Shown: one piece after another, positions 1 to 64,000 of the stretch
Layout: each line of letters starts with the position of its first letter
Position numbering within the stretch: position 1 is the first letter of the stretch
Sequence record: ON287376.1
Reading direction: 5' to 3' (one strand)
DNA length: 64,000 nt
Notes under the pieces: generated by a model
Told to the model about the DNA's origin: nothing
What the model saw: only the letters and a program-made list of their open reading frames with translations
Databases searched by the model: none
Position numbers and translations under genes: made by a program

Positions 1-5
1 AGACG

Positions 6-2519
6 ATGACAATCAAGTTCAACGCCGGTGCGGTAGCGATCAACAATTATTTAACCGAAATAGGTTACACCGTTGACCCTAATGTTCCATCCACTTGGCG
101 TTACTACATGAACCTTGCTGGCAAGTATCATGTCAGTAATCAGCAAATGAAAGTGACCTCCTTGGACACCTTGGAGGAGATTGACTTCACATATGATAAC
201 CTCTTAATCCACCGAGCTACTAAAGCAGCCTATAAGTACGGTTCCCGTTACTACAATGAACTTGTAGAACAATACCCAGAACAGGAATTGTTAATTCGGG
301 GTGTTTTATGGCCAGTGGATATTGACAAGGCGATCGATGCCAAGGACTTCACTATCCTTTATTACGATAGTGACGAGGTTGATCCCAATGAAACGTATTT
401 GATCCAGGATCTCCAAGAATGGATTTACCGGTTTACGTATCGTTGGTATCTAGTATTCGCTGCAGCTGTACAAAAATATTACCCGGCGACGTTTTTTGGG
501 ACTTTATTTATTCACCTAGTAGGTGAGATAATCAGTATTCGTGAGAACTATTGCCGTACTCAATACGTGCATAGCTATCACCTTTGGGCGTACCTTGGTT
601 CCCATGGCCGTCTGAATGCGTACAAGGATTACGTCAACATTACCCAGGCGTTGTGGTTGTACCGTAATATTCGCTACATCGATAACCACGCCGGTAAAAC
701 GACTACCTTCGATGATCTTATCCTTAATATCTTGACAGCCCGTAACATCCCGCTGACAGCTTATTTCCTGCGCCATAACTCTAAGGATGTTCCTGAGTCT
801 ATTCTTCCTGAAGGGGAAGTAGCTAAGGATCCTAAGAACTACCTGGCAGAGTCCGTTCAGGGTATCGAACGAATCTCAATTGGGGAAGCTCTGGATAACG
901 AAGTTAACTCGGCTAAGGATAACGATAAGTATCTGGCCAAGCAGAAAATCGATGTTCCTATTCGAGTGGCTAACGCCATTACCGGTGAGCTGCCTACTAA
1001 GGTGCTCGAGTCGGTCATGATTGACCGTTCTGATTCTGTACCGCACAAGTTTGTTGATACGTTAATGGGTGAGTGGATCTATCTGGCGACTGAAGGTCGT
1101 TACGTAGCGAACATCACCATCCCTAACCCGGCTACGCAAGAAGCCATGTCGATGACGGTAAGGGAAGCCTTGATCCTTTGGGTCTACTGTGCGATGCGTC
1201 AGTTTGAAATGGTACTGGAAGACGTCCCTGATCTGACAGCCTGGTTTGTGCAACGTCTAGCAGCTCCTGAGTTCTCTGAACTGCGTGGTGTGTGCGAACC
1301 TAAGTATGTTAGTGAATCGGCTATCCTGATGGCTCTGACTGAGCATACCCCGGTGTCCACTATTATCTCGACTGAAGCGTTCTACAACACAGTAGCTCAG
1401 ATTCAAAGTAACATTAACGCCCATCGCGTCATGTACACACGTCAGCAAGACTTCCGTGCTCGTGGTCAGATGGAAGTGATGACCAATCGCTTTTACATCA
1501 ACAAGAAATGTCAGTTGTCAGCTACACCGATTAAATACGCAGACTGGTTCCACACCAAGAACTGGGATATGGAGTTGAGTTCCCCAGAAGCGTATTCCGA
1601 TTTCTGTTTCCAGTTAATAGAAGTTGCAACGGGTGCTAACTTGCGCTCGACAATATCGGTGTCCGATGTACACAGCGCCATGATAGCGATCATGACTCAA
1701 CTGTCCAGTTACTCTGTACAGTACGTCCACAAAACTAACGCTTCTCCAAACATCATTGTTGATAACCTGGCGATTCGTTTTGGTGGCATTGAGTCCCGCC
1801 CTAGCGCTGACTTTAAAATTGACCAACGCGTTGAAATCATTAACCAGTACCAACGTGGTAAACTCTCTCCTGACAAGTCTGCATTTGAAGGGATTGAGAT
1901 TGGCTCGAAGTATATTCATGCACCGCACTTCTACCGTGTGTTCTCGTCCGTGGACTTCCTGCCAGATACCCATGTTGCTACTCGTCACCAGATTGAGATC
2001 GCTGAGGTTAGGTTCAAAGGTTCGCTTGCTAAAGATATCGGTCTTGAGATCAGTAAACATGATCTTGACGGCCTGTGGCTTTATCTGGCAACCGCTCGTC
2101 CAATTAACGAAGTCGTCACTAACCCAAGGTTGCCTGGGTTGTGGGTACGCGTACCTCGTGAAGATGAGTACTTACCTAACGAGATTACCAAAACCGATAT
2201 TGAAGGGCTGTGGACGAATGTTATCCCTGGCCCAGAGAAATTGGTCATTGGCAATAAACCACTCCCAGGTCTGTGGTTAGAGCCTATCGTTCCTTACGAG
2301 TTGGAAGACTTTAAAGAACGTCTCGAAGGTTTCGATCCACCTGAGCCATTTAAACCAACTACGTTGGCTGATGGTTTCGATGAGAATCTGAGTGGCTTCG
2401 TTGGGTACATTGAACCTGAGTTTGACCTCTTCAATATAGAGGAAGAACTTCCTGGCTTCGATTCGCCTGATAGCGAACCAAAAGCACCTTACGATTTCTC
2501 TGCTTTGTTTGGCGAGTAA
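6..2519 (+). CDS. Virion structural/baseplate protein (phiKZ gp128-like by recollection) with C-terminal LxG[LF] repeats; the true start may lie upstream of the window
   Basis: 837-aa ORF heading a virion gene run; C-terminal third has repeated DLDGLW/LPGLW/IEGLW/LEGFD/LPGFD motifs. Confidence 0.6.
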   Translation: MTIKFNAGAVAINNYLTEIGYTVDPNVPSTWRYYMNLAGKYHVSNQQMKVTSLDTLEEIDFTYDNLLIHRATKAAYKYGSRYYNELVEQYPEQELLIRGVLWPVDIDKAIDAKDFTILYYDSDEVDPNETYLIQDLQEWIYRFTYRWYLVFAAAVQKYYPATFFGTLFIHLVGEIISIRENYCRTQYVHSYHLWAYLGSHGRLNAYKDYVNITQALWLYRNIRYIDNHAGKTTTFDDLILNILTARNIPLTAYFLRHNSKDVPESILPEGEVAKDPKNYLAESVQGIERISIGEALDNEVNSAKDNDKYLAKQKIDVPIRVANAITGELPTKVLESVMIDRSDSVPHKFVDTLMGEWIYLATEGRYVANITIPNPATQEAMSMTVREALILWVYCAMRQFEMVLEDVPDLTAWFVQRLAAPEFSELRGVCEPKYVSESAILMALTEHTPVSTIISTEAFYNTVAQIQSNINAHRVMYTRQQDFRARGQMEVMTNRFYINKKCQLSATPIKYADWFHTKNWDMELSSPEAYSDFCFQLIEVATGANLRSTISVSDVHSAMIAIMTQLSSYSVQYVHKTNASPNIIVDNLAIRFGGIESRPSADFKIDQRVEIINQYQRGKLSPDKSAFEGIEIGSKYIHAPHFYRVFSSVDFLPDTHVATRHQIEIAEVRFKGSLAKDIGLEISKHDLDGLWLYLATARPINEVVTNPRLPGLWVRVPREDEYLPNEITKTDIEGLWTNVIPGPEKLVIGNKPLPGLWLEPIVPYELEDFKERLEGFDPPEPFKPTTLADGFDENLSGFVGYIEPEFDLFNIEEELPGFDSPDSEPKAPYDFSALFGE

Positions 2520-2585
2520 TCTTAACGACCAAGGATGGTTGTTATGTTAATATTTCAGCTAATGTAACGCCTATCGGAGTCAACA

Positions 2586-3425
2586 ATGGCAAACGCGAAT
2601 TACTACAATAAGCCCACTAACCGATTAGTCTTTGACTTGATCAAAGAAGCTAACCCGGAAGCGGACTTCTCAGAAGATCAAGTAAGGTTAACTAACTTTA
2701 CCCAGAACACCAATGGCGACCCGTTACGTAACACCGCAGGTATTCTGAAAGCAATCCCTGGCATGGGCCGTGAAGGTCAAGAGAACCTGACCTGGAACCG
2801 TCCTGCACTGAACGAGATCTTTAAAGAGATCAGCGTTTACTGTTCCCCTAACGGTAAGTTCAAGAAATCTGACTTACTGAAAGAAATCAACAGTAACTAT
2901 AACTTCCAGCTGGACGCCGGCGATATTTACGACGGCGTACTGAACCTGTCGACTCTGCCGACCAAAACGGTTATCGTGGTGCGCCCTACCTGTCCTGCTT
3001 TTACTGGTCAGTTAGAGATTACCATTGGTGATCCTAAGATCGCTCTGGAGACGGTTATTCGTAACCCTGACCTGGATGGCTTGGCTTACCCTACCAACCA
3101 GTCTGAGAAGATCCAAGGTCCCCTGTACATGTATGCCAATGACTACACGTACGATGCCACTGGTCTTCAGCAGTTTGGTTACGGCGATCCTATCCAAGGT
3201 GAACTCCTGGAAAGTCTTAACCGTAAATCGCCAGACACCTGGGTGCTGAAACCTACCCCTGCTCCGTGGAACGCTAACGGTGCTGACGTATGGTACAATG
3301 GCCCAACTGCTCAGGCCCCGGTCTACGTGAACACTTCGTATCAGCGCTGCTTGGTTATCCACCTGGATAAAGAGTATTGCTCTAACGTCGCTGGTCACTT
3401 GATCCTGCATTACAACATGCCATAA
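2586..3425 (+). CDS. Virion structural protein (phiKZ gp130/131-family-like N-terminal domain)
   Basis: 279 aa; GGAG RBS; N-terminal 'LVFDLIKEANP' domain followed by a DLDGLAYP linker; resembles 5152 and 60787 ORFs. Confidence 0.55.
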   Translation: MANANYYNKPTNRLVFDLIKEANPEADFSEDQVRLTNFTQNTNGDPLRNTAGILKAIPGMGREGQENLTWNRPALNEIFKEISVYCSPNGKFKKSDLLKEINSNYNFQLDAGDIYDGVLNLSTLPTKTVIVVRPTCPAFTGQLEITIGDPKIALETVIRNPDLDGLAYPTNQSEKIQGPLYMYANDYTYDATGLQQFGYGDPIQGELLESLNRKSPDTWVLKPTPAPWNANGADVWYNGPTAQAPVYVNTSYQRCLVIHLDKEYCSNVAGHLILHYNMP

Positions 3426-3430
3426 TAGAA

Positions 3431-3453
3431 GCCTGCTGCAAAATGCAGCAGGC
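3431..3453 (+). terminator. Intrinsic terminator-like hairpin
   Basis: GCCTGCTGCA-AAA-TGCAGCAGGC directly after the stop codon. Confidence 0.7.
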
Positions 3454-3560
3454 CTTATGCTTTATTGTTCGCTTAGTATGGAAGGCATGTTCTTCTTTAG
3501 AACGTTTTGCCACCATCCATTTCCCTGGATGTTTTAAAAACCTGTTTAAGGATTTATCCG

Positions 3561-4094
3561 ATGGCACGTATCGCGTTTAACCCGGCAAACTCTGCCGATG
3601 ATGAATTCACTCGTCTCCTGGTAAATGGTACTACCATCCCAGAGCTGAAAACAATCAAACTGACCACCGACTACACCGTCACCACCCCTGCTGCCGCTAA
3701 CACCGGTGAGAAAGATGGTAACACCGTTATCGGTCTGACCCCTGCGGCTGGCAGTAAATTGTTGAAAGGCGACGCGCGTGAGTTCTACTACGATCGTCTG
3801 AGCATCGCTTCTGAACTGACCCGTAAAGCAGTTAACCTGAAGTCTGCTGACGCACTGACCCCGGCTAACCGCGACGCGTTCGCCCTGACCTGCGTAAAAG
3901 CAGTTTGGGACAAATTCGTTGCTGCTGATGTCGTGTTCAAAGAAGACAAAACTGAAGGCGAAGTTGTAGCGTACGTCTACACTATCAAAGCCGACAACAA
4001 AGTCTTCAACGGCGAATTCACTATCACTTCCGGCGACCAGACTCTCCAGTCCTTCAGCGAGAACCTGGGCGGCTTTGACGCACCGGCTGCGTAA
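3561..4094 (+). CDS. Probable virion/tail-associated protein
   Basis: Start moved to ATG 3561 (AAGGA RBS); strongly biased codons; ends in NLGGFDAPAA, sharing the LxGF motif. Confidence 0.55.
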   Translation: MARIAFNPANSADDEFTRLLVNGTTIPELKTIKLTTDYTVTTPAAANTGEKDGNTVIGLTPAAGSKLLKGDAREFYYDRLSIASELTRKAVNLKSADALTPANRDAFALTCVKAVWDKFVAADVVFKEDKTEGEVVAYVYTIKADNKVFNGEFTITSGDQTLQSFSENLGGFDAPAA

Positions 4095-4104
4095 TAGTTG
4101 ACCG

Positions 4105-4140
4105 AAGAGTCGGAGGGATGACCTCCGGCTCTTATTTTAT
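4105..4140 (+). terminator. Intrinsic terminator
   Basis: AAGAGTCGGAGG-GATGA-CCTCCGGCTCTT followed by ATTTTAT. Confidence 0.75.
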
Positions 4141-4196
4141 GTCACCTTCCCCTCATTTAGCTTTCCACTAGAGAGCTATCGCTTTAAGGATTTAAA

Positions 4197-5135
4197 ATGA
4201 GCGCAAGTACTAATACCAACTTGATTACGCGCACTGTTCTTAGTGGGATGCTGCAAACGTGTTTGCTGGCAGGTATCCCGTTAACAGTTCTGGATTATAC
4301 GACGCTCAACCAGCGTCTGGGTATTAACGAAGATGCTAAGCTGGCATCTAACGAAATGCCTACCTTCGGTTACTGGTGCATCGGTGACAAAGGTCACTGG
4401 GTTGTCCCTACTTCCGATGGCGAAGTTATTATCGAACCAGCTGAACATACCGCCGGTGACTTCGCCCCGTTCAACATGATTCCGTTTGTCATGCGTGAAG
4501 AGTCTAACGACCTGTCTGTAGAAGAGCGTAAGAAGTACGGCCTTCGTAAATCAGAGAACCGCAACGGGATCAACTATTTCTCTTACTACGCCAAGGCCAT
4601 CGACCTGACTGGTAAGAAGCCGCGTATGGAACGTACTACCGTGAAAGACGGCGTTGCGACCACTACCGAATACACGCCGAACAACTCCAACCTGTATCCT
4701 GAGCGTAAAACTCTGACGACCAACGAAGCCGTCACTACCAACTCCGATACTCTGACCGTTTCGTTGACTACTGATGTACTGTTCGACGACAACGACGTTA
4801 AAGAGCTGAACAACGTATCTCGCATCCTGTACGGTAACGAGAAGCGTGCAATCATCTCTGAGATCGCATTGGTATCGGCATTCAAACGCGTTGTACAGGC
4901 GCCTGGTCCTGGCGGCGGTGCTATATCTATCACTGAAGCTATCTGCGCCCAGGTACTGACCTTCCTGTCTACTTATCGTCAGATGTCCTTCGATAACCGC
5001 GGTTTCGTTATTACTCTGGAAATGGGTGCCAACGAACCGATGATGACATCCGACGCGGTGGGTACCAGCTCAGGCCGCGACGCCGTTCAAAACGCACGTC
5101 AGTTGTTCTCTGCGAATATCGCACCACGCGCTTAA
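4197..5135 (+). CDS. Conserved phiKZ-like virion structural (baseplate/tail) protein
   Basis: 312 aa; AAGGA RBS; 'TLNQRLGI..FGYWCIGDKGH..PFNMIPFVMRE..NDLS' pattern recalled from phiKZ-like virion proteins; context. Confidence 0.6.
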   Translation: MSASTNTNLITRTVLSGMLQTCLLAGIPLTVLDYTTLNQRLGINEDAKLASNEMPTFGYWCIGDKGHWVVPTSDGEVIIEPAEHTAGDFAPFNMIPFVMREESNDLSVEERKKYGLRKSENRNGINYFSYYAKAIDLTGKKPRMERTTVKDGVATTTEYTPNNSNLYPERKTLTTNEAVTTNSDTLTVSLTTDVLFDDNDVKELNNVSRILYGNEKRAIISEIALVSAFKRVVQAPGPGGGAISITEAICAQVLTFLSTYRQMSFDNRGFVITLEMGANEPMMTSDAVGTSSGRDAVQNARQLFSANIAPRA

Positions 5136-5151
5136 AACGAAGGAGCGGTAA

Positions 5152-6300
5152 ATGAGTACTATCTTTGGCCACGATACCATCAAGGCTGAAGTTATCGATT
5201 TAATCAATAAGAAGAATGCTCAGTTTGGTGCAGACTTTACCGAGGACAACCTCGAAGTCACGTGGCTCAGCTACGATGCATTAGACCGTCGTCAAACGAT
5301 GATGACGAAAGATCTTTCTGGTCGATACTTTGGTTTACGTGATATCCGCTTCTTCAAACGCGATTACGATCTCCTCTTTAAAGGGATCGACGTAAAGATT
5401 CAGGTAGGTTCAGGCTACAACAACCGCGCGGTGCTCAAAGAGCTTTCTCGTGCATACGGGTTACCTCCATTCGAAGATTACGACTTTGCTCCAGGTCTAC
5501 TGGACATGTCTATCGAAGTAGGTGACCACGAGCAATTGATCGAATGGCCATTTGCTGACTCCAGTTGGGGTTGGACAGGGACTTGCCGATTCAAGCTCCG
5601 TAACATGAAGACCTCGCTGGAAACGCTTATTCCAGATGGTACATTGGATCGATTCCATCCAGAAGAGCTGAAAGGCGTCTTCTACGAATTGGTCAATGGT
5701 ACGTTGAGTGGATTGGATTACCCAGAATACTTCGACCTTGGTAAGATCATTACGATCACCGATCTCGAAGGCTTGGAATACCCAGACGATATCGACTTGG
5801 GTGTTATTATCCATACCACAGATCTGGAAGGTCTGGAATATCCGCCGATGACTGACATCAGCAAATTCCAAACTAGCGATCTCCAGGGCTTGGAATATCC
5901 TCCTGCTTACGACTTGACTAAACTCAATGTCTTTGCATTGGCCGGCCTGGATTATCCAAGTGGTACTGGCGCAGGTCAAACTTCTGCGTACAGCACGACC
6001 TACCCACTGGACTTCTCTGATTACCAACGTGCAATCCGTACTTATCGTTTAGGCGATACGATCACGGACGTTAACTTGGTGAACGTCATTGTTAGCATGA
6101 TCCAGTCTAACTGGACTAAGCTGCAGGGTGAGACTAACAAGTCTAACCTCTTTAACTCCTTCTTGAATGCGACCATCCAGAGCATTGAACAGAAACGTTC
6201 GATCCATGGTTGGACTATTTCGGTTGGCGTTAAGTTGAGTTCTCAACGCGTACTTCGCGGCAATGCCGTGCTGCGTTACGACATCCAATCTGAATATTAA
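5152..6300 (+). CDS. Virion structural protein with five DLxGLxYP repeats
   Basis: 382 aa; AAGGAG RBS; 'EVIDLINKKN' N-terminal domain like 2586; central tandem repeats. Confidence 0.55.
   Translation: MSTIFGHDTIKAEVIDLINKKNAQFGADFTEDNLEVTWLSYDALDRRQTMMTKDLSGRYFGLRDIRFFKRDYDLLFKGIDVKIQVGSGYNNRAVLKELSRAYGLPPFEDYDFAPGLLDMSIEVGDHEQLIEWPFADSSWGWTGTCRFKLRNMKTSLETLIPDGTLDRFHPEELKGVFYELVNGTLSGLDYPEYFDLGKIITITDLEGLEYPDDIDLGVIIHTTDLEGLEYPPMTDISKFQTSDLQGLEYPPAYDLTKLNVFALAGLDYPSGTGAGQTSAYSTTYPLDFSDYQRAIRTYRLGDTITDVNLVNVIVSMIQSNWTKLQGETNKSNLFNSFLNATIQSIEQKRSIHGWTISVGVKLSSQRVLRGNAVLRYDIQSEY
5701..5960 (+). repeat. Degenerate ~60-nt (19-20 aa) tandem repeat, five copies
   Basis: LSGLDYP, DLEGLEYP, DLEGLEYP, DLQGLEYP, LAGLDYP; DNA core GATCT(C/G)(G/C)A(A/G)GG(C/T)(T/C)TGGAATA. 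Confidence 0.85.
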
Positions 6301-6311
6301 TGACGATAATT

Positions 6312-6340
6312 AAAAGTAGGGGCTTCGGCCTCTACTTTTT
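6312..6340 (+). terminator. Intrinsic terminator with UUCG loop
   Basis: AAAAGTAGGGGC-TTCG-GCCTCTACTTTT plus T run. Confidence 0.8.
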
Positions 6341-6383
6341 TATGCTTACTTATTTTTTTATATTAAATCTTCCAGAGGGTCAT

Positions 6384-7028
6384 ATGGGTGATACAAAATT
6401 CAGGGTTATCGGCATCGACCCAGGGAGCCGTTGTTTCGGTTTGTCAGTAATTGAATACGACTTAATCAACATGACCGAAACGCTGGTTTACGCAACTACT
6501 TTCAAACCAGACCCTATTCTTCATGAACGTCATCCGTACATGATCCTCGGGGAGCGCGGCGCACGTCACCGTCTTTGTGAGGACTTTGTCGTAGAGTCTC
6601 TCAAAACGTTCAAGCCACATCTCGTCGTCTGCGAATCTGCCTTCCTTAAATTCAAAGCGGTTAATGCCTACCGTTCGCTGATCGAAGGTATTGTCACCAT
6701 TCGCCGTGCCTTACAACGTTACGACGACACGATGCATTTACTTACCGTTGAACCAAGTGCTGCTAAGAAAGCAGTAGGTGCACGTAACTCGGATAGTCCG
6801 GATAAAAAGTTGATCGTTCGCCTGGCAATAGAGCGAATGAAAACCATGATCAAGAATGTTGCTATTTCTGATCTGGATGAGCACGCAGTCGATGCGGTTG
6901 CAATTGGCCACTGGGCTATGGATAAATGGCTTAGTGAAATGAAATGTATTATTGAAGGAGTGGATGCATGTTCTTCGTCTTCGAAGGAATGGATGGGGCA
7001 GGAAAAACGACTTGTCGGGATGGTGTAG
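6384..7028 (+). CDS. ruvC: Holliday junction resolvase RuvC
   Basis: IGIDPG (catalytic D), VVCES (E), KKAVG and DEHAVDAVAIG motifs; start set at ATG 6384 behind GAGGG. Confidence 0.9.
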   Translation: MGDTKFRVIGIDPGSRCFGLSVIEYDLINMTETLVYATTFKPDPILHERHPYMILGERGARHRLCEDFVVESLKTFKPHLVVCESAFLKFKAVNAYRSLIEGIVTIRRALQRYDDTMHLLTVEPSAAKKAVGARNSDSPDKKLIVRLAIERMKTMIKNVAISDLDEHAVDAVAIGHWAMDKWLSEMKCIIEGVDACSSSSKEWMGQEKRLVGMV

Positions 7029-7618
7029 CTAAACGTCTCAGGGAAATGGGTTACGATGTAGTAGTTTGCCGTGAACCGGGAGGTACTCTCATTGGTGAGC
7101 AGATTCGAGACTTACTGCTCTTTGATGAATCTAAATACTATCAGAAACTCTCTGAATCGTCCCGTGTGCTGTTATTTAATGCTAGCCGTAGCGAACACCT
7201 GGAGCATGTGATTAAACCTTCTGTAGAGGCTGGGAAGATCGTTCTCGTCGATCGTTGGGTTTATTCTACAATCGCTTATACGGAAAACGAATCAAATCGT
7301 TGGGCAGCTGCCAATATTCACAACGAAGTTATTGGCGATTACGAATGCGATCCAGATCATGTCTTCTTCTTGGATATCGATAAAGAGTCAGCTAAAGAAC
7401 GTCTTATGGAATGTAATGACGGTAAGTTGGACGATATCGAGAAACGTATCCTGGAAGACTTTGACACCCATCGTGAACGTTACGAATGGGCTTTCAAATG
7501 CCTTCCCGTTGACCACTCCGTATTAGATGGTACTGATACTATCGAGAATCTGCAGGATATTGTGTTAACCAAAATATTGCAGGTAATCGAAAATGAAGCT
7601 GGGCGAACTCCTCGATAG
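6968..7618 (+). CDS. tmk: Thymidylate kinase
   Basis: FEGMDGAGKTT P-loop, REPGGT, LLFNASR and VLVDRW motifs. Confidence 0.95.
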   Translation: MFFVFEGMDGAGKTTCRDGVAKRLREMGYDVVVCREPGGTLIGEQIRDLLLFDESKYYQKLSESSRVLLFNASRSEHLEHVIKPSVEAGKIVLVDRWVYSTIAYTENESNRWAAANIHNEVIGDYECDPDHVFFLDIDKESAKERLMECNDGKLDDIEKRILEDFDTHRERYEWAFKCLPVDHSVLDGTDTIENLQDIVLTKILQVIENEAGRTPR

Positions 7619-8168
7619 TAGTTATGGCTCGATCGGTATTGGTTATTTGGTTACGACGGACGGCAAGGCTCTCGATAAACTCTTGGGTAAAGCATTGAAC
7701 CTCACGGACTACCATGGTCCGATGACGGCAGATGCCCTCAAGAGAAAACTGGACACTGTCGACGAAACTATCCGCAACCAGATCCGTGACATTGAGATCA
7801 GTGACACGAAGATCAACAATGCGGGTGGTGTGAAGAAAGAGATACGTGACCTGACCGAACCAAGTCCTGGTGAAAGAATGGCACGTAACTGGATGGGTGT
7901 ACTGATGTGTCTGGTTATGGCGGGTTGCAACATCGCAATCACAGCCGCAACGGTTATCGTCTCTATCGCTCGGAAAGAATTCCCCAGCACCATGTTGGTC
8001 GCTACGGTGATTATTCCTACCATGTGTATCGCTTGGTACTACATGGGCATCATCAACAAGGAACGACGAGATATCCTTTCTGCTGTATTCGGGGATAACC
8101 TGAAGAACGGTACGATTGGTGAAATAGTCAGCGTTGTACGTAACCGAAACAAAACTGATCAATCATAG
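7593..8168 (+). CDS. Membrane protein with two transmembrane helices, holin candidate
   Basis: Hydrophobic WMGVLMCLVMAGCNIAITAATVIVSIA and MLVATVIIPTMCIAWYYMGII; adjacent to spanins. Confidence 0.4.
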   Translation: MKLGELLDSSYGSIGIGYLVTTDGKALDKLLGKALNLTDYHGPMTADALKRKLDTVDETIRNQIRDIEISDTKINNAGGVKKEIRDLTEPSPGERMARNWMGVLMCLVMAGCNIAITAATVIVSIARKEFPSTMLVATVIIPTMCIAWYYMGIINKERRDILSAVFGDNLKNGTIGEIVSVVRNRNKTDQS

Positions 8169-8200
8169 AGGAAAGGGGCGTTTGCCCCTTTCCTTATTTT
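8169..8200. terminator. Terminator between convergent genes
   Basis: GGAAAGGGGC-GTTT-GCCCCTTTCC-TTATTTT. Confidence 0.75.
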
Positions 8201-8802
8201 GCATCGTGGGTTTTCTTTGCCTGATCTAAAGCTTCGCGAACGTATTGCTGATACTTCTCAAACGCTCCTTTATACTGCACCAGAGCTTCTTGAGCTGCAC
8301 CTAGATACACGGCGCATTGATCTGCTCGATAGGCTTCCCCTTTAAGAAATTGCACAGACGATTCTGGAAGTTTGGCGTAATAGGTTCCATTACTTCCGGC
8401 TGGACTTCCGGTAACTTGACTTCCTTTACCTTTATCTCCAGCGTTTCCGTCGGTGCCTTTGGTGGCGTCAACGCGCAACCAGACATCGCCAATACTGCCA
8501 AGCTGAGTGCGCTGCTTATCAATATTCGTTTTAGCATCATTAAGGCCTTTATTGAGTTTATCGAAACCGTCATCCATTGACTTACTAAGACCATTCAGTT
8601 TATCGTCCAAACCGGCTTGAAGGCCTTTCTGCAATTCAGAGAGCATTGAGTTACGTGCATCAGTGAGTCGCTTCTCTACTTGTGCGTTGATGTATTGATT
8701 AACCTTAACTACAATGTAGGTAGAGGCAATCGCAATCAACGCAATGTAAATGTAGAGTTTATACTGGCCAAGGAATGCGGAGATCAACCCTTTAGGATTC
8801 AT
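8194..8802 (-). CDS. Rz: Inner-membrane spanin (Rz-like)
   Basis: N-terminal TM (LYIYIALIAIASTYIVV), coiled-coil periplasmic part, C-terminal 'EAYRADQCAVYLGAAQ'; carries a nested lipoprotein gene. Confidence 0.8.
   Translation of the reverse strand: MNPKGLISAFLGQYKLYIYIALIAIASTYIVVKVNQYINAQVEKRLTDARNSMLSELQKGLQAGLDDKLNGLSKSMDDGFDKLNKGLNDAKTNIDKQRTQLGSIGDVWLRVDATKGTDGNAGDKGKGSQVTGSPAGSNGTYYAKLPESSVQFLKGEAYRADQCAVYLGAAQEALVQYKGAFEKYQQYVREALDQAKKTHDAK
8301..8540 (-). CDS. Rz1: Outer-membrane lipoprotein spanin (Rz1-like), fully embedded in the +1 frame of Rz
   Basis: MMLKRILISSALSLAVLAMSG-C lipobox signal followed by Pro-rich mature peptide; AAAGG upstream. Confidence 0.8.
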   Translation of the reverse strand: MMLKRILISSALSLAVLAMSGCALTPPKAPTETLEIKVKEVKLPEVQPEVMEPITPNFQNRLCNFLKGKPIEQINAPCI

Positions 8803-10049
8803 AGCACGCTCACTCGTTTAATAAGTAAGAAACCAGCCCGAGAACGCCACGCACGTTTATACCCGTAACGTTGATCACGGATAACCGTAGCATCGGTGAC
8901 AGAAGTACTGTGACGGATATAGTTGTAGTAGTCGTGACGAGGGACACCGATTGCCCAGAAGCCATCACGTTCTTCTACGTTGTACTCAACCAAGAAACCA
9001 CTGCCCAATTGAAGAGGGAGGTCAGGTAACTCTTGTCCAGGCGTCAAGTACATACCCGGCAATTCAGTTTCCTTAATCTTCAAGTTCTCAACAGTGATGT
9101 TATTGGTTTGGATAATGAAGAGGAATGACTGAGACAATTTCAGGAATGCTTTAATTGAATCGTCAGAGGTGAATTGACTGGTGACGAATTGGTCTGGTGA
9201 GTTGGCATCTTTAGACAACGGAATCGAACTCAAATCCAATGTACCGTAAGTCGTATAGAAGATGTCAGGGAAATCCAACAACTGTGTGTTGAACTTAACA
9301 CGACGATCACCTACGATTGACAGAGTGCCGTTCAACAGATGCATTTGACCTGCTACAACGATACCTACCGTCTTACCGATGAGGTCTTCCGGAGTATCAA
9401 TAAAGAAGCCACGGGACAGAGGTAAATCTTTACCGCCCCCTCGGATCATTTCATCCGTGATGTTGTATGTCTTAATTTCGGCAATACTACTGAAGTCAAG
9501 GATACCCACTCGGTTGTCGTTGTACTTCGCTGCTGCTGCACCTGCCCCTAATAAGGCAATGCCGCCAGTAGGTAAAGTATCTGCCCGGAAAATCAAACCG
9601 TTAGTTGTAAACAAGGCGTTACGGACGATTCTTTCATAGTCGTCAATACCATCTTTTTTAAGCATGATATCGACACGCTGGTCGGGAAGAAGGTTTTCAC
9701 TTTCAGCAAAGCTAAAGTTAATGCCAGTGGTTTTCATTTCAAAGGCATTAGCAAACATAGCTCTGACGTAGTGCTCACCTTTCATCCCCGTAGGATCATC
9801 TTCGTAGAGATTCAGTGGGGAGGTGATTTCCAACCAACGTTCTATTTCAGCCGGTGAAGTTCTTAATTGAATAGGAAGCTGGTACAAGTCCAACCAACCT
9901 GTAATATTTTTATCGGTGTCGAACAACTGTACCATGCAAAGGTGATACAGTTGGAAAATGTCATTCAAACGCATCCCTTTTAGGTTAACGTTCTGCCAGT
10001 CACCGTAATTCCCCTTAGGGATAGCTTGCGCGGTCACTATCTGGTACAT
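8799..10049 (-). CDS. Conserved phiKZ-like virion structural protein
   Basis: 416 aa; AGGAG RBS; divergent from the tail fibre genes; assignment from context. Confidence 0.5.
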   Translation of the reverse strand: MYQIVTAQAIPKGNYGDWQNVNLKGMRLNDIFQLYHLCMVQLFDTDKNITGWLDLYQLPIQLRTSPAEIERWLEITSPLNLYEDDPTGMKGEHYVRAMFANAFEMKTTGINFSFAESENLLPDQRVDIMLKKDGIDDYERIVRNALFTTNGLIFRADTLPTGGIALLGAGAAAAKYNDNRVGILDFSSIAEIKTYNITDEMIRGGGKDLPLSRGFFIDTPEDLIGKTVGIVVAGQMHLLNGTLSIVGDRRVKFNTQLLDFPDIFYTTYGTLDLSSIPLSKDANSPDQFVTSQFTSDDSIKAFLKLSQSFLFIIQTNNITVENLKIKETELPGMYLTPGQELPDLPLQLGSGFLVEYNVEERDGFWAIGVPRHDYYNYIRHSTSVTDATVIRDQRYGYKRAWRSRAGFLLIKRVSVL

Positions 10050-10115
10050 ACTTTCTCCTGTTTAGGCGACGCATTTGTATGTTACCCATCGGCCGATGGA
10101 TGAACTGAGGCTAAT

Positions 10116-12344
10116 ATGAACAATACTAAGTATCAGTACGACTTTGATCCATACGGGACAAATCCCGAGAACAAGATCGTATCAGAACCACATACCATTA
10201 CTGCCGTTAATGGTACAGATTTTAACTTTGTCGTCCCACGCTTTGCTCCTTTTTTCCGAAGAGACATCGTTGTTCGTAACTCCTCTACCGGTGCAAGATT
10301 GCGTCCTAACGTAGACTACTATTTCGGTTTCCGTTTCGACCAGATCCTGGTAAGTGGCAGTATGCAACCAGTCTATGGTGCGATCGTATTTAACGACCGT
10401 ACTTTGTCGGGTAATATCGAGATCGATTACCAGACTCTCGGTGGTGAATTCGTTCTGAGTGAGTCTCAAGTTCTTGAGATCCTCGCTAACAAACAGATCG
10501 ACCCACGCACGGTCACTTGGGGGTCTATCGTAGACTTACCAACTGAGTTCCCGCCGATCCCTCACCGTGTTAACGCTGAAGACATGGTAGGGATGTCAGA
10601 GGTTGTTGCTTCTAACTACAACATTGCAGATGCTATCCGTGAAGGTAACGTCAAGGCGATGGAAGCGTTGATGGAGCACATCCAGGACCACAACAACCCG
10701 CACCACATTACCCTGGCAGATCTGGGTATTGACCAGCTGGGTAACCTGGTACCTGCATCTAAAGAGCAAGCGGAAGGTGGTACGGATAATACCTACTACA
10801 TGACCGCTCTCCGTACGAAGCAGTTTACTAACGCGAACGTTATCCCGGTTATCGATGCTCACAAAGCAGACGACAGTAACCCGCATAACGTAACTGCGGC
10901 TCAGGTTGGCTTGGGTCTGGTTAACAACTGGCGTGCTGCCAACCAAAACGAAGCAGCTGCTGGCGTAGCCGATAACCTTTACATGGTACCGAGTACAACC
11001 ACTACGTTGGTACAGACTCTGGTTCCAGTTCTGATGCGTTCGCACACCGATCGCCAGGACAACCCGCACAACGTTACCGCAACCCAGGTAGGTTTGGGTA
11101 ACGTGCCTAACTTCCCAATGGCCACGGAAGAGCAAGCAATTGGTGGTGTGAACCGTAATACGTTCATGTCTCCGTACTTGGTCAACTTGGCGCTGAAGAA
11201 CGGCTCAGAACAACCACTGATCGAACACATCAACAACCACAACAACCCTCACGAAGTTACAGCTGCTCAAGTAGGCCTGGACTTGGTGAACAACTACGCA
11301 ATGGCTAACGCATCTGATGCAAACGCCATGACTCGTTCTGACCTGTATCTGTCTCCTCAGAACCTGGGTAGTTGGTGGAGTGCTGTTGCTCGTGTATATA
11401 TCGACCAGCAGATTGCCAATGGTCTGAACATGACCAAAGACGACGTGGGTCTGGGTCTGGTAGTTAACGCCGGTTTCGCAACCGACGCTGAAGCTATCGA
11501 TCCGAGTAAAACTCAGGTCTACATGGATCCTAAGGGAACCAACCTGGCAATCCTTAATAAAGATCTGGTGAAAGCTTACAGTATCCAACCGGCTTACATG
11601 GATACGTTGGCTAAAGGTTTCCCTGCGACGATGTTTGTTGCGACGATGCCTAACCTGTCGAGTGGTTTGAACAACACCTGGACGAGTACGTTGCGCACCA
11701 TCAAGTCACCGTTTAACCGTGACTCCGCTGTCAGCGTTATTCTGTCTCCTTCTCCGGCGACTTATTATCAGCGAGCTTTCGTTGATGCAAGTAGCACCGG
11801 GATTCAACCAGGTTTCATCTTCGGTTATCAAGGAACAGATACCGACCCAGTGAAGTACGCTGCGATCTTCTTTAAGAACAAAGCATGTTACCTAGGTACG
11901 TACGAAAACCAAAACTGGACTTACGGCCCAGACGTAGCCTTGGCTTCTCTGACCGGTACTTCGGTTCAAGTAACGTGTACAGTTTCAGGTAAGAATATTG
12001 CCGTGACCGTAGGTACAACCACCGTCAACGTCGATATCTCTGCGCTGGTCTTCAATGCGACCAACTATACGTGGCGTGCAGGTTACGTGAACGTAGGTAG
12101 CGCACCGACGGAGTTTACTCCTGTCTCCATGCCTGCCTTTACTGGGAAAATCGTTGATGTTATCGATTACCTGGATTACACGTTCAGTAACAACACCTGG
12201 ACAGTAGTGGCTACTAACGATTCGCAAACGATCAGTAATGATCTGACCGCCGGTCGTCGTTGCTACAACTACGCTACCGGGGAGTGCTTCGCGGTGACTG
12301 CACCAGAAGAGTACTTCGCCATCACGCAACCTGTCTCTGTTTAA
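10116..12344 (+). CDS. Tail fibre protein (phiKZ gp145/146-like)
   Basis: N-terminal 'YDFDPYGTNPENKIVSE' attachment domain; repeated NPHxVTAxQVGLGxVxN shaft motifs; beta-rich C-terminus. Confidence 0.8.
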   Translation: MNNTKYQYDFDPYGTNPENKIVSEPHTITAVNGTDFNFVVPRFAPFFRRDIVVRNSSTGARLRPNVDYYFGFRFDQILVSGSMQPVYGAIVFNDRTLSGNIEIDYQTLGGEFVLSESQVLEILANKQIDPRTVTWGSIVDLPTEFPPIPHRVNAEDMVGMSEVVASNYNIADAIREGNVKAMEALMEHIQDHNNPHHITLADLGIDQLGNLVPASKEQAEGGTDNTYYMTALRTKQFTNANVIPVIDAHKADDSNPHNVTAAQVGLGLVNNWRAANQNEAAAGVADNLYMVPSTTTTLVQTLVPVLMRSHTDRQDNPHNVTATQVGLGNVPNFPMATEEQAIGGVNRNTFMSPYLVNLALKNGSEQPLIEHINNHNNPHEVTAAQVGLDLVNNYAMANASDANAMTRSDLYLSPQNLGSWWSAVARVYIDQQIANGLNMTKDDVGLGLVVNAGFATDAEAIDPSKTQVYMDPKGTNLAILNKDLVKAYSIQPAYMDTLAKGFPATMFVATMPNLSSGLNNTWTSTLRTIKSPFNRDSAVSVILSPSPATYYQRAFVDASSTGIQPGFIFGYQGTDTDPVKYAAIFFKNKACYLGTYENQNWTYGPDVALASLTGTSVQVTCTVSGKNIAVTVGTTTVNVDISALVFNATNYTWRAGYVNVGSAPTEFTPVSMPAFTGKIVDVIDYLDYTFSNNTWTVVATNDSQTISNDLTAGRRCYNYATGECFAVTAPEEYFAITQPVSV

Positions 12345-12355
12345 CGAGGTAAACA

Positions 12356-13708
12356 ATGTCTACGAACGTTGAAGTAGTTAAGTACCCGTATGACCCGACA
12401 GGTAATGCGATTACTAACCGTATCATCAATGAACGCCGTACCGTTGGTCGTGAATACAACCGTGCATTAGCTCCATATGCCGGGCCGTACTATTCTGACT
12501 CAATGGTGGTGACTGATGCAATCACTGCCAAAGTTCTGGTTCGGGATTACGACTATAAGTTGCTTTATCCTGAGCAAGAGGCTGAGCTCCGTATCGGTAA
12601 GCCTGTATGTACCATGGTTCAGATCCTCAACCTGGATCACACCGACGTTAACCTGACGTATCAAGTTGTCGGTGGCCCGTACAGTACTTCCGTTAACGTG
12701 ATTGGTAAACTCCTTAATGAGATTCAGCAGGACAACCGCCCAGTTCGCTGGGATGACATCCTGGGGAAACCAACTGAGTTCAACCCATCAAAACACCTGA
12801 CCTCTGCAACCGACCTTTACGGTTTGGAATACGTGGTCATGTCGTTGGAAGATATCGTCCAGGCTATCTACCAAGGTGACGTCAGCTCCCACGATGTACT
12901 TTACGATTACATTGAGCGAATCAAAAAGTATTTGGACGACAACCTGAATGACCTCCACAACATGGACAATGAGTTGGCTGCTCGTATTGAAGCCGTCAAC
13001 GTCCGTGTCGATTCGACTAACCTCGATCTGAAGGCATTAGGTGATCGTACCGATAAACACATCGGGGATAAAGATAACCCGCACAATACCACCAAAGCAC
13101 AAGTCGGTCTGGGGGCAGTGGAGAACTACCGTCCTGCGACTCAACCTGAAGCTGAGGCAGGTACTGCTAACGAAGTGGTCATGACAGCTCTGCGCACTTG
13201 GCAGGCGATCACTAAGTTTAACACCCTGAACATCGATCCTAAAATCAGTAGTCACATCGCTAACCGAAACAACCCACACGGTGTAACTGCCGCACAAGTT
13301 GGTTTAGGTGCAGTGGCTAACGTTCGTCAGGTTCAACAGGGCGGCGGTGTTAACATGCTGAATAACACGGTGCAGATCGGTTGGTCAGCTGGCGGTTTGA
13401 TTGCTCAAGTTGATAGTACTCAATTGGGGCGCATCTATACCTCAAATAACCCCGATCCAGCAGTCGCATCTCACGCTAACCGTCGCGATAACCCACATGG
13501 AGTTACGGCAGCCCAAGTTGGTTTAGGGAACGTTCCTAACTGGAGTGCAGCGAACGAAGGGACAGCAGCGGCCGGGTGGAGCAATAACACCTTTGCTTCC
13601 CCTCTATCCATTCGTCGTTTCCACGAAGCCCAACGCACCATCAGTTGGAACGGTCCTGGTTCGACTAACGGATTTAGCGGCGACCATATCTGGTACCAGT
13701 TAGGTTAA
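12356..13708 (+). CDS. Tail fibre protein, paralog of 10116
   Basis: 'YPYDPTGNAITNRIINE' N-terminus; coiled coil; three NPHxxTxAQVGLG repeats. Confidence 0.8.
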   Translation: MSTNVEVVKYPYDPTGNAITNRIINERRTVGREYNRALAPYAGPYYSDSMVVTDAITAKVLVRDYDYKLLYPEQEAELRIGKPVCTMVQILNLDHTDVNLTYQVVGGPYSTSVNVIGKLLNEIQQDNRPVRWDDILGKPTEFNPSKHLTSATDLYGLEYVVMSLEDIVQAIYQGDVSSHDVLYDYIERIKKYLDDNLNDLHNMDNELAARIEAVNVRVDSTNLDLKALGDRTDKHIGDKDNPHNTTKAQVGLGAVENYRPATQPEAEAGTANEVVMTALRTWQAITKFNTLNIDPKISSHIANRNNPHGVTAAQVGLGAVANVRQVQQGGGVNMLNNTVQIGWSAGGLIAQVDSTQLGRIYTSNNPDPAVASHANRRDNPHGVTAAQVGLGNVPNWSAANEGTAAAGWSNNTFASPLSIRRFHEAQRTISWNGPGSTNGFSGDHIWYQLG

Positions 13709-13719
13709 GCGAGGTAATC

Positions 13720-14247
13720 GTGCTTTACGTTAACTCAGGGGGCGCTTGGCGTCCCTGTAATAGAGCATACGTTAACAGTGGTGGTGCTTGGCGAAACGTC
13801 AAACAGATCTACACTAACACCAACGGTAAGTGGTGGCCTGTCTGGGATAAAGCCAATGCTCAGATGCCTATCTACAACCAAACCGTAATGGCTTGGGGTC
13901 GTGGTGGCGGGATGCCAGGGACTGTTTGGGGGAGTACTGTTTGCTACGCGGATTGGTGGCTGGAGATTTACCGCCCCATTATTGGGATTGTATTCTCCTT
14001 CAACATTTCTAAGTGGCAAGGTTCTCTCCATGGTTCGGGTGGTAACTTTGGCATTGGAGAGAGCGATCCGGGCGTTCAATGGAAAGCGGATGACCGCACT
14101 GGTGAACAACAATCTCCGGTAATGGGTTGTAACGTACAGCCAGGTCACGTGCTCCGTCTGTGGAACTACGGTAACTCTAACCAAGGTGACGGTAAGACGT
14201 ATAGTTGGCTTCGGTTAGACCGAGTCATCTACGGAGATCCGCCGTAA
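13720..14247 (+). CDS. Small tail-fibre tip/adhesin-like protein
   Basis: GTG start with GAGGT RBS; repeated YVNSGGAWR motif; Gly/Trp-rich; directly after the fibre genes. Confidence 0.5.
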   Translation: MLYVNSGGAWRPCNRAYVNSGGAWRNVKQIYTNTNGKWWPVWDKANAQMPIYNQTVMAWGRGGGMPGTVWGSTVCYADWWLEIYRPIIGIVFSFNISKWQGSLHGSGGNFGIGESDPGVQWKADDRTGEQQSPVMGCNVQPGHVLRLWNYGNSNQGDGKTYSWLRLDRVIYGDPP

Positions 14248-14259
14248 AAAGAAAATAGC

Positions 14260-14281
14260 GGAGAGGGCGTTTGCCCTCTCC
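14260..14281. terminator. Terminator between convergent genes
   Basis: GGAGAGGGC-GTTT-GCCCTCTCC with an A run upstream. Confidence 0.75.
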
Positions 14282-14292
14282 CTATGTTTGCA

Positions 14293-15282
14293 TTATCGCT
14301 TAGGTACAGAAGTACCAGATTCGCCGGATCCGGTCTGGACGCCCTTATGTCCGTGGTACCGGAGTGTAATTCCGCCAGTGCTGGTTTCGAAGTCTTCGGC
14401 TTTCACTACCTTCTCAACTTCCAGTGGCCCTTTCATCTTAGCTGTGAAGTCTCCGCTACTTGACTTCTCTTGGATAATGGGTCCATTGAGCGCAATCAGT
14501 CCGTTGAGGGAAATCTTGGTTGCGGTAAAGTCAGCGTCATTAGCAACATTAAACTTAAGGCTATCAGCTGCCTCTAGATTAAAGTTGTTGCAAGAGATGT
14601 AGATATTACCGCCAGCAACAATACCGATATCTTCCTCAGCATTCATTAGGAGATCTTTCTCTTTAATCTCAACTAACGTACCATCGGAGTTTACCATCCG
14701 TACTCGTTTCTCACGAGTATTCAGGTAGAGTTCTTGTCCCTGGTCATCGCCGATACTGATGAGTCCGTTACCGCCACTAATGTTAACATGATACTTAGCC
14801 ACCTCTCCGTTAGCCTGTGACGTTGAGATAGTAATGCCCTTACCGTGTCCACTGATTTCCAGCATGTAATGAGTGTCGGGGTTAGGTGCTTCTCCGTTAG
14901 CGCTCAGGTTACCCGACACCATCAGTCGTTTAGTTTCACCACGACGAAGATTAATCTGGTCACCACGTTCACGCCAGTAATATTTATTCTGGTCAGCATA
15001 ACGGATTAATTCAACAACCTCACCACGTTGTACATCGGGTGCAGTTGTCCAGCTACTATCGGTTCCTCGCCACTCTGCTTCAATGACAGTATCTGTAAAT
15101 GTTTTTACGTGAACGGGATTACCCCTACTGTCTTTACCTTCTATCTCCAGAGTCTGTGGATTAGAACGAATAGCACCTTGCATCCAGGGTGCGATCTCTA
15201 CAGGCCACACCATGATGTTATTCGTTGTCAATGGTTTGTTCTCAGCAACGATACCGAAGAACTTAGATGCGATATCACTCAT
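14293..15282 (-). CDS. Baseplate central spike (gpV/gp5-like; phiKZ gp164-like)
   Basis: OB-like N-terminus (APDVQRGEVVEL), beta-repeat body, C-terminal LRYHGHKGVQTG HxH apex motif. Confidence 0.8.
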   Translation of the reverse strand: MSDIASKFFGIVAENKPLTTNNIMVWPVEIAPWMQGAIRSNPQTLEIEGKDSRGNPVHVKTFTDTVIEAEWRGTDSSWTTAPDVQRGEVVELIRYADQNKYYWRERGDQINLRRGETKRLMVSGNLSANGEAPNPDTHYMLEISGHGKGITISTSQANGEVAKYHVNISGGNGLISIGDDQGQELYLNTREKRVRMVNSDGTLVEIKEKDLLMNAEEDIGIVAGGNIYISCNNFNLEAADSLKFNVANDADFTATKISLNGLIALNGPIIQEKSSSGDFTAKMKGPLEVEKVVKAEDFETSTGGITLRYHGHKGVQTGSGESGTSVPKR

Positions 15283-15343
15283 GGTTTATTTCTACGCTCG
15301 ATTGAATTAGGTTGAAGACAATAGTTTAAACTGAGGAACTCTC

Positions 15344-17824
15344 GTGCTTAAATTGTTAGAAGTATCGATTAGTCATAACAAACGCTTTAAGTCTGGCTTG
15401 ATCGATCAAATCGTCTACACCCCCGAATCATCTTACCAGGTGATCGTTGGGCCGAATGGGGCAGGTAAGTCAGCACTCCTGGACGAATTGACATCATACC
15501 CTTCCCCTTCCGCTTCTTTCTACAAAAACGGGGAATCGCGTAGAAAATTACAACTTGACGGAGTCAACTACGAATGCGTGTCAGACTTCCGTTCAGGGAG
15601 TAAGCATGAGTTCTGGAAAGAAGGCGTAAACCTTAATGAAGGCGGTACGCTGGTTGTTCAAAAGGACTTACTCGCCAAGCATTTGAACATCACTGAGCTG
15701 TCTCATCAGATAGCTACAGATAAGCTCGTCTTATCTACCATGTCTCCAGCGAAGCGCCAAGAAGTCTTTAGTCAACTTATTAACCAAGACTTGACTCTAG
15801 CGTATAGCCTGTTTAATAAGGCACGTACCAAACTCCGTGATGCCACCGGGGCAAAACGAATGTTGGAAGATTCACTGGTAAATAAGCAGACCATGAATCT
15901 CTCCGATGAAGAGTACGAAATGCTTCAGGTTCGTTTAGCTGAGTACCAAGGGAAGGTTACTGAGTTACTGACGGACTACAGCGAGCAGAATGGGACGTCG
16001 ATGACAATTGACCAGATTATGGGTCAATGGATGCGGTTTACTGAGGGCGATTTAAAGAACTGGGGGAAATACCTTCCAGATAGTCCCATAGACGCAGCAG
16101 ATGAAGCTGTGTTCAATCAGAAGATGGAAACGCTACGGTTATCGCTTAATCAGCTAAGAACGCAAGGAGCAGCGTTACAGGAAGAATATGACAACCTTGA
16201 CGATACTGTTAAACGTTTAGGGGATAGCTCGGCGGAGAACGTTGAGAAACTCCAAGACGAAAGGGACTACCATCTCAAACGTATCGCTCGTTTAGAACAC
16301 TCAGCCGACAACTACATGTTCCGTCCTGACATCTATAGTCCTGAGATGAACTTTGGAGCAGCGAAGGAAGAACTCAAACGAGTCTTTACTCGTTGGTCTG
16401 ATGCGCTCAGTTCCTTAACGCCCAACACGGAAGGTAAGTACACCAGAAACAATCTGGAAGAGATTCAGCGGAAGATTCGTACTGGTAAAGAGTCCTATAA
16501 CGCTTTGGTATTCCAACGTCAGCGTGCAGAGGAACAACTGGAGCACTTTACTAAAGGCGAACAGATTAACTGCCCTCAGTGTAGCTACAAATGGACACCA
16601 GGTACCCGTCCAGAAGATCAACCTCGGTTAGTGGCTAAGATAGCACAGCTCAACGAACAGATTAGCAAAGGGGATCGTTACCTCTCTGAGCTCTCTGTAA
16701 CCGAACAGGAGATCATCGAGTGGAGTAACCTTTACCGTGAGGTGGTTTCATTGGAGAAAGGCTGTAGCGCGGCGTCTGAGCTCTTCGGACGTATCCACCA
16801 TGAAATCAATATTACGGAACAGCCAGTTCAAGCCGTTACAATGGCTCATAACTTGATTGAGGATCTGGAACGTTTCGTAGAGATCGAAAACTCCCAGCGT
16901 ATTATCAATGAGACAGAAGCTATCCTACAACGTCTTAAAGATAATAACGTAACGGGTGTTGACCAGCTCAAGATTCGCATGGAGCAACTTCGTTTTCGGC
17001 TCTCAGATAATGCTTTGGAACAGGATCGTTTGATTTTAGTATTGAACGAGATGGAACGTCAACGGAATCAGATTCGTCGCTTTACGGAAAAAGCTGATGA
17101 GTTAGAGAACCGGTTTGAGAATCTGTACGCCGAGGGCCATCGTACAATTAACAATGTGTTTAACCAAGTCCGTAAAATTCTTATTGCGGATTTACAAGGA
17201 CACATCGGTACCATCAGTAAACAACTCAATGATGTGAAGACACTACGTGATCAGATTGCCGATAATGAGAAACAGCTAGCGGAACAGCAACGTCTCATTG
17301 TGGGATATTCTAAGATCGTAGAGGATCTCTCTCCAAAGGCAGGTATCATCGCTGAACAGATGTCAGAATTTATAGAGACTTTTATAGGGCAGATGAATGA
17401 AGTTATTGCGGAGATTTGGACTTACCCAATGGAAGTGATGGTAGGTAAGCCAACTGATTCTGAATTGAGTTATGTCTTCCCAGTGTTTTTACCTGAATCA
17501 GATTCCATCGTTCCTGATGTTAAAGAAACCTCGGACGGACAAATCGGCGTAATCGATTTTGCTTTTAAAATCACCGCCATGATGTACCTTAATCAAGTTA
17601 ATGTACCTTTACTCCTCGATGAAGTCGATCGTCCTTTAGAGCCAGCGCACAAAGCGAAGATGATTAATTTCATCAGCGGGTCAGTTGAGAATGAACGCTT
17701 CAGTCAAGTCTTCTTGATCTCTCACCATGCTGGTTCACACGGATCACTACCTTTTCCTGATGTAGTAGACTTCAATTACCGTGACCCGAGGGAAGAGTCA
17801 AATAAGGTCATTAGCTTCCAATAG
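15344..17824 (+). CDS. sbcC: SbcC/Rad50-like SMC ATPase (phiKZ gp165-like)
   Basis: GPNGAGKS Walker A, long coiled coils, CPQC zinc hook, SDGQ signature, LLLDEVD Walker B, ISHH H-loop. Confidence 0.92.
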   Translation: MLKLLEVSISHNKRFKSGLIDQIVYTPESSYQVIVGPNGAGKSALLDELTSYPSPSASFYKNGESRRKLQLDGVNYECVSDFRSGSKHEFWKEGVNLNEGGTLVVQKDLLAKHLNITELSHQIATDKLVLSTMSPAKRQEVFSQLINQDLTLAYSLFNKARTKLRDATGAKRMLEDSLVNKQTMNLSDEEYEMLQVRLAEYQGKVTELLTDYSEQNGTSMTIDQIMGQWMRFTEGDLKNWGKYLPDSPIDAADEAVFNQKMETLRLSLNQLRTQGAALQEEYDNLDDTVKRLGDSSAENVEKLQDERDYHLKRIARLEHSADNYMFRPDIYSPEMNFGAAKEELKRVFTRWSDALSSLTPNTEGKYTRNNLEEIQRKIRTGKESYNALVFQRQRAEEQLEHFTKGEQINCPQCSYKWTPGTRPEDQPRLVAKIAQLNEQISKGDRYLSELSVTEQEIIEWSNLYREVVSLEKGCSAASELFGRIHHEINITEQPVQAVTMAHNLIEDLERFVEIENSQRIINETEAILQRLKDNNVTGVDQLKIRMEQLRFRLSDNALEQDRLILVLNEMERQRNQIRRFTEKADELENRFENLYAEGHRTINNVFNQVRKILIADLQGHIGTISKQLNDVKTLRDQIADNEKQLAEQQRLIVGYSKIVEDLSPKAGIIAEQMSEFIETFIGQMNEVIAEIWTYPMEVMVGKPTDSELSYVFPVFLPESDSIVPDVKETSDGQIGVIDFAFKITAMMYLNQVNVPLLLDEVDRPLEPAHKAKMINFISGSVENERFSQVFLISHHAGSHGSLPFPDVVDFNYRDPREESNKVISFQ

Positions 17825-17837
17825 GGAGAATGACTAA

Positions 17838-17999
17838 ATGGGTAAGATTAAACACCGCCTTTTACGATTGGTGTTCTTCTTTGCATTAGCCTACATTACG
17901 GGCCATGCAATCAGTTTGGATTTAGACAACCCAATACTGATCCTTTCGCTGTTGATTTGCTGGGCAACCGTATTTATCAACAATATCTTAAATGACTGA
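17838..17999 (+). CDS. Small 53-aa membrane protein (not in the ORF track)
   Basis: MGKIKHRLLRLVFFFALAYITGHAISLDLDNPILILSLLICWATVFINNILND*; GGAG RBS; two hydrophobic segments; terminator follows. Confidence 0.6.
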   Translation: MGKIKHRLLRLVFFFALAYITGHAISLDLDNPILILSLLICWATVFINNILND

Positions 18000-18005
18000 C
18001 ATAGT

Positions 18006-18027
18006 GCGAAGGGGATTTCCCCTTCGC
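18006..18027 (+). terminator. Intrinsic terminator
   Basis: GCGAAGGGGA-TT-TCCCCTTCGC. Confidence 0.7.
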
Positions 18028-18047
18028 CTATTCCCATTTATTTTCAC

Positions 18048-18069
18048 GTATATATCACTATTATGCAAG
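18048..18069 (+). promoter_or_regulatory. Candidate early (virion RNAP) promoter
   Basis: GTATATATCACTATTATGCAAG, 19/22 identical to 58375-58396; TATATCAC resembles phiKZ early consensus TATATTAC. Confidence 0.65.
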
Positions 18070-18143
18070 TGAACAACTTAGCGAAGGTTGCACGACTAAA
18101 AACTGCAACTCCTTAAATCCGAAATAAAAAAGGAAATAAACAA

Positions 18144-19130
18144 ATGTTAAAATCCCCTGAAGCATACGCAAGCAAAGCCGCTTACGAGAGTCAACTGTTC
18201 CTGCATAAAGCGAACGTCGACGATTTTGCACTGTGGCCGAATGCGGGCCTTGTCCTAAGGATAATGTCCCATAATGAAGAAACGACCCATACTGACGCCA
18301 AACCAAGGATTATTATCCAACGGTTGAATAACACGATTCCCATCTTCCAGAAAGAAGCAGAGTTGTTGTTGTCGTTTGCTAAAATGTTGATTAATGGCCC
18401 TTCGTTGCCTGAGATTAGAGTGGGTCGTTTCTCATACATCAAAAGTGAGAACAGAGAAGCAATTTTCATAGAGTCTACTTCTTCATTCTCGCGCATTATG
18501 TTCTTGGCACATTTGAATAGTTCGCCGATTGAAAACGGCTTTAAACTGTTACTCGGGCGTCTGATAGAAATATTAGAGCAGTTCCTGCGTATCTGTAATA
18601 ATGAGCCAGTCACAATCGACAAACATTTTACTTTCGGCGATAGTACGCTTGTTGGTCTAGGTAGAAATTCAGAAGGGAATCACGTCATTCCACATCTGTG
18701 TCTGGCTAACAGATGTGGAATTAAAAGTATTATTTTCTCTATCCCCGATAAAAGTTCAGTCAATATCTCAGAAGTACTTTTCGATGGCGAGGATATACTA
18801 CCGCTGGATATGGTTGTAAATGTCTACATAAACGCAATCAAGGAAATTGCCACCCGGCATAAGTTACGTTCTTCTATCCCTACTCCGTTTAGAGAATCAG
18901 TGCAGTTATTTGATGGCAAAAGAAGTACTCACATGGAATTCGTTTCCATCCTTTCTTTCGGCCACTCCGAAGATGACCACTTAAACGGCCTGACGCCGGC
19001 GTCAGTTATTTCCATAAACTCGGAAACCTTCGTCCATCAGTCTAAAGCAGTTTTCAAATATGATGAAGTCTTTGTAAACTCGCTGCTGAAAGAACTCTCG
19101 TATTTAGGCGAGTTATCGAAAACAATGTAA
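18144..19130 (+). CDS. Hypothetical protein, putative early gene
   Basis: 328-aa ORF, AAGGA RBS, AT-richer than flanking core genes; no motif recognised. Confidence 0.7.
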   Translation: MLKSPEAYASKAAYESQLFLHKANVDDFALWPNAGLVLRIMSHNEETTHTDAKPRIIIQRLNNTIPIFQKEAELLLSFAKMLINGPSLPEIRVGRFSYIKSENREAIFIESTSSFSRIMFLAHLNSSPIENGFKLLLGRLIEILEQFLRICNNEPVTIDKHFTFGDSTLVGLGRNSEGNHVIPHLCLANRCGIKSIIFSIPDKSSVNISEVLFDGEDILPLDMVVNVYINAIKEIATRHKLRSSIPTPFRESVQLFDGKRSTHMEFVSILSFGHSEDDHLNGLTPASVISINSETFVHQSKAVFKYDEVFVNSLLKELSYLGELSKTM

Positions 19131-19137
19131 TCTGAAG

Positions 19138-19169
19138 AAAGAGGGATGATTAAGTTCATCCCTCTTTTT
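19138..19169 (+). terminator. Intrinsic terminator
   Basis: AAGAGGGATGA-TTAAGT-TCATCCCTCTT-TTT. Confidence 0.75.
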
Positions 19170-19216
19170 ATCTTAGATTAACAAAATTTTACTTTTTAAT
19201 TATTGGAGAATCAAAT

Positions 19217-19846
19217 ATGCGTTCGATCAAACACCTGGCCCCCTTGTTAAAAACTTACGGTAAAGTTGATCGTGGTGGTATCCTGAGCATTCAGCACCAG
19301 ACCTTCTACGTTCGTCCTGCGCCACTGAACAGCGAAATCGACATCAGTGAAAACATGTCGGACTACACCACTGCCCAGATGGACAGCTGGCGTTCTCTGG
19401 ATTCTTTCCAGGACATGATCGATATCATCGCCAATACCTACGGTGCCAACGTCGCTTCTAAAGTCCCGGCTGTTGGGATTCCAACTCTGCCTGAAGCGTA
19501 CGCTAAATTCCTGGAAGAGAGCAAACTCTCCATGCCTCCGGTGGCGGTATTCTCCATGGAGATCCGTGATGCACAACCGTTCTCCCAAAACCTGTTCCAC
19601 TTCATCGAAGGCATTCCGCCGGAAGTCTCCGAGAAACTGCTGAACGATGTTCGCGCCAAACTGGCCGAAGTTGACCTGCCGGGTGAAATGGTTAACCTGA
19701 ACTTCATGGTTCAGGAAAGCTGCACGGTTATGGAACTGTACCGGATGATGACTTTCATCACCGTCCTGCTGAAAGAGTCGGCAAAAGAAACTCACTTCCT
19801 GCCAGGTCGTGCGGTGGGTACTTTCGCTTACATCTCTGCGGAGTAA
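19217..19846 (+). CDS. Hypothetical protein
   Basis: 209 aa, GGAG RBS, strongly biased codons (CTG, TTC, AAC). Confidence 0.75.
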   Translation: MRSIKHLAPLLKTYGKVDRGGILSIQHQTFYVRPAPLNSEIDISENMSDYTTAQMDSWRSLDSFQDMIDIIANTYGANVASKVPAVGIPTLPEAYAKFLEESKLSMPPVAVFSMEIRDAQPFSQNLFHFIEGIPPEVSEKLLNDVRAKLAEVDLPGEMVNLNFMVQESCTVMELYRMMTFITVLLKESAKETHFLPGRAVGTFAYISAE

Positions 19847-19852
19847 TTCCAG

Positions 19853-20548
19853 ATGGAAACTAAAGAGTTAACTTTAGTAGAAAAGATGCAGCGCCGCCGT
19901 GATCTGAAAAATCAGTTGCGTGAGCTACTGGAAAATCGTAACCCTGCCGATGTTTACACGGTAGTAAAGCGTCAATTCGTGCTCGATGAAAATGGGGAAA
20001 CCAAGTTAGTCGAACGTGAGGTGCAGACTACCAAGGCAGAGGAAGATCTCCGTCTTGAGATTGATAACCTTAAGGCCGAGATTAACCATTACTCCGGCGA
20101 CCACTGGATGAACCGCCAGCGCGTCAATGAACTGATTGCTAAGGCGAAAGTTCAGTACGATGAAGTTATCTCGAAGGGGATAACTGATGGTCTGATCGAA
20201 GTTAAAAGTTATGGTCTGATGTTCCTTTCAAATGGCGACGTTGCTTTCGGATCTACTCCTCGGTGGTCTACTGTGGAAATCGAAGAGCAGTTGAAAGAAG
20301 CCGCAGGTCTGTACCACAGGGAAGCGGCCGGCCTGTACTCCAATTCCGGCGCAATGCACAGCGGCCAGAATAAAGGATTTAGTACTCTGACCAAAGACCT
20401 CCGAGTCATCGGCGCAGCCACAGGGAAAGATAAATCTCGCATCTTCCCTATCCACGACGAAGCACCGTTTATCCCAGGTAATCCAAAACCCCAGGGTAAA
20501 AACGATCTGCTTTCCAAATTAATCCGCCGTCGGGTTAACAACAAGTAA
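19853..20548 (+). CDS. Hypothetical protein with N-terminal coiled coil
   Basis: 231 aa, GGAG RBS. Confidence 0.7.
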   Translation: METKELTLVEKMQRRRDLKNQLRELLENRNPADVYTVVKRQFVLDENGETKLVEREVQTTKAEEDLRLEIDNLKAEINHYSGDHWMNRQRVNELIAKAKVQYDEVISKGITDGLIEVKSYGLMFLSNGDVAFGSTPRWSTVEIEEQLKEAAGLYHREAAGLYSNSGAMHSGQNKGFSTLTKDLRVIGAATGKDKSRIFPIHDEAPFIPGNPKPQGKNDLLSKLIRRRVNNK

Positions 20549-20623
20549 CTTGTAGTAAATAACGTCATTATCCGTAGTATGTACAAACTGTAAATCACTC
20601 AATCTCAAATAGGAAATATCAAC

Positions 20624-20866
20624 ATGCAAATCGAACTGAACGAAGTACTGGCATCCAAAGTTGAAACTCTGGCAACTGCAACTGGCAAAGACGCACACGG
20701 CGTCGTAGAAGCTGCGATCGAAACTTTCGCCTGGACCACCACCGCAGAAGCCGCCGGCAAAACTGTTCTGGCTGCCAGTAAATCTGACGAAGGCACCTGG
20801 GTGGAAGAAGCGTTCCTGTCTGACGCTGACTTCCGTAAAGCTCCGGAAGCTGACGTAGCAGAATAA
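20624..20866 (+). CDS. Small protein with ribbon-helix-helix-like N-terminus
   Basis: MQIELNEVLASKVETLATATGKDAHGVVEAAIETF follows the CopG/RHH strand-helix-G-helix pattern; AGGA RBS. Confidence 0.5.
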   Translation: MQIELNEVLASKVETLATATGKDAHGVVEAAIETFAWTTTAEAAGKTVLAASKSDEGTWVEEAFLSDADFRKAPEADVAE

Positions 20867-20894
20867 ACCAAACAAATCGGCGCGATGCGCTACG

Positions 20895-20949
20895 CTAGGA
20901 TACCCTTCGGGGTATCCTAGTACCTACTTCTTTTATCTTTTCTTTTTTT
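20895..20949 (+). terminator. Intrinsic terminator with UUCG loop
   Basis: CTAGGATACCC-TTCG-GGGTATCCTAG then T-rich tract. Confidence 0.8.
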
Positions 20950-20965
20950 GTTAGAGGATAGCAAC

Positions 20966-21619
20966 ATGACCGTTATCACCAAAGAAGAACTCCTGTCCGA
21001 GATGAAGACTCGCTTCTGTGAAGCTCTCGATTCTCTCTACGGTTTCCAACTCGTCATCGACGAAGAATACAACATCCTGGAGATGGCTACTCTCCAGCCA
21101 TTAGTTAGCCCAACTACCCATAAAATCCTGGCGTTGATCAGCACCCAGATGATGGAAGAAGGTAAGTACGAAAACTTACCTAAAGACCCTGCTGATCTTT
21201 ACAAACAACTGGACGCTAAGTTAGGCGAAGGCTGGCGTTCTATCCCAGTAACTAACTTCAAGTCTGATCCGAACGACGTATTCGACTGGGGTCAGATTGC
21301 CTCGATCTACATGGTAGGGAGTAACATCTCCTATCAGATCAACAGCTTCTTTGCTATCATGGCCGCTCTGGCACTTAACTACGAAATCATCGTTACCTTC
21401 AACGACGAAGGTCAGCCGAGCATCCAATTCCCGGATACTTTCTCTGAGATCAAATCGGTAGTTGATGAGATTGTTGCCATGTACGCCGATAAGCTGGCGG
21501 AACGTCGTATCGAACTGGAAGCTGAGAACGAAGCTGTATTGAACAGAGTCCGCAGCGCCGTGACCATCGACCAAGATGCCGCCAACGCACCTGAGCTTGA
21601 TCCAGCCAAACCAGAATAA
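20966..21619 (+). CDS. Hypothetical acidic protein
   Basis: Start set at ATG 20966 behind GAGGA; biased codons. Confidence 0.7.
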   Translation: MTVITKEELLSEMKTRFCEALDSLYGFQLVIDEEYNILEMATLQPLVSPTTHKILALISTQMMEEGKYENLPKDPADLYKQLDAKLGEGWRSIPVTNFKSDPNDVFDWGQIASIYMVGSNISYQINSFFAIMAALALNYEIIVTFNDEGQPSIQFPDTFSEIKSVVDEIVAMYADKLAERRIELEAENEAVLNRVRSAVTIDQDAANAPELDPAKPE

Positions 21620-21627
21620 CAAACATA

Positions 21628-21653
21628 GCCGGAGGACCGTAAGGTCCTCCGGT
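21628..21653. terminator. Hairpin between convergent genes
   Basis: CCGGAGGACC-GTAA-GGTCCTCCGG. Confidence 0.75.
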
Positions 21654-21659
21654 TTATGA

Positions 21660-22268
21660 TCACTTCTTAGTCAACAGCTTTTGTAACTCTGCTACAGTTT
21701 GTCTCAGGGATGCATTGGCTTGTTGCTCTTGGAGTAACTGAGCGTAAGTCGATGTTCTGTTTTTGATAGCAGCTTGACGAGCCGCTTCCAGAGCATCAGC
21801 ATCTTCTGGAGTAATAGCAGTAGTCGCAGGGATTTGATCCAGGTTCATCGTAGGCGTTACACCAAACGTATCGCTGATAACATTACCTACTTGTTCCAGT
21901 AAGAAATCAAACGAGACGTTCAGAGGAATCGGACCCAACTGAGCCGAGATAATCGCAATCCCATAGTTGGACATTGCAATCCCAGGATACTTCTCAATGT
22001 AGGTATCAGGAACCTGAATAACTGCACCGGCGTCACTCGAGAGTACGCACATTGTAGCATCGGCAGCTAAGTCTTCTTGGTACTTCTCCTGACTCAATCC
22101 CTTAGGTTGATAATGGACTTTGAAGATATCCACACCATCGAGAGAGATCATTTCTCGGAACTTGCGAAGAGCGATACAAGTGTAGAGAAGAGTAGGGTCA
22201 GCAGCCCAAGGGGACTTCAGACTCCAGATACCACGCATCGGTATCGAAGGCGTATTTTTCACTACCAT
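21660..22268 (-). CDS. Conserved phiKZ-like virion-associated protein
   Basis: 202 aa; 'GIWSLKSPW..LYTCIALRKF..YVPDTYI' pattern; synteny next to RNase H. Confidence 0.5.
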   Translation of the reverse strand: MVVKNTPSIPMRGIWSLKSPWAADPTLLYTCIALRKFREMISLDGVDIFKVHYQPKGLSQEKYQEDLAADATMCVLSSDAGAVIQVPDTYIEKYPGIAMSNYGIAIISAQLGPIPLNVSFDFLLEQVGNVISDTFGVTPTMNLDQIPATTAITPEDADALEAARQAAIKNRTSTYAQLLQEQQANASLRQTVAELQKLLTKK

Positions 22269-22271
22269 TTA

Positions 22272-23573
22272 TTAGTCCTTAGAGAACCCGTTTTTAATTG
22301 GTGCCAAATACTGCACTGCGCCCACTGTTGTTGTGAGATAGTAGATGCCACCACGAACAGTACGGGTCATCCCAGTTGGAATGACACTGGTTGCTGTCGC
22401 TTTCTCTGCTGCTTTAAACAACGCGACCATGGCAATGATGAATTCGCGAGTAGCAGGAGGGATCTTACTGAACTCAGGGCTATCGGTAGAGATAGCGGCG
22501 TACTGAGGCCAGAGTGCGTCGAAGTTACTACCCACTGCGTAGTTGCGAATATGGCCGCAAGAGAGGAACGCGATGTTCTGGTAAGTTGAACCAGAGATAC
22601 ACGAGTTCTCCGCCACGTGTGCAGGATCGTAGCCAACGAAGTACTTAGCCGAATAAACCGGAATGTCCTTGACTGGTACAGTCGGGGAATACAACCCAGT
22701 TGATTCGATCTGGTTAGGTAAGGAATACCGATCCCAGATAGGTACCAAGTAAAACTCAGTTGGAGTGAACAGGTCAGGTAGAACCTTTTCCCACTCGTCA
22801 CGCCCGTATTTCGAGTTACTTAAAATGTACTCACGCAGCGCATCTTTAATGTGGTCTAAGTTAGACCCGGCAAAGCCACGAATGATTGCAGTAAACGGGG
22901 CCAGGTAACGCACTTCATCGTTGGTGCGATCTACCCAGGTAAAGTTACCCGTCCAAATTTCTGTTTGGGGTTGATCCCCTATTTTAGCCTGGATACGATC
23001 CGAGTGACTTTTAACCGTAATCGCCTTCAGAATATCGAGTACGTCATTCCCGCTACCCATTAAAAGGTCGATATCATCGACTGGTGGGACGACGTCAATT
23101 TCGAAGTTCGGATATTCCGTACGGAAGTTGGCGTCAGCGTACCAAATATAGACCTCATTCTCTTCACCTGCGGTGGAGATGCGATATTGGATACTGCTTG
23201 GGAAATTATAGTTGCGGTGAGTAACAATTTCACCTACACTACGGAATTCCGCAATGGTGGCGAATTGAGTATTCAACGCCTGAAGCAGACCGGTTGTATC
23301 TTTACCAATGAGGCCCTGAATACTACGGGTATAAAGCCATTGGGATATTTGTAGGGTGATGCTGTAATACGCCAAGTTAAGGTCTACTTTCTGACCGTCC
23401 CGGCGTACATCGAAGGTCATCAGACTGACGTCAGGATAATCCTGAATTCGGTACAGACCTTTCTCGCTACTATACGTAGCGGAGTGAGCTGTAATCTCAC
23501 CGACGGTGGACGTTTGTCCTGGGACGTTGTCGATGAAGTTAGCAATATTGACGAAGCCGTACAGTGTCAACAT
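22272..23573 (-). CDS. Virion structural protein (phiKZ gp157-like by synteny)
   Basis: 433 aa; 'MLTLYGF..NVPGQTSTVGEIT..LFTPTEFYLVPIW'; GGAG RBS. Confidence 0.55.
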   Translation of the reverse strand: MLTLYGFVNIANFIDNVPGQTSTVGEITAHSATYSSEKGLYRIQDYPDVSLMTFDVRRDGQKVDLNLAYYSITLQISQWLYTRSIQGLIGKDTTGLLQALNTQFATIAEFRSVGEIVTHRNYNFPSSIQYRISTAGEENEVYIWYADANFRTEYPNFEIDVVPPVDDIDLLMGSGNDVLDILKAITVKSHSDRIQAKIGDQPQTEIWTGNFTWVDRTNDEVRYLAPFTAIIRGFAGSNLDHIKDALREYILSNSKYGRDEWEKVLPDLFTPTEFYLVPIWDRYSLPNQIESTGLYSPTVPVKDIPVYSAKYFVGYDPAHVAENSCISGSTYQNIAFLSCGHIRNYAVGSNFDALWPQYAAISTDSPEFSKIPPATREFIIAMVALFKAAEKATATSVIPTGMTRTVRGGIYYLTTTVGAVQYLAPIKNGFSKD

Positions 23574-23630
23574 ATCCAGTTTTCTCCAAAAATAAAATTA
23601 TGATAATTTGCAACGCAGGAGGCTTCCGCC

Positions 23631-24062
23631 GTGAACCTTTTGATTTTGAGAATCATCCCGTACCTGTACTACTTCATTAGGGAGCAGTATAGAGCGGACG
23701 TGGAAGGGAGACCCCCAACCAAGAAGCAAAGGACGAAGTACCGTACGATCATCTCCGTACTGACCATTTTCATCATCGTAGCTGGCGTATACCTTGGGTA
23801 TAACAAGTTCGTTGATCGCAACATGGTTTGTGTAGATGAAAGGAAAGTCGAAACCTTACCATCTTCGATTGGTGTTGTTTCTCGCGAAACGTACGAAAAA
23901 GATGTGCGATTACTTATTCGGGAAAGTGTTGAGAAGGATTTCTTGAACGACAACCTTCGGGCCGAAGTCAAGAAGCTCTGCGACAAACATCCAACCGATT
24001 GTAACGAAAATACCCATCACATGATTGACCAGAGTAACAAAGTAAACCCGAACGGAAAGTAG
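23631..24062 (+). CDS. Single-pass membrane protein
   Basis: TM segment IISVLTIFIIVAGVYLGY after a basic stretch; GGAGG RBS; GTG start. Confidence 0.6.
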   Translation: MNLLILRIIPYLYYFIREQYRADVEGRPPTKKQRTKYRTIISVLTIFIIVAGVYLGYNKFVDRNMVCVDERKVETLPSSIGVVSRETYEKDVRLLIRESVEKDFLNDNLRAEVKKLCDKHPTDCNENTHHMIDQSNKVNPNGK

Positions 24063-24118
24063 TAGTTAAAAAATACGATGGTTCCGGTTAGTTTGTAAAT
24101 AATATCAGGAGCTATCGA

Positions 24119-25699
24119 ATGACTATCGACGACATCCAAGAGGGCCTTTGGGCACCGGGTGAATTTAACGCGGTGTTATACACCGATGGTGGCTCTAACC
24201 AGGATACTTTGTTATCGGGTTGGTCTATCCATGGTTACGTTTATCCGCTGGTAGAAGAGAAGAAGAACGAATTCACAAAGGCCAAAGGTGTCCCGAGTAA
24301 CTACGGGTATGTCGATGGCCGTACAACAACTCCTTCTCGTAATTTGGGTACTGATCGCACTTACAAAGGTTCGAAAGGTACCCCTTTATTTCCGTACCCG
24401 GTAAACCCGGACGCGGCACCAGTAGTACCAATGCATTACCTTGATTTCTACGGTGGGCAACATGCCACCACGAATAACTACGCAGAAATGACCGGGTTAA
24501 TGGTCGCTCTGCAATTCATCGAAAAGTTCCAACCTAAGCAAGCCTTCATCTTACCTGACTCAGAGTACGCTCTGAAAGGTCTGTTGGTCTGGCGCCAGGG
24601 TTGGGAACGTAATGGTGGTAAGAACTCTAAAGGGATTATTACTCCTAACTGGGAATATTGGAAGCAGATCTACGAATTGTACGATCGTGTAGTAGCTGCC
24701 AATCATACCGAGTTGTTCTTCACTCACGTATACGGCCACAGTGGCGATGCGGGTAACGAGAAAGCCGACTACAACGCTAACTGTGCGATGATCCTGCAGC
24801 GTGATGTTCCGGGCACTGCGAAGTTCCTGGTAAGTGATGCAAAAGGGTATATTCAGAAAACGAAAATAAGTAATCGTCTCTTAGAGCAACGTTGGTGGTA
24901 TGCGACCAACGATCGTGCTTCCAACAAATATGACTTCGACGAACGTCATTTTTACTTCTTCGGCAATCACGGGAAAGCTGAGGATGAGGAAGACCTGATC
25001 GGTAAATCGACCGCTACTGCTAAGGTATCGATTCTGCTAATGAAAGAGCCAGAGCCGGTACTGGAGTTATTAGGGGAGTTTCTGAAGAATCAGTTCTACG
25101 ATGGCAGCAACGTGATGACATTGGGGTACTTGGAAAATATCCTTCAACCTGAACGTTACGCTAACTTGTTAACTCACGGGCAAGCTGTGCTGTGGGATGA
25201 TAAGTCTCGCGATTTGCTGTCGACTCCGGATAAAGTACCCGTCCTTAAAGAGTTACGTCCAACGTATCTCGGATATACGCTGCTCGACAAGTTCGATGGT
25301 CTGGTAGGCGTACTGGAGAAATATCTGAAAGGTAACTCATCTGTGGTCGTCACCGACATTACGGATAAGTGCCTGGTTACAACGCAGGAAGGTAACAAGA
25401 AGCCGGTAACTAAACCTACCGATGCTATCAACCCTCCGCATAAAGCGTTTACGGTCGAGTTGAATTATCTCATGGGAGGTAAGGAAGGCAAGACTAAGGT
25501 TAAGCTCAAGTTGGGTCAAGATATCCCACTGCGTAACACCTTAAACGCAATTGGTACTTCGGAGACGAAAGTCTACGCAATTACCTGGCCAGTAGCACCG
25601 ACCGCATTCCGTTATGGTACGATCGTAGAAGAGAACGGAGAGCTGTTATTCAGTTGCTCTTTAAGTTCCAATCTCTACGAGCTTACAGGCAAACTATGA
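24119..25699 (+). CDS. rnhA: Ribonuclease H with long C-terminal extension (phiKZ gp155-like)
   Basis: LYTDGG, TNNYAEMTGL, PDSEY and HVYGHSGDAGNEKAD RNase HI catalytic motifs. Confidence 0.9.
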   Translation: MTIDDIQEGLWAPGEFNAVLYTDGGSNQDTLLSGWSIHGYVYPLVEEKKNEFTKAKGVPSNYGYVDGRTTTPSRNLGTDRTYKGSKGTPLFPYPVNPDAAPVVPMHYLDFYGGQHATTNNYAEMTGLMVALQFIEKFQPKQAFILPDSEYALKGLLVWRQGWERNGGKNSKGIITPNWEYWKQIYELYDRVVAANHTELFFTHVYGHSGDAGNEKADYNANCAMILQRDVPGTAKFLVSDAKGYIQKTKISNRLLEQRWWYATNDRASNKYDFDERHFYFFGNHGKAEDEEDLIGKSTATAKVSILLMKEPEPVLELLGEFLKNQFYDGSNVMTLGYLENILQPERYANLLTHGQAVLWDDKSRDLLSTPDKVPVLKELRPTYLGYTLLDKFDGLVGVLEKYLKGNSSVVVTDITDKCLVTTQEGNKKPVTKPTDAINPPHKAFTVELNYLMGGKEGKTKVKLKLGQDIPLRNTLNAIGTSETKVYAITWPVAPTAFRYGTIVEENGELLFSCSLSSNLYELTGKL

Positions 25700-26076
25700 T
25701 CAAACTGTTGTTTTGTTTAATAGGTCGAAAGTATCTGAATGATAAGGGCCGGCGTATGCTGGTCCTCGGATCACTCTACGCAATTCTTCGTAAGAAGAAA
25801 AGTGTAACGACCTCCATGGAAGAACTGAACGAGAAAATGAATATCGCGATCGATTGCCGCGGTCTTCAGTTAGCTGCGATCCTTCCCGAAATCCTTTGGG
25901 ACAAAAGAAAACGCGAACGTTTGGAATCACTTCCTCCTGAAAGGCTGGTACGCTATTATTCACAGCTGCTGCCTACGTGGTTGAAATACGATCACCAAGG
26001 GAACAACTTTAATTTCGAGAATGATCTTCAACGGGTCACTGATCTCGCCTCAGCGAATCGTCATTTTGTTAGTTGA
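25696..26076 (+). CDS. Hypothetical protein
   Basis: ATGA overlap with the RNase H stop codon. Confidence 0.6.
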   Translation: MIKLLFCLIGRKYLNDKGRRMLVLGSLYAILRKKKSVTTSMEELNEKMNIAIDCRGLQLAAILPEILWDKRKRERLESLPPERLVRYYSQLLPTWLKYDHQGNNFNFENDLQRVTDLASANRHFVS

Positions 26077-26098
26077 TATCGAAAATAGAAAAAGGTAA

Positions 26099-26124
26099 CC
26101 CAGAGAGCCGTAAAGCTCTCTGGG
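26099..26124. terminator. Hairpin between convergent genes
   Basis: CCCAGAGAGC-CGTAAA-GCTCTCTGGG. Confidence 0.7.
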
Positions 26125-26143
26125 CCCTTATTTGTTTTATTAC

Positions 26144-27013
26144 TTAGCGAGGCAGAACAGACAACAGTTTTTTAGCTGTGTCATCCATTGCTTGCTTGTG
26201 GCTGGCGAAGCGAGTATAAACCGCCGCGTACAGCTCAACCATCTCTGCAACGTCGTAAGTAACTTCAGACAGTTCTTTGATGGATTTAGGATTGAAACGA
26301 TACGGCAAGTTACTGTCTTTGATTTGGACAGCCAGGGTATCGAGCATCTTACCGATGTTATCGACAGATGCGTTCACCAGATCCATGTTAGAGCTGCTCA
26401 GACCTTCACCCATGGCTTTGGTCAGGTTCATGGCTTCAATCGTGTCAGCGTTACGCTGAGCGCAATCACCGTACTTACGAATAACCGTACGCTGGTTACC
26501 GGAAACAGGTTCAGCGATAGCTTTCAACATACCTTGAACGTCTGCTTGCTTGATCGTAATGATCTTACCAACCGCGCTCATTTGCTCAGGGCTAGTAATC
26601 GCAGTAGCCAGGAACTTCTCGAACGGCTTCAGGTAGTTGTCGTACATGTTGATAGAGAACTCTACCGGATGACGATACGCATCCAGGTATTCCAGCCAGG
26701 TAACATCCAGGCCAGGGGTAACCGGTACACGTTGGTCGATGATATCGATATACGGTACGTTTGCCAAACGCTGCTGCAGTTTAGCAATGTTAGGATCACG
26801 AGTCGCCAGCACATCGGTCGCTTCCGGCTCGATATCCATGGAGAAGCTGCTCGAAACCTTTTTAAGGAAGTCACTGAACTTATTGATCAGTGGCATCAGA
26901 GGACGATGCAGAGCTAGTGCTTCATTAGACGGAGCTGTCATAGGGACAACCTTGACCAACTCGACCAAAGCGGTCTGCTCAGCTTTAATAAGAGAAAGGG
27001 AATGCTTTTTCAT
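26144..27013 (-). CDS. Probable head protein (phiKZ gp153-like by synteny)
   Basis: 289 aa helical protein next to UvsX; N-terminal SNE-AL resembles a prohead-protease site. Confidence 0.5.
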   Translation of the reverse strand: MKKHSLSLIKAEQTALVELVKVVPMTAPSNEALALHRPLMPLINKFSDFLKKVSSSFSMDIEPEATDVLATRDPNIAKLQQRLANVPYIDIIDQRVPVTPGLDVTWLEYLDAYRHPVEFSINMYDNYLKPFEKFLATAITSPEQMSAVGKIITIKQADVQGMLKAIAEPVSGNQRTVIRKYGDCAQRNADTIEAMNLTKAMGEGLSSSNMDLVNASVDNIGKMLDTLAVQIKDSNLPYRFNPKSIKELSEVTYDVAEMVELYAAVYTRFASHKQAMDDTAKKLLSVLPR

Positions 27014-27118
27014 GGAATAAACCTTTAGATCCGAAATGAAGGGACTTCAACATAAAAATAAATGTATCCCTCCATTAGAATGAACACAAGTTTCTTTATC
27101 GAACAGGATTAATAACGA

Positions 27119-28543
27119 ATGAGTAATTTCAGCTTGAGTATCGGCGGCGTAGTCGGGAAGGACAAAGCTGCAGACGCTACAACACCTAAGTTAAACGTAG
27201 GGTGTCTGTTCGACCACTTCTCTGGTCGTTATACACCAGGTAAACACGGAGAGATGATCCTCAACGGCGGCTTCTCTTATATCAATGCTGTAGTAGGCGA
27301 GAACAACCAGTTCAAATCTACCCTGTCCGATTACTTCATGTTGAAGGCGCAGGAGAACTACTACGCGGCCACCAACAGTTTCTACTACGAGACTGAAGGC
27401 TCTAAAGACGTATCCGGTCTGATGTACCGTGCAGCACGCTGTCCACAGATCCAGGCCGAAGGTATGGAAGAGAACGATAAGTTCTTCTTCTCTAACATGC
27501 TGAAAATGTCCGGTAACGCCTACTGGGACATTCGTAAGGAATACGGCGACGCTAAGACCGACAAGAAAAACAAAGTCAGTCAGTTGACCACTCCTTTCGT
27601 TAACGTGGACGGTTCATCTATTACGATGTTCCCGCCAACGCTGGAAGAGATCGATAGCTGGTCGATGATGTCTTTTGACGCAATCGAACAGAAGTTCGGT
27701 GACGTTGAAATCGGCCACAAAGACAACAACATGATGTTCATGAACGACGGTCGATACAAGACTCAGATCATGATGCAAATGCCAAGTTTGAACGGCCGCC
27801 ACTCTATGTTTACTTTCATGACCGCACACATCGGTTCTAAAGTGAACATGGATCCCAACTCTCCGCCGTCTAAGATCATGGCTGACCTGGCAGCAGGTAA
27901 AGGTCTGAAGAACGCCACAGAGAAGTTCACGTTCGTACCAAATAACATGTGGATGGTGCACAAACGTACTCCTCTGACTGACTCTAACCGCATTCCAATC
28001 TATGGTCGCGGTGAAGCTGGGTCTAAGGACGATAAAGACCTGGTGAAAGTATCGTGCATGAACCTGCGCGGTAAGTTCGGTCAATCGGGCGCGCCTTTCG
28101 AGCTGATCTTCTCTCAGACAGAAGGTCTGCAAGAGCACCTCACGCTGCTGCACTATCTGCGCGATACTAACAAATACTGGGGCATGGATTCTAACAACAC
28201 CAACATGTCGTTGTTGATCTACCCGGAAGTGAAATTCACCCGTAATGCCGTACGCGATAAAATCGATGAAGACTACAAACTTCGTCGTGCTCTGGAGCTG
28301 ACCGCTGGTATGTGCCAGATCAGTAACTTCATGTGGTATCTCGGCCCGCACGTTACTGTGCCGCCTACTGATATCATTGCGAAGGTGAAGGAGCAGGGAT
28401 ACGACATCAACGAACTGCTGGAAACTACTCGCGGTTATTGGCAGTTTGAAGAGATCAAGGAAGAGAAGCATTACCTGTCCGCACTTGACCTGATCAATAT
28501 CGCTGCCGGTACTTACAAGCCGTATTGGATGAAGAAAAAATAA
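27119..28543 (+). CDS. uvsX: UvsX/RecA-like recombinase (phiKZ gp152-like)
   Basis: VVGENNQFKST Walker A variant, YYETEGS, EEIDSWS Walker B, MTAHIG, NLRGKFGQSG. Confidence 0.8.
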   Translation: MSNFSLSIGGVVGKDKAADATTPKLNVGCLFDHFSGRYTPGKHGEMILNGGFSYINAVVGENNQFKSTLSDYFMLKAQENYYAATNSFYYETEGSKDVSGLMYRAARCPQIQAEGMEENDKFFFSNMLKMSGNAYWDIRKEYGDAKTDKKNKVSQLTTPFVNVDGSSITMFPPTLEEIDSWSMMSFDAIEQKFGDVEIGHKDNNMMFMNDGRYKTQIMMQMPSLNGRHSMFTFMTAHIGSKVNMDPNSPPSKIMADLAAGKGLKNATEKFTFVPNNMWMVHKRTPLTDSNRIPIYGRGEAGSKDDKDLVKVSCMNLRGKFGQSGAPFELIFSQTEGLQEHLTLLHYLRDTNKYWGMDSNNTNMSLLIYPEVKFTRNAVRDKIDEDYKLRRALELTAGMCQISNFMWYLGPHVTVPPTDIIAKVKEQGYDINELLETTRGYWQFEEIKEEKHYLSALDLINIAAGTYKPYWMKKK

Positions 28544-28558
28544 AGGAGAGCTAGTAAC

Positions 28559-28840
28559 ATGGTACGTCAAGAAGCACGCTTCCACATGGCCATGTTACTT
28601 GCGCAGTATTCTAATCGGATTGCGAACCGCTTTGAAAGCTCGTTCGAACATCGTGAAAGAGTACGGTCAAGTAACAAAGCGGAAATGCTAGAGATCAACG
28701 AGTTCTGGTCAGGGGTACTCAAGAACGATTCCCCTGAAGCATCGCGATATTGCGAAACCCTTCCTGTTGATCGCGGCATTGACGTCTGGTTGGATAGCTT
28801 CAACTCCAAAGTGCTTACCTATATCTTACGATACTGGTAA
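28559..28840 (+). CDS. Small conserved hypothetical protein
   Basis: 93 aa, AAGGAG RBS. Confidence 0.7.
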   Translation: MVRQEARFHMAMLLAQYSNRIANRFESSFEHRERVRSSNKAEMLEINEFWSGVLKNDSPEASRYCETLPVDRGIDVWLDSFNSKVLTYILRYW

Positions 28841-28855
28841 CTGAGGGTCATCGAT

Positions 28856-29350
28856 GTGGCCAAATATAAAATCATGGTATCGGGTTGTAGGGGATACATC
28901 CGATACTATCAATTCGCTAAGTTGATGGATAAGCTCCTAAAGCGCTTTCCTAAAGATGAAGTTATTATCATCGAAGGGGGCGCTAAGGGAACTGATTACT
29001 TAGCTTTCCTCTATGCTTTGCGTCGTGGTTATAAGTGTTTAACTTTTACCGCAGATTGGGACAACCTCGGTCCGAGTGCGGGATACATTCGTAATGCAGA
29101 GATGTTAGAGATCGCCACGCATTGTGCAACCTTCTGGGATGGCAAGAGTAAAGGAACTGCTCACGTTGTACAGAACGCACATCGTTATGACGTCGCACAT
29201 CGCGCATTCACTATCGAGATTCCTAAAAATGAAAAACAGAGAAAAGGCAACAGCACTTGGCGTAAAGCTAATGGCAGAACTCTTTCCAAAATCCGGCAAC
29301 GACACCATGCTCAAAGCCGACCTGGAAAAGTTGAGCGACCAGCAGTTTGA
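28856..29350 (+). CDS. YspA/DUF2493-like SLOG-family protein
   Basis: IMVSGCR, IIEGGAKGTD, ADWDNLGPSAGYIRNAEM, FWDGKSKGT motifs. Confidence 0.8.
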   Translation: MAKYKIMVSGCRGYIRYYQFAKLMDKLLKRFPKDEVIIIEGGAKGTDYLAFLYALRRGYKCLTFTADWDNLGPSAGYIRNAEMLEIATHCATFWDGKSKGTAHVVQNAHRYDVAHRAFTIEIPKNEKQRKGNSTWRKANGRTLSKIRQRHHAQSRPGKVERPAV

Positions 29351-29906
29351 AGAATTGATGGGACAGATCGCAGCCGGTCGCCCTGTTATTTCTGCAACGA
29401 TTCCTAACATCTCAGGGATCACGCTGAACAACGCTCACTTCAAAGCGATCGGTGATAAATGGGGTGTGGAATTCTTCCACCACCTGATTATGACTGACCC
29501 GGAGACTAACCGTGAGTTCGTTACTCCGCTTCGGTACATGATCGTTCGTGAAGGTGTTGTTCGTCTCCAGCAGATGATCGAGGATAAACAATCTATCCCA
29601 GACGATACTACTCATGTAGACGATTTGACTGGTCAGGTAACAGGGCCGTCCAAAGGTTCTAAGCTGTCCTTCGTGGAAACTAACAACCTGCGTGGCCGTG
29701 GCTTCCTTAAAGTCATTCTGGAAACGATCTCTGTTCGTGGCGGTGACGAAGCCGCTAACCTTAAGTTCGAAGAAGACATCGCTCTCACTGGTGAGGGTAG
29801 TGTAGAAGTAGCGAAAGAGTATGGTAGTGGTGTAACAGCTACTCGTAACTTTGCTACCATTCTTCGTGTTGCTCACCTGGATAACACGCTGGACAAAGGT
29901 TTATGA
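29229..29906 (+). CDS. rpoB: Virion RNA polymerase beta subunit, C-terminal fragment (phiKZ gp149-like)
   Basis: QMIEDKQSIP..DDLTGQVTGPSKGSKLSFVE..ETISVRGGD aligns with the bacterial beta C-terminus (HLVDDKMHARS..GEME..TVKSDD); start set at ATG 29229. Confidence 0.8.
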   Translation: MKNREKATALGVKLMAELFPKSGNDTMLKADLEKLSDQQFEELMGQIAAGRPVISATIPNISGITLNNAHFKAIGDKWGVEFFHHLIMTDPETNREFVTPLRYMIVREGVVRLQQMIEDKQSIPDDTTHVDDLTGQVTGPSKGSKLSFVETNNLRGRGFLKVILETISVRGGDEAANLKFEEDIALTGEGSVEVAKEYGSGVTATRNFATILRVAHLDNTLDKGL

Positions 29907-30382
29907 TCAAAGAACATTTAGAGTTGCTTGCCGGCCAGGTAAACGACTATCATGAGCGATACATGAGTCGTTATGGTAGTGACGAGCAGACGTTGAATCG
30001 CATCGCAGCTTTCGCTAGCCGGTTCTCTGCCATGTCCCATATTCACACCCTGACTACCAAAGAAAGCCTAACGGCAGTAGCCAAGGAAATGTTTGCTTAC
30101 GAAGAGCTGACAGAATACGTGATGGGTATGCGGTACGCTGCACTGGCTATCTTTACCAAAGACGAACTCTTCGCTATCGCAGACTCGTATGCCGCCAGTA
30201 TTTCAAATGGCAGCTGGGGACGCACGGGTTCAATGGCTAGTCGCCCTAATCTATCGGTACTGCCGACAGACGATACGATCTGGCAGACAACCTACGAAGA
30301 CGTCTCTAACCTTTTCAGAGATAACATCTGGATCATTCCTCTGTTAACTCTGGGGCTAGTGGAGATCTGGAAGGAGATCTAA
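29903..30382 (+). CDS. Conserved hypothetical protein
   Basis: 159 aa, ATGA-coupled to the upstream gene. Confidence 0.7.
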   Translation: MIKEHLELLAGQVNDYHERYMSRYGSDEQTLNRIAAFASRFSAMSHIHTLTTKESLTAVAKEMFAYEELTEYVMGMRYAALAIFTKDELFAIADSYAASISNGSWGRTGSMASRPNLSVLPTDDTIWQTTYEDVSNLFRDNIWIIPLLTLGLVEIWKEI

Positions 30383-31083
30383 TGGATCGCGTTAAGATAC
30401 TACTCAGTATGGACGATCTCTTTGATACTCGACTTTCAACGGCATTGCGGTTGAATCAGAAGAAGGGTATTAACCTGATTAAAAACGGATATGGACGCCG
30501 GCGTGGTGACTGGGTAATTTGGGAAGGTCTGGGGATTACTGAAGACCAGTGGCGAGCAGCTTACGCTAATCGCGATAACGAAACGCTTAAACGTTCAATC
30601 CGTTCTAAGTTAGTTAACGTTATACTGGAAGTTGCACTGGATGCAGATAAAGGGCCAAGGAACGAGATTTCAAAATCCAATATGGAGATTGTAATTAACG
30701 AGTGGCCTTATTCCATGACGTCGAAAGTGAAAGCAGACTTCGTTAAGATGTTCTCTCACTTAGTTCCGCCAAATATCCCTGTCGGATTTATTAGAAGAGC
30801 CCCAAAGTTACTTACGCCCAAGTTTGTAACTGAGAGCTTCACCCACTTCATCAACTACGACATGATCAATTGGATTGATCTTCATTTGCAAACGGAAGAA
30901 GATTGCAACATGTTGAAACTGGAGTTGATTGGACCTCAGCTGTTCCAGTGTAAGCCGGACGTAGAAGACTTCGCTTTGTTTAAGGGTGTTATTGATGACG
31001 TTCACCGATTGGCTGAGCAATATGTTAGCCCGTCCATGTCAGTGCGCTATATTAGCACTGAGTACTTCAACACGCCGTTTTAA
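30382..31083 (+). CDS. Conserved hypothetical protein with degenerate HAD-like N-terminal motif
   Basis: ILLSMDDLFDTR; TAATG coupling; AAGGAG RBS. Confidence 0.55.
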   Translation: MDRVKILLSMDDLFDTRLSTALRLNQKKGINLIKNGYGRRRGDWVIWEGLGITEDQWRAAYANRDNETLKRSIRSKLVNVILEVALDADKGPRNEISKSNMEIVINEWPYSMTSKVKADFVKMFSHLVPPNIPVGFIRRAPKLLTPKFVTESFTHFINYDMINWIDLHLQTEEDCNMLKLELIGPQLFQCKPDVEDFALFKGVIDDVHRLAEQYVSPSMSVRYISTEYFNTPF

Positions 31084-31090
31084 CGTCATA

Positions 31091-31114
31091 GGTGGAGGGA
31101 AGTTACCCTCCACC
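31091..31114. terminator. Hairpin between convergent genes
   Basis: GGTGGAGGG-AAGTTA-CCCTCCACC. Confidence 0.7.
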
Positions 31115-31118
31115 CTTG

Positions 31119-31643
31119 TTAGCCTTTACGCAGGTCTTCGTGAGCGTTTTCCATACGTTCAAAGAACTCGGAGGAACTTTCCTCTTTCTTATCGATGACC
31201 AATTCAGAGTCATCAATATCGTCAAACTCGGCTGCCATGTTCAGGGAGAAGACTTTATCGTCTCGAGTAGGCTTACCTGCATACATCGACTCGATTGGAG
31301 TTTCGCCACGTACAACGCGAGTAGACATCTCTTCCAGCAAGTGAGCAATACGCTCGTCGTTCTCGTTGGCTTTGTCAGCCACCTGAATACGTTTCTTGCC
31401 GATGACCTGTTTATCGATACCGTCGAGCAGTTTACTGAGGCTGTTGATAGAGTCTTTATCCGTAGGGACTTTACCATCCGTCACCAACTGATTTACCGCC
31501 ATCATACGGATACTCTGCGTAAACTCTAAACGATCATCGTCGTTACCAGGGAAACCCTCAGCGACACGAGAAGATTGGAATTCCCCTTCCTTCACCTCTT
31601 CGAAGGTTTCAACCTTTTCATATCCAGACATAGTCAGCTCCAT
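31119..31643 (-). CDS. Hypothetical acidic protein
   Basis: 174-aa ORF filling the gap between a hairpin and a divergent AT-rich spacer. Confidence 0.65.
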   Translation of the reverse strand: MELTMSGYEKVETFEEVKEGEFQSSRVAEGFPGNDDDRLEFTQSIRMMAVNQLVTDGKVPTDKDSINSLSKLLDGIDKQVIGKKRIQVADKANENDERIAHLLEEMSTRVVRGETPIESMYAGKPTRDDKVFSLNMAAEFDDIDDSELVIDKKEESSSEFFERMENAHEDLRKG

Positions 31644-31656
31644 TTTTATTTAAACA

Positions 31657-31664
31657 TATATTAC
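31657..31664 (+). promoter_or_regulatory. Candidate early promoter core
   Basis: TATATTAC, matching the phiKZ early consensus as recalled, in an AT-rich spacer upstream of 31706. Confidence 0.45.
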
Positions 31665-31705
31665 ATTAATGATAGGCATATTAAATCTAAAGCGAGGAAA
31701 CTGTT

Positions 31706-32218
31706 ATGTTTTCGTTCATCAACGAGTTCATGCGTAAACGTAAGGTGAAGAAGGCCTTGTCACTGCTGAGCTCCCCAGAAGGAGAAATTGAATTTGAACC
31801 AGAAACTATCCGTGTTGTATTTGAAGCTGTATCCGCTACACTCGATGAGTCACAAAACGGGTTAAGCATTTATGGCACCCTTATCCAGATGCACCATGAA
31901 CCTGAGTTCTTGCTGGAGAAGTTGGCTGTTGCTAACGACGCTATTCTCAATGCAGAAGAGTTCGAGCACTTCAGTCGACTGAGTAAGTTCAACAAGTTTG
32001 AGCTCAGAACATGGCTTGTGGATAGTGAAAAGAACCGTCTTGATTATTATGCTTTTATTAAGGCGATAACAACGATGGTGCAGGTCAACGTAGAATATTT
32101 AGATGAGGTAAAAGACCGAGTCAATAAAGTTCGCTATCGCGTGTATCTTGATTTATTATACACAATTCATTGCGATTGTTTAACGTTGGCTGAACTGCAC
32201 TTACGTAAATACGGTTAA
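31706..32218 (+). CDS. Hypothetical protein
   Basis: 170 aa, GAGGA RBS. Confidence 0.7.
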   Translation: MFSFINEFMRKRKVKKALSLLSSPEGEIEFEPETIRVVFEAVSATLDESQNGLSIYGTLIQMHHEPEFLLEKLAVANDAILNAEEFEHFSRLSKFNKFELRTWLVDSEKNRLDYYAFIKAITTMVQVNVEYLDEVKDRVNKVRYRVYLDLLYTIHCDCLTLAELHLRKYG

Positions 32219-32236
32219 TTTTAAAAGGTATTATAC

Positions 32237-32995
32237 ATGCGTCCTGGACTGCCCCTCCGGTTTCGCACGGCTGAAGAAACTCACCGGATCTCTGACCATG
32301 AATACAGCGGACCAATGAATCTGCTGGCGTTGATGTTCAGGAAGGTCAAAGGTGATCTCGCGATTAACTCAGCTATGTGGTCTAACCTCATGAACCGGTA
32401 TCTTAAAGATCCCCGTAATGAGGTGACACAAACATCTCGTGGTCGTTCATCCGAACGGTCTAACCTTAATCGTGGTTTGACTCACCCTGAGATGTCCATC
32501 AAGGTTTTCATAAAGGGATTGAGAGTGCTGAATCCAAAGCACTTGAAGTTCACTATCCTCTTAGTTCATTTGGACGGGTCTAAGACCTCCCATAAAGTAG
32601 AGATGGATCCAGAAGACCTGTACCAGCATTACCACAATGAAAAATACCCAACGCGTTTAAACGTACTTCATCAGTTGTTCCTTGATATCCGTAAGACGGT
32701 AACGCCGACTGAGGAAGATTGGAATCGCGCCATGAAATCCTATCTGGAAGACCCCGGTAATGATTTCGATGATAAAAACAAGTTGCGTAGTAGTGAGAGG
32801 TCGAATGTCAATCGCGGGCTAAATAACCCAGACATGTCCTCTAAAATCTTTACCAAGGGTTTGAAGGTTATTAACCCGGCCCAGATTTACTTCACGTTGG
32901 AACTCGAATTCCCCGGCGAACAGATTACTCACCACGAAGTAAGAATGGAAGGTAATCATCTGTACATCGCAGGCGGTGACGAGCAGGACGACTGA
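32237..32995 (+). CDS. Hypothetical protein made of two homologous domains
   Basis: W..xM..YL.DP.N...RSSERSN(L/V)NRGL..P(E/D)MS.K(V/I)F.KGL occurs twice. Confidence 0.75.
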   Translation: MRPGLPLRFRTAEETHRISDHEYSGPMNLLALMFRKVKGDLAINSAMWSNLMNRYLKDPRNEVTQTSRGRSSERSNLNRGLTHPEMSIKVFIKGLRVLNPKHLKFTILLVHLDGSKTSHKVEMDPEDLYQHYHNEKYPTRLNVLHQLFLDIRKTVTPTEEDWNRAMKSYLEDPGNDFDDKNKLRSSERSNVNRGLNNPDMSSKIFTKGLKVINPAQIYFTLELEFPGEQITHHEVRMEGNHLYIAGGDEQDD

Positions 32996-33002
32996 GAAAT
33001 AC

Positions 33003-33025
33003 AAGAGGGGCGAAAGCCTCTCTTT
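33003..33025 (+). terminator. Intrinsic terminator with GAAA loop
   Basis: AAGAGGGGC-GAAA-GCCTCTCTT-T. Confidence 0.75.
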
Positions 33026-33084
33026 ATTCTGTCCTTTATTGGATTGAACTCGTTTCCTATGCACTTACAACGAGGACTATTCCG

Positions 33085-33339
33085 ATGGCTAAAGCTTTCA
33101 ATACCAAAGCCTTAATGGATGATGTTTACGCGCAAGTGGATTCTTTCATGGAAACTAACCCTACGAAAGCCGACACTGCAGAATTCATGGAAAGAATCGT
33201 TAAACAAATCATGTCTACTCTAGCCAGTCGAGAAGAGAAGATTAAGGCAATCGCTGATACGTTCAGTCACGCATTAGCGCAACGACAAAAGGCAACAGGG
33301 TTCCGAGGTTTCATCACTCGGTTATTATCAAGGGAGTAA
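33085..33339 (+). CDS. Small hypothetical protein
   Basis: 84 aa, GAGGA RBS. Confidence 0.7.
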   Translation: MAKAFNTKALMDDVYAQVDSFMETNPTKADTAEFMERIVKQIMSTLASREEKIKAIADTFSHALAQRQKATGFRGFITRLLSRE

Positions 33340-33342
33340 ATA

Positions 33343-34413
33343 ATGGCCCTTAGCATAGACGCTTTCAAAAATACGGTAAAGGATAGTGCGGGTGAAGTCA
33401 GGGATACAGTCCAGACATCCTCCTCCATCTTTTCCACATCAGTAAACGACAGTATGGTGGCCGTCGACGGCTACGGTAAAACCCAAGAGCAAGTTCTCAG
33501 TAACATGCGCAATGGTATCTTGGATCGACTGGGCGCAACCAAAGACTGGTTGTTGAACACGAAGATCTTTGACCTGGGGTCGTTGAATGATGCCTTGACT
33601 TCGGCTAAAGGAATCAAGGATGACGCGACGGCGTTAACTAAACAGCTGTCGGATGAGATTGGTACTAACATCAATAGCATCCGTGGGATTAGCGATAATG
33701 TTATCTCTACAGCTACCAGTACACTAAACGAAATCAACCAGTCAGTAAACGATACGTTCAGTACTATCAATGGCGTGAAGTATGACGTCACTGCCGGTAC
33801 TTACGGTAACGTCGTTAATGACTTCATCAACTCAGTTAACCGTTTGCTGTACGATGGTAAACAAACCTACGAAAATATCGTGGATAAGTTTGCCAATGAT
33901 TCTCTGAAAGGAAGTATCCTTGAGAACTCATCTTCTCTGGGATTGACCAACATCATCGATGGCGTTTACCAATCAGATCCAGGTAACCCTATCCTGATGC
34001 GGTCATTGTCTAACGGGCTTGAAGAAGCTCTGTTGACAGGCGACATTCGGACGATCAATTCCATCGTCCATAACCTGGGCGCCAATTACGTCATGGTAAG
34101 GCACCCTAACATCATTCGGGATATTCTGACCAACTATACTTATCCGGTAGGCACAACGCCTAACGAGTATAAGGCTGAGGCTGACGTTCTCATTGATACG
34201 CTCAACTTCCTCAATCCAGATTGGAACAAAGCAGTCGGAGCACCTTACCTGAATCGTAACATCTCGGTCTTCCGTGATGCATCGACGAAAGCAAAGGCGG
34301 TATTGATTTCAAGACCTGAGTACGCGTACCAGATTAAAATTGCTGATCGCTACCCATCTCAAGATATCAATTCGATTGCACGCACAATGTACCCAATGGG
34401 TGCTTTTAGTTAA
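33343..34413 (+). CDS. Probable virion (tail) protein
   Basis: 356 aa, GGGAG RBS; S/T/N-rich helical N-terminus; near the tail hub and tape measure genes. Confidence 0.5.
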   Translation: MALSIDAFKNTVKDSAGEVRDTVQTSSSIFSTSVNDSMVAVDGYGKTQEQVLSNMRNGILDRLGATKDWLLNTKIFDLGSLNDALTSAKGIKDDATALTKQLSDEIGTNINSIRGISDNVISTATSTLNEINQSVNDTFSTINGVKYDVTAGTYGNVVNDFINSVNRLLYDGKQTYENIVDKFANDSLKGSILENSSSLGLTNIIDGVYQSDPGNPILMRSLSNGLEEALLTGDIRTINSIVHNLGANYVMVRHPNIIRDILTNYTYPVGTTPNEYKAEADVLIDTLNFLNPDWNKAVGAPYLNRNISVFRDASTKAKAVLISRPEYAYQIKIADRYPSQDINSIARTMYPMGAFS

Positions 34414-34475
34414 TAGATCCCTCCTCCTGTTTGGGAGGAGGGGTATGTCGAGTTATTACCTAAAAGGAGTTATTC

Positions 34476-35072
34476 ATGAAAGCTTTTGAAGATTTAACTA
34501 ATAAGCAATACGGTCGTTTAACTGTGGTTGGATTGTCAGGTATGTCAGGACACTCCAGATGGAAGTGTATCTGCTCCTGTGGCGTTATTACTTATTCATG
34601 CACCGGTAACTTGGTTTCCGGTAGAAAACAGTCCTGTGGCTGTCTGAAGGTCGAGAAAGCCCGTGCTCAGCATAAAGGTACCGGTAAAAAGAAAAACGGA
34701 GATTATACTTGGACTGCCTGGTATAACCTAATCTATAATCGCACCTTCAACGCTGCAGAAGGTAATGGTATTGAGCAGGTCGATCCTCGTTGGTTGGAAT
34801 ACCAAAACTTCAAAGAAGATTTAGGCGAGAAGCCAGGTAAGGGATATTACCTACATCGCATCGACGCCAATAAACCTTACAACAAGGATAACTGTAAGTG
34901 GAGTAAGATGCCTACCGGTAAACGTAAAGTCTTTTACTACAATACCAAACACAAGCACCCGGATACCAATGAAACGGTGGCTCAACTTTCCCGTAGACTA
35001 GATATCTCTACTGGAACTATTTACGGCAGACTCCGCCGCGGGTTGTCAATTTTAGAAGCAATTGAAAAGTAA
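34476..35072 (+). mobile_element. Free-standing HNH-type homing-endonuclease-like gene
   Basis: DLTNKQYGRLTV..WKCICSCG..NLVSGRKQSCGC N-terminus; W..YQNFKEDLGEKP..LHRID..YNKDNCKW core; C-terminal HTH. Confidence 0.75.
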
Positions 35073-35084
35073 AAGGAGAATGTC

Positions 35085-35480
35085 ATGGAACCAGGTGTTA
35101 TCACTGTCCATTATAACACGTTGGAAGATGGCGATCAGAAGGTCTTGTTCAAACCGATCGATTCTTTGTTGAGTATCAAGGAAGGGTGCGAATATGTAGT
35201 CGCGTCCATTGTCTGCGACGATTCTGATCGTGGAGGGATTTGTGGCGTATTCCGGATCGATGAGCGTAAGAACTTCCCTACCAAGTATTGCGTAAACTAC
35301 ATCCACAGACACCTTATCGAAAAGGTCGTTCAGGGTGCAGGGGAAGATGCTCAACTGGCGTGCTTCTATTTAAAGATACTCAGCCGCATTGGCGACACAA
35401 TTCACGTCGTCGACTATTTCGGTGAAGAGAAGTTTTTCACCATTCGTCCAGAAGGCCTTTATAAACCATCCATTCATTGA
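35085..35480 (+). CDS. Hypothetical protein
   Basis: 131 aa, AAGGAG RBS; lies between two HNH-like genes. Confidence 0.65.
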   Translation: MEPGVITVHYNTLEDGDQKVLFKPIDSLLSIKEGCEYVVASIVCDDSDRGGICGVFRIDERKNFPTKYCVNYIHRHLIEKVVQGAGEDAQLACFYLKILSRIGDTIHVVDYFGEEKFFTIRPEGLYKPSIH

Positions 35481-35935
35481 TAGGGGGAGTCGTGAATAGT
35501 TTCGTAGCAGATATTTTAAAGAAATCCAATAAACTCCAACAAGAGAAATTCAACGATAAAGTCGCACGTTCATCTTACGTTGAGTGGAGTAAGTTACTCG
35601 ACAAGTTCTCGAAGGAGACACACAAGCCTTGGTTGGAATCCTACGATATCTTCTTAATGGATAACGGAGAGCCGCCAAGTAATCACTACAGACTAGCTCG
35701 TCTAGATAACCAACGTCCATTCGAACCAGGGAACGTTATCTGGATTGGACCTAAAGGCGCACAGTACAGTAAGAACCGTCCTTACAGTCACCGTAGTAAT
35801 TCTAAACGGGTTGAGTGGGAAGGTGTTCTCTATACCGTTCCTGAATTCGCCGCCAAGTTCGGTTTATCTGCGCATACCGTCTATTGGCGTATGCGTCACT
35901 GGCCTAAGAAAGATTGGGCTGGTCGTGTCTCCTGA
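35477..35935 (+). mobile_element. Second, probably degenerate HNH-like/HTH gene
   Basis: WLESYDIFLMDNGEPP..LARLDNQRPFEPGNVIW parallels 34476; lacks the Cys-rich N-terminus; C-terminal HTH (TVPEFAAKFGLSAHTVYWRM). Confidence 0.6.
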
Positions 35936-35946
35936 AAAGGGGACAC

Positions 35947-35979
35947 AAAGAAAGGGCATTGCGCCCTTTCTTTTTTTTT
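35947..35979. terminator. Terminator between convergent genes
   Basis: AAAGAAAGGGC-ATTGC-GCCCTTTCTTT plus long T run. Confidence 0.8.
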
Positions 35980-35985
35980 GTGTTT

Positions 35986-38154
35986 TTACAGACCACGATC
36001 GGTTCGTGACAACGCAGAAAGCAAAGACCCTACTCGGTTACCCGAGAAGATGGTGTTCACTACGTTGCTGTACGAGAAGAACTTATCAAATGCTGCCAGG
36101 TTACGGTTCCAGTTACGTTTGAAACGACTTAGCATGTAGACCTGAGTCTGCAAGTCCAGGCTAGAGAGAACGCTCGTATAAGACCCGTAGGAAGAATCCT
36201 GAGGGAAGAGCATACGACTCCAGTTGGTTGGGTCGAAACTACGCAGACCGAACGCCTCGTTCATTGGCATCGACATTACTGAAGAAAGATCAGTAATAGT
36301 CAATCGAACATCTACGCCCAGGTATTCGCCGTTCTGAGTCCAAGGCATATTAGACGTAGCACGAGTAATATCTACCGCAGTGATCATCCCTAACGGAATA
36401 GAACACCGACCTTGGCAATAGAACTCACCAATGAATGGTTGACCGTAAGTAGCAGCACCCGTTGCACGAGGCAGAACACCGCAAAGCAACATGACCAGTG
36501 GTAAGATCTCATTCTGGAAACGAACCACGTTGTCAGCGCACCACGCCCTCAGAGGAATCGTAATCGACATCTGGTTAAACGTAGCACTAGACGTATCGTA
36601 GTGTTTAGGGATATCAGCAAATGCGTTACCTGCCAGTACACCCAACCCGGAGATATGCAAGGAGTCAGCAACACCCGAGACAATATCCTTCATCGTATCC
36701 ATGATCATCCCAATACCTGGAATGTCAGAGAAGTTACCGTCAGCAAATTTGAACCGCATGGAGCGAGCACGTTCAGACGTGGAGTTGATTGCAGATTCCA
36801 AGTCAGAAGCACGTACGGAGTTACTGAAACTTTCGTTAGCTGATTGACGACCGTCGATACGGAAACTCACCCACTGCGTACCATCGTGCTGTGCAGCCTT
36901 AAAGGTAGCCCAGGCGCGTTCTAAGGTATCGCTTGAGAAGTAGTCCTTAACAGACTCATAAGCTGCCTCAATGCTGTTCCCTAACGATTCCATCATACCC
37001 GGATCATTGACCGGGTTTCCGTTCTCGTCAGTTGCAGTTACCGGAGCTGTGGTATCGATAGTTGCTTCACCGCCACTGGTAGGAGCAGCAGTGTTAGCTG
37101 TTGTGTCCCCACTAGCGCCACCGGTAGAAACAGTAACAACCGGACGAAGCTGACCATCGGATTCCTTAAAGTAGGCATCCAGGAAATCTTCAGTAGTTGC
37201 GTACTCTTTACGACGAGCTCGACCCAGTGTCGCACTAGCGCCACCGAATGTCATCCAGTTATAGATAGCACCCACTACGCCGTTACCGTTGCTCTGGTTA
37301 TTAGCAGCAATCTGGTTAACTGCGTTATGCCAAGCATCTGCATAAGCCTGAGCACGAGAAGCCACAGCGTATACGTCGATACCTGTCAGGCCTTCACTAC
37401 GATAGACTGGAGGAATCATGGCGTCGTATGCTTGGCGTTCCCTTGCACCTACTTGGAAAGCATTCTTAGCAGCCGCTTCGAGGCTACCTGTACCGGGGTC
37501 AGTTTCCATCCCTGCAGTACCGTTCAGGTCAGCGGTGTTAGCCAACTGCAGCCATGCGTCAGCAGGCTGAGCAACCATGTCCAGGTTAGTACCGATGGTG
37601 TTAGCGAAGTCGTTAACATATTTCCAGTACAAACCCATTTCAGGCTTCAGGTAATAGAACTTAGTCGAAACTGTACCGGAGAACCATTTCAGTGCTGAGA
37701 AAGTAAGGATGTACGGAACAAACCTTACAGAGAATGCCCAGCCCAATGCTTTACCGATCAAAGTACCGATACTCTGACCGCGACCAGTACGAACCAGTCG
37801 AGAATCATCTGAGCTATAGAAGTTCGAGAAGAACGAGCTCAGGGAGTTAAAGATTGGAATACCGAAGCGCATGTGTAACAACACGGCGTTGTCATCGATA
37901 TTCTCAGAATAGAAGTGTCCCATCCCTTCGCCGATATCGACGTAGCGTTTAAGGATCGGGTCGCCGTGGTTACAATACTGCGGCGGAGCATTGATGGCAA
38001 AGTTACCACCCATGGTTGTATCGGTGTACTTGTAATAGGCACTGGTGAATGTGCGATAATACATATCGTCCTCTTCGATAGCACCTTCAGGGAGTAGCAA
38101 TCCCTGTCGTATCCAATCGCTATCGCTGATAACGTCGCTATTAACTTGGGCCAT
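35986..38154 (-). CDS. Tail/baseplate hub protein (phiKZ gp182-like)
   Basis: 722 aa downstream of the tape measure gene; 'YTDTTMGGNFAINAPPQY', 'HMRFGIPIFNSL', 'LGMITAVDITRA' patterns. Confidence 0.7.
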   Translation of the reverse strand: MAQVNSDVISDSDWIRQGLLLPEGAIEEDDMYYRTFTSAYYKYTDTTMGGNFAINAPPQYCNHGDPILKRYVDIGEGMGHFYSENIDDNAVLLHMRFGIPIFNSLSSFFSNFYSSDDSRLVRTGRGQSIGTLIGKALGWAFSVRFVPYILTFSALKWFSGTVSTKFYYLKPEMGLYWKYVNDFANTIGTNLDMVAQPADAWLQLANTADLNGTAGMETDPGTGSLEAAAKNAFQVGARERQAYDAMIPPVYRSEGLTGIDVYAVASRAQAYADAWHNAVNQIAANNQSNGNGVVGAIYNWMTFGGASATLGRARRKEYATTEDFLDAYFKESDGQLRPVVTVSTGGASGDTTANTAAPTSGGEATIDTTAPVTATDENGNPVNDPGMMESLGNSIEAAYESVKDYFSSDTLERAWATFKAAQHDGTQWVSFRIDGRQSANESFSNSVRASDLESAINSTSERARSMRFKFADGNFSDIPGIGMIMDTMKDIVSGVADSLHISGLGVLAGNAFADIPKHYDTSSATFNQMSITIPLRAWCADNVVRFQNEILPLVMLLCGVLPRATGAATYGQPFIGEFYCQGRCSIPLGMITAVDITRATSNMPWTQNGEYLGVDVRLTITDLSSVMSMPMNEAFGLRSFDPTNWSRMLFPQDSSYGSYTSVLSSLDLQTQVYMLSRFKRNWNRNLAAFDKFFSYSNVVNTIFSGNRVGSLLSALSRTDRGL

Positions 38155-38176
38155 TTTAAGTCCTCGATGAAAAAGG

Positions 38177-38200
38177 TGGGAGAGGAGTTACCCTCTCCCA
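38177..38200 (-). terminator. Hairpin after the tape measure gene
   Basis: TGGGAGAGG-AGTTAC-CCTCTCCCA, with an A run on the + strand giving a minus-strand U tract. Confidence 0.65.
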
Positions 38201-38209
38201 ATTATTAGA

Positions 38210-41200
38210 CTATCGTGTCACTCGGGTATCGAACGGCAAACCGCCGGTCTTCTCTGGCATCCCTCCAGAAGTCGATGTCCGACGAAGTAAATCATCGGTA
38301 TCAGAGTTCTTGGAGTTAGCCGGGATGTCTTCACCTTGAGTCCTACTTCCTTTTAAGTGCTTAAGGAGAGCATTGAGAATACCTGTGGTGTTTTCGCTGG
38401 TCAGTTTCTGATAAGTGAGTGAATCCTTCATAAAATCAACAGAGCTCATCTCACTCTTCGTTTTCTCCCTCACGACTTCTTGTCTACGAGTGACAGAGCT
38501 GCGTTGGAGTTCACGACTTTCATTACGCTGATCTTGCGCTGCAGCAATCTCCGGGGCCACAGTACTCGGTGCAGTGATAGTTGGAACCGTATCAGTAGAA
38601 CCGGTAAAGTTAGGCGTACCCAACGTACTACCTTTAGGCAAGGCACCTTTAGGATCGAACGGGGTAGGAGTTGATGCAGTAGCACCAGGGGTAGTTGGCG
38701 TTTCAGCAGGGAGCGCCGGAGTAGTTGGCGTACCACCTACGTTACGATCGCCCGCTTCGGAAGCAGCACGATTAGACAGAGCGTTAGCTTCATCCACGTA
38801 CTGACCACCATTACGGTTCAGATAACCGGACAGACTTCTCCGGAAATCACCGACCGTTCTAACACCGTTAAAGATCTCCGGGTTAGCCTTAGATACCTTA
38901 TCGTAGTCGGTCATCGCCTGACGAATATCCGTATCGTCAGATTTACTTAGCATCTTACGTGCACCGCCCGTTCCTAGGAAGTGAGCAGCGTAGAGGTCTT
39001 CTGCAGTCAATGGACGACCAATGCTACCTAAAGCTTCTTGGTTCTTACGCATGTACTCAGCTGTGGCTAACATGTTAGCACGAGGATCCATCTGAGTAGC
39101 GTTAGGGTTAACTCCGTACTTCTTAACCAGAGTAGGGAGTATTTCCTTCCAAGTCGAGTCGATGAACTGACCGAAACCTGCGGCACTGGACTTAGGGTTT
39201 TTGGCAGCCGGGTTAAACCTCGACTCCTGTGCAACCATCGCAGCAAGAGCACCGGCATCCACACCTACCATCCGAGCAGCAGCCACGATGAGATCGCGGT
39301 TCTCTGCCCAACCTCTGCCCTGGGACTGAGGAAGGTCATTTACGCTACCGCCAGTACCTGTACCATGTTGCAACTCATTACCGTAGATACCTGAAGTCCC
39401 AGCGTTCTCGAACGACGTGCCCGTAGTACCGTAACTGGTTGAGTACGAGTTAGTGTTACCACCTTGAGCGGATCCACTGTACTTGCCAGAAACAGCAATC
39501 TGGTTTTGCAACGCCATCTTAATCGCTTGACCCGTCTTAGTGTCGTCAAGTTTCTTACCGTCAAAGGTAGTCTTGTCGATCTCTTTCTGGGTACGGACTT
39601 TCTCTTGATAAACTTCTTTCTTAGACTGATCCCTCAACGAGTCGAGGTTATCGTTCACGGAACTGGAATCCGCATTCATCCGACGACCTGGCCATGGAGA
39701 CGCCAGTACTTGCCAGACAGAATACGTATTACCATTGAACTCAGTCTTAGCGCCAACCAGGAAGTTAGCAATCTTCAAGAGATCACTAGACTTAAGCGTT
39801 TTCCAAGAATCAATAGGAGATGTCTGTGGAGAAATCTTTTTAGCCTGAGCGCAGAAGTTCAAGAAGGCCGGTAAGAAACGATGCTGGAACCAAGTCATCC
39901 AGTTAGTCTTCGCTTCCTTATCTGCGGTGTTGATACCAAACCGAGGTGCCCACAATGCGAAGGTTTTATCCATGTCACCATTGAAGGTAGCTTGGAACTT
40001 AGCATTGTACTGAACCTGTTTAATCAGCTCGGATTCCATTACCAGCAGCAAGTTGACTTCTTCTTTCACTAATTGATTAAGACCATACGTTTTTACACGG
40101 ATAGAACTGAGGTCATCAATTCGGTTAGAGATTTGGATCATCTCGTCTTGCTGGACGTTACCCGTGATACCGCCAGGAATACTGACTTTATCACCTGGGC
40201 TGTAGAACAGATCAGTTGATGGGTTAATGGCACGGTCATCTTGCTGTTGCATATTGCGCAGGGCATTCTGAACAGGAGTGATCGGCTTAGTCGCAAACGT
40301 ACTCTTAGCTTGGTCGACAGATTTCTTCGACTGGTACGCCTTCTCTTGCTGGGAATATTTCTCGATAACGATATCGCGGTATTTAGCCGGATAGCCAGAG
40401 CCTACAACAGAACGCTTACCAGGGAACGGTGAGGCGGAGATGTTGTAAGGTGAGTTTTCACCAGAACTTTCGATAAAGGTTTCCCTTGCGAACTGTGGTC
40501 GTTGTCCAGGTTCGAGGAAGTCAGCATCAGTCAACTTAGCTTTAGGATCCATCTTACGGAGTACCGTAAGGTTCTTAGAGAACACCGGAACAAAGCGTTT
40601 GTTGTACCAACGCATCCACTCTACGACCTGACGTTGGTTTTGCAACTCAATACCGAACGACTCGAGGAGAGACTCGAACTCAAGAGAGCCAATACGAACA
40701 CCGCCGTTAGGCATGACCGTCGTTTTCTTGAGTACAGCTTCTTCTAACGCCAAGATCTTACCGCGAGATTCACCATCGTTAACATCGGCACCATATTGAG
40801 CAATGCGATAGTCACGAAGTGGAGTCATGCGGTTACTGTACATCTGCCAACCTTTATAGATCAGGTAACCTGTACCTGCTACAGCAGCGGCAATAGCCAG
40901 ACCAGGAGCAGAGACTAATCCACCGAGTGCAGCTGCACCCATACGGAGAACTGTACCTGCGCCACCTAATGCAAAGCGACCTGCTGCCAATGCACCGCGA
41001 CCAGCCAAACGACCAACCTTACCTAAGAGACGACCACCACGACGAAGGATACCGCCTTTACGACCACCGCCTGCCAAATCACCGATGTCACCTAGAGCAT
41101 CAGCACCTTTACGAAGCGCCAACCATTTAGGCAAGTCTTTGATCCAACCTGCGAATTTACCCAGACCAGAACGAATGCCGCCAATAGCAGCACCGATACC

Positions 41201-44200
41201 AGACAGAGCCATCCAGATAAGTTTAGACCAGCCGCCCTCAGTCTTAGCAGCAACCTTCTCAGCTTTGGCTACGTCTGCAGCTTTCCCGCCGTTATCTTTC
41301 AAACGGTTTAACCAACTACCTGCACGAGCACTTAAACGTTCTCTGATGTCATTAGCACGATCGATAGAGTTCTTACCGACATTACGTGCCCAACCGGTCA
41401 GTTTGGAAAGCGCACCTTGACCACCGCTACGCAGATCCTCTACGCTATCACCCAACCCTTCCAACGGATTCTGTCCAGTGAATTGGTTAGCTAACAGACG
41501 ATAGATACGTTTCAGCCAGAAGGTTTGTTTATCGGTACCTTTACCGCCACGACGACCAATGCCAGTAATTGCACCCAGGGCATTACCTGCCATGTTTACA
41601 ACACCGTTAGCCGCTCTCCATGGAAGACTCAGGAGATCTTTACCGATACGGAACGCAGTACCAACACCGCCGGTAATTAACGCCCCTACGGTACCGTAGC
41701 CGCTACGGATAGGTTTACCTGAACGATCTACAATCCCCTTCTCGCGAATCTCGCTATCGAGCAGTACAGGACGCAATTGACGGGTAGTAGGATCCATCTC
41801 ACCGATGTCGCCAACAATGTCCCTTGGACTACGAACAATCTTGCCTGTAGCGATTTGATAGTATTCACCAGCATTCAGCTTAGAGCTGTAAAGCCGGGGA
41901 GCCTTCTCACCTGCTACGTAAACATCAGGCATTCTGCTCAGCAGTCGTTTGGCCGTATTAAGGAAACCGCGCGCAACACCAGTAGCCATCCTGAAAGGAG
42001 CACCTGTTGCGTTGTGGATACCGGCAACTACTTTACCTACTGTACCAAAGATATTGGCAGAGAGGCGTTTACCGTCCTTATTGAACAGACCTTGTTTGAC
42101 ATCGTCTGCACTCAGAACTTGTGTTTGCTCAACGGTATCAAATACCGGACCGGTGATATCCTTAATAGAGGAAATAACTTTACCGGAGTTCTGATCAATG
42201 TACCGACCAGTCCCGAAGCCTTCCTTACTGATGACCTTTTTAAATCCTTGAGCACCTTGGATGTAAACGTCACTGAACCGATCACGAGCACGACCAATTA
42301 CACCAGTCAATCCACCGGTGAGAACGTTCATGGCAGTACGACCTACCGCCATAGCAGGAGAGATCGATTTGCGCAGAGCGGCATTGAATGCACGGAAAGG
42401 TAATCCAGTAGCGTTCCATACTGCTTTATGCCCACGCCATGCTGTGCTGAGAGCACGTCTCCACCAAGGACCGCGAGCAGCACTTGAAGTAGAGGAGCCC
42501 GTACCTTCTCCACCACCGCCTGAACCACCACCCATACCGCCAGCGGCGATGATAGACCGGATAGCTTCAACGTTGTCAGCCAACGAACCTACAGCGTGAT
42601 GCGTGAACTCTTGTTGGATACCCAACTGAGCCAACAACTTAGCCGTTTGTTCTTCAATGGCAGAAACTACCCCGTTACCTTTCTCAGCTTGTCGACGACG
42701 AGTGAGGTCAAGTATCGAATTGTTGTCAACCCGAGCAGAATAGTTAATAGAACTAGGTCCAGGATAATTACGAAGCTGGCTAAAACGAGCAGCACCAAGA
42801 GGCCCAGTGTTTCCAGAAAGCAACGACGAAATAGATGGAGCTTGTGACGGAGATCCTGATAAACCGCCTTCACCATTTTCAACCCCTTCATTATCAGTAC
42901 GATTACCGTAGTAGTCAGGATTGATATCCCAACGACCGTTACGGAACTTAACTGCGCCTGTTGCAATTAATGCTTCGATTCCACCGGTACTCGCCAACGC
43001 ATGTGCACGATTATAAATCCCAACGGTTTGGTTTGAACCGTAGTTGAATAACCCAGCATCACGGTTAAGGTTTTGGTTACGACCAGAGAAGATGTTAGTC
43101 GAATAACGACCATCATTACCCTGAGTCATCCCGTAGCGCTCTACGAGGAGTTTACGCCACGTATCCTTATCGGCTTCGGACATACCGGAAACGTTTAAGT
43201 TCATGAGCTTGTTAGGGTTGAACGCAGCACTGGTTCTGCCCCGACGCATCAGCTCACGAATAATAGCGTCCCTACCTTGAGGACTCAACGAATCGTTAGG
43301 GTCAATCGACTTCAATAAAGAAGACATGGTACGACGCTGACGTTCGATCTCATCTTTACCGATGAGAGAATTATGCGTGTCTTCTACGGACTCGTTAAAT
43401 GTCGTGAATGTACCACGTTGTTGATTGTAAACGACGCGAGGAGTATTTTTATCTCCAGTACGGATACCATCGATACTATGTAATATCCGCGAGAGGTAGC
43501 CTGGAATAATCTCTTCCAGAGCACGGAGTTTACGATCTTCAAAACCGATCGCACTATCCTTCAGTCCATTGAGTCCAGTTGCTCTTACGGTTCCCTGGTC
43601 ACGGTACCCTGAACGCAATACGTCTTTCAGGAGATTCGTTACCGGGGAATGCCAACGGCCGTATGATTGACCGCTACTACCGTATTCGGAAAGCAGACGT
43701 TCACGGTTATTGAAGAGATAGTTAGCCTGCTGGAATATGCCGTCTGTCCTTTTAAGGAAACGGTTATTACGAACACGACGACCTAACCAACGGCCACCAC
43801 GCAGAGCTGCTTGGTTACCGACCGCACCTGCTGCGAATTCCAATGGATCAATACCCATGGACTCCAACAGCTCACGCTGCATCTCCATCCCTTCCAGACC
43901 GCTGTTAGCAGTCTCTAAACCATATTGGAAGTTTTGGATCTGACGAGATACCGCGCTCTTAGCACGGTTAGTGATGTTGGTGCGGTAGTTACGTGTCCAC
44001 TCACCAATGGTCTGGTTGATCTTGCCAAAGACACCTTCACGCGCATAACGCATGTACTCTTCACTCTGACGTTGTTTAACAACTTCAGGTAAGCCGGTGT
44101 TCTTGACTACGTCACGTAACAGGTTAGACGTTTCAATCGCAGACTTCTGCGCTACGTCCAATGTCGCACGAGAAACCATGAGCTGACGAATACGGAGCTC

Positions 44201-44851
44201 TAACGATTTCTTTTGATACGCACGCTGGACATTGAATGTATACGCGGTTTGTTTACTGAGTTCGTTCTGGATACCGAAAAGGCTATCCGCAACTACTTGA
44301 CGATATTTCAGTTCACTGAGACGATCAATTGTCTTATCCGCTTGATCTTGTAAGCGATCGTTTTCCTGGTTAGCGAAAACTTCTTCCAAGACACGAGAAG
44401 TAACAGCATCTTCTACGTTAATGTTATTTAGCGAATAAGGGTTCTGTTTATTCTCCTGTCCCCATTTAGCCAAGCGCTTGTTGAATGGGTTCTTAGGGAA
44501 CAATCGGTTTAGTGACCGAGCAGCAGCTTTGAATTCACGTACAGCAGGCCCTGCTTCTCTTCGTACGTCGGTCAGTAATTCTTTGGTACCTAACGCCGCA
44601 CGGTCTGCGTTTTCCAAAGTGACTGAGAAAGAGGGAGGTAACGCACCTTTGAGGATTTCCCTCGCCATGGTAGTCGTTAGCGTACTCTTACCCATTTCGC
44701 GAAGTACAGTTTTACCTACGCGAATTGTCGGGTTACGATCCCTGCTTTTATTGTCAGGCTGCAGGTCATTATAGTTGAGGTCATTGCCCCAACTTTCCTC
44801 GAAGTCGTATTCGTTAGCACGACCGAGATCAACCTTTTCTTTTTTAGCCAT
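38210..44851 (-). CDS. Tail tape measure protein with C-terminal lytic transglycosylase domain (phiKZ gp181-like)
   Basis: 2213 aa, helical and Gly/Ala-rich; SLT motifs AQESRFNPAAKN..AAGFGQFIDSTW and LYAAHFLG at about 38950-39250. Confidence 0.9.
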   Translation of the reverse strand: MAKKEKVDLGRANEYDFEESWGNDLNYNDLQPDNKSRDRNPTIRVGKTVLREMGKSTLTTTMAREILKGALPPSFSVTLENADRAALGTKELLTDVRREAGPAVREFKAAARSLNRLFPKNPFNKRLAKWGQENKQNPYSLNNINVEDAVTSRVLEEVFANQENDRLQDQADKTIDRLSELKYRQVVADSLFGIQNELSKQTAYTFNVQRAYQKKSLELRIRQLMVSRATLDVAQKSAIETSNLLRDVVKNTGLPEVVKQRQSEEYMRYAREGVFGKINQTIGEWTRNYRTNITNRAKSAVSRQIQNFQYGLETANSGLEGMEMQRELLESMGIDPLEFAAGAVGNQAALRGGRWLGRRVRNNRFLKRTDGIFQQANYLFNNRERLLSEYGSSGQSYGRWHSPVTNLLKDVLRSGYRDQGTVRATGLNGLKDSAIGFEDRKLRALEEIIPGYLSRILHSIDGIRTGDKNTPRVVYNQQRGTFTTFNESVEDTHNSLIGKDEIERQRRTMSSLLKSIDPNDSLSPQGRDAIIRELMRRGRTSAAFNPNKLMNLNVSGMSEADKDTWRKLLVERYGMTQGNDGRYSTNIFSGRNQNLNRDAGLFNYGSNQTVGIYNRAHALASTGGIEALIATGAVKFRNGRWDINPDYYGNRTDNEGVENGEGGLSGSPSQAPSISSLLSGNTGPLGAARFSQLRNYPGPSSINYSARVDNNSILDLTRRRQAEKGNGVVSAIEEQTAKLLAQLGIQQEFTHHAVGSLADNVEAIRSIIAAGGMGGGSGGGGEGTGSSTSSAARGPWWRRALSTAWRGHKAVWNATGLPFRAFNAALRKSISPAMAVGRTAMNVLTGGLTGVIGRARDRFSDVYIQGAQGFKKVISKEGFGTGRYIDQNSGKVISSIKDITGPVFDTVEQTQVLSADDVKQGLFNKDGKRLSANIFGTVGKVVAGIHNATGAPFRMATGVARGFLNTAKRLLSRMPDVYVAGEKAPRLYSSKLNAGEYYQIATGKIVRSPRDIVGDIGEMDPTTRQLRPVLLDSEIREKGIVDRSGKPIRSGYGTVGALITGGVGTAFRIGKDLLSLPWRAANGVVNMAGNALGAITGIGRRGGKGTDKQTFWLKRIYRLLANQFTGQNPLEGLGDSVEDLRSGGQGALSKLTGWARNVGKNSIDRANDIRERLSARAGSWLNRLKDNGGKAADVAKAEKVAAKTEGGWSKLIWMALSGIGAAIGGIRSGLGKFAGWIKDLPKWLALRKGADALGDIGDLAGGGRKGGILRRGGRLLGKVGRLAGRGALAAGRFALGGAGTVLRMGAAALGGLVSAPGLAIAAAVAGTGYLIYKGWQMYSNRMTPLRDYRIAQYGADVNDGESRGKILALEEAVLKKTTVMPNGGVRIGSLEFESLLESFGIELQNQRQVVEWMRWYNKRFVPVFSKNLTVLRKMDPKAKLTDADFLEPGQRPQFARETFIESSGENSPYNISASPFPGKRSVVGSGYPAKYRDIVIEKYSQQEKAYQSKKSVDQAKSTFATKPITPVQNALRNMQQQDDRAINPSTDLFYSPGDKVSIPGGITGNVQQDEMIQISNRIDDLSSIRVKTYGLNQLVKEEVNLLLVMESELIKQVQYNAKFQATFNGDMDKTFALWAPRFGINTADKEAKTNWMTWFQHRFLPAFLNFCAQAKKISPQTSPIDSWKTLKSSDLLKIANFLVGAKTEFNGNTYSVWQVLASPWPGRRMNADSSSVNDNLDSLRDQSKKEVYQEKVRTQKEIDKTTFDGKKLDDTKTGQAIKMALQNQIAVSGKYSGSAQGGNTNSYSTSYGTTGTSFENAGTSGIYGNELQHGTGTGGSVNDLPQSQGRGWAENRDLIVAAARMVGVDAGALAAMVAQESRFNPAAKNPKSSAAGFGQFIDSTWKEILPTLVKKYGVNPNATQMDPRANMLATAEYMRKNQEALGSIGRPLTAEDLYAAHFLGTGGARKMLSKSDDTDIRQAMTDYDKVSKANPEIFNGVRTVGDFRRSLSGYLNRNGGQYVDEANALSNRAASEAGDRNVGGTPTTPALPAETPTTPGATASTPTPFDPKGALPKGSTLGTPNFTGSTDTVPTITAPSTVAPEIAAAQDQRNESRELQRSSVTRRQEVVREKTKSEMSSVDFMKDSLTYQKLTSENTTGILNALLKHLKGSRTQGEDIPANSKNSDTDDLLRRTSTSGGMPEKTGGLPFDTRVTR

Positions 44852-44895
44852 TACACTACCTTTATTAACTAAAGTTTGAGAGGAGCACGTTTACC

Positions 44896-46533
44896 ATGCG
44901 TCTCAATGAAATGCCTTTTAACATTTTCATTATGGACGTTACTCCAGAACTTATTCGTTCCATGCGAGCAACGACCACAACTGAAATTTTCGAAACGGGC
45001 ACACGTAACTTCAACCGGGACGGTTTGTTTAGCGTAGAGACTTACGGTACGCTAGGTAGCCCAGAACGTGACGGAAGATTCAGCTATATTAATTTAAACA
45101 CGTCCATTTTCCACCCTTTGATTTACAAACGTTTGGGGACATTGAAACGTCTCTATACCGAAATTATCGAAGGTACTCGTTACGCGATATTTGACGAAGA
45201 GAAAAAAGACTTCATCCCAGCCGATGAGACGGTTGGTGAAACAGGCTTTGCTTTCTTCGTTAAACATTTCCCTAACCTCGTTATAGAGGAAGGCGATTCT
45301 GAGATCCGTAACCTTCGCGTTCGCTTGATTAACGAAAACCGTAATAAAGCAATGCTCGAACGCATCTTGGTGATGCCGGCAGGTTTACGTGACCTGATTG
45401 TTGAACCGGGCACAGGAAGAACCTCAGAAGACGAGATCAACAAATTCTACCGTGCAATGATTTCCATCGCTAACGGTATCTCCGGTTCATCCACCAACCG
45501 CAATGACCCAATCATCAACTATTCTCGTCTGAGTTTACAACGTAACTTCAACGAGATCTTTGAGTACGTCTTTAACATGATTAAAGGCAAGAAGGGGTTT
45601 GCGTTGTCCAAGTGGGCATCTCGTAAAATCCTGAACGGTACCGCTAACGTAATCACGCCGATGAACGTAGGTACTGATCGCCTGGGCTCTAACCGTACTC
45701 CAGTCATCAACGACGTCCAGCTCGGTCTGTATCAAGTAATTAAAGCAGTACTTCCTAAGACACGTTACTTCATTCGTAACGGCTGGGTTGGTCAGGTATT
45801 CTCCGGTAACACCGAAGATGAAGTTCGTTTGACCGATCCTAAGACACTGCGTGCAGTATTCGTAAAACCTTCTCCAGAGTCCGTCACTCGTTGGACGACT
45901 AAAGAGGGTATCGATGCAGAGATTACTCGGTACAAGATTCTAGGTTTCCGCCAGCGTCCAATTATGGTAGATGGCTACTACCTTGGTCTGCTTTATGCCG
46001 GCCCACAAGGTTGGCGTTTCTTTGCAGATATTAATGAGCTGCCCCAAGGGTTCGACAAAAAGTACGTCTACCCTATTAACATGACCTCTCTTTATTATCT
46101 GAGTGGTTATCGTGAGTGGCACAAAATGGCCGGTATCGTTACCCGTTATCCGGTAACTGGCCCAGGCTCTACTTACATAGGAAACATCTATTGTAAGACA
46201 ACTCAGAAGACGCAATCTCTCCCTGAGTTGGACGAAAGCTGGCATCGCCTTGGTCCGGACTTCATTGCCAATGAGTTCCCAGACCAGTCGCAAAAAGCGA
46301 CTCACTATATGACCCTCAGTCCACACCCGTCACGTATCGCCCCGCTGGGCGCGGACTATGACGGTGACCGTTGTACTTTCACTGCAGTGTACGGTCGTGA
46401 TTCTCTGGAAGAGTACGAACTCATCAAGAGTAAGAAAGAGTGGTACGTATCTGCTCGAGGTAGCCTGGCACTTTCTGCTGACGTAGATAACCTCGACTTG
46501 GTACTCCGTAATATCACTGGCGGGCCGAAATAA
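44896..46533 (+). CDS. rpoC: Virion RNA polymerase beta-prime subunit, N-terminal/catalytic fragment (phiKZ gp180-like)
   Basis: GLFSVETYG, ILVMPAGLRD, KGKKGF..RK, TRYP, and catalytic GADYDGD (46351-46368). Confidence 0.92.
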   Translation: MRLNEMPFNIFIMDVTPELIRSMRATTTTEIFETGTRNFNRDGLFSVETYGTLGSPERDGRFSYINLNTSIFHPLIYKRLGTLKRLYTEIIEGTRYAIFDEEKKDFIPADETVGETGFAFFVKHFPNLVIEEGDSEIRNLRVRLINENRNKAMLERILVMPAGLRDLIVEPGTGRTSEDEINKFYRAMISIANGISGSSTNRNDPIINYSRLSLQRNFNEIFEYVFNMIKGKKGFALSKWASRKILNGTANVITPMNVGTDRLGSNRTPVINDVQLGLYQVIKAVLPKTRYFIRNGWVGQVFSGNTEDEVRLTDPKTLRAVFVKPSPESVTRWTTKEGIDAEITRYKILGFRQRPIMVDGYYLGLLYAGPQGWRFFADINELPQGFDKKYVYPINMTSLYYLSGYREWHKMAGIVTRYPVTGPGSTYIGNIYCKTTQKTQSLPELDESWHRLGPDFIANEFPDQSQKATHYMTLSPHPSRIAPLGADYDGDRCTFTAVYGRDSLEEYELIKSKKEWYVSARGSLALSADVDNLDLVLRNITGGPK

Positions 46534-46550
46534 ATTAATTACTCTTAGGA

Positions 46551-49500
46551 GTGTCTCTGACAATGAGTAACATTACTTATCCCGAACTCTATCAACGATT
46601 CGGTATACGTTCTACTTCGGGGTTAACTACCCCGAAACTGTTTAATCTGGAGAACTTCAAACTCCCTCGTGGAGCGATCGTTCACTACCTGCCTCAGTCG
46701 GTTTCCGATTTAGGCCCGGACGATCAGTTCTTCCCGATTATCAATGAACGTCTTCGTCCCTACGTAGACCAGGTTACCGATATGACCTCCCATGAAGGCG
46801 CTCCTCGCCGTCGTGGCGCCTTTAACGTAGAGAACCTGAAGCGCCAGTGGCTGATTCGTAATCGTCGCTACAGACGCGTTACAGACATCGCCAGAGCGTT
46901 AGACGATCGTCAAACTGCAATCGTTGTTAACTACGCTTTGATCCCGATGCAATGGAAATACCAACCGGTCCCAATGGCCCGCTGGTTCCGTTTCCAAAAC
47001 CTGATGAAGACGTTCGCTGACCGTGTCAAATATTTCGGTGAACAGTCTAGCCGTCCCCAGTTCCTCTTCCTTACTCTGCCGGATGTATTACCGTCACGTC
47101 AATACCTGAACGTATCGGTTGAGGCCTACGATGTAATTCAGGATGCCCGTCAGGCTCAGCAAAGTAATCTGCAGAGCCAACAAGGCGATACTATCGCACG
47201 GTACTACGATAACCTCTATCCGGGTATCATGACTGGCCAGGGTACTGCGTTCTCTAACGAGGCGTTTGATGCCAGTGCGTTAGGTTGGGGCGATGAACCT
47301 GCGTTCGAATCCTTCGATGAATCTTCACTCTCAATGGGTGATGATGATCCGATCGTAGCCGTTGAGTCGATGAACCGTATTCGCCTGGGTTACTTCCAAG
47401 ATGACGCGTCTCTGTTCCTTTCTGATCTTTGGAAGTGGATGTCAGAGAACCGCGATGAATCCATCCTGGGTTCCATCCCAAGTAACGCATTGAAGAACCT
47501 TAACCTGGTTGTCATGCGTAATGGTAAGTTCAGCCTGCTCTCCTTCGATAAACTTGACCAATGGGTTAAGTCGGAAGAGAACGAACGCGGTATCGGTTTC
47601 GGTTCAATGTCTCAGACGATGGATCGCTACTTGCAGAACATCGTGACGACGACTTCGGTATCCGACAAAATCACTGTTGAAGAAGAAGTTGCAGAAACTG
47701 GTGAAACGGAAGTCAGTGACATTAAAGTCCCTGAACCACAACCGGGTGACCCAGATGTAGATGTCAGCGTTGGTGACAAAGGCGAAAGCGACATCGGACG
47801 TCTTCGTCGTAGCGCTCAGCGCGTAACCAAAACTCCCCGTGAGATTTTGGCAACTAAGCGCAGCGAAACACCAATTCAAAATACCGACGTCACGGCGACC
47901 ACGAGTTTCCAACCCGAGGAAACTACTGTTGTAGTAGACAAGCCTACTCCGGGTAAATCGGAAGAGGAAGTCATCGATACCAACAACCCGTTGATCAAAC
48001 CGGTTGAAAAACGTTCCCGTGATCTCCTGAGTAAAGGGCTTATCTCAGGTAACGAGTTTAAACGTCACGTACGCCTCGCTAACAGCTTCAAGAGTATCAA
48101 AGCACCATTCGGTGAAGGTACTCTGGAAGACTTCATGAAGATCCCTCACGAGCAACTGTGGGACTTTAAAGCGAAAGAGATTCCGGACATCCCTCACGTG
48201 GTCGATAAGACCATGTTGAAGTCTACCTTACTGAACTACGACCAAGATTACATCAGTAATGTCTTCCAGAAAGATGTTGCAAACATGGTCGTCAGTTTAC
48301 AGAAGGCAGGTCTGGCAATTACGGATTATCGCGTCGAGAAGAAATCCGATGCGTTGAACGACCTCTACGACTACACGATTAAAGTCGTGCCGGTCTATGG
48401 TAGTCCTTCTACTATCCGCTTCCAATTACCGGCAGTGGATAAGAATGGTAAGTATCGCGTGAATGGCACTAAGTACTTCATGCGTAAACTTAAGTTCGAT
48501 AAACCAATCCGTAAGATCTCTCCGAGCATCGTGGCGTTGTCTACGTACTACGGTAAGCTCTTCGTTGAGCGCTCTTCGCGTGCAAGTGAAGATTTGGGCC
48601 ATGTCCTTGTTGACCTGATCGAAAGGTCTAGTCAGCTCGACGTCCCTGCCGTTACCGATTTGGTACTGGGCAATACATTCACCGAAGATCAAGACGTACC
48701 GCGCGAATATTCCGCATTGGCAAAAGAGTTCGTCTCCTTTGTACTGAATGGAATCCTGTTTACATTCGACTACCCTAACCTGGCGAATAACTACACGGAA
48801 GACGTCGTAGTGGCAGCTAAGGCGAAGGGCTGGGTTCCAGTTGGTCGCAAAGGTAAAGAGTTCATCTTCATGAATAATGAAGGTAAGCTCGTCGACGCTA
48901 AAGGTAATGTGTTAGGTTCTATCAACGAGATGTTGGGATTACCTGATGAGAAACTTCCGGTTGAGCAAGTGATCGTTAAGATCATGGGCGAAGAGATTCC
49001 GATGGCTGCGATCCTCATGTATCACATGGGCATCACTAAGTTGATGAACACTCTCCCAGTAAAACCAGAGCGTCGTGTTAAAGGCACTCGCGTCGAGCCT
49101 GTCCCAGGTACGTTCGAGTTAGTCTTTGCTGATGAAGTTTGGCGCTTCCCTGTCCACGGTGGTAATAGTAGTCTGATTTGGGCTTCCCTCCAACGTTGGA
49201 AGAAATACCTCCGTAGCTTCTCTGTACAAGAGCTGGACAATCCGGACACCTTTAACCTGCTGTTCGGTATGGCTAACCTGAGTGCGCGTTACGTGCGTGA
49301 GATCGACAACATCAATGCGTTGTTCTTAGATCCTATCGCTATTGACGTACTGCGCGATATGAAAGAACCGACCGAGTTGAACGACCTGTTCATCAAGGCA
49401 GCTTTCTATCTGGTGACCGATAACTATCCGAGTGATATTTCCTCAGACGGTTCTCTGTTCCGTGGTTACGAACGTATGCCTGGCGAAGTCTACCGTACTT

Positions 49501-49922
49501 TGTCCAACGCGTATCGTTCTTACGCCAGTCAGCCTGTTAGTTCCCGTGCAACTATCGATATCCCGCCGTTTGAAGTATTGGCGGCAATCCAACGTGACCC
49601 ATCCGTCGCCATCGTTGAGGATTCTAACCCAATCCACAACCTTAAAGAGAAAGAGAACGTAACTTACTCTGGTACAGGCGGTCGGTCTAAACGTGCAATG
49701 GTTCGTCGTACTCGTGCGTTCCATAAATCAGATATCGGTATTCGTGCAGAGGCATCGGTGGATAACGGTGACGTAGGGATTAACACATTCCTTACCGCTA
49801 ACCCTAACCTGACCTCGCTTCGCGGTACAGCAGTTCCAACTGTTGATCCGGATCCGAAGAACGGTGTCGGTAACCTTCTGAGTACGTCAGCGCTCGTAGC
49901 TCCATTTGCGACATACGACGAT
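46551..49922 (+). CDS. rpoB: Virion RNA polymerase beta subunit (phiKZ gp178-like), exon 1
   Basis: Beta motifs RGYER, TYSGTGG, RAFHKSDIGIRAEASVDNGDVG; homology breaks at APFATYDD; start may be ATG 46563. Confidence 0.88.
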
Positions 49923-51604
49923 CAATATTTACTTTAGTTCAATAGTATGACGATATAATTCGGAATGCTATTATGGAAAAGACAATACCGCCGTGGACAG
50001 AATCTTCCGTAGCAGGGTTTTACCTGATTGAAGGATTCTCCAGGTACGCGGTCAATGAAGAAGGTAAAATTCTCGATTTAAAGCGAGGAGTTGAAATCCC
50101 CGTTTATCGAGACAAAAAAGGATACCAGTACAACTCAGTAGTAACCGACTCAGGTAAACGAGTGCTCTATCAACATTACCGTTTGATGATGATAGCGATG
50201 TCAGATCGACCTGACAACTACCACGAGTTGGTGATAAATCACAAAGACAACATCCATGGTCACGATGAGTTAAGTAATCTAGAGTGGTGTACGGTTTTAG
50301 AGAACAATCGACACGCCATTTCCATCGGCGCTAAACGAGTTGATTTTACGGTCGCGCCCAGAAAGAAAGTAAAGGTCTTCTTAGTTAACACTAAAGAAGA
50401 GCTCGATTTCCCTTCAGCTCGTGCAGCATCGGAATACCTTGGAATATCCCCTAAGAGACTAGATCGAATTCTTTCTCTCGATCAACCTTTCTTCCGGGGA
50501 GAATATCTGATTAAGTTAGCAAACGACCCAACGCCTTGGAGAATAATCTCCAACGATGAACCGGTCTACAATGAGACAGGCAGAATCATCTTAGTTAGAG
50601 ATGTCTTTACCGGAGAAGTCACTGAGTGGCTTTCCATGTCTCAGTACGCTAACCATATCGGGTTGTCTAAAGATGCAATCGCTTGGAGATTGAAAGATAC
50701 GAAACAACGTGTCTATCCAGAGATGAAACAATACAAGTACAAAGGCGATAACTCTCCTTGGAGAGAATTGACCCATGAGGAGAAATCCGGACTGGTCAAA
50801 CATGGTCAAGCGAATAAGATCTTTGTTCGTGACCTAAACGCCAATGAAACGTTTGAGTTCAATAGCCAAACTGAAATGGCTAACGCTCTTGGAATCTCTG
50901 TGCCTACTGTAACACTTTGGTTATCGAAGAACATCTCGGATATCAAAGGTAGTCGGTATTTGATTCATCGTGGTTTGACTGAACCTAAGTGGCGTCATGT
51001 GGAATCAATAGCTAGGGAGCTAGCGAAGAATTCACGAGCCAAAAAGGTCGTTGTAGTCACTAATCGTGACGGTACTGAATCCACCTTCTTAAGTGCAGCA
51101 GAAGCGTGCCGAGTTTACAACATCGGAACCACTACTGCAAACTGGCGGTTAAAAACCAATGGAGAGAAAGTCTATCCGGATGGTACCCGCTGGCGTTATC
51201 TTTCCAATGACTGAAGTACGGGTCGCTTCTGGGAGTAATCCCAGTCGAATAACTTCCTTAATTGCGGGAACCCACTAAAGCCACACTGCTACAACGTAAC
51301 TGGAAACGGTAAGCGTGAATGCTCTAAAAAGTGTGTGGATGTACAATGGGGAATCGAGTTCGGTAACCAATCCGATCTTTCGCAGCGAAGCCTCTACCGT
51401 ATCGTAGATACCACGGGGAACGTTCAACGACTATCGCCGTCGGGCGAGTAGGGCCAAGTGGTGCGTGAAAACGCCTGTAACGAGTTTACAGCCGAAATAG
51501 GAAGTATCCTTGTAAAGAGGGTAATGATATAGTCTCGACATCTGAGGAAAGCTCAGAGCTGCATTAGCAGGCTTAGGAATAACGAACCTAAGTGAAGATT
51601 TCTG
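49923..51604 (+). ncRNA. Self-splicing group I intron (IA2-like), 1682 nt, homing endonuclease ORF in the P1 loop
   Basis: 5' exon ends in U, intron ends in G; P AATTGCGGGAA, Q-like TTTCGCAGC, R GTTCAACGACTA, S GATATAGTCT; P3 ACTTCCT/AGGAAGT; P7 GACTA/TAGTC; splicing gives in-frame YDD-PKRVSFISIQQSH. Confidence 0.9.
49973..51214 (+). mobile_element. Intron-encoded HNH homing endonuclease (NUMOD4-HNH plus four NUMOD1/IENR1-like repeats)
   Basis: FSRYAVNEEG N-terminus; INHKDNIHGHDELSNLEWCTVLENNRHA; repeats like F.S...A...LGIS. Confidence 0.9.
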
Positions 51605-52756
51605 CCAAAGCGAGTAAGTTTCATCTCTATTCAGCAATCTCACGTTATCGCTTCTAGTGACGCAATGGTTTCTCCTATCCGTACTGGGTACGAGCAAGTC
51701 ATGGCTCACCGTGTTGACGATACCTTCGCTACCGCGGCTAAAGGCCCAGGGGTAGTGACCGAGAAAGGCCCTAACTACATGGTCGTAAAATACGACGATG
51801 AGAAATTAGGTGAGGAGCGTATCCAATTAGGTCGTCGCTTCGGTGTGGTAACTGGTCACGTTGTTCCACACGCCGTAGTATCTGAACTGGAAGTGGGTAA
51901 GCGAGTAGTAGAAGGTGAGATCGTAAGTTACCATCCTGGGTTCTTCCAGCGCGACTGGCGCGACCCGACTCAGGTGCTGTGGAAGTCAGGTACTCTGGCC
52001 AACATCGCACTGATGGAAAACAACTCGACCTTTGAGGATGCGAGTCTGATCTCCGAATCACTCTCTAAACGTCTGCACACGCCGACTAGCCATACGCGTA
52101 CTATCTTGGTTAACTTTAACCAGGGTATCCGTAATCTGGTAGCGGTTGGCGAACATGTAGATAATGAAACGGTTCTCGGCTACATTGAGGATGAGGTTTC
52201 TTCTGCGAGTGATTTGTTCGACGAGTCCACTTTGGAAGCATTGAAACGTTTGGGTTCTCCAGCTCCGCGTGCTAAGTATGTAGGAGATATCGAGAAAATC
52301 GAGGTAATCTATTTCGGTGAGAAGGAAGACATGTCTCCTTCATTACGGAAAATTGCGGATTACTACGATAACCAACGCGCCAAGCTTTCTAAGGCTTTGG
52401 GTGGTACAGAAGCGAAGACTGGGCAGATTTTCACGCCTACGCGATTGGACGGTCTCTCTATTGAGATTGATATGATGGCGATTCGTATCTACATTACCCA
52501 TGACCGCTCTATGGGTGACGGGGACAAGATCGTGGTGGGTAACCAGAAAAAGTCCGTGGTGTCTGGAGTGTTCACTGGTAAGTGCCGTACTGTCGGCCCA
52601 GTGATTCCTGGCGATAAACCATGGGACGTTGATCTCCAGTTCTCGTACAAGTCTGTAAACGCACGTATCGTAAACTCCGCGATGATGTCGGGGATGGTTA
52701 ACATCCTTCTCCAGCACATTGCCACTGCGATGCTGAACGCTTACAACGAAGAGTAG
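51605..52756 (+). CDS. rpoB: Virion RNA polymerase beta subunit, exon 2
   Basis: PKRVSFISIQQSH (equivalent to ANRALMGANMQRQ), IRTGYE, FEDASLIS, GDGDKIVVGNQKKSV; in frame with the 51665 ORF; spliced product 1507 aa. Confidence 0.88.
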   Translation, partial: PKRVSFISIQQSHVIASSDAMVSPIRTGYEQVMAHRVDDTFATAAKGPGVVTEKGPNYMVVKYDDEKLGEERIQLGRRFGVVTGHVVPHAVVSELEVGKRVVEGEIVSYHPGFFQRDWRDPTQVLWKSGTLANIALMENNSTFEDASLISESLSKRLHTPTSHTRTILVNFNQGIRNLVAVGEHVDNETVLGYIEDEVSSASDLFDESTLEALKRLGSPAPRAKYVGDIEKIEVIYFGEKEDMSPSLRKIADYYDNQRAKLSKALGGTEAKTGQIFTPTRLDGLSIEIDMMAIRIYITHDRSMGDGDKIVVGNQKKSVVSGVFTGKCRTVGPVIPGDKPWDVDLQFSYKSVNARIVNSAMMSGMVNILLQHIATAMLNAYNEE

Positions 52757-52773
52757 TCAGTAGTTACGTAGCC

Positions 52774-52797
52774 GCTGGGTAGGGGCCCCTACCCAGC
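52774..52797 (+). terminator. Perfect 24-bp palindrome/terminator after RNAP beta
   Basis: GCTGGGTAGGGGCCCCTACCCAGC followed by TTACTTTTT. Confidence 0.7.
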
Positions 52798-52824
52798 TTA
52801 CTTTTTGATGGAAGGTTTCAAAAC

Positions 52825-53010
52825 ATGAACGACAATCAGGCAGTTACCGTCCTGTCATTGGCGAATATCCTCGAGGCTGGGAAACGTGTACTGAAGAACG
52901 CGAAAAGCGAAGACTTCATTATCCCAGAAGGCGCTAACGTTGAGGAAGACTTGGCCGCTGCAATTGCTAGCGAAGTCCGTAATCAGAAAATTGACCAGGG
53001 GATTGCGTAA
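52825..53010 (+). CDS. Small hypothetical protein
   Basis: 61 aa, GGAAGG RBS, TAATG-coupled to the next gene. Confidence 0.65.
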   Translation: MNDNQAVTVLSLANILEAGKRVLKNAKSEDFIIPEGANVEEDLAAAIASEVRNQKIDQGIA

Positions 53011-54491
53011 TGCTCAGTAATAAATCAGTAGAACTGGCTCAGATGATTGTAAGCAACGAATGTGCTTGCGTAACTCCTCGCCCGAACTCTATCCTGGAAG
53101 AAGCTGTCGTTAACTCGACACCTGTTCTTCAGACCGAAGGCCCTTCGCTGGAATCCTTCGCCCAAGAAATGATCGTTGCCTCAGCTCGTGAAGCTGACGG
53201 GTTCGATCTCCACGACGCAGCAATCTCTGACGTCGTTGCTACCGTCGGCCCCGCTCTGGTTCGTCAGATCAAATATGTACGTGACGTTGTCGTCCCGTTC
53301 ATTACTGAAACCTCTGCGACCCTGATGGATAAAGTTCAGGAATCTGAACCGCTGGAATACGAAATTGTTCCTGTCGGTATCGGTGACCTGAGCACCCTGC
53401 CAGTAGTTGCCGAACTGTTCGGTAAAATGAACAGTAACGTACCTTTTGCTCGTCTGATCAAAGACGCTCCGGCTAAGACCGATGCAGAGCTCATCAATGC
53501 CCTGCGTACCGGTTTGCCTGAGCTGGACGATGCAATGGCAGCCACCATCGCTAAATACGGCCACAGCCGCATTGTGGAAATGTACGAAGCCTTCTTCCGT
53601 GGTACCTTTAACCAGGCCAATGACGAAGTATCTCGCGGCATCTACAACATGATCGTCAAGTCTGGCGACGGCTATCGTTTCTCTCTGGTTAACCCAGGTA
53701 TCGTTGACCTGGCCATCGTTGGGTATTTCCTGATCGATAGCTTCATGGACAACGTAATCCCAGGCACCGGTATGTCGCTGGATCAGTACAAAGGCGTTAT
53801 CCAGGGGATGAAACTCTCCATGGGCCAACAGATCCAAAACCTGATCCGTAACTTCACTGACGACATTAAACGTCAGCGTCTGATCATCCGTTGGGCAGAC
53901 CAGCGTGGTATCGTTACTGATGCGAACAAAGCGCGTATCCTGGTTAACGAAATCGTTTACACCAATGCTCTGGCTCAGAACGTTACCCCTGAGGTCATCA
54001 TTGGCGGCATGATGGATCCTCGCGGTGCTAAGATGGACTTGCAGTCCTTCATCACCAACGCACGTTTCTATCAAGGCCTGTGGGAACAACTGGATAAGTC
54101 TCGCAACGACTTCGTTGAGAAAGGCTTCCAGCTGCGCCTGAAAAACATCATCGCCCCGGTTATCGAACAGAAACTCCAAGCGCTGCCGAACGATTATCTG
54201 CCAGACGGCTACGATCGTACTGCCCGCGTTAAAGTTATCCTCGATAACCTGAACGCAAGTGGCCTGAACGCTTATGGCGATTGGGACATGGACGGCGTAC
54301 CTAACCTGTTCTACCTGGTTAAGAACATCGCCACCACCGGTATCTTTAACTTCATCGATACCCGTTCCATCATCGATATCATCGAACGCGATATCGAAGA
54401 GGGCGAAGAAAAGCCGGAGTACGCAGCTTATCGTGCAGCTGTTATCTACCTGGCTAAATGGCTGGTATCCCAGTTCGACGTCACCGCGTAA
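53010..54491 (+). CDS. Head/ejection protein (phiKZ gp177 / SPN3US gp243-like by synteny)
   Basis: 493 aa, strongly biased codons, between RNAP beta and the beta-prime C fragment. Confidence 0.6.
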   Translation: MLSNKSVELAQMIVSNECACVTPRPNSILEEAVVNSTPVLQTEGPSLESFAQEMIVASAREADGFDLHDAAISDVVATVGPALVRQIKYVRDVVVPFITETSATLMDKVQESEPLEYEIVPVGIGDLSTLPVVAELFGKMNSNVPFARLIKDAPAKTDAELINALRTGLPELDDAMAATIAKYGHSRIVEMYEAFFRGTFNQANDEVSRGIYNMIVKSGDGYRFSLVNPGIVDLAIVGYFLIDSFMDNVIPGTGMSLDQYKGVIQGMKLSMGQQIQNLIRNFTDDIKRQRLIIRWADQRGIVTDANKARILVNEIVYTNALAQNVTPEVIIGGMMDPRGAKMDLQSFITNARFYQGLWEQLDKSRNDFVEKGFQLRLKNIIAPVIEQKLQALPNDYLPDGYDRTARVKVILDNLNASGLNAYGDWDMDGVPNLFYLVKNIATTGIFNFIDTRSIIDIIERDIEEGEEKPEYAAYRAAVIYLAKWLVSQFDVTA

Positions 54492-54500
54492 GGAGAGCCA

Positions 54501-55226
54501 ATGGATATCTCTGCATTAAAGCGTAATGCAGATGCTGTCAAGGCTACACTCGAAGAAACTAAACAAGGCAGCCTGGTCACTAAGACCGGCTGCCGTATTC
54601 AGATTCAAGAGTCGTTTCGTTCTAAGAAGCTGATTTCCATGGGCATCGAAACCCTGATCGTTGGCTTCTTTACAATGATTAACCCGGACGGCAGTTACGC
54701 AGTTACGACTACTCCAAGTATGTTCCGTACCAAACCTGCTTCGATCAAGACAGTTGAGATCAAAGGCGTTTCTTACTACGAGCTGACCTACAAGCCTGGA
54801 CAAACTGTCTTCGCTTCCTTGGATCTGCTGAAAGACAACACCTTGCTGTATTACCTGTTCGAAGAAGTATTGGCGCGTGGACGTATCCCTTGGTTTATGT
54901 CGTACACCGACCTCTCCAACTTCTTTACCCTGTCCCCGTACTATACCGGGACGCATCTGGTGGCCACACCGTCTATCGGTGAAATGATCGTAGCGCAGAT
55001 CGCCCGCCAGGACAGTAACCGTCGTTTACCTTTGCGTCAAAGCGTGAAGAAGTATTCTGACGTCTACACGATTCCTTATTCATGGATTCCATTGCGTAAC
55101 GTAGTGGATGGTTCTACGGATACCACGACCAAGATCTCCGGTAGCTATACCGCAGATGGTCTGGATTCGGCGATTGTTAACCCTAACACGGTAATTCAAC
55201 CGATCGAAGCGATCCTGAGGACGTAA
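54501..55226 (+). CDS. rpoC: Virion RNA polymerase beta-prime C-terminal fragment (phiKZ gp176 / SPN3US gp244-like)
   Basis: 'GRIPWFMSY..EMIVAQIAR..LRNV..TTTKISGSY..DGL' resembles the beta-prime C-terminus; synteny next to the protease. Confidence 0.7.
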   Translation: MDISALKRNADAVKATLEETKQGSLVTKTGCRIQIQESFRSKKLISMGIETLIVGFFTMINPDGSYAVTTTPSMFRTKPASIKTVEIKGVSYYELTYKPGQTVFASLDLLKDNTLLYYLFEEVLARGRIPWFMSYTDLSNFFTLSPYYTGTHLVATPSIGEMIVAQIARQDSNRRLPLRQSVKKYSDVYTIPYSWIPLRNVVDGSTDTTTKISGSYTADGLDSAIVNPNTVIQPIEAILRT

Positions 55227-55228
55227 CC

Positions 55229-55942
55229 ATGGACATCGAACTCGGGTTAATGGAGTACTTACTTAAGTTTCCTCCGTATGTCATTGAAGGTCTGGAGATT
55301 GACAAGTCGAATCCGGTCTTGCTCCACATCTCCCCAAACCCGAATATTCGAGAGTTCGTTCCTCGTCCAATTCAGCGGACGATGAAAGGAGAAGATGAAT
55401 ACGTCCCTCGTGTTTGCACGGGGGTCGGTTTACTGGATTGCCTACGCGGCTATGCCGTAGCGATTAACGACTTCCTTAAAAAAGAAGCCACTTGTGCAGG
55501 TGACGATGATTGGCTAGGTGGTTACACCATTTACGCCATCCCTAACGAGGTCGCTTTAAAGCCTAGTCCGCGTATGGCTCCTATCTCGAAGTGGTGTGAG
55601 GAAAGGTGGTTGGTTCCTTACGAGGGCCCTAACCAACCGTATATCCCTGAAGTCGTAGGGAAGTTCTTTATCAACGATGTTAAGTTGGAAGAGGACAGAA
55701 CTATCGTAACCGAGTTATTCTTACACGTCGAAAAAGAGCCGATGATCTTTGATCGTCATCTGACGTTATTTCCCGGTTATTGGAGAATTGTTATTCCTCA
55801 CCTTAACTCGTATTTCGAGGAGAGGTTTAAACGATCTGGTGTTGAAGTCAGTAAGTTGGATTCTAAAGAATTCACTGTCTCCAAGCAGAGCAAGGCGCAT
55901 TTACTTTCCTATGACGTTAATTCATTTATAAAGCGCTGGTGA
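55229..55942 (+). CDS. Hypothetical protein inserted between vRNAP and protease genes
   Basis: 237 aa; LLHIS..FVPR..GED..PRVC..LLDCLRG motif block. Confidence 0.6.
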   Translation: MDIELGLMEYLLKFPPYVIEGLEIDKSNPVLLHISPNPNIREFVPRPIQRTMKGEDEYVPRVCTGVGLLDCLRGYAVAINDFLKKEATCAGDDDWLGGYTIYAIPNEVALKPSPRMAPISKWCEERWLVPYEGPNQPYIPEVVGKFFINDVKLEEDRTIVTELFLHVEKEPMIFDRHLTLFPGYWRIVIPHLNSYFEERFKRSGVEVSKLDSKEFTVSKQSKAHLLSYDVNSFIKRW

Positions 55943-55949
55943 AGAAATC

Positions 55950-56699
55950 ATGGGATCTGTATTTGAAGTAACTGCCTTGAAAGGGGTAAACAAGGTAGGG
56001 GAGATCAAGCGCCTGGACAATAACTATCTCGAAGTTATTCTGGGTGCTCTGGAGTTCCCTAACAGTATTGGCGCAGTCTACGACATGGATCGTGCTATGC
56101 GGTTCTTCGAACCAGGTAGTATTTTCCAGCGCCGTATCGTACAGGGTTTCCTTCGTGGTGAATTAGGTCACCCGAAAGAATATAACTGCCGCGACTACCG
56201 TCAGTATGTGGAACGCATCCACACCATTGACGAAGGTAACTGGGCTATCCATATTCGTAAAGTAACTATCGTTCCTGGCTATCGTTTACCGAACGGTCAG
56301 GTTGTTACTGCGATTATCGGTGAAGTCTGTCCGACGGGTGTACATGCACCGGTTGTTGAACGTATCCTGGCTAACCCGGATGAGAATCTGGCATTCAGTA
56401 TTCGTTCGATGGCCACTGACCGTATCGTAGGTGGTAAACGTCGTAAGTATCTGGACAACGTGATTACGTTTGACGTGGTTAACGAACCAGGTATCTCGAT
56501 CGCTACCAAATACAATGCACCTGCATGTGAATCTATGGACCTGGCAGCAGTGTTCCCTGAGATTATTCGTAGCATGGTTAATGACACTGAGAAAGAAGTT
56601 GCTCTGGAAAGTTCTTTGGGACAGACCGTTGAAGCTATCCGTGCCATTGATCGCCGCGAATACGTGCGCAATCATTCGAGTGCCATTACTCGTTGGTAA
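55950..56699 (+). CDS. Prohead serine protease (phiKZ gp175 / SPN3US gp245-like)
   Basis: LRGELGHP (His), LAFSIRS (Ser), ITFDVVNEPG (Asp). Confidence 0.92.
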   Translation: MGSVFEVTALKGVNKVGEIKRLDNNYLEVILGALEFPNSIGAVYDMDRAMRFFEPGSIFQRRIVQGFLRGELGHPKEYNCRDYRQYVERIHTIDEGNWAIHIRKVTIVPGYRLPNGQVVTAIIGEVCPTGVHAPVVERILANPDENLAFSIRSMATDRIVGGKRRKYLDNVITFDVVNEPGISIATKYNAPACESMDLAAVFPEIIRSMVNDTEKEVALESSLGQTVEAIRAIDRREYVRNHSSAITRW

Positions 56700-56710
56700 A
56701 GCAAAATAGG

Positions 56711-56737
56711 GAGAGAGGCGTTTGCCTCTCTCTTTTT
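56711..56737 (+). terminator. Intrinsic terminator
   Basis: GAGAGAGGC-GTTT-GCCTCTCTC-TTTTT. Confidence 0.8.
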
Positions 56738-56795
56738 GTTTGTTGTTTCGGCAAATTATATAGAGCCTCGCGCCTATCAATAAAGGAACCTTTAC

Positions 56796-57491
56796 ATGGC
56801 CATTGAAGCAGGTATTTACGATGACCCTAAATTACCTTGTGTAATCCAGGCTATCAACCCAGCAGCACCCTGGACAAAGACACCGCGCGTCGTGGACTTT
56901 GTCGGAGAAACAAAACCCTGGAAATCGATCCCAATCATTTCTTGGGTAATTCAGTATCGTGAAGTTGACTTTCGTAAGAAGTTGGCTGACTACTTAGTTG
57001 CACAGAACAAATTCGGTGATCCAGTACTTGTTCGTAAAGCTATTATGGACTTACCGGATAACTCGGTGAACTCTACTCTGGGCAATATCTTCTACGGCGT
57101 TACAACGCTCGCTGCGGGCATGTTACGTCCGAGGCTGGATAACCAGATGACTACGAGCGCACCTGCCACGTACCAGCTCTGGTTGGCTTATTACATGGCA
57201 GAGATGTTTGCAGCAGAACTGGAGGGTAAGGACGATAACGAATCCCGTTACCGTCGAAAAGAGATGCTCTCTACTCGTGAAGTCGTAGGTTACACGATGC
57301 GACAAGCACTGACCCGTAACCCTAACATTAACTGGGGTAATAAAGTTATCTTAGACGCTACTGATGCTATCGAGGTTCGCGATACACTCTATTGCAACCG
57401 CGCAGCACTGGACGTCTATTTGAGCAGAGGCGGTACGTTGAATACCTTAGGTGCAGATTGGCTGACTAAAGGGACTAACCCTACCGTATAA
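56796..57491 (+). CDS. Conserved hypothetical/virion protein
   Basis: 231 aa, AAGGA RBS; follows the protease. Confidence 0.6.
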   Translation: MAIEAGIYDDPKLPCVIQAINPAAPWTKTPRVVDFVGETKPWKSIPIISWVIQYREVDFRKKLADYLVAQNKFGDPVLVRKAIMDLPDNSVNSTLGNIFYGVTTLAAGMLRPRLDNQMTTSAPATYQLWLAYYMAEMFAAELEGKDDNESRYRRKEMLSTREVVGYTMRQALTRNPNINWGNKVILDATDAIEVRDTLYCNRAALDVYLSRGGTLNTLGADWLTKGTNPTV

Positions 57492-57495
57492 AGAG

Positions 57496-57517
57496 GAGGG
57501 ACTTCGGTCCCTCTTTT
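57496..57517 (+). terminator. Intrinsic terminator with UUCG loop
   Basis: GAGGGAC-TTCG-GTCCCTC-TTTT. Confidence 0.8.
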
Positions 57518-57572
57518 ATTTTTTACAGTTACTCCACTGGTATGTGGAACTACCAAAAAGGTTGGACTAAAG

Positions 57573-58358
57573 ATGATTGAGAACAAAATGGTTCAGACAC
57601 TTAACGACCCTCGTTCTGGTCTGAATAACTCTCAAAAGAAACTGGCTGTTGCTAACTCGGTTAAAAGTGTAGCTGAGCAAGTTCTGGGTGGCGTCTATAA
57701 CTACGCAGTACTGATCGCAGCATTGACTGATGAGAAATTCAACGTCAACCCTAAGATTCGTATCGTTGCCAAAGGTGACGTTAACGATTATCAGGTCGAC
57801 GAAGACGGAGAGGATTCCGTTATCCTTTCGGTTAACCCTAAGTTGCTGAACCTGGCTAACTTGGCAGACTTCAAAGTAGCAGTAGGCGCTGCTATGAAGA
57901 AAACCCAGGGACTGAACCCTACCGAAGCTCTGCGTACTACCGGCACCCTGATTACTACTTACAGTAACTCACTGGTTATGGATTACAACGAAGCTAAGGA
58001 AGATGTCCGTGACCAGATGTTCGCTTCTCTGGCTACCAACGTCTTCAACTATCTGCGTAACTACACGCCGGATGTTATCTCTAACATTGCCGACGCCACG
58101 GTATTTAAAGATACCTGGGTAACCGCAGGTAAGAAATACCAGCACGAAGAGAACGACGTAAACGGCCTGGTTAATCGCTGTACGTTTGCTCTGTTCGAAA
58201 TCATCTACGGTATCCTGGCAGCAGATGCACGTATCTTCTACGGCCACTATAAAACCGTAGCAGCAGCAACAGACCGTACTCAAAACGGCGGGATTGATAT
58301 TCGTACTGGGACTGACGAATTCATCACGACTTACCTGATGCTCTGCCTGCGCGACTAA
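57573..58358 (+). CDS. Hypothetical protein
   Basis: 261 aa, biased codons, upstream TATG. Confidence 0.7.
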   Translation: MIENKMVQTLNDPRSGLNNSQKKLAVANSVKSVAEQVLGGVYNYAVLIAALTDEKFNVNPKIRIVAKGDVNDYQVDEDGEDSVILSVNPKLLNLANLADFKVAVGAAMKKTQGLNPTEALRTTGTLITTYSNSLVMDYNEAKEDVRDQMFASLATNVFNYLRNYTPDVISNIADATVFKDTWVTAGKKYQHEENDVNGLVNRCTFALFEIIYGILAADARIFYGHYKTVAAATDRTQNGGIDIRTGTDEFITTYLMLCLRD

Positions 58359-58374
58359 ATCAAAATAATTTCAA

Positions 58375-58396
58375 GTATATATCACTACTTTGCAAG
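58375..58396 (+). promoter_or_regulatory. Candidate early (virion RNAP) promoter
   Basis: GTATATATCACTACTTTGCAAG, near-identical to 18048-18069. Confidence 0.65.
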
Positions 58397-58464
58397 CGGA
58401 TAATAGAGTGCACTTTCTTATCCGCTATTTTACCTTTCGATAAAATCCATATGGAGTTAAAACA

Positions 58465-58920
58465 ATGTCTGACGTTAAAGCAAAAGAAGTAACCCTGGAA
58501 ATCTCTGCCGACATCCGTACTCTGGCTGACAAGCTGAAAGAGAACATGACTATCAGCGAACACGGCGTAATGACCGTCGCAGAAAATTCCTTCCTGGACA
58601 ACGCACCGAAAGAAGTGAAAGAACACTTCGCATCTGTCCAAAACTACGAAAGCGCTTTCGCAACTTCCCTGATGCTGGCCGGCGGCGAAAACGCCATCGA
58701 CTTCCTGAAGTCCAACAAAGAAGTGAAACGCGTTGCCGGCGTAGTCGCCACTGGTAATACTCAGATGGCGTTCAACTACACCGCACCAACCGGCCGTAAG
58801 CAAGACGGCACCATGAAAGATCCTTCCATCAGCACCGTGTATCGTCGCAAAGAGCACGAAGATCACACGGCGGTTCGCCAGGCGCTGACTGAGAAGACCC
58901 GCACGACTCTGTTCGATTAA
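58465..58920 (+). CDS. Small, probably highly expressed protein
   Basis: 151 aa, GGAG RBS, strong codon bias. Confidence 0.75.
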   Translation: MSDVKAKEVTLEISADIRTLADKLKENMTISEHGVMTVAENSFLDNAPKEVKEHFASVQNYESAFATSLMLAGGENAIDFLKSNKEVKRVAGVVATGNTQMAFNYTAPTGRKQDGTMKDPSISTVYRRKEHEDHTAVRQALTEKTRTTLFD

Positions 58921-59007
58921 TCGAAACAGATCGGCGTTGAAACAAACGGGAGGGGATTACCTCTCCCGATAATTCTCCAGAAACAAAAAAGACTGAGGTC
59001 TATTGTC

Positions 59008-59580
59008 ATGACGACTACCAATACCATCATCGATAAAGCAGTAGAAGAAGCAAAGAACCTGGGTAAGGAAGTTCGCCAATCTCTGCTGGGTAACGTTAAC
59101 GGTAACGACTTCGTTGCTATCGACCAAACGTATCCAACGATGATCGAAACTGATGCCACTCCGGCTACGCGCCGCGTAAACCGCGAAAAGCATCAGGAGT
59201 ACCTGGATCGCGTAAGTAAGATGATCCTGACTCACTCCCTGTTCCTCGGCCTGGGCATCGAGCCTCCTACGGGTCACGCGCTGAAGAAAGAGCTGGCAGC
59301 TGAGCTGGCTACCGAATGCAACGCAACCTTCACCAAACAAGCCAGCGCCGAACACGGCGAGATCTATTCGACTACAGTCGAACTGGAAGATGCGCAATAC
59401 CGCTTCCTGGAAACCGATCTGTGGCTGGCATACCTGCGCGCGATCCACTTCGCCGTAACCCGTAATGATCCGGATCTGACCGAAATCATCAACCGCAAGC
59501 TGGCGGCTGAAAACGGCCTGAACGATGCCGAATGGCTGGATGCTGCTTATAAAGCAGACGAAGCTAAAAAGGCAAGTTAA
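59008..59580 (+). CDS. Hypothetical protein
   Basis: 190 aa, GAGGT RBS, strong codon bias. Confidence 0.75.
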   Translation: MTTTNTIIDKAVEEAKNLGKEVRQSLLGNVNGNDFVAIDQTYPTMIETDATPATRRVNREKHQEYLDRVSKMILTHSLFLGLGIEPPTGHALKKELAAELATECNATFTKQASAEHGEIYSTTVELEDAQYRFLETDLWLAYLRAIHFAVTRNDPDLTEIINRKLAAENGLNDAEWLDAAYKADEAKKAS

Positions 59581-59590
59581 TCCAATAGAC

Positions 59591-59614
59591 GGAGGGGAGC
59601 AAAAGCTCCCCTCC
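59591..59614 (+). terminator. Hairpin after 59008 gene
   Basis: GGAGGGGAGC-AAAA-GCTCCCCTCC. Confidence 0.65.
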
Positions 59615-59701
59615 CCTATAACCGAATTTTACTGAGTAAGCAGACTTAGTCAGTAATGTTTGGAGAAAAGTCGAAAGACCTTTAGGGTACCTTCGGGTAT
59701 C

Positions 59702-59740
59702 AGAGAGGGGCCCAAGGAATCGGGCCCCTCTCTATTTTTT
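59702..59740 (+). terminator. Strong intrinsic terminator
   Basis: AGAGAGGGGCCC-AAGGAATC-GGGCCCCTCTCT then a long T tract. Confidence 0.8.
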
Positions 59741-59804
59741 TGTTGCTTTTCTTTTTTTGTCTTTTTTTACAATGGTCTGAGATGTCTATAGGAGGAATTT
59801 TTGG

Positions 59805-60230
59805 ATGACTCAGATATTAGAAGTTTTTACAGGAAGAATTCAGGATTGGAGAGAATGGCATAACAGCGACGTCCTCTTCTATGACATTACTCTGAAATCT
59901 GGCGACAGAGTATTTGCACCATCGGCCGAACTGCTCTATCCGTATAAGCAAGGATTAATTAACTCCAGGGAATATGGTGAGATTTACTATCGACTATTAC
60001 GACAACGCTACAGGAAAGACCCTGAGCCTTTCGAGTGGTTGATTAGACAACGACGGATTGTATTAACCTGCTACTGCGGACACGGTAAGTTCTGCCATCG
60101 CCACTTGCTGAAAAGACCCCTTCGTAAACTATGTGAAAAAGAAGGGATACTCTTTATTGATCGCGGAGAACCACAATGGCAGTCACCACTCGTCGACCCG
60201 GAGAGCCGGGAACGGAGAAGCGGAAGGTAA
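59805..60230 (+). CDS. DUF488-family-like protein
   Basis: FAPSAELL..Y..YYRLLRQR..IVLTCYC....FCHRHLL; GGAGG RBS. Confidence 0.75.
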   Translation: MTQILEVFTGRIQDWREWHNSDVLFYDITLKSGDRVFAPSAELLYPYKQGLINSREYGEIYYRLLRQRYRKDPEPFEWLIRQRRIVLTCYCGHGKFCHRHLLKRPLRKLCEKEGILFIDRGEPQWQSPLVDPESRERRSGR

Positions 60231-60742
60231 ATGAAGAACGTGAACGTTTGAAGGATACGATTAAAGTTAATCCTGTCCTGTTCATGGAACATTTGCGTAT
60301 GTCGGAAACACTCAAACCCTTGTGCGAGTTATACGACACCAACGTAAGTCAGCTGACCCATGTGGTACATGAGTTATTCATGCATACACCTCGGCAGATG
60401 ATGGAACCTACCCGAAGACTCTGTCTGACCAATCGACGTATTACTGAAGGTGAGTACCGCGAGATCCCCAACTTGAAAACGGACAGTGAGTTTGGGCGTG
60501 CAGTAGAAGATCTGTTCCCTGGCTTTAAATATCTGGCAGGGAAAGCGGCAAAAAATAAAGATGAGATCTACGACGTATACGGTTATCGTAGCGATAACGT
60601 ATTGTTCGTTGCACTGGAGCGCCCTGACTCTTCTTTATTGGGTACTTGTTATATATCGGCTTACGGGAAAGTCAAAGCTAAACAGACCCGTCCTTTAAGC
60701 TTCCCTAAGAAAGCATTCGAAGACTTGTTTGGCATCTGTTAA
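60176..60742 (+). CDS. Hypothetical protein
   Basis: 188 aa; GGAG RBS 7 nt upstream; overlaps the DUF488 gene by 55 nt. Confidence 0.6.
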   Translation: MAVTTRRPGEPGTEKRKVNEERERLKDTIKVNPVLFMEHLRMSETLKPLCELYDTNVSQLTHVVHELFMHTPRQMMEPTRRLCLTNRRITEGEYREIPNLKTDSEFGRAVEDLFPGFKYLAGKAAKNKDEIYDVYGYRSDNVLFVALERPDSSLLGTCYISAYGKVKAKQTRPLSFPKKAFEDLFGIC

Positions 60743-60786
60743 TTCTATGAGCTGAACTAAAAGTTTTATTTCAATGGAGTTTACCC

Positions 60787-61353
60787 ATGTACGTTGAGTT
60801 ATTCGGACGTCCTAAATTTGAGATCCTTGCTGACCTCATCACTGTACAGAACAACGTGACCCCAGCACTGAACGCCAGCTACCTGACGTTTGGCGACGTT
60901 AAAGGCGCAACTGTTCCTGGTACTGAAGAACGCGTGAGCGTTCCTGTAACCGGTCGTAGCCCTTATAGCGGTCAACGTGTGTTCACGTATACCCGTATCG
61001 ATCTGAACAAACTGCTGGGCGCCCAGGGCCCTTCCCTGATCCTGCCAGAGACAGCCAACACCGTAACGGATCTGCTGCCGCTGATTCAGACCAAATACAA
61101 AATCTACATCGATGAAGTTGACGTAGCTAACGCAACTGAACTTCTGCCGTTCATCCCGGAAGGCGAAACTGCGGTCGTCACTGTACAGACTAAAGCAGGT
61201 ACGGATTACAACTCCCACGTCTGGAGCGGTAACCTGGACATCACTATCACCGGCGGCATGAAAATGCCACGCGGCGCAATCCTTACCGAATCTGGTAAAG
61301 CGATTACGACCGAGAACGATAAGTTCATCGTCACTGAACAAGGCGGTAATTAA
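60787..61353 (+). CDS. Virion protein, possible tailspike adaptor
   Basis: GRSPYSGQRVFTYTRIDL domain like 2586/5152; C-terminal ILTESGKAITTENDKFIVTE. Confidence 0.55.
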   Translation: MYVELFGRPKFEILADLITVQNNVTPALNASYLTFGDVKGATVPGTEERVSVPVTGRSPYSGQRVFTYTRIDLNKLLGAQGPSLILPETANTVTDLLPLIQTKYKIYIDEVDVANATELLPFIPEGETAVVTVQTKAGTDYNSHVWSGNLDITITGGMKMPRGAILTESGKAITTENDKFIVTEQGGN

Positions 61354-61458
61354 TCGCATAGTTGCTCTCCCGGACCTTCATGGTCTGGGGGAGTCTATGT
61401 TCATATGTAATTCTTTCTTTTTTGACACGAAACCCCAGTCTCGACGCTAGAGGTATTA

Positions 61459-63675
61459 ATGGCTAACTCAAGCTTAGGCAATCGTATTTCGGAACTCCCA
61501 CGTTCTACGAGATCGATCAACGATGCCGACTTAACCCCGATTTCTCAAATCAAAACCAACAATCCGGAAACCGTAGCGGCAACCGTCGGTGACATTCGTG
61601 CCACCTTGGATTTTGATAATGCTTATAATTCCATCCCAGAAGGCCTGGCAGGGACTTTCCCTGAAGAGCGCTTCTATGTTTACACCGATAACTCAAAACG
61701 CTTTGTAAACGGCTACATCAACAAAAACGGCGTATCTGAAGTTATCCTCGACAAATCAGGTCAACCTCGTCGCTGGGCTACCCCGCTCTATATGCTCGCT
61801 ATCGGTGAGCAATCTATCACAGTAGCTTCTGTTGACCAGATGCGTATCATGGCTCCGCAAGTTGACGGCCAAGTCGTACGTATGCGTAACTTCCGCCAGG
61901 GTAACGTTCAGTACAAAAACGGTGGCGATTGGGTTTACGACGCTAACGACAAAACCACCAAAGACGACGGCGTGATGTGTGTTGTTACCAACACCGGCGA
62001 ACGTTTCAAGCGTGACATCTCTAGCGGCTCTATCGAAACCGATTGGTTCTTCGACCCGGTAATGGATATCGCAGACTATAGTCTGACGCTGAACAAAGCC
62101 GCTGAGTGGGTGGAAGTAAAAGGTACTGAGTGGTGGCAGACCTGGTTACCAAGCACCCCAGCTTACATTACCATGGTAGGTCCTGGCGGTGTTCGTACCT
62201 GTAAGAAACCAGTATGGCTCCGTATGTGGGCCGTGAGCTGGGACTTCCGTGGTACTTTGCTGGACTTCACTGGAGGTGCTGTCGGTCAGACCAACGTCTC
62301 CGTAGTCTACGGTCACCGTAACTCTACACTGAGCAACCTGCGCATGTTATCCAGCGTAGCGTTGAAGCAGAAGGGTATCAACGTCTCAACGACTTCCGGT
62401 AACATTCACGGTCTGTCCGCAGCGTTCCTGAACTTCAACAACATCTCAATCAACCGTCACGACATTGCTTGGGATCTGGGCGATAACTGCTACCTGAACA
62501 ACTGGTTCCAGTGCACCACTCAAGGCTGCCGTCTGCCAATCAACGCACCTAAGTCTGCAAACGCCGGGGAAACTCTGGTATGGACTAAGTGTATCTTCGG
62601 TGACGGCATTGGCCCTTACCTGAACACAGGTATGTCGATGACCTTCCACGGTTGCTCGTTCGACTACTCCGGTTACAAAACCGAAGCTGACCAATTGGCT
62701 AATGCTGAGAAAGAAGGTTTATTCAATATCGATAACTGTACGGTTCTGATGTATGGTTGCGGTAACGAATATGGTAACTTGAACAGCCGGTGGTCAGGTC
62801 CAGTATGGAGAGGTACGGGTATTATCAAGCTCTACGAATGTCAGTGGATCTTGACTACTTCAAGTACAGTCGAACCTAACGAAACGACACCGCACTTGGT
62901 ACACAACTACTACTTCGAAGATACTTCTGCCGACCTGTCGTCCAAGGTCTATCTGGAAGGGTTCTACGTCCCTAACCCTGACTTGAACCGATTCTCCGGT
63001 AGTTGGACTAATGGCTGCTTCATCAAAGTCACTGAGTCTTATCCAGGTCGTTATAAGGACATGTGGCGTAACTACACGCTAGGTAAGGGAGCTAACATGT
63101 TAATCTCCCCTAACCCTAACAACGTTGGTTACTTGACCATCAACCGTCCTCGTTGCTCTGGCGGTACTGTGGTTTCTCCTACTGAGACTTCTCTGTTCAA
63201 AGTGACTACTAACGGCAACAAGTTAGTGATCACCAGTTCAGATACTACCAAGGCACCCAAGACCTTCAGTTTCTACACTAAGGGTAAAGCGGGTAACTGG
63301 TACGGTTCTCAGTTGACCGTTAACGGTAACCGTGACATGACCGATGTACGTATTGCAACTAACTGCTTCGGTGTAGTGGGTTACGTAGCTCAGGACAACA
63401 GCATCACCTCGTTGGGCGAGCAACGTCAAACTTGGAACGCCGGTCTTCAGGGTATTAAGACCACGCCTCAGACTACTCCAGGTATGCGCATGACGCAGTT
63501 GGGTACGAGTGAATACCTGCCACTTTGTCCTCCGGGTACCGAGTGGGTTCGTGTCTCTATCGAGATGACTAACTTTGGCATTGCAGCCGGTGAAGCTCCA
63601 GCGGTATTGGAAATCACTGACTTCTACGCTTGCGAAATTGGCATCTGTCGCGACACCAACCACCGCGTTTGGTAA
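61459..63675 (+). CDS. Tailspike / putative polysaccharide depolymerase
   Basis: RISELP N-terminal anchor; tailspike-N-like domain (SVDQMR..DGQVV..GGDWVYD..DDG..TGERFKR); Asn/Gly/Cys-rich beta-helix-like body; beta-sandwich-like C-terminus. Confidence 0.8.
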   Translation: MANSSLGNRISELPRSTRSINDADLTPISQIKTNNPETVAATVGDIRATLDFDNAYNSIPEGLAGTFPEERFYVYTDNSKRFVNGYINKNGVSEVILDKSGQPRRWATPLYMLAIGEQSITVASVDQMRIMAPQVDGQVVRMRNFRQGNVQYKNGGDWVYDANDKTTKDDGVMCVVTNTGERFKRDISSGSIETDWFFDPVMDIADYSLTLNKAAEWVEVKGTEWWQTWLPSTPAYITMVGPGGVRTCKKPVWLRMWAVSWDFRGTLLDFTGGAVGQTNVSVVYGHRNSTLSNLRMLSSVALKQKGINVSTTSGNIHGLSAAFLNFNNISINRHDIAWDLGDNCYLNNWFQCTTQGCRLPINAPKSANAGETLVWTKCIFGDGIGPYLNTGMSMTFHGCSFDYSGYKTEADQLANAEKEGLFNIDNCTVLMYGCGNEYGNLNSRWSGPVWRGTGIIKLYECQWILTTSSTVEPNETTPHLVHNYYFEDTSADLSSKVYLEGFYVPNPDLNRFSGSWTNGCFIKVTESYPGRYKDMWRNYTLGKGANMLISPNPNNVGYLTINRPRCSGGTVVSPTETSLFKVTTNGNKLVITSSDTTKAPKTFSFYTKGKAGNWYGSQLTVNGNRDMTDVRIATNCFGVVGYVAQDNSITSLGEQRQTWNAGLQGIKTTPQTTPGMRMTQLGTSEYLPLCPPGTEWVRVSIEMTNFGIAAGEAPAVLEITDFYACEIGICRDTNHRVW

Positions 63676-63680
63676 AATAG

Positions 63681-63705
63681 AGGAGAGGGCTTCGGCCCTC
63701 TCCTT
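63681..63705 (+). terminator. Hairpin with UUCG loop between tailspike genes
   Basis: AGGAGAGGGC-TTCG-GCCCTCTCCT-T. Confidence 0.75.
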
Positions 63706-63751
63706 ATATCGTTTCCTATGAAATCTAAACAGACTTTGTAAGGTAAATAAA

Positions 63752-64000
63752 ATGGTTGATCAGGTTAAAATATCTGAGCTCGGTAAGGCTACTGTTGTAC
63801 GGGAAAGTGATGTTATTCCTTTAAACAACACCACGACCAGAGGTCTTCCTATTACTAAAGGAGCCAGTGTTGACAACTTAAGAAGTTGTTTCAATTTTGA
63901 ACACGCCTTCTCAAGTGTAGACGAAGGTATTTCCAATACCAATTCTGATGAAGTATTCTACGTTTTTACTGACTCCAATAAAGTGATGGTCGGTAAATAT
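63752..64000 (+). CDS. Second tailspike paralog, 5' part only (runs off the window; not in the ORF track)
   Basis: MVDQVKISELGKATVVRESDVIPL..FNFEHAFSSVDEGISNTNSDEVFYVFTDSNK parallels RISELP..LDFDNAYNSIPEGLAGTFPEERFYVYTDNSK; AAGGT RBS. Confidence 0.8.
   Translation, partial: MVDQVKISELGKATVVRESDVIPLNNTTTRGLPITKGASVDNLRSCFNFEHAFSSVDEGISNTNSDEVFYVFTDSNKVMVGKY

Follow-up and report, generated by a model that had tools for sequence, protein, structure and literature searches.

A group I intron with a predicted homing endonuclease gene interrupts the virion RNA polymerase beta-like subunit gene of Serratia phage Kodama

The interrupted gene and the edges of the insert

The DNA analyzed here (the window) is a stretch of 64,000 nucleotides from record ON287376.1, Serratia phage vB_SmaM-Kodama (Chimalliviridae), which the 3.7 kb searched around the insert matched with 100% identity; all positions given are window coordinates, obtained by subtracting 62000 from the record coordinate. 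The features of the locus are collected in Table 1. A gene for a 545-aa RNA polymerase (RNAP) subunit sits where phage PhiPA3 has gp212, described in its own record as similar to phiKZ gp180, and the gene order matches PhiPA3 gp212-gp211. The open reading frame (ORF) that follows, starting from a GTG at 46551 or from the annotated ATG at 46563, terminates at 49937 with ..ATYDDQYLL and a stop codon, and the beta frame resumes at 51605 with PKRVSFISIQQSH, a break and restart that had already been noticed in the sequence. When compared by BLASTP, exon 1 aligned with PhiPA3 gp211 (E 2e-123), the alignment stopping at DD in both proteins, while exon 2 aligned with PhiPA3 gp209 extended to the splice site (E 4e-86), and the two exons are contiguous on a single PHROG profile, phrog_3148 (positions 2-1050 and 1051-1422, respectively). 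Judged by these similarities, the interrupted gene is a homologue of the phiKZ gp178 and PhiPA3 gp211-209 virion RNAP beta subunit, as the original prediction held. The placement of the site at the HDD motif of bacterial beta was likewise supported, as a 330-aa piece around the junction aligned with Thermus beta (E 1.6e-5) such that the splice site falls at ..FLEHDD/ANRALMG.. (the slash marks the junction, here and below). In the same alignment PKRVSFISIQQ, the conserved Kodama motif following the junction, is matched to ANRALMGxNMQ of beta. A phmmer search of PDB with the full-length Moabite protein gave no match, and no Pfam domains were found in exon 1 or exon 2.

The edges of the insert could be defined by comparison with the intronless allele of the sister phage Moabite, which reads ..ACGTATGACGAT/CCGAAGCGTGTGTCG.. 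across the site. Because this empty allele runs straight through the junction, the insert is exactly 49923-51604, with T49922 joined to C51605 as had been proposed. Counted from the ATG at 46563, exon 1 has 3360 nt, which together with the 1152 nt of exon 2 makes 4512 nt, the length of the Moabite CDS; the joined Kodama exons are colinear base for base with the Moabite gene, and the protein is identical across the junction. A shift of the boundary by one base is possible (C49923 equals C51605), and of both choices only 49923-51604 gives a 5' exon ending in U (U49922) together with an intron ending in G (G51604), the two terminal bases named at the outset. The joined protein is 1503 aa long from the annotated ATG; the 1507 aa of the original prediction hold when translation is counted from the GTG at 46551.

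Between a TGA four codons before 51605 and an ATG at 51665, Kodama has no in-frame start, so that on the sequence a full-length subunit would need splicing. Exon 2 translated separately from that ATG would be short of 20 residues, PKRVSFISIQQ among them. This is the loss that had been predicted, and it grows to 32 residues in GenBank, where the second CDS begins at 51701. In line with the expectation of an unannotated intron and two broken genes, the record holds two beta CDSs with an HNH gene and no annotated intron, and the first CDS carries four extra residues encoded by the intron. The annotated proteins deposited for Kodama and Totoro lack 32 conserved residues adjoining the HDD motif, and two "RNA polymerase beta" fragments are listed in the records of Kodama, Totoro, 2050HW, Haymo, ParM-25, Yaphecito and BUCT660.

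Table 1. Features of the interrupted beta-like subunit gene and its insert (window coordinates)
Feature	Position	Strand	Evidence or remark
RNAP subunit gene, upstream neighbour, 545 aa	44896..46533	+	PHROG phrog_2986, E 2.4e-185
Exon 1, virion RNAP beta-like subunit, 1120 aa, C-end ..APFATYDD	46563..49922	+	PhiPA3 gp211, phrog_3148, Moabite
P1 5' strand CGAU/C; 5' splice site after U49922	49919..49923	+	pairs GGUCG 51221-51225
Group I intron, 1682 nt, C49923 ... G51604	49923..51604	+	exact insertion relative to Moabite; RF00028 match
P1 extension, 5' strand UACUUUAG	49930..49937	+	pairs CUGAAGUA at 51211-51218
Predicted HNH homing endonuclease gene, 413 aa, in P1 loop	49973..51214	+	PDB 1U3E, Pfam NUMOD1, phrog_59
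P1 extension 3' strand (51211-18) and internal guide GGGUCG (51220-25)	51211..51225	+	
P2 hairpin CUGGGA-GUAA-UCCCAG	51229..51244	+	both-side changes in 4/6 pairs, five orthologues
Catalytic core P3-P8	51252..51534	+	Rfam alignment, covariation, MFE fold
P3	51252-58/51499-505	+	Rfam alignment
P4	51263-68/51379-84	+	Rfam alignment
P5, P5a, P5b	51271-51350	+	GAAA tetraloop at 51303-06
P6, P6a, P6b	51385-51423	+	Rfam alignment
P7	51429-33/51530-34	+	invariant among the orthologues
P7.1	51435-46	+	extra hairpins follow at 51447-51498, before P3'
P8	51506-22	+	Rfam alignment
P9	51542-56	+	covariation in 3/5 pairs
P9 region: P9.1 (51559-70) and P9.2 (51572-92) hairpins, then tail to terminal G51604	51542..51604	+	
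Exon 2, 383 aa and stop, begins PKRVSFISIQQSH	51605..52756	+	PhiPA3 gp209, phrog_3148

The ribozyme core and the encoded endonuclease

Searching with Rfam models, which had been suggested as a check, returned RF00028 as the sole RNA-family match in the 64 kb window, at 51187-51558 and over the full model (1-253). The match is significant (E 3.5e-10 locally, 1.2e-8 for the whole window), but its 46.4 bits fall under the curated gathering score of 50, so that nothing in the window was reported at gathering thresholds and the match appears only with E-value thresholds. We attribute this shortfall to large insertions in P5 and after P7 and to a spurious alignment of P1. For orthologous introns occupying the same site, the model gives 82.6 (2050HW, above the cut-off), 49.0 (Totoro) and 37.5 bits. 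Pairing was then assessed among five orthologues, two of which are 95% alike: 94% of cells were paired over 47 core pairs, and 19 of these pairs showed compensatory changes, compared with 1-3 in slid controls and with none of 500 shuffles reaching this number. P1 was left out of this formal count and read by hand, as MAFFT had misaligned P1 of 2050HW and PhiPA3. The minimum-free-energy fold recovers P2, P3, P5, P5a, P5b, P7.1, P8 and P9; the core has a modest thermodynamic z-score of -2.0. P2, P3, P7, AATTGCGGGAA and GTTCAACGACTA all lie where the original prediction had put them. A blastn search of the window for a second copy of the ribozyme found none; a second matching place in the Kodama record lies outside the window.

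At the 5' splice site, P1 would place U49922 in a wobble pair with G51222. The pair at intron base +1 covaries: Kodama, Yaphecito and L102 have C-G, 2050HW has U·G, PhiPA3 has U-A and L015 has A-U. At position -4, the C-G pair of Kodama corresponds to U-A in 2050HW. The P1 extension closes the loop that holds the endonuclease gene, whose stop codon falls within the 3' strand of the extension; in the ORF-less Yaphecito intron it closes a loop of 8 nt. In Totoro the extension reads UAUUUUAG paired with CUAAAAUA, with one pair changed from C-G to U-A (a compensatory change) and another from U·G to U-A. A candidate P10, read from the sequence, is weak, comprising the 2 bp formed by G51220-21 with C51605-06. 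A terminal G is found in the introns of Kodama, Totoro, 2050HW, PhiPA3, L102 and L015, and not in those of Yaphecito and BUCT660. Considering the covariance-model match, the covariation, the U·G 5' splice site, the terminal G and the exact empty site in the sister phage, the insert is, by its sequence features, a group I intron, in agreement with its original identification.

The ORF in the P1 loop is predicted to encode an endonuclease whose N-terminal and HNH domain resembles that of I-HmuI; four helix-turn-helix repeats of the NUMOD1 type come after it, the number of these DNA-binding repeats being our reading of the sequence. The HNH motif (..VINH90KDN..SN102LEW..EN111NRH114), with the general-base His and the metal-ligand Asn, lines up with the corresponding part of I-HmuI (PDB 1U3E, E 1.9e-7), and the protein matches Pfam NUMOD1 (E 2e-10, plus a weak match to the I-HmuI NUMOD-like domain) and the HNH endonucleases of phrog_59 (E 1.5e-26). 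It is 25-33% identical to PhiPA3 gp210 (E 3e-26), with the catalytic H90 aligned to gp210 H82. Between Kodama and Totoro the ORF is intact, with 12 amino-acid against 74 nucleotide changes, and since amino-acid identity is 97% while identity at 4-fold sites is only 83%, the endonuclease appears to be under purifying selection.

Introns at the same site and their mobility

The closest published counterpart is the intron of PhiPA3 (gp211/gp210/gp209), which interrupts the orthologous gene at the same insertion point, after the second Asp codon of (Y/N)DD (..MNDD/MKRVGFISIQQ in PhiPA3, ..TYDD/PKRVSFISIQQ in Kodama). The ribozymes are homologous, with about 57% identity over the aligned core and with GTTCAACGACTA and GATATAGTCTCGACATCT..GGAAAGC common to both; the Kodama ribozyme is enlarged by further hairpins, located in P5 and between P7.1 and P3'. 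In both phages the HNH gene is located on the 5' side of the core and encodes a homologous HNH/NUMOD protein with the same catalytic His, the Kodama enzyme being larger (413 aa and four DNA-binding repeats, compared with 330 aa and three in gp210). The hosts differ, Kodama infecting Serratia and PhiPA3 Pseudomonas. Experiments have demonstrated that the PhiPA3 gp210 endonuclease nicks the intron-less site, and for virion RNAP introns of this type interference competition by the endonuclease is demonstrated in one pairing only, that of PhiPA3 against phiKZ (Birkholz et al., Science 2024, PMC11620839). In the chimallivirus 201phi2-1, proteomics and two spliced ONT reads support an intron in the orthologous beta subunit gene, gp273/274 (PMC11512511); here the likeness is drawn at the gene level. 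Introns in RNAP genes of phiKZ relatives, which the original prediction had mentioned as group I introns, are published for these two phages. Two chimallivirus contigs from IMG/VR carry ORF-less introns of the Kodama class at the same site (HDD/PKRANF and NED/AKRANF). The Kodama intron is therefore a relative of the published PhiPA3 intron at an identical site and not a new kind of element; no mention of an intron in Moabite, 2050HW, Kodama or Totoro was found in the literature searched.

More distant parallels exist among phage introns in other genes. The group I introns of SPO1, SP82, Bastille and Twort encode the nicking HNH endonucleases I-HmuI, I-HmuII, I-BasI and I-TwoI. Like the Kodama intron they lie in essential conserved genes, although in different ones (among them those for DNA polymerase and ribonucleotide reductase), and their enzymes, members of the same structural family as that of Kodama, are shorter, with one or two DNA-binding modules. 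Stretches of 33-96 nt of the Kodama ribozyme are 77-100% identical to introns of Staphylococcus, Bacillus, Enterococcus and Lactococcus phages. The T4 introns in td, nrdB and sunY (IA2) resemble the Kodama intron, which had originally been described as IA2-like, in having additional helices between P7 and P3' as well as a homing endonuclease ORF inside the intron, but their enzymes are of GIY-YIG or other types and their ORFs lie in P6 or P9 loops, whereas the Kodama ORF lies in the P1 loop. Furthermore, transcription is coupled to translation in T4, while chimalliviruses transcribe inside the phage nucleus.

Within the genus Moabitevirus, four states occur at the site, in phages less than 2% apart in their beta genes: empty (Moabite), an ORF-less intron (Yaphecito), and an intron with either of two HNH genes. 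These two genes look unrelated (29% identity) and occupy the same P1 loop of mosaic ribozymes; the endonuclease of the 2050HW, Haymo and ParM-25 intron is 43% identical to that of PhiPA3, closer than the Kodama enzyme. At 4-fold sites, Kodama and Totoro diverge by 0.19 in the endonuclease gene and by 0.63-0.89 in the exons, which is indirect evidence of an intron 3-5 times younger than its exons and hence of recent mobility. The higher conservation of the intron could partly reflect selection on the RNA instead of recent transfer, an explanation that is disfavoured because the contrast at 4-fold sites lies within the ORF. In more distant intron-less relatives (at most 53% amino-acid identity) synonymous sites are saturated. 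The beta gene of Yaphecito resembles that of Moabite overall, but around the intron, over a stretch of about -10 to about +270, it resembles that of Kodama, and 8 of the 35 differences between Moabite and Yaphecito lie within 25 nt (P about 4e-11), a pattern that resembles a co-conversion tract. In the first 15 bases of exon 2 of Moabite, six synonymous positions are recoded, including a serine codon switch from TCG to AGT. P10 pairing was rejected as the cause of these clustered synonymous differences, as P10 spans only 2 bp and the differences reach +15 and beyond.

These comparisons bear on whether the intron might splice but carry an inactive endonuclease, as a vertically inherited passenger that is neither mobile nor competitive. 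The ORF-less introns in the same genus indicate that the endonuclease gene can be lost, and on reading the sequence we found no clear Shine-Dalgarno sequence before the endonuclease ATG at 49973. We nevertheless regard this as improbable, given the intact ORF in Kodama and Totoro, the conserved catalytic His, a synonymous divergence 3-5 times below that of the flanking exons, and the co-conversion-like tract around the site. Considerably less probable still is a naturally split gene, with two beta polypeptides, a free-standing HNH gene between them and ribozyme-like sequence that is a non-functional relic. Split RNAP subunits are frequent in jumbo phages, and their descent from introns has been proposed (PMC7598289). 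The two CDSs in GenBank and the Rfam score below cut-off would fit such a gene, as would the Yaphecito intron, whose 3' end is not G and in which translation of a separate polypeptide could begin at an in-frame GTG located 39 nt before exon 2. However, a separate Kodama product would miss the conserved residues after the junction, compensatory changes maintain the core helices, the U·G splice site, guide and terminal G are intact, and the edges of the insert match the uninterrupted allele to the base. Any other intervening element has next to no probability, as nothing speaks for it beyond the insertion into a gene of an element with an endonuclease ORF: an intein was rejected because the exon 1 frame meets a stop four codons into the insert and the HNH ORF uses another frame, a group II intron because neither a reverse transcriptase nor a group II RNA match was found, and an insertion sequence because no transposase was found and the insertion is base-exact without target duplication.

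Proposed mechanism and implications

Taken together, 49923-51604 is very probably a functional and mobile group I intron in the virion RNAP beta-like subunit gene of Kodama, where we infer the splicing itself, the nicking activity and its target, and any competitive benefit. In the proposed mechanism, the whole beta gene would be transcribed into one pre-mRNA. The ribozyme would then fold, with P1 formed by the last exon bases and the first intron base (CGAU/C) on the guide GGUCG, and with P7 of the P3-P8 core providing the guanosine site. An external guanosine would attack after U49922, after which G51604 would enter the G site and the freed 3'-OH of exon 1 would attack after G51604. The exons would thereby be joined as ..GAC GAU and CCA AAG.., giving the 1503-aa subunit with YDD-PKRVSFISIQQ intact and NGVGNLLSTSALVAPFATYDDPK as junction peptide. 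By analogy with PhiPA3 gp210, the I-HmuI-type enzyme may nick intron-less alleles of the beta gene in co-infecting relatives, and repair from the intron-bearing genome would copy the intron with some flanking exon sequence (homing); alternatively, the nicking damage may merely handicap the competitor.

A wider reading, which we put forward tentatively and consider rather unlikely, is that Moabitevirus is a natural four-allele arena for one homing site in an essential virion polymerase gene, an arena that includes both the step from intron to split gene and a resistant target in Moabite. Here, the ORF-less intron without terminal G and with a GTG before exon 2 is possibly a step from an intron towards a split gene, and the recoded Moabite allele could be a naturally endonuclease-resistant target. 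If this reading were true, intron endonucleases would drive the recoding and splitting of jumbo-phage RNAP genes.

For the seven phage records that list beta fragments, our analysis means that one spliced 1503-aa subunit should be given. The homing site of the "weaponised" PhiPA3 intron is in use across the Chimalliviridae, by phages of both Pseudomonas and Serratia as well as by two uncultivated members of the family. With closely related, co-isolated phages that carry every allelic state, Moabitevirus offers a system for testing competition and exclusion, in which endonuclease-mediated competition between nucleus-forming phages and escape of the target would be open to test.

Boundaries of the insert and identity of the interrupted gene

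Over the searched 3.7-kb stretch around the insert, the DNA is 100% identical to that of Serratia phage vB_SmaM-Kodama (ON287376.1, bases 62001-126000 of which make up the window), a phage placed, through its genus Moabitevirus, in the nucleus-forming jumbo phage family Chimalliviridae. GenBank annotates three CDSs at this locus, and an intron is absent from the annotation. The first ORF ends in LVAPFATYDDQYLL followed by a stop, the frame translated from 51605 starts with PKRVSFISIQQSHVIASSD, and a single ORF of 413 aa lies between these two beta frames. The sister phage Moabite (MK994515) has one uninterrupted CDS of 4512 nt, reading GCGACGTATGACGAT/CCGAAGCGTGTGTCGTTC at the site (slashes mark splice or insertion sites throughout). 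Because Kodama exon 1 (3360 nt) and exon 2 (1152 nt) add up to this length, and the two proteins are identical across the junction, the insert could be delimited to 49923-51604 (1682 nt), exactly where the original prediction of a group I intron had placed it. Considering that C49923 and C51605 are the same base, the boundary is formally movable by one base, and only the predicted choice places U at the end of the 5' exon and G at the end of the intron.

Exon 1 aligns with PhiPA3 gp211 (E 2e-123, the alignment running to the DD of both proteins) and exon 2 with the frame of PhiPA3 gp209 extended to the splice site (E 4e-86), while a single PHROG profile, phrog_3148, is matched by exon 1 at positions 2-1050 and by exon 2 at 1051-1422. 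Gene order around the locus is the same as in PhiPA3, whose record notes gp212, gp211/209 and gp208 as similar to phiKZ gp180, gp178 and gp177, respectively. Residues 539-702 of Thermus beta can be aligned with a 330-aa segment of the uninterrupted Moabite protein (E 1.6e-5), which places APFATYDD/PKRVSFISIQQSH opposite IPFLEHDD/ANRALMGSNMQTQ; the predicted position of the site within bacterial beta is therefore confirmed. The 545-aa gene upstream is the positional counterpart of gp212; its annotation reads 'RNA polymerase subunit alpha' in the Moabite, Yaphecito and BUCT660 records and 'beta' in that of Kodama, and the 'alpha' label looks wrong.

Coordinates of features at the locus and in related sequences (L102 and L015 are IMG/VR contigs of uncultivated chimalliviruses)
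Feature	Window	Other sequences
545-aa upstream gene	44896-46533	Moabite (L002) 1-534; Yaphecito (L003) 1-534; BUCT660 (L007) 1-534
'putative RNA polymerase beta subunit', GenBank CDS	46563-49937	
'putative HNH endonuclease', GenBank CDS	49973-51214	
Second 'putative RNA polymerase beta subunit', GenBank CDS	51701-52756	
Clustered synonymous differences beside the site	49913-49922, 51605-51661	Moabite (L002) 3914-3980
P1	49919-23 with 51221-25	
P1 extension	49930-37 with 51211-18	
Region before the HNH ORF	49940-49972	
RF00028 match	51187-51558	
Folded region	51205-51604	
P5b region	51289-51330	
ORF-less introns, relatives of Kodama		Yaphecito (L003) 3924-4347; BUCT660 (L007) 3924-4347
ORF-less introns, uncultivated chimalliviruses		L102 813-1167; L015 894-1340

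Ribozyme core and HNH reading frame

At curated thresholds, Rfam reported no match. With E-value thresholds, RF00028 aligned along its full length with a score of 46.4 bits against a cut-off of 50. The E-value was 3.5e-10 for the region alone and 1.2e-8 when all 64 kb of the window were searched, where this was the sole Rfam hit. The orthologous same-site inserts of 2050HW, Totoro and Yaphecito scored 82.6, 49.0 and 37.5 bits. To assess covariation, the ORF-deleted introns of Kodama, Totoro, Yaphecito, 2050HW and PhiPA3 were aligned with MAFFT (n=5), and pairs were counted in P2, P3, P4, P5b, P6, P6a, P7, P8 and P9; P1 was read by hand due to misalignment there. Standard pairs occupied 94% of cells, and both-sided changes occurred in 19 of the 47 pairs, compared with 1-3 in controls whose 3' partners were displaced by one to three columns; in 500 shuffles, the observed values were never reached. 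P7 is unchanged across the five introns. In P1, CGAU/C pairs with GGUCG, so that U49922 faces G51222. The first intron base takes part in a C-G pair in Kodama, Yaphecito and L102, in U·G in 2050HW, in U-A in PhiPA3 and in A-U in L015, and the pair at position -4 is C-G in Kodama versus U-A in 2050HW. An 8-bp P1 extension closes the loop that holds the ORF; in Totoro, U-A takes the place of one C-G pair and of one U·G pair of the Kodama stem, and in the ORF-less Yaphecito intron the stem closes an 8-nt loop. The minimum-free-energy fold (z-score -2.0) recovers P2, P3, P5, P5a, P5b, P7.1, P8, P9, P9.1 and P9.2, and the additional hairpins that separate P7 from P3' are compatible with the 'IA2-like' label first proposed.

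The 413-aa ORF, whose stop codon lies within the 3' strand of the P1 extension, matches I-HmuI (PDB 1U3E, E 1.9e-7), Pfam NUMOD1 (E 2e-10) and phrog_59. It shares 25-33% identity with PhiPA3 gp210, with H90 aligned to the catalytic H82, and carries four strand plus helix-turn-helix modules, one more than gp210 and than the 2050HW enzyme (328 aa; 43% identity to gp210). A clear Shine-Dalgarno sequence is absent before the Kodama ORF, whereas 2050HW has AAGGAG and PhiPA3 GGAGG; a hexamer resembling TATAAT is present 15 nt before its ATG.

Allelic states and traces of mobility

The site occurs in four states among phages with beta genes 0.8-1.6% apart: empty in Moabite; a 424-nt ORF-less intron in Yaphecito and BUCT660; a 1371-nt intron with a 328-aa HNH gene in 2050HW, Haymo and ParM-25; and a 1682-nt intron with a 413-aa HNH gene in Kodama, shared with the 20%-diverged Totoro. 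Kodama and Totoro share 94.4% identity in the intron, 77.4% in exon 1 and 85.7% in exon 2, and their divergence at 4-fold degenerate sites amounts to 0.19 for the HNH gene, compared with exon values of 0.89 and 0.63. This contrast, together with the 97% identity of the HNH proteins, indicates that the intron is younger than the genomes carrying it, and that its ORF is under purifying selection. The conservation pattern speaks against an intron that splices but carries a dead endonuclease, a reading we consider unlikely.

Along the beta gene, Yaphecito carries the Moabite base, and not that of Kodama, at about 50 sites. The relationship flips in a stretch around the intron that reaches from about -10 to about +270 (positions counted from the insertion site), where Yaphecito matches Kodama at 15 sites or more. 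Eight of the 35 Moabite-Yaphecito differences, all synonymous, fall between -10 and +15 (Poisson P 4e-11; ~2e-7 corrected for window position). A tract of this kind is what homing leaves behind when flanking sequence is co-converted; alternatively, the Moabite stretch may have been replaced from an intron-less donor.

The Kodama ribozyme itself is a mosaic, its P1-P7 half being ~95% identical to that of Yaphecito and its P7.1 and P9 regions similar to those of 2050HW, with a P5b hairpin unlike those of Totoro and Yaphecito in which pairing is kept.

Moabite, the only intron-less allele, differs from all intron-bearing alleles by synonymous changes at -10, -7, +3, +9, +12 to +15, +48 and +57, including a TCG-to-AGT serine switch. 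This cluster may be a footprint of co-conversion, or it may make Moabite a target that naturally resists the endonuclease. In the P5b region, 33-42 nt are 95-100% identical to introns of many Staphylococcus K-like and Twort-like phages, with shorter, weaker matches in Bacillus, Enterococcus, Lactococcus and Listeria phages and in Pseudomonas phages of ~73 kb (LP14, VL1) and ~210 kb (phiRU, HHBS8_1). A second place matching the intron lies in ON287376.1 outside the window (none was found inside it), and is probably another group I intron or HNH gene.

Proposed expression of the interrupted gene, and related introns

Read onward from exon 1, the frame runs four codons into the intron before it meets a stop. 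For exon 2, the first in-frame start is at 51665, since a TGA sits four codons ahead of 51605; judging from these frames, a full-length subunit would be impossible without splicing. A naturally split gene with a relic ribozyme is thus highly improbable for Kodama. An intein, a group II intron and an insertion sequence are ruled out by frames and content. For the spliced gene, we propose that beta is transcribed as one pre-mRNA, inside the phage nucleus and uncoupled from translation if Kodama behaves as its family assignment suggests. The ribozyme would fold, external guanosine would attack after U49922, G51604 would take its place in the P7 site, and exon ligation would yield a 1503-aa subunit packaged in the virion. 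The HNH protein would be made from the precursor or the excised intron and, by analogy with gp210, may nick intron-less alleles of co-infecting relatives. Boundaries, core, orthology and traces of mobility are thus established, and catalysis, the target of the endonuclease and any effect on fitness are inferred.

The introns of Yaphecito and BUCT660, two independent isolates, are identical. Just one boundary restores the Moabite junction, and with it the intron terminates in A (GACGACTAGA/CC), where G is canonical; in-frame splicing after a G would add TR or TTR within DD/PKR. Alternatively, a separate polypeptide could start at an in-frame GTG located 39 nt before exon 2. These alleles represent either a non-canonical 3' splice site or a step towards a split gene.

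In PhiPA3, the sequence ATGAACGATGAT/tgttattg...gatctcg/ATGAAACGCGTCGGATTT encodes MNDD/MKRVGFISIQQ, with a codon boundary identical to that of Kodama. Its HNH enzyme gp210 nicks intron-less PhiPA3 and phiKZ gp178 sequences, gives PhiPA3 an advantage over phiKZ, and loses nicking upon H82R (Birkholz et al., PMC11620839). For the same subunit in 201phi2-1 (gp273/274), an intron is backed by proteomics and two spliced long reads (PMC11512511). Scanning IMG/VR for the core motif GTTCAACGACTA...GATATAGTC turned up >110 contigs that carry this class of ribozyme, mostly in other genes; the introns of L102 and L015 interrupt beta homologues at the same codon boundary (HDD/PKRANF and NED/AKRANF) and end in G. 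Site, gene, ribozyme lineage and endonuclease family have been described for PhiPA3 (2024), and an intron in this subunit gene earlier for 201phi2-1; the literature searched holds no mention of an intron in any Moabitevirus. The present case provides a correct and useful annotation fix for this locus, and it adds to the known one a polymorphism of four alleles and the swap of one HNH gene for another in the same loop, along with the loose ends of the Yaphecito/BUCT660 terminal A and the clustered synonymous differences of Moabite.

Follow-up and report, generated by a model that had tools for sequence, protein, structure and literature searches.

A hairpin with an internal candidate late promoter suggests an expression switch for an intron endonuclease of Serratia phage Kodama

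In phage T4, the ribosome site of intron endonucleases is masked by a hairpin, and an internal late promoter is present. Switches of this type occur with I-TevI (in the td intron), I-TevII, I-TevIII, segB and Aeh1 mobE. I-TevI also represses its own promoter through an operator that mimics the homing site. A second related system is PhiPA3 gp210 (Birkholz et al. 2024, PMC11620839), an intron HNH endonuclease in a virion-RNAP gene. Intron endonucleases such as gp210 are weapons in competition among co-infecting jumbo phages. The words promoter, hairpin and ribosome binding site are all absent from the gp210 paper (PMC11620839).

The phiKZ late promoter P119L consists of TATG with the G as +1, and has no upstream −10 or −35 elements (Yakunina 2015, PMC4666361; a structure paper of 2026, PMC12809450). 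In phiKZ, TATG is required but does not suffice for a promoter of the non-virion RNA polymerase (nvRNAP), and extra downstream determinants matter. The virion RNA polymerase (vRNAP) genes of phiKZ are middle genes, according to PMC4666361. An earlier note on the DNA described here took the T4 hairpin with its internal promoter and the phiKZ TATG core as premises; the first is correct and the second, including G as +1, matches published work.

We analyzed a 64,000-nt stretch (the window) of Serratia phage Kodama (ON287376.1), a giant phiKZ-like phage of the genus Moabitevirus. Unlike T4, Kodama is probably one of the phages that form a nucleus and thereby keep transcription apart from translation. 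Its virion-RNAP beta gene is split by an intron, with the following parts.

46551..49922, plus strand: exon 1 of the virion-RNAP beta gene, homologous to phiKZ gp178 and Moabite gp178; the last base is U49922
49923..51604, plus strand: group I intron of 1,682 nt that splits the virion-RNAP beta gene, with its 3'-terminal G at 51604
51605..52756, plus strand: exon 2 of the virion-RNAP beta gene, for which the annotation in the record begins only at 51701
49919..49923, plus strand: 5' strand of P1 (CGAU/C), which pairs with the guide at 51221-51225 and places U49922-G51222 at the splice site
49931..49939, plus strand: 5' strand of the P1 extension, which pairs with 51209-51217
51209..51226, plus strand: P1-extension 3' strand (51209-17) with the internal guide sequence GGGUCGC (51220-26)

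The intron borders were set by comparison with other alleles, namely that of Moabite, which has no intron, that of Yaphecito, which has the same intron with no ORF, and alleles that carry other endonucleases. In the intron-less Moabite allele, the junction reads GACGAT followed by CCGAAG. The record places the start of exon 1 at 46563, and exon 1 from that start joined to exon 2 encodes 1503 aa, equal to the length of the Moabite protein. A match to Rfam model RF00028 spans 51187-51558 with 46.4 bits and an E-value of 2e-9, under the gathering score of 50. The U-G pair at the 5' splice site and the terminal G51604 are both in place, and P1 covaries with that of 2050HW, where the exon sequence UGAU pairs with the guide GUCA. 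These features suggest that the Kodama intron is a self-splicing group I intron. In four RNA-type metagenome runs, coverage was zero over 49889-50009, the only matches were to the conserved intron cores of other organisms, and no read joined the two exons at this locus.

In Yaphecito, the P1 extension folds into a 10-bp stem with a 4-nt loop, and it is this loop that the Kodama cassette occupies. The cassette consists of a 32-nt hairpin and an ORF for a 413-aa HNH endonuclease, and nothing more. Its features, together with an upstream stop codon, are as follows.

49935..49937, plus strand: TAG stop codon of the exon-1 frame on unspliced RNA, 3 nt 5' of the hairpin
49941..49972, plus strand: leader hairpin masking the translation-initiation region, the sole non-coding part of the cassette
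49945..49954, plus strand: GTATGACGAT, a candidate operator mimicking the homing site, which overlaps the TATG
49946..49949, plus strand: TATG, a candidate core of a non-virion-RNAP late promoter, with G49949 as the would-be +1
49961..49964, plus strand: weak Shine-Dalgarno-like CGGA, in part within the inner stem and the G-A loop
49973..51214, plus strand: HNH/NUMOD homing-endonuclease ORF of 413 aa, with its stop codon at 51212-14

The earlier note had proposed an intron endonuclease gene. Such a gene is indeed present: it is homologous to PhiPA3 gp210 and lies in a group I intron with borders known exactly from the intron-less allele. The protein has 28.6% identity to PhiPA3 gp210 (E-value 1e-18), and is also similar to phiKZ gp179 (E-value 8e-13). 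It contains the DNA-binding module NUMOD1 (E-value 2e-10), as expected of I-HmuI- or gp210-like HNH homing endonucleases, and a weak match to Pfam HNH_3 covers residues 85-113 (E-value 0.12-0.39). The insertion site is apparently the same as that of the gp210 intron, after GAT GAT, and in both phages a leader hairpin adjoins the ATG. The PhiPA3 leader differs in having no TATG and in that the exon-frame stop lies inside the hairpin loop. Scans of viral and metagenome contigs with degenerate patterns found no close relatives; close relatives were obtained via a protein-database route.

Like I-TevI, the Kodama endonuclease is encoded in a peripheral loop of the intron, and the 3' end of its ORF runs into ribozyme structure. 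The stop codon falls within the P1-extension 3' strand and precedes the guide sequence by 6 nt. The enzymes themselves differ, with HNH/NUMOD in Kodama and GIY-YIG in I-TevI. The Kodama intron resembles other ORF-bearing group I introns in its exact junction, the U-G pair at the 5' splice site, the terminal G and the existence of an ORF-less sister. However, its ORF is situated in the P1-extension loop, upstream of the whole catalytic core.

The leader hairpin has two outer arms, AATAGTAT (49941-48) and ATGCTATT (49965-72), that form 8 bp, including one G-U pair (U49946-G49967). Above them is an internal loop with tandem G-A/A-G (49949-50 versus 49963-64), and then an inner stem, in which CGA at 49951-53 pairs with UCG at 49960-62 and which is closed by the loop TATAAT. 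The stem ends at −1, so that it abuts the ATG at 49973. The arms with their coordinates, the inner stem with its loop, the partial covering of the CGGA and the position of the TATG in the 5' arm had all been described in the earlier note, and each agrees with our fold. More exactly, the 5' arm ends in the TAT, and G49949 is the first base left unpaired. As with I-TevI, a stable hairpin is predicted to hide the ribosome site on read-through transcripts.

The MFE of the hairpin is −12 kcal/mol (z = −3.56), and none of 200 dinucleotide shuffles is as stable. It ranks 12th among 328 Kodama gene leaders, and the leaders that outrank it are mostly terminators or belong to miscalled starts. In the homologous leaders, of which 4 are distinct, 44 of 44 cells are paired, with 3 compensatory double changes, 2 wobble changes and no broken pairs. 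By contrast, slid controls are only 25-48% paired and have no compensatory changes. Relatives at 51-56% identity have wholly different stems, yet these still adjoin the ATG. An equivalent hairpin occurs in all homologous cassettes found and in 8 of the 10 other endonuclease lineages at this locus. In 2050HW, Goslar, phiKp_32, EL, FishSpeaker, phiKZ and PhiPA3, it carries unrelated endonucleases, which likewise follow hairpins masking the Shine-Dalgarno sequence. Judging from these comparisons, the hairpin is real and is maintained by selection. We rejected the idea that it is a part of the ribozyme, given that the ORF-less Yaphecito intron does not have it.

The TATG could correspond to a promoter of the phiKZ type. 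In the Kodama genome, occurrences of TATG relative to start codons are most frequent at −50 to −21, and those of its reverse complement show no such peak. Within this zone, TATG occurs more often than any other of the 12 composition-matched permutations (45 occurrences versus 27 ± 4), whereas in the coding-dominated zone from −120 to −91 it is the rarest of the 12. Genes with an upstream TATG include capsid-operon, sheath, protease and tail-spike genes; no TATG lies upstream of the Kodama vRNAP, nvRNAP or early operons. On these statistics, TATG behaves as a selected start signal in Kodama. The similarity to P119L is that TATG occurs 21-50 nt upstream of late genes. The difference is that Kodama belongs to another genus, and for Moabitevirus it is only the statistics of the motif that point to promoter use. 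The likeness to I-TevI is a late-promoter element, in Kodama a candidate, positioned such that the transcript loses the 5' arm. However, the T4 promoter is TATAAATA and is used by the host RNAP with gp55, while the Kodama motif is only 4 nt, is located at the start site and would be recognized by the multisubunit RNAP that the phage itself encodes, which has no separable sigma factor.

One TATG taken alone does not reach significance, and its weight rests on its conserved position. Among 16 distinct leaders, 9 have a TATG with the G at −22 to −28, where 4-8% per leader is expected by chance (P about 2e-8), though this window was chosen after inspection of the data, and common descent may account for the TATG in some lineages. 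In those leaders, the TAT is usually the end of the 5' arm, and the G the first unpaired base. Goslar and 2050HW share the Kodama arrangement. TAT closes the 5' arm or directly follows it in 7 of 10 Kodama-family leaders, despite an identity of just 7-14 out of 32 positions. The TATG is missing from the close relatives P0006 and P0004, the latter having TATAG instead. The leaders of phiKZ gp179 and PhiPA3 gp210, both from Pseudomonas phages, have the hairpin and no TATG, although the promoter was defined in phiKZ. The extended context of the endonuclease TATG is middling, at the 91st percentile of random coding TATGs, and lacks the GGTT(C/T)C seen at the best sites in Kodama. We gave little weight to the extended promoter matrix, the top sites of which are upstream of tandem paralogous tail-spike genes. 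A mini-ORF starting at the ATG within TATG was rejected, since it has 1-6 codons, is unconserved and has no Shine-Dalgarno sequence.

A transcript starting at G49949 would have a 24-nt leader without the 5' arm. This truncation is predicted to lose 9.6 kcal/mol of structure, which ranks 2nd among 49 TATG leaders, and to raise the accessibility of the ribosome site from 0.36 to 0.67-0.75. Truncation is likewise predicted to unmask 13 of 13 TATG-bearing leaders.

In addition to the TATG, the 5' half of the hairpin contains what appears to be a copy of the homing site. Positions 49945-49954 match the 10 nt with which exon 1 ends in the Moabite (intron-less) and Totoro alleles at 10 out of 10 positions, and the copy ends exactly at the splice junction. 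A match of such length arose in 11 of 20,000 shuffles, and other leaders in the genome reach at most 7 nt. The copy is clear, and longer than TATG itself, only in the Kodama group. In I-TevI too, a copy of the homing site overlaps the late promoter, which in Kodama is a candidate. It is possible, by analogy with T4 I-TevI, that the Kodama copy is an operator bound by the endonuclease.

We propose that the hairpin is an expression switch, masked on long RNA and freed on a late nvRNAP transcript from G49949, and we estimate the probability of this reading at roughly 60%. The hairpin would form both on the long pre-mRNA and on the intron once it is excised, burying the weak Shine-Dalgarno-like sequence and the region up to the AUG. 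Because its initiation region is buried, the nuclease would not be translated from this RNA, and ribosomes would also be kept from the stop codon in the P1 extension, 6 nt from the guide. The non-virion RNA polymerase would start a second, short transcript at G49949. On this RNA the initiation region would be open because the 5' arm is absent, leading to a little endonuclease, late in infection. The endonuclease may then bind the 10-nt copy of its homing site and damp its own promoter, as I-TevI does. The sequence itself shows the anatomy, the hairpin's stability and covariation, the conserved place of TATG at the arm/loop boundary and its behavior as a start signal in this genome; the start at G49949, the timing, the difference in translation between long and short RNAs and the autorepression are our inferences. 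This model, which is that of the earlier note, is the best-supported reading; the evidence from the sequence supports it and leaves it unproven. A point against it is that nascent RNA and ribosomes do not come together when a phage forms a nucleus, which weakens the rationale known from T4, the protection of co-transcriptional folding.

The strongest competing explanation is that there is only a hairpin, and no internal promoter. The hairpin would then be a constitutive throttle that holds a potentially harmful nuclease at a trace level, with the trace protein coming from leaky initiation on the unspliced pre-mRNA or the excised intron, and TATG would be retained for another reason, e.g., as part of the homing-site copy or for a role at the RNA level. 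Such a throttle would account for the hairpins without TATG in P0004, P0006, phiKZ gp179, PhiPA3 gp210, HPP-Temi and FishSpeaker, and it fits the middling context score of the endonuclease TATG. It is also consistent with the fact that P0004 keeps the tandem G-A loop through coordinated changes on both sides, at the expense of the TATG. Nonetheless, it leaves unexplained why TATG is at the arm/loop boundary in 9 of 16 otherwise dissimilar leaders and why it is avoided elsewhere in the genome, and the homing-site copy extends past the TATG only in the Kodama group. We regard the throttle as unlikely. Translational coupling is improbable. In this scenario, ribosomes that translate exon 1 on unspliced RNA and stop at UAG 49935-37 would melt the 5' arm over its first few pairs, which would make the start site of the endonuclease accessible. 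The exon-frame stop is indeed 3 nt from the stem in Kodama, in the hairpin loop in PhiPA3 and in the 5' arm in phiKp_32. However, the distance from stop to stem varies (about 27 nt in 2050HW, about 20 in phiKZ and about 10 in Goslar), a ribosome that terminates there would get no further than the outer 3-5 pairs, and the unspliced RNA would have to be exported and translated.

A ribonuclease that cuts at or near UAUG at the arm/loop boundary would yield the same unmasked product, in the form of a translatable mRNA truncated at its 5' end, and would select for the same conserved position. We consider such processing very improbable: no such nuclease or motif is known in these phages, whereas TATG is a documented phiKZ promoter and, in Kodama, has the upstream-of-gene distribution expected for start sites. 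Finally, the stem could be a coincidence of AT-rich sequence, or the loop could be a different signal, in that it is a perfect TATAAT, which could serve as a −10 box for the host sigma-70, and one sigma-70-like match overlaps the region. A chance stem is excluded by the covariation and the shuffles. The loop is not conserved (ATAAAA in P0003, AATAAA in P0004), and the scan gave 1 site versus 0.7 expected, which moreover does not use the loop. With no −35 partner either, we rejected the loop as a −10 box, and we see almost no chance that coincidence or another such signal explains the leader.

A more ambitious form of the switch model is that all three layers of T4 I-TevI control have been rebuilt on TATG: the masking of the ribosome site, a late promoter within the masking structure, and an operator on this promoter that mimics the homing site. 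The polymerase would be the sigma-less multisubunit RNAP of the phage, the 32-nt module would spread with the ORF among chimalliviruses of enteric bacteria, and the intron RNA would be silenced in the cytoplasm. If such a module persists even though the phage keeps transcription and translation apart, intron RNA, unspliced or excised, would have to enter the cytoplasm and need silencing there. We view this extended form as doubtful.

If the switch model is true, selfish endonucleases converge on the same solution using two unrelated transcription machineries: a ribosome site that is silent on host transcripts, and their own late start inside the silencer. The finding also raises the question of whether intron-containing RNAs exit the phage nucleus. 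Since such endonucleases act as weapons between phages, their timing and dose matter for phage-phage interference and for phage engineering. The leader would also be a compact natural test case for nvRNAP promoters, and what a promoter needs beyond TATG would be easier to define with a module of 32 nt that functions across several genera.

The genome comparison also included nine paralogous endonucleases at other loci. The TATG arrangement is found in none of the nine, and masking hairpins precede two of them.

The earlier note proposed that the intron endonuclease of Kodama is controlled by a T4-like switch, in which a hairpin masks the ribosome site on the long RNA, while a short late RNA starting at G49949 is unmasked. 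This interpretation is supported as far as the sequence allows, and we put the probability of the full switch, i.e., a masked ribosome site with an internal late promoter, at about 0.6.

The window matches, at 100%, the record of the Serratia phage vB_SmaM-Kodama, a phiKZ-like member of the genus Moabitevirus with a 275-kb genome; adding 62,000 to a window coordinate gives the record coordinate. Its gene for the virion RNA polymerase (vRNAP) beta subunit is in two parts at the same locus as the endonuclease ORF. This gene has four states among relatives: it is uninterrupted in Moabite, has an intron without an ORF in Yaphecito, an intron with a different endonuclease in 2050HW, Haymo and ParM-25, and an intron with the Kodama endonuclease in Kodama and Totoro. 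Because the intron-less junction in Moabite reads GACGAT/CCGAAG, the borders of the Kodama intron can be fixed. The joined exons encode 1503 aa from the annotated start, the same as in Moabite.

Features of the locus (window coordinates, strand as presented)
46551-49937 and 51665-52756: ORFs of the two parts of the vRNAP beta gene
49922: U, end of exon 1, from the Moabite junction
49923-51604: intron, final base G, from the Moabite junction
49931-49939 with 51209-51217: P1 extension, 9-10 bp
49941-49972: leader hairpin
49945-49954: GTATGACGAT, homing-site copy
49946-49949: TATG, with G49949 at -24 from the start codon
49973-51214: endonuclease ORF, 413 aa
51187-51558: catalytic core of the intron
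51212-51214: endonuclease stop codon
51222-51225: guide sequence GUCG
51605: start of exon 2, from the Moabite junction

The catalytic core scores slightly below the Rfam gathering score (46.4 bits, E 2e-9). In P1, exon CGAU pairs with the guide sequence, and the pairing covaries in 2050HW (UGAU with GUCA). The P1 extension is capped by a 4-nt loop in Yaphecito; in Kodama, this loop is occupied by a cassette in which the 32-nt hairpin and the ORF are the sole components. The 3′ side of the P1 extension includes the endonuclease stop codon, which is 6 nt upstream of the guide sequence, and therefore a ribosome completing the ORF on unspliced RNA would open P1. The same reasoning has been documented for T4 td/I-TevI. 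The deposited annotation has no intron: each exon and the endonuclease is entered as a gene of its own, with exon 2 (KODAMA_01070) starting at 51701 and 51605-51700 thus missing. The Yaphecito intron differs in its 3′ region (L003:2820-2850), where simple alignment to Moabite would place its end at A, not G, before CCAAAGCG.

Domain hits in the endonuclease are NUMOD1 (E 2e-10) and, weakly, HNH_3. Its closest characterised relatives are phiKZ gp179 and PhiPA3 gp210, the latter an intron endonuclease with a demonstrated role in phage-phage competition (PMC11620839). A protein search found relatives with 83, 78, 75, 51-56 and 35% identity, whose contigs share the intron position.

All base positions claimed for the hairpin agree with the sequence. 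Its stem comprises 8 pairs, of which one is G-U, and ends at -1; a tandem G-A loop separates these pairs from a 3-bp inner stem, which is capped by a 6-nt loop. None of 200 shuffles folded as well (-12 kcal/mol, z -3.56), and the hairpin ranks among the most structured leaders genome-wide (n=328). In the alignable leaders (Kodama, Totoro and the relatives P0002, P0003 and P0004), 44 of 44 cells are paired, with compensatory double changes at three pairs and wobble changes at two; slid controls are 25-48% paired, with no compensatory changes. The compensatory changes and the shuffles exclude a chance origin of the stem. The TATAAT loop varies across these leaders, which removes a sigma-70 reading of it. 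Stems of the 51-56% relatives are very unlike that of Kodama (7-14 of 32 positions identical), yet adjoin the ATG. Other, non-homologous endonuclease leaders at the vRNAP locus also form hairpins, with a Shine-Dalgarno sequence in the 3′ arm (2050HW, Goslar, phiKp_32, EL, FishSpeaker, phiKZ gp179 and PhiPA3 gp210). It is well supported that the hairpin masks the ribosome site.

In P0004 (L044), both sides of the tandem G-A loop (49963-49964 with 49949-49950) are altered to A-G at once. This non-canonical covariation hints that the exact RNA geometry may matter, perhaps as a protein-binding site.

Late promoters of the phiKZ non-virion RNA polymerase (nvRNAP) are TATG, with G as +1, read by a beta-like subunit; any substitution is deleterious, and TATG is insufficient alone and frequent in the genome (PMC4666361, PMC12809450). 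The premise of a TATG core is therefore borne out within these limits, which led us to analyze TATG statistically in the entire Kodama record, using automatic gene calls. On the sense strand, TATG occurrence has a peak where the G is at -50 to -21 relative to the start codon (54 sites, versus ~5 per 10-nt bin farther upstream); across the record, no such peak was found for the reverse complement or related 4-mers. Among its 12 letter permutations, TATG is the commonest in the intergenic -50 to -21 zone (45 versus 27 +/- 4) and the rarest in the mostly coding -120 to -91 zone. It occurs upstream of capsid-operon, sheath, protease and tail-spike genes, and does not precede the vRNAP and nvRNAP operons or the tubulin gene. 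By these counts, any given TATG in the -50 to -21 zone has roughly even odds of being functional. The extended context of the endonuclease TATG is unremarkable, at the 91st percentile of coding TATGs under a matrix weighted towards the upstream regions of paralogues.

In a tandem set of six "AmsF-like" tail-spike genes (window 61459-64000 and record 125752-143349), GTT(C/T)C-TATG-AA..TAC lies ~33 nt upstream of each start codon. As late-promoter candidates, these sites are the strongest in the genome, and they may be similar through duplication. The prohead protease TATG (window 55914-55950, record 117914-117950; G at -37) reads TATGACGTTAATTC, resembling the endonuclease TATGACGATATAATTC, and the two may share a downstream promoter context.

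In the Kodama family, the 5′ arm ends in TAT, or TAT lies just past the arm, and G is unpaired. The G is at -24 to -28 in Kodama/Totoro, P0002, P0003, P0005, P0007, P0008/P0010 and P0011; exceptions are P0012 (TATG within the arm, G at -22), P0004 (TATAG instead) and P0006 (no TATG). Unrelated leaders carry TATG in the hairpin loop (2050HW, -25; Goslar, -26; phiKp_32, -24) or past the 5′ arm (EL, -38). With each lineage represented by a single leader, the G falls at -22 to -28, a window picked after the data were seen, in 9 of 16, versus 4-8% expected for each (P ~2e-8). TATG may be inherited by descent in some lineages, which would represent conservation inside leaders that are otherwise randomised.

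Where a leader has no TATG, the corresponding hairpin position often holds TATAG (L006:1135-1163, L007:1441-1479, L039 about 845-885, L044:47-78), as seen for phiKZ gp179, PhiPA3 gp210, a second PhiPA3 endonuclease, FishSpeaker and the metagenomic P0004. TATAG might serve as an alternative start signal or as a motif at the RNA level.

When RNA begins at the G of TATG, predicted structure drops from -10 to -22 kcal/mol to 0 to -5 kcal/mol (EL -9.5), and predicted ribosome-site accessibility rises from 0.09-0.45 to 0.49-0.98, in 13 of 13 TATG-bearing leaders. By structure lost, the endonuclease leader is second of 49 Kodama TATG leaders.

A hairpin acting purely as a throttle, with no promoter, would account for the TATG-less leaders, but leaves the positional conservation of TATG unexplained. 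RNA cleavage at UAUG, rather than initiation, would yield the same product as a start at G. Endonuclease translation could also be coupled to the exon-frame stop, but the geometry of this stop is not conserved: it lies 3 nt before the stem in Kodama and in the 5′ arm in phiKp_32. In PhiPA3, the exon-1-frame stop codon is inside the gp210 hairpin loop (L007:1459-1461), and therefore ribosomes on unspliced RNA would open the mask there, a geometry absent from Kodama.

The proposed switch would share its control logic with T4 I-TevI, I-TevII, I-TevIII and Aeh1 mobE. Relative to T4, its promoter type and polymerase, its probable nuclear compartment and the portability of the 32-nt module would be new. 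We found no account of such a switch in the searchable jumbo-phage literature.

In Moabite and Totoro, exon 1 ends in the same 10 nt as the homing-site copy, and the match stops exactly at the splice junction. A 10-nt match arose in 11 of 20,000 shuffles, and matches in all other leaders of the Kodama genome are 7 nt or shorter. Outside the Kodama group, only P0008 has a partial match (7/9). Autorepression of T4 I-TevI is mediated by an operator that resembles the homing site and overlaps the late promoter, a striking parallel to the copy over the Kodama TATG. By this analogy, the copy could add an autorepression operator, although we consider this additional layer unlikely.

Outside the window, Kodama carries another group I intron, which has no ORF (L013:790-1099, record 250790-251099) and scores 57 bits with RF00028, exceeding the gathering score. 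The unannotated gap that holds it follows the nvRNAP beta′ gene (KODAMA_02960), so introns occur in both phage RNA polymerases.
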